From positions 149,544,001-149,608,000 of the forward strand of contig NC_059428.1 in assembly GCF_021028975.2 (NCBI RefSeq): a stretch of 64,000 nt of DNA, in the 5' to 3' direction. The position numbers were made by a program, and so were the translations under genes. Position 1 is the first letter of the stretch. Every line of letters begins with the position of its first letter. Under the pieces are notes generated by a model. The model ran no database searches. It was not told the DNA's origin and worked only from the letters and a program-made list of their open reading frames with translations. Shown here one piece after another: positions 1 through 64,000 of the stretch. The DNA comes from Sphaerodactylus townsendi (Eukaryota).

Positions 1-146
1 GGAGCTCTGTCGGAGGTCAGCAGTCTGCAGCCCCAGGAAAGACCTCCCCTCTTGAGCCCTCCCCTCCTGGGGTGCCACCACACCCCAAAAACTACCCAGG
101 TTTGCCAGCCCTCACGGATCCTTTGATCTTTCTCTCGCTGCTGCAG

Positions 147-7662
<7,516 letters not shown>

Positions 7663-7906
7663 ATCGAGCATGGCCAGTCTGAAGGAACAGGAAGGGGCCC
7701 GGGTTTCCAGATCTTTGCAGGGCACGCTTCCCTCACCAGGAGAGGCTGCTGTGGCGCTTCCGGTCCGTTCCCCTGTTTGAGGAGCAAAGTCCCCGGAGTT
7801 CCTCAGATCCATTCACTGCTGGCAGGAGACAGAAGACCCAGAAAAACCGTCGAGTAGAACTGGTGGCTGCAGATTGTGTGGGGGAGTTTTGTAACATTAT
7901 TTTGTT

Positions 7907-7912
7907 AATAAA
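7907..7912 (+). terminator. ERN2 polyadenylation signal AATAAA
   Basis: AATAAA ~245 nt after the stop codon, in T-rich context. Confidence 0.7.
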
Positions 7913-8299
7913 ACCCACAAAACAGAGCTTCAGCTGCAACTGCTCGATCCAGCAGGAAGAGGAGAGCTGTGCGTGCGTGCGTGAAGTGCCGTCAAGTCAC
8001 CACAATGCTAAGGCCGAATGTCCTCCAAAACAGTCCTCTCGTGGACAGCCTTGGCCAGGTCTTGGAAACTGAGGCCGTGGCTTCGTTTGACTCACACGAG
8101 GACGCCGTGGGCTATTCAAAAAAATGAGGAGCTGCGCATCTTCTGCCAAGAGCCCCACAGCCAAGGGAGGATTTCTGGTCCCATCCTTTTCAGAGCAGAC
8201 ACAGCCTGTGGCTGGCGCTAACGCTCAGCATGGTTCAGCCTCTGCTGACAAGGGATGGCTTGCACCTCACGCCTGGAGGTAGAAACATCTTTGCCAGGA

Positions 8300-9085
8300 G
8301 GTGCACAAACCTGATCAGAAGGGCTTTAAACTGAGTTATGTGAAGGAGGGAGACAGTATTCAAACAGGCAGGACTTCAGCAAGTGATAGTGATGATCATC
8401 CAAAGGTGATAGAGAGAACTGAGCAAATAGGTCAAGAAGCCAACAGAGGGAGGGAAAAATCCTTAAAGAAGCAGCCAGAGGAAATGCACCATGGCCTTTG
8501 ATGTTTCTACACCAATGCACAGAGTATGGGAAATACCTTAACACAGAAAAACAAATAGGATATAATATTATTTATCACTGAAACCTGGTGGGATGAGTCT
8601 CGTGATTGGAACATAAGAATTGAAGGGTATAATCTATTTCAGAGAAACAGAGGAAAGGAGGAGGAGGAGGAGTATACGTAAAAGATTATTAACAGCTGTG
8701 AACAGGTCCATGACTTAAATCCTGCAAGCCAGGTTGAGAGCATTTGGGTAAAAATTAAGGGGGAAAGAAACAACACTGATTTCATTGTGGGGGTCTACAA
8801 TCCAGTCTCAAGAGATGCATTCTTGGAACAAATGGCCAAATTTTCAGACAGGAAAAAAATAGTAGTCATGGGAGATTTCAATTATCCTGATTTTTGTTGG
8901 GAGTCAAATTCTTCCATGGCAATCAAGTCCAACAAATTTCTAACTTGCCTTGCAGACAGTTTCATGGTCCAGAAGGGGAACAGCTATTTTAGATCCATTC
9001 CTAACCAAAAGGGATGCTGAGTATAGCCAAACACACATTCTAGATTTTAAGAAAGCAGATTCAGTAATCTTAGGAATCTACTGGG
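8300..9085 (+). mobile_element. Degenerate CR1 LINE fragment (ORF1 end / ORF2 endonuclease)
   Basis: Disrupted motifs [36 protein letters not shown] typical of the CR1 APE endonuclease; AT-richer than flanks. Confidence 0.8.
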
Positions 9086-10161
9086 GTTTTGTGAATTATT
9101 CGCCCCCTCCTGATTACCTAAGAGGACTTTCTTTCTCCTGTTCCTTGTTATCTGTTCTATAAAGCTACTGAAAGGCTAGAATGATGGCACGGGGGCTCAT
9201 ACAACAGGCCCTTCCCCACATGCTGGGCGCTGGCACTGCCCTCTGCCCGCCGTATTGGCAGCGGTGCGGCTTTGGCTGGGCTCCTCTGGTGCAGAGCCCT
9301 CCCCATTGCCTTTGTAGTCCTGGTTAAGAACTCCAGGAGAGCCCTGCAGAAGCACCTCAGAGAACCCCAGGCCAAAGGAAATGCACAACTCTCTACCAGG
9401 AATTTGCCAACCCACCCTCCACAGAGTCCGGCCACAACTTGCCCCAAGGGATGCCACACTCCACTAGAGAGGTGTGAGCCACTGAAGGAGGCCACCTTAT
9501 GACACAAAAGGCAAAAAGAACGGGCCACTGCCAACACCCCCATCCCCAGCATCTCTGGCAAAAAGACACCACAGCACACGATCCACTTTTCAGTTTTAAT
9601 CTGTACAAGGGAACAGAAACAAACCAGGCAATTAACAACAGGAGCAACCGTTTGGACAGTTCCAGACTGCTTAGTGTTTGGCAGAGGCCTACGCCCCTGG
9701 GCACAGGGACAGCATGAAGCCAAGCCAAGGGGCAGCTGGGAAGATGTGCGAAGGGGTGGAGAGGGGAGTACTCCACATCTGCCCTGCATGTCCTTCGGCT
9801 TGCTCGCTAGCTCTGGTACAACCAACCCCAAAAGACCGTGACTCCGTCCAGAGCTCCTCCAGTTTCCTCATAAGATGACACCTGTTGGGAGTCTGAGCAG
9901 CAGCTATGAGGGACAGCCATCCTGGGGCCCCCCCCCCCCCCCCCCAACAGCTTCCCTATGTTGCCTGCACAGCTCCAGGGAGCCTGGCCCCACAACCACC
10001 ACCTGGATATCCCATAGCCCCCAGCAAGGTATAGCAAGTTCTCCTGTGGAGTAGAACAGGGCCAGCGGGTGAGTGGCTACAGGGTTGGGAATCACCCCAG
10101 GCACCTGGCTATGTTGGGGGATGTCAGCAGCTGTGCCTCCCTGGCTGGGGTCCAGGGAGGC

Positions 10162-10167
10162 TTTATT
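10162..10167 (-). terminator. Probable DCTN5 polyadenylation signal (AATAAA on minus)
   Basis: TTTATT on + strand ~245 nt past the stop. Confidence 0.55.
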
Positions 10168-10409
10168 TCTGTCAGCTCAACAACCCTCCGTCTTGTCCCA
10201 CAAAGGAACTGTGGGGCCGGAGCTTAGCTGATCTTCCTGACGTTTGTTGCAGGACAAGGTGAGGAATTATCTCAACCCTCCCAACTGCGAAGTGCAGCCC
10301 ACGGGGGAGGGAGGGAGGGAGGTGCAAAAGAAAAACAAAACTTGAGACCGTGATTCCCCTCAAGACCCCTGCAAGACCCTTCTGCCAGAGCCAGACTCCA
10401 GGGAGAGGC

Positions 10410-13593
<3,184 letters not shown>

Positions 13594-16500
13594 ATGGCTG
13601 CCCCGGTGGAGGCGCGGAGCTCTTGCGACAAGGAGGAGGTGGGCCGTTCCCACGTGCAGTGGGGGGCGGGGTGCGAGTCAGAGCCGGCGGGCCGTAAGCT
13701 CTCCACCTCTCTCGGATGAGCCTCCCTTGCGGGGTTGTTGTGAGGCTCAAAGGGAGGAAGCCGGAGTAGCATGGGCCGGCCTGGGCTTCCAAATGTGACA
13801 GAAAGACCACGAGGGCTGTGCTTCTTCCAATGGGAGGCTCCCTGCTGTGACTTTACGAATTGCTATTGAGTCTCCTCCCTGCATCTAGAAAGTCAGCATG
13901 GGAGGGAGGGAGGGAGGTTGCTCTTGGCGCTGGCTGTCTAGTTGCACTGCGCCCCACCACAGTGGAAGCCTACACCTGCACCCTACCTTGGCCCTTGTTC
14001 CCTCGCACGTGTGAACCGCTCCTTTGGCGGGACAAAGCCATCTATCCATTTGTGTGCTTTGCCATCCAGTCCCAGCTGATTTCTGGTGATGCCGTAGTAG
14101 GGTTTTCAAGGCAAGAGGCATTCAGAGGTGGTGTTTGCTGTTGCCCGCCTCCATGTCATGCCCCAAAGGTTCCCACCCAAATCCTAGCCAGGGGCTGTGT
14201 GACTGACCCAAGGTCATCCAGCAAGCTTCCATGGCACAAGTGGGGAATTCAACCCGGGGTTTCCCAGATCCTACTCCAACACTTTTAACCACTACACCAC
14301 GCTGCCTCTCTAGTTATTTTTACCTCACTCGTTTTCCCCAAAGAGATGGGGTGGCCTCCGTGGCTCTGAGCAGCAACGCTGGGAAGTGTTTGGAGACAGG
14401 GGATCCCTTTCCCCACAGGAGCCTCCAATTCTACAGTGCACCTTTATATTAAAAAAACTTTATATTAAAAACTCCCCAGAAATTTAGCATGGAGGATTGT
14501 TTTCTGCTGGCTTGTGATTTTTGTAGTGCAGGGAGTATTTTTTTTCCTTTTCAAATGCAAAGGAACATGCAGAGGTGAAACCCACCGCCTGCAGTCTGAA
14601 ATGATATCCTCCGGGTTACCACCTCAGGATGTTTGCAGATATGAGCCACTGCAGGCCACTGAGATGGGATCTCTCTTGGGCTCAGCGTTTCCTGGCTTTC
14701 CACAGTTTTAATAACTTCTGCAGTGCAGAGGTGGGTGGATTCTGGGTGTTGTACTGTTTGATTCTTGTGAACATCAGAGCAGCCCAGCTGGCCTCTTCTC
14801 GCTCGTTGGTGTCCCAGCTAAAGGAATTTCAGTTGATGTCTGAGCATGGCTTGCCTGCTGCAGAAGTCTTCAGAGCAGAAGTTCCGACCCTAGCCTGGGG
14901 TCCCAATTCCTCTAGTAAGGCTAGATCAGTCGTTCTCAACCTTCCTAACGCCGCGACCCTTTAATACAGTTCCTCATGTTGTGGAACTGTACCTAACATT
15001 TATCCATTTTATAGATGGAGAACACTGATGCAGAGAGTCTTAGGCGACCCCTGTGAAAGGTCGTTCGACCCCCAAAGGGGTCCCGACCCACAGGTTGAGA
15101 ACCGCTGGGCTGGATGGTTTGTAATCTGGGGAGAAGACTTCCTGTCTAAGCCACTGTTTTAAATGGCAGCATTGCAGTGAATTGCAGGCATGATCCCTAA
15201 CAGCACCCTTGCAATGTCTGTGTCTTGCAGCTGAAGGAGAAGTTGGCCTCCCTGCAGAAAGAATACAGGAAGACTTTCGGCAGGCTGCAGGTGAATCAGC
15301 AGAGGCCGATCTGTCAAGCCTCTCCAGGTGGAGGAGAGGGAAGTTCTGTGCTTCACAAAACAAAACGGTGCCACAAATGTTCAAAACTGCGGGAAGGGCT
15401 AATCCTTTGCTTCGTTCTCTGCAGCGTGCTGCAAGGACCGAGAAGGTCAAGAGTCATGTCAAGGAAACGATTGCGAGGCAAAATTGCTGGCTTCTGCAGG
15501 CGGCGGCTGAGGAGGACCCTGCAGGTAACCAATAAGACGTGCCAGTCAGGAGGCCGTGAGTTTCCAGCCCTGCACGCCTTCAGACCTGGAAGGGAGGACG
15601 GGCCAGGGGACTTGGCTGATACTTAGTCCCTTCTGGGGAAGAGGGGTGGCTCTGTGCCTGTTCTGTCTCTGTGCAATACATGATATAGACCAGAGATGCG
15701 CCCTTCTGACTCCACATGGATGGAAGGAACCGTTCTGCTTTTCCCGCTCCTTTTGTTAAAAGGGTATCTGGGGGCCCTTCAAGACACCAAGTTTTTCCGT
15801 CCCATTTCTGTTCACTCGCTCCAGTTGCTCTTCTAGAAAGTTTCCCACTTGGTAAAAATGTGCCTCCCTTCCTCGTTGGGGAGGGAGGGAGGAAGCTACT
15901 CAGCACCTGCTTTTCATTTCACAGCATCCTCCTGCCAGGTGGCTCCCGAGGCCTCTGCCAGCCACCTGCCTGGTTCTTGTTCTGAGACGAACGCTCTGAG
16001 AACCCCATCGGTGACCTTCAATCTTGAGCCTGAGGTGTTCAGCCCGGGAGGCTCCTTGCCTGAGAACTGGGGCTCAGTGTGTCCTGACAGGACGCATGGA
16101 AGGATTCTCCGGGGCCTTGGGCTGCCTGCTCTGGAAAAAAAACCAAGCCGCCTGTCCAGAAGCAGAAGGAAGGGACCGCCAAGGGGGCCTTTGGAGGAGA
16201 GAAGAGAAGATACGCCTGAAGCAGGGAAGGAAGGGCCCAGCCTGGAGGGTCCTCAGTCACCGGTCTTCACGAGGCTCAGCAGCAGTTTCGAGATTGATCG
16301 CAGGATCCTGACAATGCCTTTGGCAGCTGCAGCAAGAGAAGGAAGCAGCCCGTCCCCCTCCCTGACACCACAGCCAGAAAGTCCACATGGGGAAAACATC
16401 ACGCCCAAAGTCCTCCATCCACTTCCTGGGATCCTCTTAGAAGAGAGTCGGGGTCTCTCCCCTGAGCCCCTCTGGACCGAAGGCATCTCTGCCACCCCTG

Positions 16501-19500
16501 AAGATTCAGCAGTCAAGGACATGCCATTTCTTGCCCACGTTCAGAAAGCCTCAAAGGAAAAAGAGAGAGGCAGGGAGGGGGAGGAAGAAGGCCGGTGCAG
16601 ATCCGCCTCCTCTGAGGGTGCAAGAGAACCGTGCCAAGAAAGAAGCCTTCCTGGGGAGCCGCAGAGCTCCAGCTGTCTTGCCACTGAGTCTCCCGTCTCC
16701 AAGCCAGGAGAGGCGGGTTCCAGAGGGGAGGCTGAGGCTGGGTCTCCCCCCCTGCAGGCGGTCTCTCCTTCCACCCCCACCCACAGCCTTCTGGACTCTT
16801 GCACAGTTGTGGAGGGGCTCCTGTTTCCAGTGGAATATTACGTGAGGACCACCCGGCGAATGTCCCGTTGCCAGCGGGAGCTGAACCTGGAAGCCGTCAT
16901 TCGGAGCCAGCTGGGCAAGAGGAGGAGGAGGGGCCGGAGGGTCTCCCTGAAGGACACGGTGCCAAGTCCCACTCCCTCCGCCCAAGAGCTGCCAGGAAGT
17001 GGGGCCCTTTCTGCCCCTCCCCAAGCAGGCCGGGAAAGGAGGAGCGGGTCTCCATTGGCACTGGAGAGCCCCAGGGCTGGCGAAGGGCTGCCTCAGAGCG
17101 GGACTGTCACGAGGCAGAGGCGGAAGGGGAGAGGGCGACCCCGGCACGGGACTCCAAGCCATGGGGCTCGAGAACCATTGGCATTGGGGGGTCTCGAAGG
17201 AAACGGCTGTCTTGGTTCGAGTGAGAGGTGTCAGCCGGAGCCTCAAGAGCAGGCTGGGAACTGGGACCATTCTGGGATGGAGCCAGCACCCAGGGGCAAG
17301 ATGTCTTCACCTCCAGGTGAGCCCTCAAGTAAAAGGTGAGGCGTGAAGAGCCCCCCCCCCCCCCGGTGTGTGATGCTTGAAGTCACTGAGACTGGAGTAC
17401 GGCAGTCCTGGGGTGGCATTCACAAATGCACCGGGAAGGGCCCAGGTTGCATGCATCCACCCACTGGGCAGCCAGAGACAAGTTTCTCTTCTATGTTTGC
17501 AGGTCGAAGAAGGAGCAGGCCATGCGTCGGAGTTTTGCTTGGCTGCCCTCTCCAGTGGCTGCCCTCAGACTTGGCCCTCCAAGAATTTCACTTGCCTGCA
17601 GAGGAGTTTGGCCTCCTTCAGTCAGAAAAGGTCAGGGCTTCTGCCAGGAAGCCCCCAGAGGCCGTGGGTTCTGGCGAGCCGCTCGAGCGTCTCCAGGGGG
17701 CCGATCCTGCCAACCTGCAGGCAGTGGAAGAGAGTCCAGGTGATGTTCTCTTTCCTCCGGAGGACGAGTCCTCTGAGCTGTGCCTCCCTCCGCAGGACTT
17801 GCACTCGAGCAAGCTGCTCCTCTCCCCAACAGATGTTGTCCTGGAGGGGGGCATCAGTCAGCTGGAAAGCCACCTGCCCACCCCTCTGTTCCCTCTGGTG
17901 GGGACAACCCCTGCCACTCAGGACTTTCGTGGCTCACCTGGGCAAGGGCAAGCCAACCCCTCTCAGGAGCCAAGTGCCAAAGCGGCGGGCACGCAGATCC
18001 GTGGCACAGGGGAAGAGCGATCCCGTGTGGCAATGTTGTGCCCCAAGGACGGAGAGGGAGCCAGCTGGAAGCCTGACGAACCAGGCGTGCAAGTGGAAGC
18101 AAGGCAGGAGCTGACAGCTAAGTCTGGAGAGCAGTGCGAGGCCTCTGTCAACCAGGTAAGAGGAGGAGAGCCTCCCTAGGAGGGCCCGCGAGTTGTCCTG
18201 GGAGAAGGTGCACATCGCTAGAGAACCCCACAACCAACATCTGTCTTGCCTGGGGAACTGACATCAGCGTTCACCCCCCCTTTCCGCCCTCAGTCTCTTT
18301 GCTCCGCCTCCAAAGCCCCTCCTGCCCCTCCTGCTCCAGGGGTCTGCGTGAGCTGCTGTCCCCCTTCCTCTTTTCCTTGGTGCCTCTTTCCTTTCGCTCT
18401 CTGTTGGGTCCTCTTCCCACAGCCTCTCTCCTGCTTTGTGTTCGTTCTGCTGGTCCCGGGCCCTCTCCATGCCTCTGACTGGTCCACTTTTTCCTGCCCG
18501 CGATCATCCTCGGGGCATTAAGACCTTGCAAAAGGTTCTGGTTTTTTAATCTGACCTTTCACTTTCACGCATGGATCCCGCGCTGTTTACCAGCATCCTG
18601 TGGCTGGACGTTTTCTCCTGAGTAGCTAGGACGTCTTTGACGTTCAGACTACCCTTTCTTCCCTGCGGGCAGGTTTATTCAGCTCACTCACAGGGCTGAG
18701 GGTAGCTGGGAATGGAGAGCGCTGCAGCTGCCTTCCTTGAGACCAGAGTGCCGGGGGGGGGGGGGGCTTTTCTCCTCACTGTCCCTTGATATGTTCCCTC
18801 AGCAGGAAAAAGCAGAAGACTTGGCAGCGGGGGGGCCGACACATCGCCGTGGAGAAGGGAATTGGAAGATGACCTCCAAGCTAAAGGTGGGCAGGAGAGA
18901 AGTGCAGGCAGTGGGGGTTTGTTGTCCAGCTTCTGGACTGTGCGGAGGACGCCTTGTGCAGACGCTCGCTTGCCTGTGTCACTTGTGGACAGACCTCCAG
19001 GCTTCCTTGGTACATCCAGCAGGCAAATTGCCACTTGCAGCTCCCAGGCAGACTGGAGCTCTGGGGCTTCTCCCCCGCCCCCCAAAAATAATGGCCAGGC
19101 GGTGGGAGCACCCAGCACCCCCACCCCCCCCGTCCCTGCCCAAACCCAGAGCCGTGCCTTGCTGCTAACGCTTCAGATTGACAGACCCTGCTTGGAGCCC
19201 ATAAATGCCTGTGCTGGAAGAATTCCCTTCCTTCTCCTGCTTTGTCCAGAATTCTGCAGGTTCCTGCACTGTGGATTTGAGCGCTGTGTGGTGGGAGATA
19301 GCGGACTTCACCGAATTGTGCGTTGTGACTGCTTGCGAGGCCTCCGTTGCCCTCTGGAGGCACCTGGACTCCGGCTGCTGGGAAACAGTCCACACCTGGA
19401 GCTTTGCAGAGGTAGAGGAGGGTGCCTTGCTGGGGCCCGTTGCTGGCTATGGCTTCCCTGGGCTCCTTCTTTGCAGACGGGCTCTGAGGACCGTCCCGAG

Positions 19501-22500
19501 AGGCTGTGCAGACCCTGCTGTATCAAGCAGCGGCCACTGCTTGCACCTTCCTAGCCACACTGGGACCCAGATCCTTTCCTCCCCACCAGGAGCCGGCACA
19601 GTTGGGTTGTTGCTCTCCATTTCCCCCTCTGACCCCCCATTTTCCAGGCTGGCCAATGGCAGAGAGCCCTCCTCGTTGGCTCCAAACCCCCTTTCTCGAG
19701 GCCAGCCCGGTTTGCAGCTGCTGAATGAACAGTTCAGCCCCGTGAATTTGGGGCATGTCGAACGGGCTGCTGACCTCCCCCTGTGTGTGGGGTGTTTGCA
19801 AGGAGCGGGGGAGGGAGGGCAGCTTTGGCCCAGCCTGGGTGGGGCTGAAGGCGACTGGATCGCTGTGGCTCTCCTCCCCCAGGTGCCAGTCTTCCAAATC
19901 GTCCCCCTGCCTGGCGCCCCCAGCATTGTGTGCGTGGCCTTGGGAGACCTGGAGATAGCTGAGGTCAGGTGGGTGACTGGAGGCCGCTGGTGGCCAAGGG
20001 AGGCCACGGTGTGTTTCTTGGCATGGCCACTGCAGGGCTCCAGGAGGGGCCCTTTGGAATGCTTGGGAGGGGTCTGTGCTGTGCATGGAGGTCACGTGGC
20101 CTGCCCCGGAGGAGATGGGCAGGGGTGGGGGATTATGAAGAGGGGCATCTCAATCCGTGCGAGAGGGGTGGGCTCAATTAAGCCCTCGTCCATATTTGGG
20201 GCTTGGCGGTCCTCCTACTTTTCAGGCAGGGTGGATCCCTTAGTTTTTCTTCACTGGCTTCCAAATCTAATCCCAGGCACAAAGTCCAGTGCCAAACAGT
20301 CACAGTTGTGGCTGTGTGTGTAGGGGTGGGGGTGACTTGCTTCCCACTTTTGCAGATGTTTGCATGAACCATGCTGGCAGGGGCTGATGGGATTTGTAGT
20401 CCATGAACATCTGGAAGAGTTGCAGGTTGCAGACCCCTGGGCCAGACAGACTCTGCTTTCCCTGGGCCAGGTGGAGAGGGTGTGTTTGAGGCCCTGCGCT
20501 TTCCAGGTGCACGCAGACCCGATTCAGTTCAGGCAGAAGCACCAGGAGAGGAGGGGGCTTACCCTAATCCCACAATAATGGCCCAAGGTTTAGGTAGTTG
20601 CCCCTTTTGAGCTGCCAGTTCAGTGTTCCCCTCCGGGCGCTGGCTGAAGCNNNNNNNNNNNNNNNNNNNNNNNNNNNNNNNNNNNNNNNNNNNNNNNNNN
20701 NNNNNNNNNNNNNNNNNNNNNNNNNNNNNNNNNNNNNNNNNNNNNNNNNNNNNNNNNNNNNNNNNNNNNNNNNNNNNNNNNNNNNNNNNNNNNNNNNNNN
20801 NNNNNNNNNNNNNNNNNNNNNNNNNNNNNNNNNNNNNNNNNNNNNNNNNNNNNNNNNCGATCTCTTCAGCAGCCACTGCTCAAGGCGGGAAATATCAAAG
20901 CTGTTCTTGGCTTGAGCGGCAGGAGGCTGGTCAGCAGCTGCGACGGAGTTGTGGAAGTCCTTTCCTTCCCTGATGCAGGAGGGTGAGAAAGACGGGTGCG
21001 GTGGGGTGGGGGCGTCTTCCACGCCCCACCAGAGGAGCAGCCTGCGGCTACCACCAGTCGCCATAACCTCGTTGGTGTCTTCCCATCTTAGGGGCTGTGT
21101 GAGGCAGACCTTGTTTCCTCCAGAGGAGACCACTTTGGCTTTTGCTGCAGTGGACGGGATGGCCGAGGCTTTGGTCGGCCTGACGGCCGCCAACTGTGTG
21201 GTGGTCTGGTAAGCTTCTTGCTTGGAGCTCCGCTGACTCTGAGGTAGTTAATGACCAGAACTGTGGTAGAAGGGCTTCCCTCGTGCAAAGGCAACGGAGG
21301 TTCGGACCTGCCGGTGCTTGGCGGGGAGGGGCATGGATGGGCCCTTGGGGTCCAGACCCCTTCTTGCTAGAAGGGTGCGGTCTTCCCTCAAGCTCAAAAG
21401 CAGCTGTGCCCTCTCCTCCCCCTTTCTGAGCACTCTTGCTGACCGGGGCTGGGAGTGAAATGTAGTTTGCAGAGCTGGCATCTGCTCTGCAGCCCAGCAA
21501 GGACCAGAATGCCCCTGGACGCTGCCTTCCTTCTTCCCGCAGGAACCTGAGAACTGGGCAGCTGCTGTGCCAGATGCCACTGGGTTACCCCTACCCTGCG
21601 CCAGTCTGCCACCAGGCCTACTCCGACTCGGTTAGTTCCCTCCATAAAGTAGACAAAGCCAGTGGAGGGTTTCTGGGATGGGAGGCGTTTTCTCCACCCT
21701 ACCCTGTCCGTTCTATGTCCTGGCTCCCTGCCATCTGATGCCTGTTGAGATTTGGACCCAAGAGGTCCTCTCTGGCAGCGTATCCTGGGGGCTGCCTGCT
21801 CACCCACGCTCTGGCACCCCCCCGCCCCACCAGCAGGCTTGCCCAGGGGATTTGGCAAGACGGCTTTGGATTGGCAGGCAAAGGGCTCAAGGCTCCAGTC
21901 CCCTGAAAGTGCTCCAGGCAGGAACAGCATTGATTTTTATTTTGTAAGAGACACCTGGCATTTAAAGGGCTTTCAGAGCAAGGTCTCTTCAGCATGAAGT
22001 CTGCCAGCTGCCACCTTGAAGTGCTGTCTCCGTCTACCCAACAATGTCACATGGGCAATGGCATGTAAACAATCTAACAGAAAATTTATATCAGCTACTA
22101 CTCTGTCACACAGACCCCGGATGTTAACATCCGTCCCACTTAGTAGGATATGATGTTGTGTTTCAGGCCTACCTAGAGCCCCACCCACCTCACAGGGTGT
22201 TTGTTGTGAGGGGGGAAGGGCAAGGATATTGTAAGCTCCTTTGAGTCTCCTACAGGAGAGAAATCCAAACTCTTCCTCTTCTTCTTCTAGTTGTGGGGAT
22301 GGGATGGACTAGAACTGCATTTCCACCATCTTCCTGCACCTCCCCCCCTGCCCCCCACCAGCAGCAGGTGGTCCCATTTCTGTTCCCTCTCTTGTGATGC
22401 AGGGCCTCCTGTTTGTGGTTTTAAGTCACCCGCATGGCAAGGTAAACGAGTCGATTGGCAGCCCTGCTTTCCAAGTGGTCGCATTCAATCCCAAGACGGC

Positions 22501-23365
22501 CAGGAGCGCCCAGGTGATGACCGTCACCCTCCCGCCGGATCTCCAAGGAAGGCAAGTTGAATCCCCAGCAAAGAGCCTTTGGAACAGATGGACCCCGAAC
22601 CAGTTGGTGGCCAGAGCGTGCAGGAGTTGTCAGTCCCTTGGGCCCAGAATCTGGGACCTCAATAAGTGCATGGGACATTTTGGATAGCTTGTTAAAGCTT
22701 CTCCTTTCTTTGTGTGAATCGGAGAAGCCTGCCTGGTAACGCAGCTTGAAGATTGGCGGAAATATTTGGTCTCTTTGCTGCGGGTGCCAAAAGGCAACCT
22801 TCATCCCAAACCAGCAGAGATATTCTGCTGCACAAGCCCCAGCAAAATATGTGGGGACTGTGCCAGCCATTGGGCATGCTTTTTGGGGGCGCCATTCTGG
22901 CTTGAATCCCTCTTCCAGTGTCCCTCTGTGGAGAGGAGCCTGCCCAGTAAGCTCTCCCTGTGTGTGTGTGTTTTTGGTGCTAGGAACCTGGAAGGGGACG
23001 TACGGGACGCATCTGCAGCAGCCGTGCTGACCTCTGGAGCCGTTGCTGTGTGGGATTTGCTACGGGGAGAGTGCACGGCTCTGTTGCCCCCCAGTTCCGA
23101 GGGGAGGTGGTCTCTCGTCAGGTGGTCTGTCACCGACAAGTGTCTCCTGGCAAGCCGGGCGGATGGCCGTGTCTGCATCTACAGCTACGTGGCCAGGCCA
23201 TGCTCTATCCCTGAGGCGGTCCAGCAGGATGGCCAGAGTTCTTGGCCTGACCGGTTGCCCACTGGGGCTTTTTCCTGCCAGAAACTGCCAAGGTTTGGCG
23301 ATAAGCAGGAACAGGCCCACAGAGACTTCTCCAGCTCCCTGTTGTTTTCACCAAGAACTGGCTGA
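13594..23365 (+). CDS. PALB2: Partner and localizer of BRCA2 (~1150 aa). Exons: 13594-13638, 15231-15290, 15425-15524, 15925-17316, 17503-18155, 18803-18886, 19250-19411, 19883-19968, (gap)-20982, 21092-21208, 21543-21630, 22403-22551, 22984-23365
   Basis: Coiled coil [22 protein letters not shown]; ChAM motif [28 protein letters not shown]; MRG15-binding [10 protein letters not shown]; WD40 exons of 162, 86, 117, 88 and 149 nt; head-to-head with DCTN5. Confidence 0.93.
14927..15107 (-). mobile_element. SPIN/URR1-like hAT MITE in PALB2 intron 1
   Basis: TIRs CAGTCGTTCTCAACCT / AGGTTGAGAACCGCTG; 8-bp TSD GGCTAGAT/GGCTGGAT. Confidence 0.85.
20651..20857. other. Assembly gap (207 N) hiding the acceptor and 5' part of PALB2 exon 9
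   Basis: N run followed directly by in-frame [20 protein letters not shown]. Confidence 0.95.
22170..22288 (+). mobile_element. 3' fragment of Squam3-like SINE
   Basis: CCCCACCCACCTCACAGGGTGTTTGTTG...AAATCCAAACTCTTCC. Confidence 0.7.
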
Positions 23366-23471
23366 GCAAAGGACCCCAAGGGCCTGTCATGGGCGAGGCC
23401 TATCTGGCTACTCTTTGGGACCTCAGCACTGTTCAAATGTGTTCTCTGTAGTGCCTTAACTTTCAAATACT

Positions 23472-23477
23472 ATTAAA
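23472..23477 (+). terminator. Probable PALB2 polyadenylation signal ATTAAA
   Basis: ATTAAA ~107 nt after the stop, followed by GT/T-rich sequence. Confidence 0.55.
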
Positions 23478-23894
23478 CTTTGTTTTAAAAGGGAAAAGGC
23501 CTGTTTTGTGTTTGGAGATGAAGCAAGTTTTATACCATGGATGAAAGGACAGCTGACCCTTTGCTTGCCTTGTGGGAAATGCGGTCATCCCTCCTTTCTT
23601 CCTACACCCTGTAAGCCCCCCTTTGGCCTGCTACTCCAGGTGAGGCCTGGAGCTCCCCAGGAATTAAACAGCTCAGTACTCCAGCCGAGAAAAGGGCAGC
23701 TTCTCAGGGCAAACCAAGTTTAGTGAGCTTGGTAAATAGAAAAACAGCATATAGGTGTTTATATGGAAATACAAGAAGTGTTCAAGCCACGATGGGGTAA
23801 AAATAGTGTATGATTTTGCAAAGGCAGGGGGTCACAGAGGGGTCAAACCTCCCTTATACTGAGCCCTTTAGGGGAGGGCAGTTTATAAGTTTAA

Positions 23895-24410
23895 TAAAAT
23901 AATAATAATAATACTGATAGATAGATATTTATTACGGCCTTTTGGCCAGCCAGTAGTTTAAAATCAGAGTACATGTGAATTCATAGCACTCCACTTATAC
24001 AAAAATATAATATAAATTAAAATCCATTATAAAGTCTATTGATAAATAACATTAGCTTCAGGCATTATTACAGTCCTCATCACACAGTGCAGCTCTTTGT
24101 CTTAATAAGGAACTACGCTTGTTGTGTACCAATATACAAAATTTAGCTACCTTCAGTGAAATGGCGGAAACACGATCTTCTAATAACATTCTTACAGAAT
24201 TCGTATCTGAGTTATCTATGAATGGATATACATGACGAGTTAACAATGGTCGGATTAACAGCTCCCTTTCACCTTCATGTAACTTGCAATGCAGTAAGAT
24301 ATGTGACACTGAGTCTACTTCCCCTGAGCCGCACACACAGGTTCTCCTGTGCCTTGGAATATTTTGGAATCGTCCCATCATATTAGCTGACGGGAAGGCA
24401 TCAATAATAA
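23895..24410 (-). mobile_element. LINE 3' fragment (RT C-terminal CCHC region plus simple-repeat tail; clade uncertain)
   Basis: Minus-strand peptide GRFQNIP..RRTCVCGSGEVDSVSHILLHC.L; AT-rich 3' UTR ending in AATAAA and (TATC)/(TAT)n. Confidence 0.65.
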
Positions 24411-24522
24411 TAATACCTAATTGCCAAGAATGTTGGTTAATTCTTCTAATCCAGCGGTTCTCAACCTGTGGGTCATGACCCCTTTGGGGGTCGAACAACC
24501 CTTTCCCAGGGGTCGCCTAAGA

Positions 24523-25239
24523 CAGCAATGGCGAACCTTTTCCAGACCAAGTGCGCAAATTGCAACCCAAAACCCACTTATTTATCGCAAAGTGCCAACA
24601 CAGCAATTTAACCTGAATACTGAGGTTTTAGTTTAGAAAAAACGGTTGGCTCTGAGGTGTGCGTTACTCAAGAGTAAGCTTGGTGGCAGTTGGTGGCTTT
24701 GCTTTGAAGCAACTGTGCAACTCTAAGAATGGGTGAACCACGACCCTAGGAGGGTTTACTCAGAAGCAAGCCCCACGAGCTTACTCCCAGGTAAAGGATT
24801 GCGCTTTAGTTCTTTGCATGAAAATCAGTGGGGTTTAACAGCGCTTAACAGGGTTACCTACACTGCTTCCCCAAAACTAGGGGCGTTTCCCCACTCACCT
24901 TGATCTCCCCTATGCCGCGCACTGCTCTCAGCGTGCGGCATCCCAGGCGTGCACCCGGGCGTCCCCATCAAAAGGCGCCGTTAAGAAGCGCGCCTGGGAT
25001 GCTGCGCGCTGAGGGGGCGCGGCAGCGTCGGGACGGCTGCGCTGTCGCCGCCCCTGTCATGGGGAGTGCCGGGGGACCCCGCGCTACTCTCCTCAAGTAG
25101 CGCGGGGCTTAAGGTAAGTGGGGAAAGGCCCAGGTCATAGGTTTAATGCTAATAATCGAGCCCAGACGCCCAGGCCAGTCTAGATGTGTGTGTGTGTGGG
25201 GGCACTCTGCTTGCACATGCCATAGGTTCGCCACCACTG
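24523..25239. mobile_element. Non-autonomous hAT element (hAT1-like TIR) nested in the SPIN MITE
   Basis: TIRs CAGCAATGGCGAACCT / AGGTTCGCCACCACTG; 8-bp TSD GCCTAAGA/GTCTAAGA. Confidence 0.8.
24881..25131. mobile_element. GC-rich MITE (PIF/Harbinger-like) nested in the hAT element
   Basis: 21-bp TIRs GGGCGTTTCCCCACTCACCTT / AAGGTAAGTGGGGAAAGGCCC; internal inverted repeats; CpG-rich. Confidence 0.7.
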
Positions 25240-25769
25240 GTCTAAGATCATTGGAAAACATAAATTTCCGATGGTCTTAGGAACCGAGACACAAATAATG
25301 TTATGGCTGGGGGTCACCACAACATGAAGGTTGAGAACCACTGTTCTAATCTTTCCTTCTGATCTTTATGGGGGGGGGGGCTTCTAGGGGTCGTGCCTGC
25401 TGCCCCCAAAGTGTATGTTAGAAGCAGAAAGGGGCGCCATCCCCTTCCCAAACAGGGAGCCCTTCAGCACATGCAAAACAATACACTTTGGATCCACTTT
25501 CACTATTGTTTGCAAGTGGATTTTACTATTCCGCTGCAAAGTGCGCTGAAGGTGCATTATTCTGCGTGTGTGGAAGGAGCCAGGGAGAGCGCAGGTGGGG
25601 CTGCAGAGGTCGGTTCCCCAGCGAAGAAAAGGGGTCGCTTCCCAGGGGGAGACCCTCCAGGCCCCACGCCAAAAGTTCCTCTTCAGACCCCAAGTCCCCC
25701 GGAATGGAGCTGGCAACCGCCTTTCGAGGTCCGGCCAGGGTCAGGCGGCTGCTCAGTGGCAGGCTGGCG

Positions 25770-25884
25770 CCTGAGCATGCGCAGAGTGCAGCCACCTTTG
25801 CTGGGGGCGGCGCACCGTATGCAAATCTCCCCTCTGCGGGGGCTTGTGGGTAGCAGCCGGCCGAGGCGCATGCGCGGGCTCAGC
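25770..25884 (+). promoter_or_regulatory. NDUFAB1 CpG-island promoter with NRF1 sites and an octamer
   Basis: GCGCATGCGC at 25866-25875, GAGCATGCGCA at 25773-25783, ATGCAAAT at 25819-25826, GC box; NRF1 sites are typical of nuclear OXPHOS genes. Confidence 0.7.
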
Positions 25885-28125
<2,241 letters not shown>

Positions 28126-28708
28126 GCCCTTGTCAAGCTGAGCAGGTAGGAAGGAGTGGTGGGGGTGGGCGCCTAATAGAGGATATGTTGCTGCCAGACC
28201 AAGAGGGGGAGGGTGCTTCTCTGTCTCCTTATGTGTGTCTTCCTCTCATAGGCAATCATACAGAGATGCAATAAGAGTATCGGTTGAAACTGGGTGGTGG
28301 GAATGTGTCTCCTGGAGGTCTGGCCACCCCTTTTGGGAAGCAGGTTGGCTTACTTGCTCCAGCTGTTATGGCAGCATTGCCAGGAACCTTTTCAGCCCCT
28401 CAGTCCTGTGTCTGGTGCTTGTGCGGGGAGCGAGCTTTGAAAAGCCTGTACCCTTGCTAGGCAGGAAAGGGAACATCTCTCTACTAGTGGTGTGTGTGTT
28501 TTTTGCTTTAAAATTGTTTCTGACTTCTACAAACCTTGTGTCTCCTTTTCTCCTGCCGGCAGATCTGTTTCTTCCTGAAGACGTGGGGGTTGCTTGCAGG
28601 AATGGGGCGCTGGTGAGCAAAGGGCTCCCACCAACCCCACCTGCTCTCCGACGGCTAGTCGTCAGTGGTTGTATTTAAAGCTGTATAAATATCTATGTTG
28701 TCCTTCAG

Positions 28709-28714
28709 AATAAA
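28709..28714 (+). terminator. NDUFAB1 polyadenylation signal AATAAA
   Basis: Lies in the predicted non-coding last exon starting at 28563. Confidence 0.65.
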
Positions 28715-29756
28715 ATCTAAACCCAGGCTGGCCTTCTCCCTTCTGGTGGTTCCAAGCGTGCCTGCCTTTCATTCTCAGCTTCCTCCTCCTGTGGGGCAGG
28801 GAATAACATGCTCCTCCTCCACCTGCTTGTGTGGCTGCCCAAAGGCGGGGAAGACTCCTTTTGGCAGAGGAGGCAACTCAGAATGGCCACTCACATTGTG
28901 GCCCAGGAAGGCTCTGGCTTTGGATGCTGTGTGACCTGTCTGTCAAGGGGCTCCTGCCTTTCCTGTGGGGAGCTTTTCACCATTTGGTGACAGACTGTGG
29001 TTGACAACTTTGGGTTGGAGGGTTGGGAGTAGAGTTGGAGGAGGGAGGGGACAGAGAGGAATGATGCTGAAGCAGCTGTTTTCACCAGGGGGATTGATCC
29101 TGCACACTGGAGATTGGTTGGAATTCTGGGAGGTCTCCTGATCTCTGCAGGATTTGTGCGTGTGGGTCTGTGGATTCCTGAGCCATCTGCTCCCAAGGCT
29201 CCTTCGTGCCCACTTCTGCCGTGGCCCCCTGCTTGGTACTGGCCAGGATGCACTTCTTTTTCTGTGGTGTGTCCAGGTGTCAGGAGGCACAGAAAGGGGC
29301 TACCCTGTACCAACAGGAAGAAGATTGCCAATCGGGAACACTGTGGGAGCCTGGAAGGACCATTGGAGATCATGGGAGCCGAGAAAGCCCCTTGACTTGC
29401 ATGGGCTCCATTGAAACACATTTCAGAATAAACAGAGTTGCAAATAAAATGCAGAATAGTTTTTCAGTGAAGTTTTTTGGGCCCAGATAAACCACTTGTG
29501 GACTTCAGTGATGAGGCTCGGAGTGGCTGGATGGTGAGGGTCCCTAGGAAGAGAATTTGACCGTCAGATGGCAGCATCTCCTTTCCCTGTCTCAGCTCAG
29601 CCATTTCTTAACGCTGCACTTTTGGGGAGCTTCCTTCCAAGGAATTTCACATCAATTTCCCTCTCCCCGGTACAACACGCAAGTAGCGTCCATTAACTTC
29701 GAAGAAGTTTGCATTTTATTTTCCACTCAACATTTCTGAATATACAACAGGCTGTG

Positions 29757-30935
29757 TTTCTTTTTTTCTTAATTTTTTATTGTATCATTTGAACATTACA
29801 GTTTATATTAGTAATCTTCTTCATTCATTTTCAAATATGTTTTCCCCCTTTCCCTCCTCCCTCCGTGTTTTCTTCATGATTTTATCAAACAGCAGTAAGT
29901 TCATTCTTTGTATTCTCTTCTATATTGCCTCATTGACTCCAGCTTCTTTCATCAAGTCCACATATATTGTCCTTATCTTCAAGATTTCGCTCTGTTTATC
30001 TTGCCACAGTTTATTTTTTGTTATTATATCGAAAATGTCCAGTGTCACTTGATCCCAAATGTATTCCAACCATTTCTGGATTGTCCATTTTTTCTTTTCT
30101 TTCCAGCCTAAAGCTATTATTGCATGCGCTGCTCTAATCATTATTTTATACATATAGCTATATTTTTATCCACCCTTCTATCCTCCATTACACCCATGAA
30201 CATTAAATCATTATTTAAACCAATATTAATTTTCACCAGTTTTTCGATATATATCATTACAGTTGCCCAAAATTTTTTCACTTCTGTACATTCCATCCAC
30301 AATATGACTATAGTATGCCTCCTGGTCTCCACAGTGCCAGCTTTTAATCAACTATGCTAATTGTTTTGGTGTTCTATACCACTTCAATATCACTTTTCTT
30401 TCCAATTCCATATATTTCTCAATCTTTAGATTTTTCCAACTGTCAATTAGATTTTCAGTTTTTCGTGTGTCTAGAAAACCTTCCTTCTCCCATTTTTGAT
30501 TCAATGTTCTCATCATAATATCTTTATCATCATTTTTATATATATGTGTGTATATATATATATGTTTATATATATGCCCCCAAATTTTCCCTTTACATTT
30601 TTCATATAGTTCAAAACATTCATATAGTTCAAATACATTCTCTTCTTATTCGTGAAACCTTTATCCTTTCCCAAATGCCCCTCAAAACCAACCAGTTTTC
30701 ATTACCTCCTAACTCTATAAAGTATTGTAATTTCATAATTTCTCTTCCATCTCTTACCAAATTTGCAACAGTTTGAATTCCTTGTCTTTTCAATATTTTT
30801 ATCACTTTTTTCCCATCTTTTCCGGCCACACTTGCCAAAGGTGCCACGTCCATAGTGCTGGGCATCCACTTACCCCCATATATCTAGTAACACTTTTCTT
30901 GGCCCCCATATATCTAGTAACACTTTTCTTGGCCC
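29757..30935 (-). mobile_element. Degenerate L1/Tx1-like LINE 3' fragment
   Basis: Very AT-rich. Minus-strand peptides WMECTEVKKFW..V and AA..IIALGWK....TIQKW match L1 ORF2 C-terminal motifs; poly-T at ~29760 is the poly-A tail; 30-bp tandem duplication at 30873-30932. Confidence 0.7.
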
Positions 30936-31073
30936 TATTGCAGTTTGGTTCAGGCTGTGTTTCTTATGGCTGCCAACCCTGATTTTGTCTGGCTTCGTGG
31001 CCCAGTGTTTGGGTCCCGGGCCAGTCAGAGAACTGCTGTCCCTGTTGATGGGCTGTGCAAATGCAAGGAGTCT

Positions 31074-31178
31074 CCTTTGGAAGTTTTTAAACAGGCTGGA
31101 TGATCATATGTCAGGGGGTGCGTGGCAGGGGGTTGGACTGGATGGCCCTCGGGGTCTCTTCCAACTCTATGATTCTAT
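31074..31178 (+). mobile_element. CR1 3'-end fragment
   Basis: GGGGTTGGACTGATGGCC...CTTCCAACTCTATGATTCTAT terminal motif. Confidence 0.7.
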
Positions 31179-31459
31179 AAGGGCAGGAAGACGAGTGTCT
31201 TGACAATGTGGTGCTGCAGTGAAACCTCCTCCCTTCTGCACAGCCCTGAAAAGACCACCGCCCCCCTCCCTCCATGGATCCAGGCCCTTAAAGCTCCAAG
31301 CATGTTCCAAGCCCGGGTGTGCAATATCATGCTTAGATATTTGGAAAACTCTCTCTCTAGGGGTCTGCGCCCTGTAGCTCTCCAGATGTTCATGGACTAC
31401 AATTCCCATCATCCCCTGCCAGCATGGAGCGCCACAGGTTGCAGAAGTTCTAGGCTAGA

Positions 31460-32160
31460 ATCTAGACATTCACGTGCACGTCTGCCGACTCATTTTTGAG
31501 CACACCCCCTGCAAACCGCCCGGGCCGGGGTTGCCATGGCGCCGTCCCGGAAGCGCTTGCAGGGCGGGGGGAGCGCTTCCGGTCAAGGCGGGGCGGCTGC
31601 CAGGCTGAGCGTCTCCTCCGTGCGGGAGGCTGGAAATGGCGGCCGGGAGGGGGCAGCGCAGGACGGCGGCGCCCGAGACCACCCTGCCGGGGCCCCCCAC
31701 TCCCGCCGCCGCCCCGGGGCCCGCGACCCGCCACTAAGGCCGCCCGCCCGCCCGCCCGCGGGGAAGAGAGGGAGAGGCCGGCAGGTAAGGGAGGGGCGGC
31801 GCTGCTGCTGCTGCTGCTGCTGGGAGCCCTCCCCGGCCCAGCCTCTGCGGGAGAGAGCGGGAGGAGGGTGCCGGCGGAACTCCCTGCCACCGACGGACGG
31901 ACGGAGTACGCGCGCACCCACCCACCAGCCCTGCGAGGGAGGCCAGGCGGAGAGAGAGCGGGGCAAGGTCACCCCAGAGGCCGCCTGGGGGGGCTGCGAG
32001 GAGCCTCCGCTTCCGCCGCCGCTCCTGGGCTGGGTCTCCTGCCAGCTGGAGGCTGCTGGTTGCCCGGCCTGGTTGGCATTCAGGCTGCCCTCCGAGGCCC
32101 CCCTCGAGCCCGCTGGGGGAAGCGCAGGCGGCGGGCATGGAAAGGCTGAGCCTCGCCCTG
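31460..32160 (+). promoter_or_regulatory. TNRC6A CpG-island promoter and probable first exon (donor CAG|GTAAGG after 31784)
   Basis: CpG-dense; E-box CACGTG, ETS CCGGAAG, YY1-like AAATGGCGGC; strong donor site. Confidence 0.7.
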
Positions 32161-32552
32161 CCCTGCCCTGGGGCACCCCGTACCCCTCTCCACCCTGCGC
32201 CTCTGATGGGGTGGGCACTTGCGCTGGCAAGGCTTCTGCCTCCTGCATGGGTGTTGCTGCCAGAGCCATTGCCCGGGACAGCGGGTGGGGGTGCTGGCTG
32301 CTTCGTTTTTATTCGGAGCCCTTGCCGCTCTTGGAAGGGGTTTCCAGATGGCCTCCCTGCAGTGGTGGCCCAAATGCATCCCTGGGCTTCTGCGTTGCCC
32401 CTTTCCCCTCCAGCTCCCGGCCACCCCCTAGCAAAGCCCTTTCTTTTGACAGGGTGGGTGCGTGGCCCCGATTGTACTGTCCGCCCCGGTACTACGGGGC
32501 TGCTTTGGCCCTGGCTCCGCTGACTGGCCCGTGCCTCGTTTTTCTGTTTCAG

Positions 32553-32602
32553 AGTGTTGGAAGCTAAAGCTACCAAAGAAGCCAAGAGAACACATCAAGC
32601 AG
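32553..32602 (+). other. TNRC6A: TNRC6A exon 2 homologue (LEAKATK), 50 nt, out of phase with exon 3
   Basis: Acceptor TTTCAG, donor GTAACA; peptide matches the human N-terminus MRELEAKATK. Confidence 0.7.
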
Positions 32603-34004
32603 GTAACAGGGGGACTGGGCTGGCAGCGATGAAGGTGGGACAGCAGGCGCCGCAGCACTGGAAACGCCTGCTTGCTTTCCCCCTTCCAAACAAGCTTGAG
32701 CTGGGGAGCGGAGAGAAGAAGCATTTTGCAAAACCCGACGGAGCTATAATTTCATTCTCTAGAAATGTGTTGGGAGTATGTAAACATTGTTGTTGATCTT
32801 ATTATAAGGCGGAGCCGAGCAAAAAGGCTCTTTATGAAGTTCTGTGACCCTCCTGTAAATATCTTGCCAAACATACTTTCCTTGGCTACATTCAGGCTGT
32901 GGCTGCAGCAGGCGAGGGCGAAAAAGATGAATGCCTTGCTTGTTTGTTTTTCATCCTTCTCCAGCCAAGTGGAGTTTTATTGGCTGGGAATCATCGCTGG
33001 CCTTGAACTCGACACAAGCCGCATTATGTGAAAAAAGCATTTTTTCCCCCTTGTGTGGGTTGAATTACGGAGCAAATTCACAAGCGCCTCTGAATAGCCG
33101 GGGAGTTTTTGAAACCTCTTATTATTGCACGACTGATAAAACTGCAGTGTTTGCTGTCACCTTTGAAGGAAAAAGCCTGTCAGATTCTCCTTCTGTGACA
33201 TTGATTCTGAGTGGTATCAATAGTCTGGTGTTTTTCAGCTGTAGATGTCAGAGTCGTTTCCCATTCTGACAAAGATGTTGTCAGGAGGGTAGACCTCTGT
33301 TTTCGTTTTAGCACGTGGAAATTAAGATTGTCATGGCTAAGCAATGATGTGAAACCAGCTCCCTCCCTTCCCCGGATCAGAGTAGTACCACCCAGTGTCC
33401 ACACTTTCCTTTTTCTGTTTCTTCTTTCGATATCTTTGTTTTGTATTCATGCAAAATGGACAAAAAGCAGAATTTGCTCAAGGCTTCAAAATTGGCTCAG
33501 TCCGTCTGGCTGGTTGTTGTTCACAACCCAGATGATGTGTCTCAGAGGCTGCTGGTTTGTAATTTGGAGTTGTTCGTCTAAGAGTGTTCCTCAGGGTAGC
33601 TTTGCCATCAAGAACTGACTACGCCGTCGGGCAGGGTTGCGGGATGATGGAGTGTGTCTGTTTCTGATTCCTCCTTCATCTCTAGAGTGAGTTTGCAGAT
33701 CTGCTTTCTCCACAGTTTCTGAAGCCAGTTTCTGAAGCCAGACTCAGAAACGCTCACATTGGTCTTGCTGTGAAGCAGCGACAGCGAATTGTGGCGGTGT
33801 CGCTGTTCTGCATTGTTGTTTTGTTCTTACTGTTTGTGGCTGCTTTTCAAGTTTCAACCTTAGCTTTATAGTGTGTGTTGGAGTGGTGGGGAGATATGTT
33901 GAGCCACGGAGGGAGCTGAACAGCTTCAAGTGCCTTCAGAGAAGCCCCAGATTAAGCTGCTGCTTAAAATACCTTCACATTGATTTTAATGTCCTGTTAA
34001 TTTC

Positions 34005-34005
34005 C

Positions 34006-34080
<75 letters not shown>

Positions 34081-34081
34081 A
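34005..34081. repeat. Compound microsatellite (CTGT)n(CT)n(CA)n
   Basis: Direct inspection. Confidence 0.95.
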
Positions 34082-34964
34082 CCCCTAGAAGATTATCAAA
34101 ACAATAAAGTCATAGGAAACATAGGGTCAATAATGTATCCTAAAAACTAACTGGGATGGCATCCGGGCTTCCAGACAGAGGCCCATTTTGAGAGAGGGAG
34201 AGCAAGGGAGCAGGAATGTCTCTTTGCCTTTTCCCTCTGAGTTTATCCGACTGCTTTTCCACCTGAAGACTGGCTGCCCCTGCCCTTCCTTGAGGCGGTT
34301 CTCTCTGGCCTCACCAGTCCTGGCCCTTCTTGTGAGGAACCTTTTGAGCATTTAAAGAGGTTGGGGGGGCGGGGTAAACCAGATTGTGCCCCCTCCCTGG
34401 AGAGCCCCATTCTTCCTCTGTTAATGTGATCTTGGAGTGAGCAACTGCTGCAGAAGAGGTTGGAACAGAGTTAGCGGCAGAGGTCAGTTTCATAACCGGA
34501 GCTGTTCCGTGCACGGGCGTGTGACTCTTCTTATCATGTTAATTGCCAGTTCTCTAATTTCTGACAGGAGAGACGAGCTGCTTGACATAATCAGCCTACC
34601 AAGAGCCAACGGGAGTGATCGTGCTAGTGGTAGTACCGAAATCGGCTGGCACATAAACAGTTGCTTGGGAGGATATCCTGTTCAAGCGCTGAAACTGAAT
34701 GTGACCACAGGGCATGGGGAGCCACCATGTTGGCAGCATCACTTGTGGTGGGATGAGGACACGGAGGAGACAGACACTCCCTTGCAGAAAAGACGGGCTC
34801 TCTCGCTCCGTAAGGCACAGTTGGGGAGAGGCGACTCTGTCATGAGCGTGCAAAGTTAATGTGTAAACAATCTTCTGGAGTCTTGTAATTTGGCAGGTCC
34901 CTGCTTTCTGGTGGTCTGGCTGTGCGCGGGAGCCCACAAAGGTGTCATTGACCTCGGTGGCTCA

Positions 34965-35015
34965 GGCTAGGCCGATCTTGTCAGATCTCAGAAGCAAAGC
35001 TTTGCGTCCCTGGTG
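34965..35015 (+). mobile_element. 5S-rRNA-derived SINE head fragment
   Basis: GCCGATCTTGTCAGATCTCAGAAGCAAAGC resembles the 5S internal segment; too degenerate and short for a 5S gene. Confidence 0.5.
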
Positions 35016-35607
35016 AGGAGGTGGGTGGGGTACAAATGATTTAAATACATTTATACTCTGCCTTTCTTCCCACCAAGGGCCCAAAAGCATTCCTTTCCTC
35101 AGTTTTATCCTCACAGCAACTACATGAGATGAGTCAGGCTGAGAAAGGGCCCTGGTGTCCGGACAGAGTTTGAACCTCAGTCTCCCAGATCCGGCCTCTC
35201 CCTACTGCACTGGCCATGGCATGTATTGGGAGCCTTCCCAGAAAGCCCTGATGAGTTGGCTTCTTTCAGTGTCTGTCGGTTTGCATCCAAGCTATAGTTT
35301 CAGGCCAGGGAGTGAGATTCAGCAGCCGTCCTGCTCTTTTGACCTCCGAGACAGGCCCTCTTACTACCTCAGAGGTGCACCCAGGAAATGCCCACGCTCC
35401 TGCGCCTGACGCTCAGCAGAACACAGGTGGTAGCTTGTCAGAACGCCTTCTCCACAGCTCACACAGCCTAGGAATTCCTGCTCAGTGTGGGGTGGGAGGT
35501 GGGATCCTTGCTGGAGGAAAATGTGCTGGCAGGAAAGGTCAACTCATGGATGTAACATGAAGAAAACTTTTTAATAGTGATAGGTCGTCTTGGGGAGGAA
35601 GAGGCAG

Positions 35608-36278
35608 GCCAGTGTGGCATAGTGGTTCAGGTGGATTCTAACCTGGAGAACCGGGTTTGATTCCCCACTCCTCCACCTGAGTGGCAGAGGCTTGTCTGGT
35701 GAACCAGATGTGTTGAAATTATCAAAAATTTATCCAAATATATACAGTATCTCAGGAAAAACTGTAAAAATCAACCTTGCAGGGTTGTTATTACTGCAGA
35801 TTTTCATGTACAAGATATAACAACTGTGATATAAAGAAAGAGATGTCCATCAAATTAGTAACAATATCATCATAATGTTAGAAGATTATACATTTCAAAA
35901 TATTCCGGTATCAAAGTGCTGCAACATTTAAAGAAACAAGTTCATCAATGGATATGTGAGGTTGATTTTTACAGTTTTTCATTACAATATATGCCTTGCC
36001 TCCTTATATACAACAATTGGTTCGCTGCTGTCTGCTATTTCTAGTTGTGGCTTGTATATTATTTGCGTTGTTTGCAGAACCAAATGTGTTTCCACACTCC
36101 TACATTCCTTCTGGGTGACTTTGGGCTAGTCACAGATCGTTCAGACCTCTCTCAGCCCCACCCGCCTCACAGGGTGTCTGTTGTGGGGAGAGGAAGGGAA
36201 AGGAGCTTGTAAGCCTCCTTGAGTCTCCTTACAGGAGAGAAAGATGGGGTGTAAATCCAAACTCTTCTTCTTCTTCTT
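35608..36278 (+). mobile_element. Squam3-like SINE interrupted by an AT-rich insertion (35715-36076)
   Basis: Head 35608-35714, remainder 36077-36278 with (CTT)n tail. Confidence 0.82.
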
Positions 36279-36543
36279 ACTACTGTGTGGCAAAAATTGG
36301 GCACGATGCTGTCACTTGCTGGAAAATAATTCCCACCCATCCCTCTTGCCTCCACTCCCCAGAGTCGGCCTGATGACTGTGCAGTGTTCAAAGGGGATCC
36401 ATTGAGACCAGCGGGGTTTGGGGCTCTGAATCAAATGATAAATGGTGTTGGCTACTCTGAGATGTGTCCAGAGCGCCGTCCCAGGACCTAACCGCGGCCC
36501 TTTTTGTCTCAGGGAATTAGTGCAAGAGGAGGAGAAACGGTTG

Positions 36544-37205
36544 ATGGAAGAAAGGAAAAAGAGGAAAGAGGAGAAGAAGAAAAGAGAAGCTGCTCCGAAG
36601 AAGGTGAGCCTTTTGTTTCTCTGAGAGGGGTACGCAGCCCAGGCGGCTGGCAGCAAATCCCAGTCATCAGAACCGATGCAGTCTCAAAGCTGTTGAGCCT
36701 CCGTTGTGTTCTCTTTCCTGTTGTTCTGATGCTCCACACAGACACGGCTCATGTTATCTGGTCCAGTTGCTGCTGGGGTTGTGTTTCTGCTTTTGCCTGG
36801 CTGACCATTTCTAACAGAAAAATCTTGCATTTAAACATTTGTGCTGAGTCTGACATACTGTTGTTTGGGAAGGAGGATCTTTTGCCGTTTAATATGCATC
36901 TTTGAATGATCTTGTTATGATATTTAAGTTCAGCACTTTTGTTTATGTTCGTAATTCTGTCCGTTTATAGGGCAAGAATGTACCCAGAAGTCATTAATTG
37001 GTTGATTGACTTTTTGTTTCAGGCCACTGAACAGAAAAACAAAGGTAGGCCACCTCCGAGGTCTTGACGTAAGTTTGCTGTGGTGCGGTGAAGGACTCTG
37101 AAAGTGGAGGAGAAGTGCCAGCTCGCTTCTCAGTGCTGAATCCTTTCTCCAGGCTTTAGCCAAGGCCGTGGCAGAAAGGCAGAGAGGGGGTGGTGAAGGT
37201 GGCAT

Positions 37206-37246
<41 letters not shown>

Positions 37247-40200
37247 CACACGTTTGCATCACCTGACTGGTTAGGGGAGTGGCTAAGAAGTAGAGCAAGC
37301 CAGACCTGAGGAATGAAAAGCCTTGCAATTCTTGACAGAGGGAGTGTGCTGAAGAGAGACCTCCTCCCCCTCCCCCCGTGGCCTGCCTGCTCCCTCTTGT
37401 GCTCGTGGTCCCTTTCCTGAGTGACTCTGAGCTCCAAGTCTCTCTTTCCTCCTGGCCCCGTGAGCCTTCAGACAGAGTTGAATATTGATGCGCCTTTGAG
37501 CCTGGAAGTCCTTTACTGAGAGGTGGGCAGCATCTCAGTCAGTACTGGCTCTCCTCTGCCAAGCCTGCCGTGGCCCTGGAGCCCTCCTGTGGGCTGTGGT
37601 GGGTGAGCTGGAGCAGCGCTGGTTTCCGAGGGCAAGGGCCTTTGCACGCTCAGTCGAGGAGCCGTGACTTGAGAGCAGCCATCGTTTGGAAGCTGGCCAA
37701 ATAATCATGGCCTTTGGACTGGGGGTGGGGGGTGATGGGGAACTCTCAGGCTCACGCCCCACCTGCCAGGATTGGCTCGGAGTGCTCTGCAGAGCAGGAC
37801 GGGACGTGAAGAGGGAGAAAGCTTCCTCCTCTGTGCCCCCAGCATCCGACAGTCAGCACTTGGCAGTTCTCTGCATCTGTCTATGCTTAGTTCTTGTGGC
37901 TTGACCCATCCCAGTTTTGACAGTCTTGTGAGCCATCCTGCTACGGTGAATAGACTCCCCACCCCCACCCCCCGGCTGTAACCCCTCCATAGTTCTCCCT
38001 TCTGTCTCCAAAGCAACCTGGTCTGTTCATGAGCAACTGAGCAGTGAGGAATGTTCACAAAAATTCTAACCCCGCAGGTTTATCTTTTAAGATGCTTGGA
38101 TTTTATTTTTGTAACCGAAACACCCACTTTTATCAGCAGGGAGGTTTCTGTGGGTATTGACCTACGCTTGTAAGCCACCTTAAACTCTGTATGGAAGAAA
38201 GGCTGCTCTTAAAGGTTTTGAGTAAGTAAATAAATAGTTCTGTCTTTTCCTCCCTCCAGTGCCAGAACCACCAAAGCCAGGTGCAAGCCCATCTCAGCCT
38301 GCTGTCTCCATTCCTACCGGTACTTCCACGGCAGCCAGCGGCAGCAGTAATAACACCAACAATAATGCCAGACGGCCTGCAGGCAGCCACCCGCAGCCAG
38401 CCCCGCAGCAGCCTTCTCCTCGCTACCCACCCCGTGAGGTGCCGCCCCGATTTCGGCACCAGGAGCAGAAGCAGCTTTTGAAGCGTGGGCAGCAGCTGCC
38501 GGGGCTTGCAGTGAACCTGGGGGCCGCACCGAAGCCGGCAGACGGCCTGTCAGGAGGCAGCCCGGCCACAAGCACGCAGCCGGCCGTGGCTGGCGGAGAC
38601 GAGCAGAGCAGCAGCCAAAAACAAGGAGGTGAGAGAGAAAGGGGCGAGGGGGGGCAGCTTTTCCTCCTGTGAAGGCCCACTGGGGGCACTGGGGGGGGGT
38701 GCTTGGGCAAAAGCCCCACCAGGTGTGGACCCACTTTCTTAAAACATTTGGTGGGCATCCGGAATAGTGTTGGGTGGTACCACGGAGCCCACGGGCACCA
38801 CTTTTGGAAACTCCCACTCTCACGTAAGGAGGGCTGCTGCTTCCATAACCCAGGGGTCTGCAACCTGCGGCTCTCCAGATGTTCATGGACTACAATTCCC
38901 ATCAGCCCCTGCCAGCATGGCCAATTGGATGGGAATTGTAGTCCATGAACATCTGGAGAGTCGCAGGTTGCAGACCCGGTCAATAACCTGTCTTTACAAG
39001 AAGCTGAAGGCAGCGAACCTTGGAGACGTGTTCTGCAGGAGCCCCGTTTTATTTGTTTGCAGTATTTCTGCCGCGCCTCCCCAGAACCCTGCCTGAGGCA
39101 GCTTATGACAATAGAAAACAATACAATACAAAATGTTAAAAGGTGTTAATTGAAATCCCGCATTAAAGAAGCGCGGCCTGAAATCATAAAAGCAGCGTGA
39201 AACGGCAGCTTCCAGGCTAAGGGGGTTTACTTTTTGAAACACAAAGCAGGGGAGGCCTGATCAGGCCAGGCTTTTCCGGCAGCCCCTTCCTGGTGGGGTG
39301 GCTGTTTCAGGTGTCTCCAGCGGGGCCTGGGTCTGAGACTGGGGTTTCCAGGTCCTGGGCCAGCGGACGCAGACCTCCTGGCTGCCCATCAGAACTCAGG
39401 GGACCCAGCCTCACGGGAGGCGCCACAGAGCCTGGGCTGGCTTTCTGGCTAGCATGGAAGGGTGGGCTAGAGATGCGCCTGCTGGCTGGCGGGGAAGGGG
39501 TGGGGATCTGTTAGCGGGCTTCAGGCTCCAGGAGACCGTGCGACCCGCCTGCAGGTGATCCGTGGCTGTGGAGCAGTTGGGCAGAGTTAGTCGAGCATCA
39601 CGTCTCTGGCCCAACAGGATGCAAGTGGCGCTTGCGTTTGTTACTTGGCTGTTCTGCCGAAAGCACAGCTAGTTCGCTCCTCCTCGTAGGCACAGCAGGG
39701 CTGCAGACACCAGCATTCCTTAGACTGGCCGCCTCTATGCTGCCAGGTGAGGCTGGTGGTCCTCCAGAGTCGCCCATGTGTGCACGCTGTGAGTGGCAGC
39801 GGGGCCGTTCTGCTCGGGGAGAGTCTGGCGTGATATGCAGCAAGGAAGGCTGCTCCCAGCGGTTCCTTGTGTTTCAGCTCCGTACAGATTGGAACGCAGG
39901 TTGTGTCTTGGTTGGACCGCGTCTGCTTCGGGTCTGAAGGCAGGCGTGGCGGCTGGGGAGGTGTGCGGGGAAGGTGGCGAGACCCCAGTAACCTCCTCTG
40001 ATCTCTTGCTTTTCCCGTAGGCATGCCTCCCATTCGGGACTTGGTCAGCCACTCCCCTAACCAGTCAGGTGATGCAAACGCATTTCCCTTTCATGTGTGT
40101 CTCCATGGCTTGGCAGTTCTGTCTGCTCCTTTCACCTTCTTTCTGGGTCACCTGGTCTGTAGGTTGGGAATTTGCTGCCGTCACACCCGGCTTGCCTTTC

Positions 40201-43200
40201 TCCAGGGGTCAAGGGGCAGCCCTTGGCAACTGCTGCTGTGTTTTGGCTTTTCCTGCATCGCTTCCATCACTAACCGTTGGCTCGAATCCAAATTGCTGCT
40301 GAACCAACTGGAAACTGTCTTCTGTCCTGCAGCACAAAACTGCTTTTGAACCCCCCCCCCCCCCCCCGAATTTTGAAAGCGGCTTTCTGGATGGCTGCAT
40401 TCGCCTGTCAGGAGCAAACCTCAGCTGGTTCATGAAAGGTGGCGATCTAGTGGATTGCCGGCCTCAGGGGCTTTCCTTGTGCTTAGTGCCGCCTGGGAGT
40501 GGGCACCTGACGATGGGTAGTTTCTTTCTTCCGCACTGGGGTTCTGAACCTGGGCCCTGTCCTCAAGGGGAGGAAGGGGCTGCAGTTGAGCAGAGGTGTA
40601 CCCTCCGCCAGCTCAGATGGCTTCCTTGTGCCACATAAACCCAAGGAACCAAGCTAGAGAAAAAAGCGAGGCAAAACTAGAGGCATTTCAAAGAGGAGAG
40701 GCACATGCCACACCGTGGGCTGCTTCTTCTCCTGAAGGATGGAGGCCCAAGTTGGCTTCAGAGTATGGGTAGCTGTCAGGGTGGGATGCCACGAGGAAGT
40801 CCACGGGCTCCTCTTGCTTGGTGCCTTGACGGTTGCTGCCTGTGTCTGCTGCCGCGTCAGTCCTCCTCTGGCTCAGAACCAGCCTGGGGGTCTCAGCCAC
40901 TGCTTTTTAGCGTGAGCAAGCTTCTGGCCCCTCCCTGCCAGGATCAGAGACACTGCCCGCATAGCCCCAAGGCCTGGGTGCAAGTCACGCGTTTGCCGCT
41001 TACTGCAAGCAGCAGGCTTTTGCAGACCTGGCTGGGTGTTTTGTTTGTTGAAGAGAAAAAGCAACTGCTTTGGGGTGTCCCCTGTTCCATCTGAATCTCT
41101 TGCAGGTTCCTGGTTTTCCACGTGTGGCACAGGAATTGCTGAGCACCCTCCCCTTAAGGGCTACCTTGACACAGAGTCTGTGGGCCCCTGTTTGGTGCAC
41201 CTTTGTTGAGAATGCGAGGAAATGTGCAGGGGGCGCATGCACAAAACAGTGCGGCCCTCGTCCTCCAGTCTGTGGCTCTTGCTTTGCGTTTGCTTGCCAC
41301 CCTGTGTCCATTGCCGTTCTCCTTGCGTGCCTGTTTGAGTGACGCCGTGTCTCCCTGTTTCCCCCCTAGATCTGAACCACAGCACACGAGGACCCCACTA
41401 TGAGAGTGCTCACTGGGGAGCTGTCTCTTCCAGTAGCGACTCCAGCACAAATTGGGAGAAAGTCCTCCTAGACGGCTCAGACAAGGAGGCATGGCCCTTC
41501 AGCGCCAACGGCAGTGACACGGAGCTGGCTTCAGAATGTATGGACACTGACTCTTCCTCGAGCTCCGGGTCAGAGAAGAGCCTGGCGCTCATGGCTTCCA
41601 GAGGCCCAGGCGCGGATGGCGGCGTGCTGAACGGCATTGGGCACAGCTCTCCGGCCACGTTCGTTGGCGGTAGCCACAGCAATAACGGGAGTGGAGGCGG
41701 CTTGAGCCGGCCGTGGGGCATGTGTCTCAGCGCCGGGATGAGCACAGGTCAGGCCTCAGCAGATGCTTCCAAGGGCATATCTGAAGGTGGCCGTGGCAGG
41801 GGGAACTCTTGGGGCATGCTCAACCCATCGCCCAGCGGAGGGCTGAATCCCAGCACTTTGAATGCCAGCAGCAGCTGCGGTGCCTGGCCCACGTTGGAGA
41901 GCAACTGGCACCCCCTGAAAGGGCCTGGTGGAGGTGGCGGTGGCGGAAGTCAGGGAGGGAGCAATCCAAGCAGGACCCCTGGCCCCTGGGGGAGCCTCTC
42001 GGAGAGCAGCCGTGATGACCAAGCCAATGGTGCCAGGAAGGTTTCGCAGAGCAGGCAACCTCAGAACCTTAACCCTGAAACAAATGGACCAAATAGTAAC
42101 ACTACTAACGTGATGACCTCTAGTTTACCAAACTCCGCCGGCTCTGTGCAGGCGAACGAGCCAGCCGGCAGCGACGCAGGGGCCGGGGCCTGGGGCCGGG
42201 GCGGCAGGACCTCTCTCCCTCTGCTCCAGACCTCACCGGCACTCAGCGGCCCGTCCGTTCCTCATGTGAGCAACGGTGAAGTGAAAATCAGCAGCACGGC
42301 TTGGGCGGGCACCTGCGAGCCCACCTACTCCGGAGACCGAAGGTCTGACTCCAACAGCGGAGCCAGCAGCAACACTGTGAATGCAACTCTAATGCAGCCG
42401 GGGCTCAGCAGGGCTAGCAGCACAAACTTTGAAACCAACGGGGATAAAGGAGCAGGGGAGTGGGAGGGAGCCGGGACAGCCTGCCCCCCAAACTTGCCAT
42501 GGGGGGGCAGCTCAGGCTCCGGGGGCAGCCGGGGAGGCTGGAGCAGGCTGCCCCAAAGCAACAACTTTGCAGACGGAGAGTGGAACCAGATGCTGAGCAA
42601 TCGGTGCCCTTCCGAGAACGGCAGCGGGAGCGTCAGTTTCACGAGCATGTGGCAATCCACCGAGGAGGAGAGCGCGAGCACGGAAGGGCAGAGTTCCGCG
42701 CCCTCTCCCTTCCCAGAGCAGCACGGCAGGGGAGCGAAATGGGCCAGCCCGGGGGGGAGCGAAATGGGCCCCGACAGCCCCCAGGAAAGAGCAGCGGTGG
42801 ACGAAGGGGCCGGTCACGAGAGAGGGAAAGCTGACCCGTACGCGCTGCTCCAAAGCATCCTGAACAGGACAGGCTTGGACCCGCGAGTCCTTTCCAACTC
42901 CGGCTGGGGCCAGACGCCCATCAAGCAGAACACCTCCTGGGACATGGCGGCTTCCCCCCGAGCAGAGAGGAAGGCAGACAACGGCACCGAGGCTTGGGGA
43001 GGCCGCAGCTCAGGGGGAGGTGTGGAGAGGCCTGGCGGGAACTATGGCTCTTCGGGGTCAGGGTGGAGCGAGCCAAAGTCTGCTCTGAGGTGGGGAGACG
43101 CCAAGGTCTCCAGCAGCCAGGGGGGCTGGGAGCAACCCGCCCCTTCCGCACAGGCCAAAGGCAATCAGTCGTGGGCGGCGGGTGGCAAAGACAACAAGTC

Positions 43201-46200
43201 CTCGCTTTCCCTGTGGAACGATGGGGAGAAGTTAAAACCGGGGCCGGGAGACAGGCAGAAGGCGAGCCCCGTGTGGACAGGCCCAGCTGTCGACGGCTGG
43301 GGGGAGAACTGGAGAAGTAGCAACCACTGGGGCGAGGCGAAGAAGTCCAGTTCCGGCAGCTTGGCGGCAAGCGTGGGTCGGGGCAGCTGGAAGGAACCGA
43401 AGCAAAGGCTGGCGCTGGCCGCTGGGGAGGGCAGAAGACCCAGCTCAGGCCCCTCATCAGGTGGGAGGAGCCCCCCAAGCCGAGCCAAAGCCAGGGCTGG
43501 GGGGAGCCTCCGAACCCAGTTTCTCCTCGGAACCTCACTTGACTAGGAGGCAAGGCAGCAAGATGTCCGGGGAGCTGGGAGCCGAGAGTAGGAGGTAGTT
43601 CCCAGGTGGAGGCGATGCAGACGCAGCCAAGGAAGAGGAACCCACCGGGTGGGAGGAGCCTTCCCCCGAATCAATTCGCCGTAAAATGGAGGTCGACGAC
43701 GGGACCTCCGCTTGGGGGGACCCGAGCGGGTACAACTACAAGAACGTGAATTTGTGGGACAAGAACACCCCAAGAGTGGGCGACCCTTCGGACCAGCAAG
43801 CACACGGCCCTCCGCAGCACCTGCCAGCCCATGCAGCACCCGGCCCAGAAAATGGTGGTGGCAGCAGCAGCTCCAGTAAGCTCTCCTTTGGGGTATAGCC
43901 TGCCTGCCTCTCCTGTAATATCCTGGGAGTAGGAGTTGGGGGCCCCTCTCACACCCTTCCCAGTCGCCCCAAGCTCTGTGACTGCAGCAGCCCAGCAGCC
44001 TCATGCATAAGAAGTTGCCAGAGTGGGAGGCTGGCCAGAGCTAGCCCCAATCTGGAACGAGGTTGGCCCACTGGGCAGACCTCGGCTGTTTTTGGGCACT
44101 TCCGGTCTGTGCTTGATTTTAAATCGCCTGAAGGGGAATTGAGGCTGCCGTTCACACTGGACATGTCCGGTGCCCAGCGCAGGTGCCACACTGGTGGTCA
44201 TGGAACAAACCAACCCCCTCCTGGGCCCTTTTTGCCAAGGGACTCGGGTGCCTGCTCCCACGGCTGGCGGGGGAAGAGTGCCTGGCTGGCTGGGTGGCTG
44301 GCTGGAAACTAGACCTTCACACTAGTCCTTTTTTGCTACGATTGAGCCGGCAAAATGGGCTCCGGTCTTGGGCCTTCCTGCTAACCTCTGTCTCTTTTGA
44401 AAGGTTGGGGAGAGCCCCCTCCCCCACCAACCACTGTAGACAATGGCACATCGGCGTGGGGCAAGCCTGTCGACACGGGGGCCAGCTGGGGGGACTCCAT
44501 CGGCGATGCAGGTGGCACCGCGAACTGGGGGAGCTTGCCCGCTAGTCAGCCGGCTCCGAATAAAGCTGGTAGGTGTTGGGGGGAGGGAAGGAGGAGGGGC
44601 TCTGGGGCTTGACTGGAGCTGGCTGCTCTCCCCTCCGGGCTGGGCGGTTTTGCCAGCTGAGAAGCAGCCCGCCTGGCAGGTGACCCGGGCACCGTCCGCA
44701 GCCAGGGGCACAGTTCTGCGTTGAAGAGTGGCTGTGTGTGTTCCACCTTGGGAAGACCCCAGAGTCTGCCTGGCCGAGCTGGCCCGGCTGGTGTAGGGGG
44801 GAGCAAGCATGCCCTTGGCAGCGGGTATCCTGCCAAGAAAGCGGCTGGGAAGGGCTCGGAGGATGTGGACATTGGAATGTGGAACAGCAGCTCAGCCCAA
44901 GACGGCGGCCCCGCTCTGGATTGGTCGTCTTATGCAAAGAGGCTGCCCCCCAAGGTGCGTTCCAACTTCAGTCAAACAGGAGGGGGGGGGGGGGGGCTAG
45001 CCAATGTCTGTCTAAGCCCCTTTCCATGTCCTTTAATAGTACTGGGTGTTCCCAAGCAGGCAGGCAGGAGTGGATGGGTGGGTGGGCTCGGGGGTCCCCT
45101 GGGCCCTGCTTCCTGTCCGTAGTTGTGCTTCGTGGCCTGACAGTGGAAGGCAGGGATTCTTTTTCGTTCATGCCAATTTTCTCTCTGCTTTTCAACCCAC
45201 ATAATCCTGCCACGTGGGAGGGGGCGGGCCAAGGCCAGCCTAATGGAGTGCTTTTTTCAAAGAATCCAAGCTGCATTTTAATTTTGATTCTGTACATTTT
45301 AAAAGGAGCCACGATTAAATCCGACATGCACTTGATGCATTCAGCAGGCCTTGCCGTTCCATATTGCTCCACAGAAACTTTAATACAGTGCTTTCTTGGT
45401 TTAGGGAACAGTGAAAAATGGAAATAAGCAAGATGAAACATGGATCCCAAATAAACCCACATGTAAAGCAAGCTGGCCCATCTCAGCTACTCCAAAAGTA
45501 AAACTGGCTAGCAGTCCTTGCAAGCCCCGAGTAGCTTGAGACCACCCCTTGCCTGCCCCTCTTGTTTCTCCCCATATTTCCAAAAGTACCCATGAGCATT
45601 ACAGAAGTCAGCACTTACAAGTCCCCCACCCTGCAGGCATCAACCCAGGGTGGAGGCAGAGAGAAAGCGATAGGGGCGGGGTCTGTGGGTCTGCTCTTGG
45701 CTCGTGTTGGGTTTCTTCTATACAGAAGTCGCTACCCACATCTTACAGAGAGGTGGTGCAGGAGGAGACCACGCACAGCAATAAGATGGACCTGCCTGGA
45801 GGTGAGTGTGGGTGCAGGAAAGGCAGCAGAGGCCCCGGAGTTCCCCTGCAGGTCCTTTCAAATCCCAAATCCCACTTGCCCAAGTGGCTAAAGATGAGCC
45901 TTGTTGTCTGGTAGCTACGCTGAGCTCCACTGAGCAGGTTTTTGCCTGAAGCCACCCACTTACGGTTAAAACATGCTGTCCATCAGCAAGGAGTAGTGAG
46001 TTTAAAACATTCTAATCACAGAACTAGGGGTTTGGGTTCCCCACTCCTCCACCTGAGTGGCAGAGGCTTCAGTGGCCTGCGCTGTAGGCCAGAGGACTTG
46101 GGGGGGGGGGAGGGGGGGCTGCAGTGCAAACCCTCCTCTGGGAGGAGGACAGCTGGAGCTGGTGGGGCAGCCCCTTCTGCAGACAGGAAGGTCCAGGTGG

Positions 46201-49200
46201 GACCTGGGCTGAGGGTGCTCTCTCTTCCTGCCCAGGGGTCTTGCCGGACAAGCGGATGGAGATGGAGAAGCACAGCCTGACTGCTGGCGATTACAGCCGG
46301 GTGGTGGGGAAAGGCCCGGCCTCCCGCCCTCAGATTTCCAAAGAGTCTTCCATGGATTCCGAGAATCCCTTGCTTTGACAGGGTGAGGAAAGGAGGGGTT
46401 GAAGTCAAGTAGGAAGCTACCTAGGAACTTAGCCTAGAAGGATTTTTAGATCTGGGCCTGCTGCATGTAGCTTATCCCGGCAGAGCCAGGCAGGAATGTA
46501 GCTGGGAAGGGGAAATTTGTTGTCCTTCCACTCACCCATTTTGTTCTGCCAAAGGGTTGCCTGATAAGAGGGCATCTTGCGAGAGGTGATTTTACTCAGC
46601 GGTTCTCAACCTGTGAATTGTGGCCCCTTTACAGGAGTCAAACGACCACCCCTAACAGGGGTCTTACAGACCATAGGAAAACACATATTTCCGATGGTCT
46701 TAGGAACCGAGACACAAATAATGTTGTGGTTGGGGGTCACCACAACATGAGGAACTGTATTAAAGGGTCGCAGCATTAGGAAGATTGAGAACCACTGATT
46801 TTACTGAACTGTGGGGGTGGGGGATGATGCTTGTGAACAGGAATGTTTTCTTCAGAAACTTCACCAGAAGTTCCTGATTGGCTTGCCACCAGGAATCCCT
46901 GCCTCTCGCCTCTCCAGATAGCTCCATTGTACTTGGCAGGGTGCTGAATCAGTAGGGCCAGGCCGGGCCCTGCCTGTGGCCACAGAACTGATTTGTGTAG
47001 AGTTTATCCGCCTTTGGGCTTGAGGGTCAACTAACTCTTCGCCTCTCCTGTTCTCTGCTGCTCTCCTCCTGCTATTTCTCGCGCTCCTGGGCTCCCTGGC
47101 TCCTCTGCCTCGTCTCTCCGGACAGGATGGCCTTCTTGTAGCAGACGATCCCCCAAATGCGCAGTTTCTGTCCAGCCAGAGTGCAAAGCCTTCCCTTTCC
47201 AGCAGCACACTACCTAACCAGGCCGTTAGCTCCCTGGCCGGGCTAGGAATGCAAAACTTGAATTCTGTTAGACAGGTAAGGCCGGGAATCCCCCCCCCCC
47301 CTTCCCTCTGGTGGCGTTCCAATGTGCCCCAGTGGCTTTCCTGAGCCCTGATGCAGAACTAGAGGCTGGCTGGGGCCCCAAGCAGGTTCACCCCCCCCCC
47401 CTGCAGGCAGTGCAAGAGGCCCTTCCATGACCCACCCAGCCTTTGTGGTTTGCGTGGAGCCAGCAGCCCAGACCTTTCCCCACTGGAATTGGGCTCGTTT
47501 CAACCCCTCGTCCTTCTGAGCTGCTCCTCTCCTTTTGTTTGCTTCGCTAACTTCTCAATTCCTCTGGTGCCTCCGTCTCTAACGCCAGCCCCACTTACCC
47601 ACCCCTCGGCTAAAGGCCTGCCTACAGGTGTAGCTTTTCTGGACATTCTGGAGGGTAGAATTTCTTGTCTGGGAAATGTGAAGTGGTGCGGGGAGGCGGG
47701 CTTGGGCTGAAACTCTGGGACCTAAGAACGGCACATGCTCTCCAGGAGGGCATTCAAAATGCGAGAGAGACTTGGGTTCCCATCCCTGCTGAGCTGCAGT
47801 TGTGGGGACGCTGACTGCGTGATGGGCTTGTGGAGATCTGCTCAGCCGCCTCCCCCCCCCTCTCTGCAGAACGGCAACCCCAGCACGTTTGGGGCCCCGG
47901 CTGCACAGTCCCGGAGCCTGCCGCCTCCACTCGCCCAGCCTCTGAACTCCTCGCAACCTAGCCCACGAGCTCAAGTGCCTGCCCCGCCGGTGCCGTCCCC
48001 TCAGGTGGGTGAGAGAGCGAGAGCTCTTTCTCTTGGGACACGCCCCTCTTCCAGGTCACAGAGGCTGCCGAGGGCTGGGCTGGCCCCTCTTGCTCTCCTG
48101 AGGCACCTGCCCTGCTCCAGCCTCCCCCCCTCCCCAACAGCCCCTGCTGAGAACGGGGAGGCTGACTATACCAGGGAGGGGCCTTGGTCCCACTCCTTGG
48201 GCAGAGGGTGGCAGCAGGATACTAGCCCGGGGGTGGGGGTGGGGGGGTGGCCTGTGATCTGCTTGCTTCCTGGAGCCAATTGCAGTAGCTGACTGGGGGC
48301 CCCTCCTGTCCTGCTGTCTCCCCCCTGTAGGTCCCCGTCTCTCTGTTAAAATACGCACCAAATAATGGGGGGCTGAGCCCACTCTTCGGCCCGCAGCAGG
48401 TAGCCATGTTGAACCAGCTCTCCCAGTTGAACCAGCTTTCCCAGATCCCCCAGTTACAAGTAAGTGGAGGGACTGTGTTGTCACGCCCCCTCCTGCCCCC
48501 GCTCTCCAGTCCTTCTTGGTCTAACCGTCTCTCTCTCTCTCTCTCAGCGGCTGCTTGTCCAGCAGAGGAAGGCCCAGGCTCCGAGGAACCCGGGAGCCGC
48601 TGGGAGCCGTCAGCCGGAGCAGCAGGTAGCGGTTTTTCTGCCCAGCCCGCCTTGTGCTGCGTGCGAAACGCGTCTCTTTCCCTCGGATCTGGTGGTTCGG
48701 ACTTCCGTGAAACGGCCCCGGGAAAGGGCTGGCAGCTGTCACAGCCTCCGCTGAATGCGAGAGCAGGCTCTCCCACCCCTCCGGACAGGGCTGGCTTTGG
48801 GGTGTGGCGGAGGGCGGGGTCACAGAAGTGGGCGTGGAAGCGAGCGCGTGTCTGCATGCGTGACGTGCGTGGGCCTGACTCTCTCTGTCTCTCTGCCACG
48901 TCCACACAAGTGCCCGGGGGTGGGGGGGAGCTGGAGGATGGTGGCGAGAAATGGGAATTTCCTCTCGATGCCCCGTCATTTGGCTTGCAGCCAAACCTGA
49001 TTCAGTGGGAGAGGAGGGCGCGTGTGCGTGCATGCGTGTGTGCCAGCTTCCACGTTCTCCCAGCGTGGGGGTGAGGTTGCGGGGGCAGCTTTGTCAGAAT
49101 GGAGGCCGTGGGCCTGAGGCGCTGGGCCAGGCCTGAGCTGCTCGTATCACTCCTGCCTCTGTCCCCGTGCCTTGCAGAGCCGCTCCCTGGGTCTGCCGCA

Positions 49201-52200
49201 GCCTTGCCAGCTGGATCCCAGCCTCCTCCTGAAGCAGCAGCAGCAGCAGCTCCAACCACCCGCCTTGAAAGCCTTTCTGGAGAGCGAGCTGCAGAAAGGG
49301 CCAACACAGAGCAGTCCCTTCGGCAACTTCCCTCTCGGTAGGTCTGGACTCAGCAGCTGCCAATGAAGACCTGGTACAACGGCTCTGTCCTGCCGGGCAG
49401 CCTGGAAGGGGTGTCTGATCCAGCTGGTCCCGGGTGACGTCACCCTCTCCTCTGTTGCAGGGCTGAACTCCAATTTGAATGTAAACGTGGACCTGGGCAG
49501 TATTAAAGAGCCACAGTCTCGGCTGAGGAAGTGGACGACGGTGGACAGTGTGGCTGCAAACGCCTCGCTGGATCAAAATGTCAGCAAAAATGGTAGGACC
49601 TTTTTCTACATCACCTTGCTCAGGTGCATTCAGGGGGCCACAACTGGCTAGAAACACCAAGGGGCCCAGTCACAAGGAAGGGTAAAAAAATACGAGCATC
49701 ACAGAGCGAATAAGAACAAAGGGGGAGTCGGAAAGGCCGGCAAGATGGAAGCATTCGCTGCCCTTCACCGTCCACCTGATGGAACAACCCGAGTCTTGAA
49801 GCCCCTGCAGAACTCCCTCAGGTCTCCCTTGAAAGAGAGTTCCACTAGGCCGGGACCAGAGCCTTTGCTCAAGGACAGCCAGATAGCTTTAGGGCCAGGG
49901 ACCACCAATAAGTTACCCCTGTTGGACGAAGCACTCTATGATGGGGAGGGTGGTATATTGAGAGAGGCAGCCCCACAGGTATGAAGGGCCTGGACTCTAA
50001 GGGCTGTGAGGGTTGACACGCAAACTTGGAACCTGATTTGGACCTCTGCCTGGTCAGCTGGTCAAATGTGTGCCCACCATGAGCCCCCTTCCCCCCCCCC
50101 AAAAGGACCTACGCGACCACATTCTGGCCCAGCTGGAGTTTCTTCAGGAGTCTGGAGTCCCGTGGGAAGAGGGCCCATTGCCCGGAAGCAGGGAGGGTCC
50201 TGGGAGGACGGGATTGGGTAGAGCTGCCTTCAGGGGTTCCAGCGGCTGTCCTCCTTGCCCCCCCTCCTCCCCAGGTGCTATTTCAGGCGGCTTCAGGTTG
50301 GAGGAAGCGCTGTTTGGCCCCTACGACTTCATGAGCAGCAGTCATTCGCCAGCCAGTCCTCCAGGCTCCATTGGGGACGGCTGGCCACGTGCCAAATCGC
50401 CACCCAACAGTTCTAGCAGTGTCACCTGGCCCCCAGGTGAGCTCCTGCTAGGGCTTCTCTGAGGGTGGGGGGACAGAGCGGGAGCGGCAGTTTTCTGGCA
50501 GGGGTGGGGCCGCTAGCAGCACAGCTCAGCAGTGGCTGGCACTGCCTGGCGGAGGGCCTTCTCCAGAGGGAGAGCCCCGTGGGCCACGTCAGGCTGCTTG
50601 GAAGTGGTGGCCCGTGCGCAGCTTCAAACTGCCCCTGACGCCCAGCCCAGAACGGCGGTCTAGGGGGATGTCACGGGCTGGGATCCCATGACTGCTCCAC
50701 CGGACCCTGCAGGCTTAGGATTTCCTTCTGTGTCGTAGCCCGATCCAGCTCATGCGACTATAGGAACGTGCCCGCCCCCTCCAGGGAACCGGGCAGGGTT
50801 ATCCGTCATGCCATCAGGTCCGAGTCAGGTCAAAACCAGACTGGCGCTGACCCAGTTCTTCTGGTTCTGACCCTGTGGGTCATTCTAGAGTTCCGCCCTG
50901 GCGAGCCCTGGCAAGGTTACCCGAACATCGACCCTGAAACCGACCCCTTCGTCACACCTGGCAGCGTCACAAACAATCTGTCGATTAACACTGTGAGGGA
51001 GGTTGACCACCTCAGGGACAGGAGCACCGGTACGGTCTGGAGGGGCAGCCAAGGGGAGGGGCCGGGCAGGGTGCGGCTGGGGGCCGAGGGGCACATCCCT
51101 GCCACAAGGGCCTTTGCTTGCTCTGGCCGAAGGGGGGCGGCCCGAAGCTGAGCCATTGGCAGGCCCAGCCTCGGCTCCCTTGCTGGCCACAGCCGAGGGA
51201 GAGCAGCCTGCCTTCTTCATCGGGGCTGTCCTTTCCCCAGCAGGGTCATCCTCATCTCTGAACACCGCGCTGCCTTCGACTAGTGCCTGGTCCTCCGTTC
51301 GTGCCTCCAACTTCAATGTTTCCCTCAGCAGTACAGCACAAAGCACTTCAGGTGAGGGCCTGGGGCCCAGGCTGGGGGCGGCAGCCCTTCCCCCGAGCTG
51401 CCCTGGCTGCCGCCGGCTTCTGCTTTCCCAGCCGTGCTCACCGTCCGGCCTGTGTCTCGCCTTCTCCCCCCGTCCCCCACCCTCAGCCAGAAACAGTGAC
51501 TCCAAATCCACTTGGTCTCCGGCTTCCATGAACAACACCTCTCTGGCTCATGAGCTGTGGAAGGTCCCCCTGCCTGCCAAGGGCGGCGTCCCTGGCCCCA
51601 CACGGCCCCCTCCAGGGCTGACTGGCCAGAAATTCCCGCTGTCCACCTGGGACCACTCCCTGCGGTTGGGGGGCGGCTGGAGCACTTCCGAGGCCAGATA
51701 TACCCCTGGTAAGAGCTTCCTTTGACCTTGTCCCACCTGCTGCTTGGTTGTGGTGGGGGTTGCGGGGTGGGGGGGGGAGGATTGTGGCTGCTGTTGGCCC
51801 TGCATTTCTGAGCATCACAAATGCACAGAGCCTCAGAGCCGGCACCCTGACTCTGCAAGGGGAGGTCTGGGGTGTTCTGCTTTGAGGCGGCTCCCTTGAA
51901 GGGTGGGAAGAATTTGCCTCCGTGGTGTGGAGGGGAGTCTGCCGTGGTGTGTCTCTGCACGTCTGCCAGTCCCAGAGGAGGCCAGCTGGGTCTGTGTGGG
52001 ACGAAAGAGGCTCCAACGCCCACGTGATCGGTCTCTTGTAGGTTCCCACTGGGCTGAGAGCAACTCAGGGAGACTAACCAGCTGCTGTCTCATCCTGAAG
52101 AACCTCACGCCGCAGGTGAGTGGGGTGCTGCCCCCCCCCCCCCCGAGGCTCCTCGGGCCCCCTTCCCCGCCCCACACATGTGTCACGCTCTGTGTGGTTC

Positions 52201-53226
52201 CTTCTGCAGATCGACGGCTCCACTCTGCGGACACTGTGCATGCAGCACGGGCCTCTGACCACCTTCCACCTGAACCTGCCACATGGCAACGCCTTGGTCC
52301 GCTACAGTTCAAAAGAAGAGGTAGTGAAGGCACAGAAATCTCTTCACATGTGAGTATGGGGTGCAAGAGGGAGGGGTGGTGCAGGGAGGAGTCCGGCTGA
52401 AGCGGGGGTCCCGGCGGCTGCGCAGGGGCTGGCAAGGGGGTCTGCCTGTCCTTCACTCCCTGGCTGCAGGGAAGCAGGAGAGGCCGTAGTTGGGAAATGT
52501 AAACACACGCGGGGTTTCAAGACGTCGCTGTCCCCCCCTCCCCCCCGCCTCTCTGTTGAGCCCACTCACTGGTGGAGTGAGGTGTCAATCTCTGGGCAAA
52601 CCCACTGGAGGGGGTAGACAGCAGGAGTGACAGGCCCAAGGCTGACCCTGTGAAGCATTGGGGGAAGGGGTCTTTCAAGCTCTCACTAGTGCTGCCCTGG
52701 GTGCTGTGGCGAGACGGGGTCGAGGACCCTGAGGGCAGGTGGTGGAGCGTGTGGGGCCCCCCCCTCAGGTGGCGACCCTCCTGACCCCTTCTGACCCTTC
52801 TCTTCCCCCTCCCCCCTCAGGTGTGTCTTGGGGAACACTACAATCCTCGCCGAGTTTGCCAGTGAAGAGGAGATCAGCCGCTTCTTTGCACAAGGCCAGT
52901 CTCTGACCCCCTCCCCCTCCTGGCAGTCCCTGGGCCCCGGCCAGAGCCGGCAGGGGTCTGTGGACGGCCCCCACGCCTTCCCGAACCGCAGCGACCCCAG
53001 TCACCACTGGAACGGTTCTGGGCTGCCGGGAGCCGGCGGTGGGGAGCTCCCGGGCGCGTCCCTCTGGAGCGGCCCCAACTATTCCACCAGCCTGTGGGGC
53101 TCCCTGGGCAGCAGCGACGGCCGGGGGCTTGGCGGCCCCTCCCCGCTCAATGCATTCCTCTCTGTCGACCACCTGGGGGCGCGGGGGGGCAGCCCATGTA
53201 ACCCTCTGTCCTCCTTCAGCGAATGA
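36544..53226 (+). CDS. TNRC6A: GW182/TNRC6A. Exons: 36513-36603 (ATG 36544), 37023-37044, 38260-38628, 40021-40068 (cassette), 41370-43875, 44404-44568, ~44756-44954, 45405-~45497, 45749-45801, 46236-46382, 47126-47275, 47870-48004, 48331-48459, 48548-48625, 49178-49337, 49461-49592, 50275-50436, 50889-51029, 51244-51351, 51487-51708, 52042-52115, 52210-52349, 52821-53226. Several frameshifts at 43.4-46.4 kb
   Basis: [21 protein letters not shown]; GW/WG-rich Ago-binding region with [19 protein letters not shown] and [10 protein letters not shown]; [10 protein letters not shown]; PAM2 [12 protein letters not shown]; [26 protein letters not shown]; C-terminal NAFLSVDHL matches paralog A. Confidence 0.92.
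37208..37250. repeat. (CA)n microsatellite directly abutting the 34-nt complementary element
   Basis: Direct inspection. Confidence 0.95.
37251..37284 (+). promoter_or_regulatory. Intronic element perfectly complementary to the micro-exon/5' splice site at 40047-40080
   Basis: CGTTTGCATCACCTGACTGGTTAGGGGAGTGGCT is the exact reverse complement of AGCCACTCCCCTAACCAGTCAG|GTGATGCAAACG; regulatory function is inferred. Confidence 0.65.
38851..38980. mobile_element. Palindromic hAT-type MITE (partial copies at ~20370-20439 and ~31358-31445)
   Basis: Foldback CAGGGGTCTGCAACCTGCGGCTCTCCAGATGTTCATGGACTACAATTCCCATC and its reverse complement; 8-bp TSD CCATAACC/CAATAACC. Confidence 0.8.
46597..46797 (+). 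mobile_element. Intact SPIN/URR1-like hAT MITE in TNRC6A intron
   Basis: TIRs CAGCGGTTCTCAACCT / AGATTGAGAACCACTG; perfect TSD ATTTTACT. Confidence 0.88.
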
Positions 53227-54772
53227 AACTGTGACCTCGGAAGCTGTGAGGAAGCAGCACTAGAAGTTCGACTCCCCGTTCACCCCCCTGCATCCTTTGG
53301 CGGGCGGTGGGGGGGGGGGATCACCTGTGGAAGCAGTTACTTTTGTGCACATCCCCCCGTCCCCGTGTATTTACCCCCAACGTGCCAGTTTGAATACTTG
53401 AATCATGCAGGCCAAGTTTATAATGTGAAAAAAGTGATGGAAAGTGATGGGTGGGACCCCCCCCCCGAGGGCTTCTGTCCCTTTGAGAAGCCTCCCCAGA
53501 GCCCGCTCGCTCGGTGCCTGTGTGTGTCTCTGTTTTAGTTCTCCTTTGGACTGGCTCTTGTCGTGCGTGTGCTGATCATGTGGGCGTTAGATCCTCCATC
53601 GCCCCACACAGACCTATCTGGCCTGCTTTGTGCCTGGCAGGGGTGGCTGTTGACCTGCAGCGTTCCCTGGCAGGGGGCTCCATGGTGCCTTGATGCCCCC
53701 CCCTCCCCAGCCAGAATTGAGCACCAAACCAAGGAGGAAGAGGGAGGGCAAAGCTCGGCTCCAGGAGAGTCTGGCGGAGCAGCATGGGAACCACACGGCA
53801 CAGTGTGCGGCTGAGGCGTGCGGCCCGGCCCGGCCCGGCGTCCTGGGCGGGTTCTGCACTTTCCATAGGCTTCTAGGTTTTTTAATTTTTTTGTGGCGGG
53901 GGGAGGGGGAGGGAAAGGGCTCCTGTGCTGGGGCACTGCCTTGTTTACAGAAATTGTGTGTCATCCTTTTTTTGAGAAACAATGTTTACTCTTCCATCCT
54001 TTAAAAATATATTTTTAAAAAACCACCAACAGAAGCAGGACAGATCCAGATGCTTTGCTCTCTCTTTCCCGCTCTCTCTCTGGGAATCCCGAGTAGTTTT
54101 TGGCTGCCACGTTGTGTGCGTGTGTGCGTATATCTTCCCTCCCGACTCACAGAGCGTGGCTCTCAGGAAAACCAAGGTCCTTTGTACAACTCTGTAGTTC
54201 CTTATAGGAAAATAACGTTTAGCACTGATCTTACGACTTACTCGGTGAAACTTTCTTCTGCCAAAAATTGCATCAAATTGCTGGACTCGGCCTGCTGGAG
54301 GTGAGGTGGGGGTGGGGTGGGCGTAGCCTCTGAATTTCTTCATTCCTCCCTCCCCCAACCCCACCCTTGTGAGTGTGTTCAGTGTTTAACCTTCAAGCCG
54401 AACTGAGTAACTATGCAGACTATAACTGAGGCCCTGGGCTTACAAAAAATTTCTTGTAATTTTAAATGTTTAAAAAGTCCTTGCAACTGCTTTTCTTGTG
54501 AAAGTGTTAAAATCATCATCCCCCCCCCCCTTCTGCCACAAATGGTATTATATTACTTGTTGCTTGTTTAGCCGGGAAGACGGAAGAAAGACTAAACAAG
54601 GATAAAAAAATGTTAACTGTGCTGACAAATTCATTTCATTGCCTTGATTCTTAGCTGTTGTGTCTGAAGATGCTAAAGAAGTCAGTGGCTTTTTAACTGT
54701 TTACAAACAGGGGTGATTGTAAAATGTACAGTCGGGTTTTGTGTTTGGAATTATGAAGTTTCTCCAGCTATT

Positions 54773-54778
54773 AATAAA
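54773..54778 (+). terminator. TNRC6A polyadenylation signal AATAAA
   Basis: Ends a ~1.55-kb AU-rich 3' UTR. Confidence 0.6.
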
Positions 54779-54868
54779 TTGTGACACTCTGGGCTGCTTA
54801 CCATAGAACTGCCGCCTGCACCTGTGTGATTTTGTTTTTGCTATGCAAGTCCCTTCTGGTGACAACAG

Positions 54869-55172
54869 GAGAACCAGCGTGGCGCAGTGGTTAAGAGCAG
54901 GTGCACTCTAATCTGGAGAACTGGGTTTAATTCACTGCTCTTCCTCTTGAGCTGTGGAGACTTATCTGGTGATCCAGATTAATTTGTGCACTCCAACACA
55001 CACCAGCTGGGTGACCTTGGGCTAGCCACAGCTCTTTGGAGCTCTCTCAGCCCCACCCACCTCCACAGGGTGTTTGTTGTGGGAGGGGAGAAGGGAAAGG
55101 AGATTGCAAACCTCTTTGAGTCTCCTTACTGGAGAGGAAGGGGGATATAAATCCAACTGTTCTTCTCTTTCT
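54869..55172 (+). mobile_element. Squam3-like SINE
   Basis: Full head-body-tail, similar to 6841-7134. Confidence 0.87.
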
Positions 55173-56329
55173 TGACAGGTAGCAACTCTGCGCATGTCCT
55201 TTTGCAGTCTTTGCTTGCTGGGTGTGGCCCTGCCTTCTCTTGCCGCCCAGCCCTGTCCTGGATGGTCCAGGCTGGCCTGATCTGGTCAGAGCTCAGGTGC
55301 AGGGAGGGTCAGCCCTGGGCGGCCGGTGGCCAGAGGACTCCTGCAGCATCACTGCGCAGAGACAGGCGGTGGCAGACCCATTCGGTTTTGTTCCTTGAAA
55401 GGCTGCAACTTGGCAGGAAAAAGAAAAAGCAGAAAAGAAAAAGCTGGGGCACTTTTGCCTGGTTCCCTCCCCCGCTCCTTGTTTGTCTTGCTTATCTTGC
55501 CTTTCACCGCAGCAAGGACCCAAGCGCCTTCCCTCTCATCCTGACGACGACAACAACCCTGTGCAGTAGGTTGGCTGAGAGTGTGTAGCTGGTCCCAGGT
55601 CTCCCAGAAAGCCTCCATGGCAGAGTAGGGGGTTTGAACCTGGCTTTCCCGGCCCTCGCCAGTCCCTTTCACCACAAAACCTCTTCTGGGTGCCTGACCA
55701 TGGGCTGGTGGCAGTGCTTGTGCTGTGCAGGCAAAGGGCTCCGCTGGATGGGCTCCGTGGGCCTGCTGGAGACAGACACTTGTCTGGCTTTCCCCTGGAG
55801 AACTGCACCAACCCCCCCCGAGTGCTGGAAGCCTCTCAGACTTTTGAGTCCAAGCTGCCTCTTCATCAGGGCTGGGGTCCAAGCCCCTAAAGGCCCCCAT
55901 TCCAGTCACACCATTACTACTGTTGCTGAGCCAGTAGATGCTGCCGATATGCTGAAAGCACCAGGGATATGGCAGCCAAGAAACCCAAACACAGTTAATA
56001 AAATAGATCTCAGGTGCTCCTGACTTCCAGGCACTGGAATCCAGGCCAGGGAGCAAAGAGAGGAAGGGATGGGGGAGCTGAGATGCCCCCCTCTTCCCCA
56101 TGCCCACCCCCCAAGAGATGGCACAGATGACCCCTGACCCCCATCCCGGGCTGCTCACTTTTGCATTGATGCGGGCCTCAAGACCCCAGCAAAGGGGTTC
56201 CCAGCAAAGTCAGCCATCACGGATTGGGGGAAACCACAGTGCCCGTTGATTTTCATGGGATCCACTGACAGCAGCAGCCCCTGTGGAGAGTGGGTGCTGA
56301 CAGCCCGGGATCGCACCGCTCTGACCTTC

Positions 56330-59300
56330 GCACGAGACCGCAAGTGAAGGTTATGGCGGGGTTCCGCTAACTTCCCGAGCCTCTTTGGCCTGGCAGCCCG
56401 CTTGGACGATGGAGCCGAGAGCCCAGGAGGGCCTTTCTCGGGCACCGCCTTCGCACGAGGCCGCACGTCGAGGTTTGTGGCGTGTCTGAGCCTCTTTGGC
56501 CCAGGAGCCCCTTTGACGAGGGGAGCCTCGCGCTTTTCAAGGCGCCGCCTTCGCACGAGACGGCAGATGGAGATTGTGGGGGGCTCCTCCAACTTCCCGA
56601 GCCTCTTTGACCTGCCAGCCCCTTTGGACAATGGAGCCTAGAACGGCATTTCCCAGACGCCGCCTGCGCACGAGGCTGCACGTCGAGGTTGTGGCTTGTC
56701 GGAGACTCTTTGGGCAGGGGAGCCTCTGGGGACGCTGCTGCTGCTGCTGCCCTCCGGTGGCCAAAGCCGTAAACTACAAGCGCGTCCAGGCCTCTGGGCG
56801 CCGCTCCGCAAAGGGGCGTTGGGTCGTCCCTGGACCTAAAAATGTATGAATGAAATTGTGAAGGATTGGCCAGACGGCGTTACGATGGGAATTAGCGTTA
56901 CAACGATGGATTACAAAGGCCGCCCTAGGGGCTCTCGGCGCCATTAATGCGTTTAACTTGCTCATGCCGTTGTTAACTGACCAATCTTGGCTCCCCGGCT
57001 TCAGAGAGCGTTACAACGATGAGCGTTACAACGACAATGGCGCCGAGAGCCCCTAGGGCGGCCTTTCTCGAGCGTTAGCGCTCTCGCTCTCTGGCAGCGT
57101 TAGCACGCTCTCGGGGAGCCCTCCACAGCGGCTCCCCTTCCCAAAGAGGCACATTATAGCAACTATAACCTGAGAAATGCCGTGTGGGAGGGGTGGGTGG
57201 GTTGTTGCGCTTGTAATTCACACCTTTGGCCACCGGAGGGCAGCGGCAGCAGCGGCCCCAGCGGCCCCCCTGCCCAAAGAGGCTCGGACACGCCACAACT
57301 TCGACGTGGGGCCTCGGCTCCTTAGTCCGAAGGGGCTGCCAGCTCAAAGAGGCTCAGGAAGTTAGCGGAATCCCCCCATAACATCCACGTGCGGTCTCGT
57401 GCGAAGGCGGCAGTCAGGGGAGGGATGGGGGGGGGGGGGCTCTCCCAAGCACTGTGGGGCAGATTCTCCTCAGCTGCGCACCCGATCAAGACGGGGGAGG
57501 GGGGTCCCAGGGAAGCCAGGCCAAGTTGGGGGCGGGGGCGTTTGAAGCCAATGACGGGAACCCCCTCCCTCCCCGTTGCCTCTGGGGTGACGAGTCCCGA
57601 GAAAGCACGCCGATTGGGCCGCCGCCCTTCCTCCTCCCCCTCCTGCCGGTGAGCGAAGTGGCCGGCGGGGAGAAGGAGGAGGGGGCCCTTCTGAAAGGTT
57701 GGCTGCGGCTGCTGCTGCTGCTGGGTCGTTGTCGTCGGTGGGGGGATTCTAGCCGCCCTCCCTCTCGCCCTCGTGGACGGGGGAAAGGGGCTGTCAGTGG
57801 CAGGGGCGTAACGAGGCAAACTGGAGCCCTGGGCAAAACCTGAGTTAGATCCCATGGGCGGCCACCCCACCAGGACCAAAAATTTATTTTTTTTTACACC
57901 AGGTCATTGGTGCCTGCAGGGGGTGTATTTTTAGACATATCAACACCAACATTTCAACATATCATCAGGAGACTGTCCTGACGCTACCCCTCAAGTTTGG
58001 TGCAGTTTGATTCGGGGGGGGGGGGGGCAAAGTTATGGACCCTTAAGAGGGTAGCCCTCATCTCCTTAGTTCGCATTGGAAAGAATGGGGGATGGGAGCA
58101 CTCCTTTGAGGGTCCATAACTGGGTCCATAACTTTGCCCCCCCTGACCCAAACTGCACCAAACCTGGGGGGTATCATCAGGGCAGTCTCCTGATGAGACC
58201 CTGAAACTTTTGAGACTGTGCCTTCAGAAATGTCCCCCCCCCCCCCCGGCCTGCATCCCGCATTGACAGCAATGCAGAAAACTCAATGCAGAACAAAGAT
58301 TCTTGGGCAAATTTCTGGGATGTTCCTGCAGGGGGCGTATTTCTGGGATGTTCCTGCAGGGGGGCGTATTTTTGACATATCAGAGCCAAAATTTCAGGGT
58401 ATCATCTGGAGACTGTCCTGACACTACCCCTCAAGTTTGGTGCAATTTGGTTCAGGTGGGCCAAAGTTATGGACCCTCAAAAGGGTAGCCCCCATCTCCT
58501 TAGCTCCCCTGACCCAAACTGCACGAAACCTGGGGGGTATCATCAGGACAATCTCCTGATGATACCCTGAAATTTTGGTGCCGATTCGTCCAAAAATGCA
58601 CCCCCTGCAGGCCAAAATGTGAAAAAACAACAAAAAATAAAAACGGATTGCTCACATGCTCCCATGTGACTCAAAATTCCGATGCCGTGGGCAGTGGCCC
58701 AAACTGCCCAATGGATGTTACACCTCTGTTTGCGCCAAAGAGGCCCTGACACTATGCAACCTCGACGTGCGGCGGCGGCGCCCGAGATAGGCCGTTCTAG
58801 GCTCTCGGCTACAAAGAGGCTCGGGAAGTTAGCGGGGTCCCCCACAGCCTCCACCTGCGGTATTGTGCGACGGCGGCACCCTCAGAAGCGCATCCCGGGG
58901 CCTTGGTTCCCCTCTCCAAAGGGGCTTCTCGGGGCGCCGCCTTCTCACGGGACCACAGGTGGAGGTTGCGTAGTGTCAGAGCCTTTTTGGCCCAGAAACC
59001 CCTCTGCAGAGCGGCGCCGAGAGCCAGGGATGGAAATTAATGCCCACAATTGTTGTAGACCGGAAGCGTCACACAGAATCTTTTCCCCCCATTATGCAGT
59101 CTTTATGGTATGGCGGGTTTGACGCACAAGCAGCCCCGTGACACGAACCGGCCAATCGGCTCTGCCAGCACCTGACCCTATGGACACACAGGTGAGCTTG
59201 TTCTGCTGCCCCGCCCTCCTCCCAGCTTCTCCTTTCTGATTGGACAGCCTGGATCGACCGAAAAAGCGGAAGGGGGGAGGAGTTCCCAAGAGCGCCGGCC

Positions 59301-59480
59301 AATCGCTACCCAGGGGTGGAAGGCGGAAGGAACGCCGCCCTCGTGGCAAGTGGAGGGGCTCCCGAGGTGCTGTCGGATGCTTGTGTGGAGGGGCGGGCTG
59401 TCCTCCTGGGTCCAGCGGCAGACCCTTGGCCCGTGGGGGGCCACCAGAAGGAGGGCCGGGGGAGGCGGGTATTTAATTGC
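56330..59480. repeat. Composite CpG-rich element with direct and inverted repeats (probable non-autonomous DNA transposon or foldback complex)
   Basis: Recurrent CTTCGCACGAG and TTCCCGAGCCTCTTTG motifs in both orientations; 31-bp perfect IR at 56915-56945/57036-57066; two foldback modules at 57912-58256 and 58353-58611. Confidence 0.55.
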
Positions 59481-59483
59481 TAC

Positions 59484-59485
<2 letters not shown>

Positions 59486-59541
<56 letters not shown>
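59486..59541. repeat. (ATT)n microsatellite
   Basis: Direct inspection. Confidence 0.97.
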
Positions 59542-60324
59542 GACAAAAACAACAAACACATTGTATCACAACCGCCAGATCACTGGTTGGTGTTGGCCTT
59601 CTGTCCGCTTCGAGTTCCACCCTGAAACTTAGGAAAACATCACGTATCGGCATGAAATGTTTGCAGAGCCGAGTAGAGCAGCTTTCTGCATTTGGCAAAC
59701 AGTGATTTTATTGATGTTAAGTTGTTGCAAGTATTATTTTTACTGTTGTTGTTGTTATTATACAGCTAGTGTGGTGGGTAAGAGAAAGTGAATTATAATT
59801 TGGAAAACTGGGTTTGGTTCCCCATTCCCGCTGGGCGATCCTGGGCCAATCACAGTTCTCTCAGAACTCTCTCAGCCCCAGCAACCTCACACTTCAGGGG
59901 CAGCCTACGGTTCCCGGCCTGTCCTCAACCTCCAATGAGAACAAATGAGCGTGGTTTGCACTAGACATACCTCACCCACCAGCCCCCTGTCCACACTGCA
60001 CCGGCTCTCCCAAAACGTGCTCATGCACCACACAGGGGTCCATCCTAGAACATCGATGCCATCTCCCTTGCGTATCCCATCAGGCCAAAACCCAAATCTT
60101 CAGGCAAAATTGCCTCTTGGGCCCAACGTCTCTCCAGCCACACGGCAGGTGTCGATGGTGACAGAAGCTAGGATGGCCCTCCTCGGCACCCTCTCCCGTC
60201 CCTTGGCAAGTCTGGCCCGCCCACTGCAACCTTCTATACGAAGGGAGCTCCGGCGGATCCCTCGCTTGCCCCCTCGACAGATGCCAGCTAAGAACTCAGG
60301 CACATTTCAAAGAATGATCCGGTT

Positions 60325-60330
60325 TTTATT
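60325..60330 (-). terminator. TRAF7 polyadenylation signal (AATAAA on minus)
   Basis: TTTATT ~600 nt downstream of the stop, next to an AU-rich block. Confidence 0.65.
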
Positions 60331-60935
60331 GTCAAGGAAGAAAAAAACCCCAAATCTATATCACAATTTTAAAAACTGTAGAAAATGTCATTACAAACAC
60401 AAATGGCGGGCTTCCCTCCCTGTATTTGCACTGGAGAGCCCACTGTAACATGATTCTGTGTGCAGACAGCCTTGCAGTACCTGTGGTGGTGGAGGAATCG
60501 TACCTGCTTACCATGAGGAGGGTGGGAGGTAGGGGTGGGGGGGCTGGTCTCCCCTTTCAGCACTGGGCTGAAAGCAGATAGACAAAGAGAGGACCCAAAC
60601 AGAGCCGGGCTCCGGCACTGGATTTGCAGTGCTTCGCTTTGGCGGCCCTTAAGCTGCCCTGTCCAATCCCAATTCAGCCTGTTGGTTCCCTCCAACAACC
60701 TCAGAGATATGGGAGTCACCGTCACAGTCAAGATGCTGGCAGACGAGGACATCAACCATCCTGCCACACCACCACGGGCCAAGCAAGTGGCGTGAAGGCA
60801 GTCGTCTGAGGTATTTGGGTGCGGTGGCACTGTCTCTCAGGTGGCTTCAGAGATAGGAAGAAGAGCGTGTCAAGTGAGAGCCGGTGGGGGGAAATATTTG
60901 GTAGTCCAGCGTCTCGGCACGGGTGCCGGCATCTG

Positions 60936-63537
<2,602 letters not shown>

Positions 63538-63776
63538 TCAACATGGGTGCGAAGCCCTCTGTCACAACCCTCTGTTCAAAGGCGGGAGGAGGTGTGCACA
63601 AGTGACCCCGACCGTCAAGTCACAGCACAGCACCCCTTTGCACGCTGCAGAGGAATGACTGCACCTGTCTCACGTTGGCTCAAACTGCCCTACAGGGGAG
63701 ATACAGACCTTTTCCTTCATCTCTCAAAATACCAGAACTTGACAGGTGACCCAGTGAAATTGACAGTCGGAAAAAT

Positions 63777-64000
63777 AAGAGTTTGGATTTATATGCTGCC
63801 TTTCCCTCCTGTAAGGAGACTCAAGGTGGCCTACAAGCTCCTTTCCCTTCCTCTTTCCACAACAGACACCTGGTGAGGTAGGTGGGGCTGAGAGAGTTCT
63901 GAGAGAACTGGGACTACCCCAAGGTCACCCGGCAGGAATGTAGGAGTGCAGAAACACACCTGGTTCACCAGATAAGCCTCCGCCACTCAGGTGGAGGAGC
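63777..64000 (-). mobile_element. Squam3-like SINE, cut by the window end
   Basis: AAGAGTTTGGATTTAT...CCCAAGGTCACCC...GATAAGCCTCCGCCACTCAGGTGGAGGAG. Confidence 0.85.

What the first reader, a model, noticed from the sequence alone, without database searches (positions are those of the whole stretch)
37251..40080. Perfect 34-nt long-range duplex in TNRC6A pre-mRNA that buries a micro-exon's 5' splice site and loops out exon 5: candidate RNA-structure splicing switch
Seen: 37251-37284 (intron 4) is the exact reverse complement of 40047-40080, which is the last 22 nt of the 48-nt exon 40021-40068 plus the first 12 nt of its intron, including the GTGATG donor. The arms are 2.76 kb apart, match none of the repeats recognised in this window, and the upstream arm abuts a (CA)n tract (an hnRNP L-type motif). 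An A:C mismatch (A37285:C40046) and a few further pairs extend the helix. Both enclosed exons (369 nt and 48 nt) are phase 1-1 and multiples of 3, so skipping either keeps the frame. Inference: pairing would block U1 access to the micro-exon donor and/or loop out exon 5, and could be an ADAR substrate, controlling N-terminal isoforms of the core miRNA-silencing scaffold. I do not know a description of this element.
Basis: partly seen in the sequence, partly recalled or inferred. Interest (0 to 1): 0.85.

Follow-up and report, generated by a model that had tools for sequence, protein, structure and literature searches.

The report
Young inverted copy of TNRC6A micro-exon donor
A 34-base inverted copy of the end of an ancient TNRC6A micro-exon and its splice donor lies in an upstream intron in a few closely related lizard-like species; it most likely arose as a DNA copying accident, and whether the strong RNA helix it could form changes splicing is untested.

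Summary
Bases 37251-37284 are the exact reverse complement of 40047-40080, there are only two copies in the window, and none is expected by chance.

The 48-nt exon (40021-40068) is real and ancient. Its peptide is spliced into annotated TNRC6A of a sawshark and a paddlefish. The exon is 47/48 nt identical in a songbird genome and 45/48 in Phrynosoma.

The intronic arm is the derived copy:
- It ends sharply at 34 nt and abuts a (CA)22 microsatellite.
- It is absent from Phrynosoma and the bird, which both keep the exon.

It is not an assembly artefact. Contigs from public runs of three organisms (about 0, 1 and 4% diverged) break at exactly the positions a 34-nt exact repeat predicts.

Staying perfect across that shallow clade has a probability of about 0.1-0.15 under neutrality, so selection is not shown.

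Best reading: a single templated (template-switch type) inverted micro-duplication. It created a -70.8 kcal/mol long-range helix over a weak donor and probably lowers micro-exon inclusion. Squamates have lost this exon at least three times.

No RNA run was available, so the splicing, editing and circular-RNA effects are all untested.

The parts
36513..36603 (+). TNRC6A coding exon ([30 protein letters not shown])
   Evidence: Splice sites and frame read directly. 80-86% identical to Gekko and bird loci.
37023..37044 (+). 22-nt constitutive exon (ATEQKNK+G), the exon just upstream of the intron that holds the left arm
   Evidence: Flanked by AG and GT. Conserved with its flanks in Gekko, Phrynosoma and Anolis. 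It restores the frame between the 36513-36603 exon and exon 5.
37207..37251 (.). (CA)22.5 microsatellite abutting the left arm
   Evidence: TRF. In runs X1, X4 and X7 the upstream contigs run 25-34 nt beyond 37198, where the tool's repeat mask begins.
37251..37284 (+). Left (intronic, derived) arm: inverted copy of the micro-exon 3' end plus donor
   Evidence: 34/34 complementary. Sharp edges. Contigs of X1, X4 and X7 start at 37255, as predicted for a 34-nt repeat with k=31. Absent from Phrynosoma, bird and Gekko.
38260..38628 (+). TNRC6A exon 5 (369 nt), enclosed by the two arms
   Evidence: ORF and splice sites. Homologues are named TNRC6A.
38854..38977 (.). High-copy interspersed repeat forming its own 50-nt-arm hairpin, inside the loop
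   Evidence: the repeat finder I1. Summed depth there reaches 1.3-9.8 million in the four runs. Other copies lie at about 31377 and 20369.
40021..40068 (+). Ancient 48-nt alternative exon ([16 protein letters not shown])
   Evidence: Peptide spliced into sawshark P0027 and paddlefish XP_041085556.1. 47/48 nt identical in Melospiza (L003) and 45/48 in Phrynosoma (L006).
40047..40080 (+). Right (ancestral, source) arm: last 22 exon nt plus first 12 intron nt including the donor
   Evidence: Contigs end at 40076 and start at 40051 in X1, X4 and X7. The intron start GTGATGCAAAC is shared with Phrynosoma.
41370..43546 (+). Large TNRC6A exon 6 (start of the GW-rich region)
   Evidence: Acceptor read directly. 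ORF. 76-82% identical to Gekko, Phrynosoma, Anolis and bird.

Best explanation
The intronic arm is a lineage-specific templated inverted micro-duplication.

**Origin.** In one event (template switching during replication or break repair at the (CA)n microsatellite), 34 nt were copied in reverse-complement orientation. The template was the 3' end and donor of a roughly 450-million-year-old alternative exon of TNRC6A, 2.76 kb downstream. The copy became fixed before the common ancestor of at least three closely related species.

**Consequence (inferred).** In transcripts where the upstream intron is still present when the micro-exon is transcribed, the two arms form a perfect 34-bp helix. The helix hides the already weak donor (CAG|GTGATG) from U1, so the exon is skipped more often. 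It may also favour skipping or circularisation of exon 5. The change is probably tolerated rather than adaptive, because other squamates have lost this exon outright.

**Shown:** the repeat, its polarity, its presence in three organisms, and its absence in more distant carriers of the exon.

**Inferred:** the mutational mechanism and every RNA-level effect.
For: - The repeat is exact, has two copies and is not due to chance.
- It has sharp 34-nt edges and abuts (CA)22.5.
- Polarity: the exon arm is ancestral. The evidence is the shark and paddlefish peptide, 47/48 nt identity in the bird, and the Phrynosoma exon plus shared intron start.
- No left-arm copy exists in Phrynosoma or the bird. The bird has no outlier duplex: -47.9 against a control of -45.9 +/- 9.3.
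- It is real DNA in three organisms. Contig ends fall at 37255, 40076 and 40051 in X1, X4 and X7.
- Helix strength: -70.8 kcal/mol, 34/34 pairs in the MFE of 5.2 kb, ddG 44.8.
- The exon is dispensable in squamates. It is absent from intron 5 of Gekko kuhli, Anolis sagrei and contig L004, and from 9 Anolis RefSeq isoforms.
- Known processes make such copies: PMC5453318, PMC8794818, PMC11724301 and PMC8421209.
Against: - The 2.76-kb distance between template and copy is longer than the short-range template switches usually described.
- Junction microhomology is at most 1 nt.
- Both arms stayed perfect in three lineages (P about 0.1-0.15 under neutrality). This leans slightly towards constraint.
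- The exon itself is fully intact and under strong constraint in this species, which fits poorly with a donor-masking helix being harmless.
- No RNA data exist for any effect.
Confidence: 0.6

Rival explanations
1. A selected RNA switch. The helix is maintained by selection to regulate inclusion of the micro-exon, for example opened by a helicase or an RNA-binding protein such as hnRNP L on the adjacent CA tract. Alternatively it serves as an editing-site complementary sequence for ADAR on the exon's five recodable adenosines (40047, 40051, 40059, 40060, 40063).
For: - Perfect 34-bp complementarity with identical boundaries in three organisms up to about 4.3% diverged.
- The helix sits exactly on the donor of an exon whose synonymous sites are almost frozen between bird and lizard.
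- Very stable in silico.
- Long-range structures do regulate splicing (PMC10573301, PMC2724269, PMC3783185).
Against: - Absent in Phrynosoma and the bird, which keep the exon.
- No covariation is observable.
- The neutral probability of survival is about 0.1-0.15, so it is not significant.
- Sharp edges next to a microsatellite are a mutational signature.
- No RNA evidence.
Confidence: 0.2
2. The main consequence is back-splicing. The inverted pair flanks exon 5 and promotes a 369-nt circular RNA, or linear skipping of exon 5, whenever the micro-exon is treated as intron.
For: - The arms lie 975 nt upstream and 1.4 kb downstream of exon 5.
- Inverted repeats of about 30-40 nt are sufficient for circularisation in expression plasmids (PMC4201285).
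Against: - No RNA data.
- A high-copy repeat hairpin and other intronic sequence in the loop can compete.
- The right arm is partly exonic.
Confidence: 0.1
3. Assembly artefact or misjoin that created a spurious inverted copy.
For: Perfect identity, and position next to a microsatellite where assemblies often err.
Against: Independent public runs of three organisms from two studies break their k=31 contigs at exactly 37255, 40076 and 40051. This requires the same 34-nt repeat in their reads.
Confidence: 0.02

Closest known systems
Template-switch mutations and templated inverted insertions (four-point model, MMBIR/FoSTeS, foldback insertions at breaks; PMC5453318, PMC8794818, PMC11724301, PMC8421209)
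   Same: A single event creates a perfect reverse-complement copy of nearby sequence with abrupt ends. Such events are known to create RNA hairpins de novo. Copy length is within the reported range (about 5-34 bp in PMC11724301).
   Different: The template is 2.76 kb away rather than tens to hundreds of bases. The copy landed at a microsatellite. Microhomology at the junctions is minimal.
Long-range RNA structures that control splicing (Drosophila long-range structures PMC2724269; human RIC-seq-supported structures PMC10573301; SMN2 ISTL1 PMC3783185)
   Same: Complementary segments kilobases apart in one pre-mRNA, one of them overlapping a splice site of an alternative exon.
   Different: Those cases rest on conservation or covariation, or on mutagenesis. 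Here the partner arm is young and clade-restricted, no covariation is seen, and nothing has been tested in RNA.
Intronic inverted repeats that drive exon circularisation (PMC4201285)
   Same: An inverted pair of about the minimal sufficient length (30-40 nt) flanks an internal exon.
   Different: The downstream arm overlaps an alternative exon and its donor. No back-splice evidence.
ADAR editing-site complementary sequences (e.g. GluA2 Q/R; from general knowledge, not tested here)
   Same: An exon-intron duplex containing exonic adenosines at recoding positions.
   Different: The partner lies upstream and 2.8 kb away. The helix is perfect, without the bulges typical of site-selective substrates. 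No A-to-G evidence.

Membership tests
TNRC6A gene | Exons homologous to, and collinear with, annotated TNRC6A | tested here: met
   The exon-5 ORF hits proteins named TNRC6A. The 22-nt exon, exon 5 and exon 6 are collinear with Phrynosoma and Anolis TNRC6A loci, which carry Ago_hook and TNRC6-PABC_bdg.
Conserved alternative micro-exon | Same peptide and splice sites in distant vertebrates, and inclusion in annotated transcripts | tested here: met
   The identical 15-aa peptide lies between the exon 5 and exon 6 sequence in paddlefish, and follows the exon 5 sequence in the sawshark fragment. 47/48 nt with AG/GT in the bird. Usage in this species was not testable.
Template-switch / templated inverted insertion | Exact reverse-complement copy of a nearby ancestral sequence with abrupt boundaries | tested here: met
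   Polarity from outgroups.
Template-switch / templated inverted insertion | Short template distance (same fork) and junction microhomology | tested here: inconclusive
   The distance is 2762 nt. Only the C at 37251 is shared between the CA tract and the template.
Functional long-range RNA structure in splicing | Stable complementary segments in one pre-mRNA overlapping a splice signal | tested here: met
   -70.8 kcal/mol, all 34 pairs in the MFE, and the donor at 40069 lies inside the helix.
Functional long-range RNA structure in splicing | Evolutionary conservation or compensatory substitutions of both arms | tested here: not met
   The arm is present only in organisms A, B and D (4.3% divergence or less). 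It is absent in Phrynosoma and the bird. No covariation is visible.
Functional long-range RNA structure in splicing | Change in exon inclusion when the pairing is disrupted or restored | not testable with these tools
   No RNA run holds the stretch. Needs a minigene or ASO.
circRNA-promoting flanking repeats | Back-splice junction reads | not testable with these tools
   No RNA run.
ADAR substrate / ECS | A-to-G differences between RNA and DNA of the same individual within the duplex | not testable with these tools
   No RNA run. The runs laid are genomic-like contigs.

The most novel reading that the evidence does not exclude
One template-switch event created, in a single step, a working RNA switch on a roughly 450-million-year-old, nucleotide-frozen alternative exon of the core miRNA-silencing scaffold TNRC6A. 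The switch would act by masking the donor and/or by recruiting ADAR. It has since been kept perfect by selection in one small lizard clade. That would make it a natural gain-of-structure experiment, with sister species lacking the arm as controls.
Probability: 0.18. Interest if true: 0.65.

Novelty: new member of a known kind. Interest (0 to 1): 0.42.

Why it matters
If the helix lowers inclusion of the micro-exon, it would be a clean natural example of how one replication or repair accident can rewire splicing of a deeply conserved exon. Here the gene sets the N-terminal isoforms of the GW182/TNRC6A silencing scaffold.

It also offers a matched comparison for measuring what a single perfect 34-bp long-range helix does in vivo: species with the arm, species without it, and species that lost the exon.

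If it has no effect, it is an ordinary neutral footprint of templated insertion. It is also a caution that perfect long-range complementarity at a splice site need not mean regulation.

Tried and rejected
- **Chance match:** rejected.
- **Member of an interspersed repeat family:** rejected, because there are only two copies and one is an ancient exon.
- **Decayed larger inverted duplication:** rejected. Strict gapped local alignment of about 800-nt flanks returns only the 34 nt.
- **Assembly artefact:** rejected.
- **Ancient conserved partner arm:**
  - A 17-nt 15/17 match in the bird, upstream of exon 5 (L003 5138-5154), and a 16-nt match in Gekko (L001 14709-14724) are at chance level (E 0.14-0.5).
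  - The bird's best duplex is no outlier.
- **RNA evidence:** no run on record as RNA holds the stretch. The four runs laid are genomic-like contigs (uniform depth of about 20-30 over the introns in X1, X4 and X7; X5 lower and patchy), so no junctions, editing or circles could be read.
- **Run X5 (organism C):** too sparse over both arms to say anything.
- **Closer relatives through the protein collection:** the best exon-5 match is only 61% identical, so organisms A-E are not in that collection. No intermediate-distance species could be examined.
- **Earlier notes of this scan:** nothing relevant.
- **Papers on a TNRC6A micro-exon:** nothing specific to this exon.
  - No contig taken for human was fetched. 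The mammalian protein hits were not followed to DNA.

Full report
**1. The observation**

- Bases 37251-37284 and 40047-40080 are perfect reverse complements over 34 nt.
- With up to three mismatches allowed, the 34-mer occurs only at these two places in the 64-kb window. Shuffles expect 0.00 matches.
- A scan for all exact repeats of 20 nt or more shows that every other pair of 30 nt or more belongs to multi-copy interspersed repeats. This is the only two-copy pair, and one of its copies lies in coding sequence.
- The helix does not extend. After the A:C mismatch there is one A:T pair and then mismatches, and the outer side runs into the CA tract.
- A strictly scored gapped local alignment of about 800-nt flanks returns exactly the 34 nt.
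- TRF places (CA)22.5 at 37207-37251, touching the arm.

**2. Gene anatomy**

The gene is TNRC6A. The exon-5 ORF finds proteins that their sources name TNRC6A. The exons are collinear with the Phrynosoma and Anolis TNRC6A loci.

The local exons are:

| Exon | Coordinates | Length |
|---|---|---|
| Upstream coding exon | 36513-36603 | 91 nt |
| Small constitutive exon (ATEQKNK) | 37023-37044 | 22 nt |
| Exon 5 | 38260-38628 | 369 nt |
| Micro-exon | 40021-40068 | 48 nt |
| Exon 6 | from 41370 | large |

- The left arm lies 206 nt behind the donor of the 22-nt exon and 975 nt before exon 5.
- The right arm is the last 22 nt of the micro-exon plus 12 intron nt, so the donor CAG|GTGATG is inside the helix.
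- I checked the frame piecewise.

**3. The micro-exon is real and very old**

- Its peptide ([16 protein letters not shown]) stands directly after the exon-5 sequence in the sawshark TNRC6A-like fragment P0027, which ends two residues later.
- In paddlefish isoform X8 (XP_041085556.1) it stands between the exon-5 and exon-6 sequence.
- In the song sparrow genome (L003) the exon is 47/48 nt identical, with AG and GT in place. The one change is synonymous.
- In Phrynosoma (L006) it is 45/48 identical, and the first 11 intron bases are the same as here.
- The right arm is therefore the ancestral sequence and the intronic arm is the copy.

The exon is absent from intron 5 in three other squamate sequences:
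- Gekko kuhli (L001);
- Anolis sagrei (L007), where none of nine RefSeq isoforms has it;
- the squamate-like Logan contig L004.

So squamates have lost this exon repeatedly.

**4. How widely the intronic arm occurs**

No run on record as RNA holds the stretch. I laid four runs on 36400-41600.
- X1, X4 and X7 cover exons and introns evenly at about 20-30x, so they are genomic-like.
- Counting the differences in table 8, X1 (organism A) differs from the window by about 0.04%.
- X4 (organism B) differs by about 1.0%, and X7 (organism D) by about 4.3%.

The contigs are built from 31-letter words. A 34-nt exact repeat gives four shared words, so it should end the neighbouring contigs at three positions:
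- 40047+29 = 40076;
- 40080-29 = 40051;
- 37284-29 = 37255.

In all three runs the contigs end at 40076, begin at 40051 and begin at 37255. At 37255 the records carry two letters beyond the tool's repeat mask, which ends at 37256.

The same 34-nt inverted repeat, with the same boundaries, is therefore present in three organisms from two studies. It is neither an assembly artefact nor private to one species. X5 (organism C) is too sparse over both arms to tell.

In the opposite direction, more distant species lack the arm:
- Phrynosoma and the bird keep the exon but have no second copy anywhere in the locus.
- The bird's best long-range duplex for its donor region (-47.9 kcal/mol) is ordinary against controls (-45.9 +/- 9.3).
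- The introns of Gekko and Phrynosoma cannot be aligned at the insertion site.

The copy arose after the split from the Phrynosoma lineage and before the ancestor of organisms A, B and D.

**5. Is it under selection?**

- The tree length for A, B and D is about 0.048 substitutions per site.
- With 40-46 presumably neutral sites (34 in the copy, 6-12 in the intron part of the source), about two changes are expected.
- The chance of none is about 0.11-0.15.
- That is a hint of constraint, not evidence.
- The truncated difference table lists no difference within either arm in X4 or X7. The shared contig breaks show that the two arms still match each other in each run. Whether X7's arms are identical to the window's, or carry compensatory changes, cannot be seen.

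**6. What it would do in RNA (inferred)**

- The helix is worth -70.8 kcal/mol.
- In the minimum-energy fold of the whole 5.2-kb segment, all 34 pairs form. Forbidding the left arm from pairing costs 44.8 kcal/mol.
- The donor lacks the consensus +5 and +6 bases, so it is weak and should be sensitive to occlusion.
- The helix can form only while the upstream intron is still unspliced when the micro-exon emerges, about 2.8 kb later. Any effect would therefore be partial.

The expected outcomes, in order of likelihood, are:
1. More skipping of the micro-exon.
2. Looping-out or back-splicing of exon 5. Repeats of 30-40 nt suffice for circularisation in plasmids (PMC4201285).
3. ADAR editing of the five recodable exonic adenosines at 40047, 40051, 40059, 40060 and 40063.

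None of these could be tested.

**7. How it arose (inferred)**

An exact, sharply bounded reverse-complement copy of nearby sequence, deposited at a microsatellite, is the signature of template switching or templated insertion during replication or break repair (PMC5453318, PMC8794818, PMC11724301, PMC8421209).

Two features are unusual for the short-range versions of these processes: the 2.76-kb template distance and the near absence of junction microhomology. They fit better with fork-stalling or MMBIR-type switching. That last point rests on general knowledge and was not tested.

**8. Verdict**

- The micro-exon is a genuine ancient alternative exon.
- The intronic arm is a young copy, shared within a small clade and of mutational origin.
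- The idea of a splicing switch is plausible but unsupported by conservation and untested in RNA.
- I file it as a new instance of known kinds: a template-switch-born inverted repeat, and a long-range structure at a splice site.

Noticed in passing
window 37023-37044: A 22-nt constitutive TNRC6A exon (ATEQKNK) with strongly conserved flanking intron sequence: 86-89% identity to Gekko, Phrynosoma and Anolis over about 36-93 nt.
   Followed up: partly
L001 15366-18150; L007 about 16451-19163; L004 600-3510: The ancient 48-nt micro-exon is missing from intron 5 in Gekko kuhli, Anolis sagrei and one further squamate-like contig. It is kept in Phrynosoma (with a Q-to-P change) and in this window. 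This suggests repeated loss within squamates.
   Followed up: partly
window 38854-38977 (other copies near 31377 and 20369): A very high-copy interspersed repeat forming a 50-nt-arm, 98% hairpin in intron 5. Summed contig depth there reaches 1.3-9.8 million in the four runs.
   Followed up: no
window 39984-40103 versus L003 and L006: The micro-exon's synonymous sites are almost frozen (47/48 nt bird versus lizard), and the upstream polypyrimidine region is also conserved. This implies constraint beyond the peptide.
   Followed up: partly
window 40093-40101: A short (TG)4 run 13 nt behind the right arm can pair with the (CA)n tract next to the left arm. It extends the predicted duplex across an internal loop (-87.4 kcal/mol). 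This may be coincidence, or a trace of how the template was found.
   Followed up: no
window 1-31000: Upstream of TNRC6A, ORF fragments resemble ERN2, PALB2, DCTN5 (minus strand) and NDUFAB1. TNRC6A itself spans only about 22 kb (31.5-53.2 kb). These gene names are from recall of motifs and were not tested.
   Followed up: no
(Anolis sagrei records): NCBI lists both TNRC6A and 'TNRC6A-like' protein sets in Anolis sagrei, on two different large records (110.5 Mb and 84.7 Mb). These may be two loci or two assemblies/haplotypes.
   Followed up: no
window 40342-40365: A poly-C run. The listed X1 contigs leave a gap at 40352-40515, whereas X4 and X7 contigs span it.
   Followed up: no
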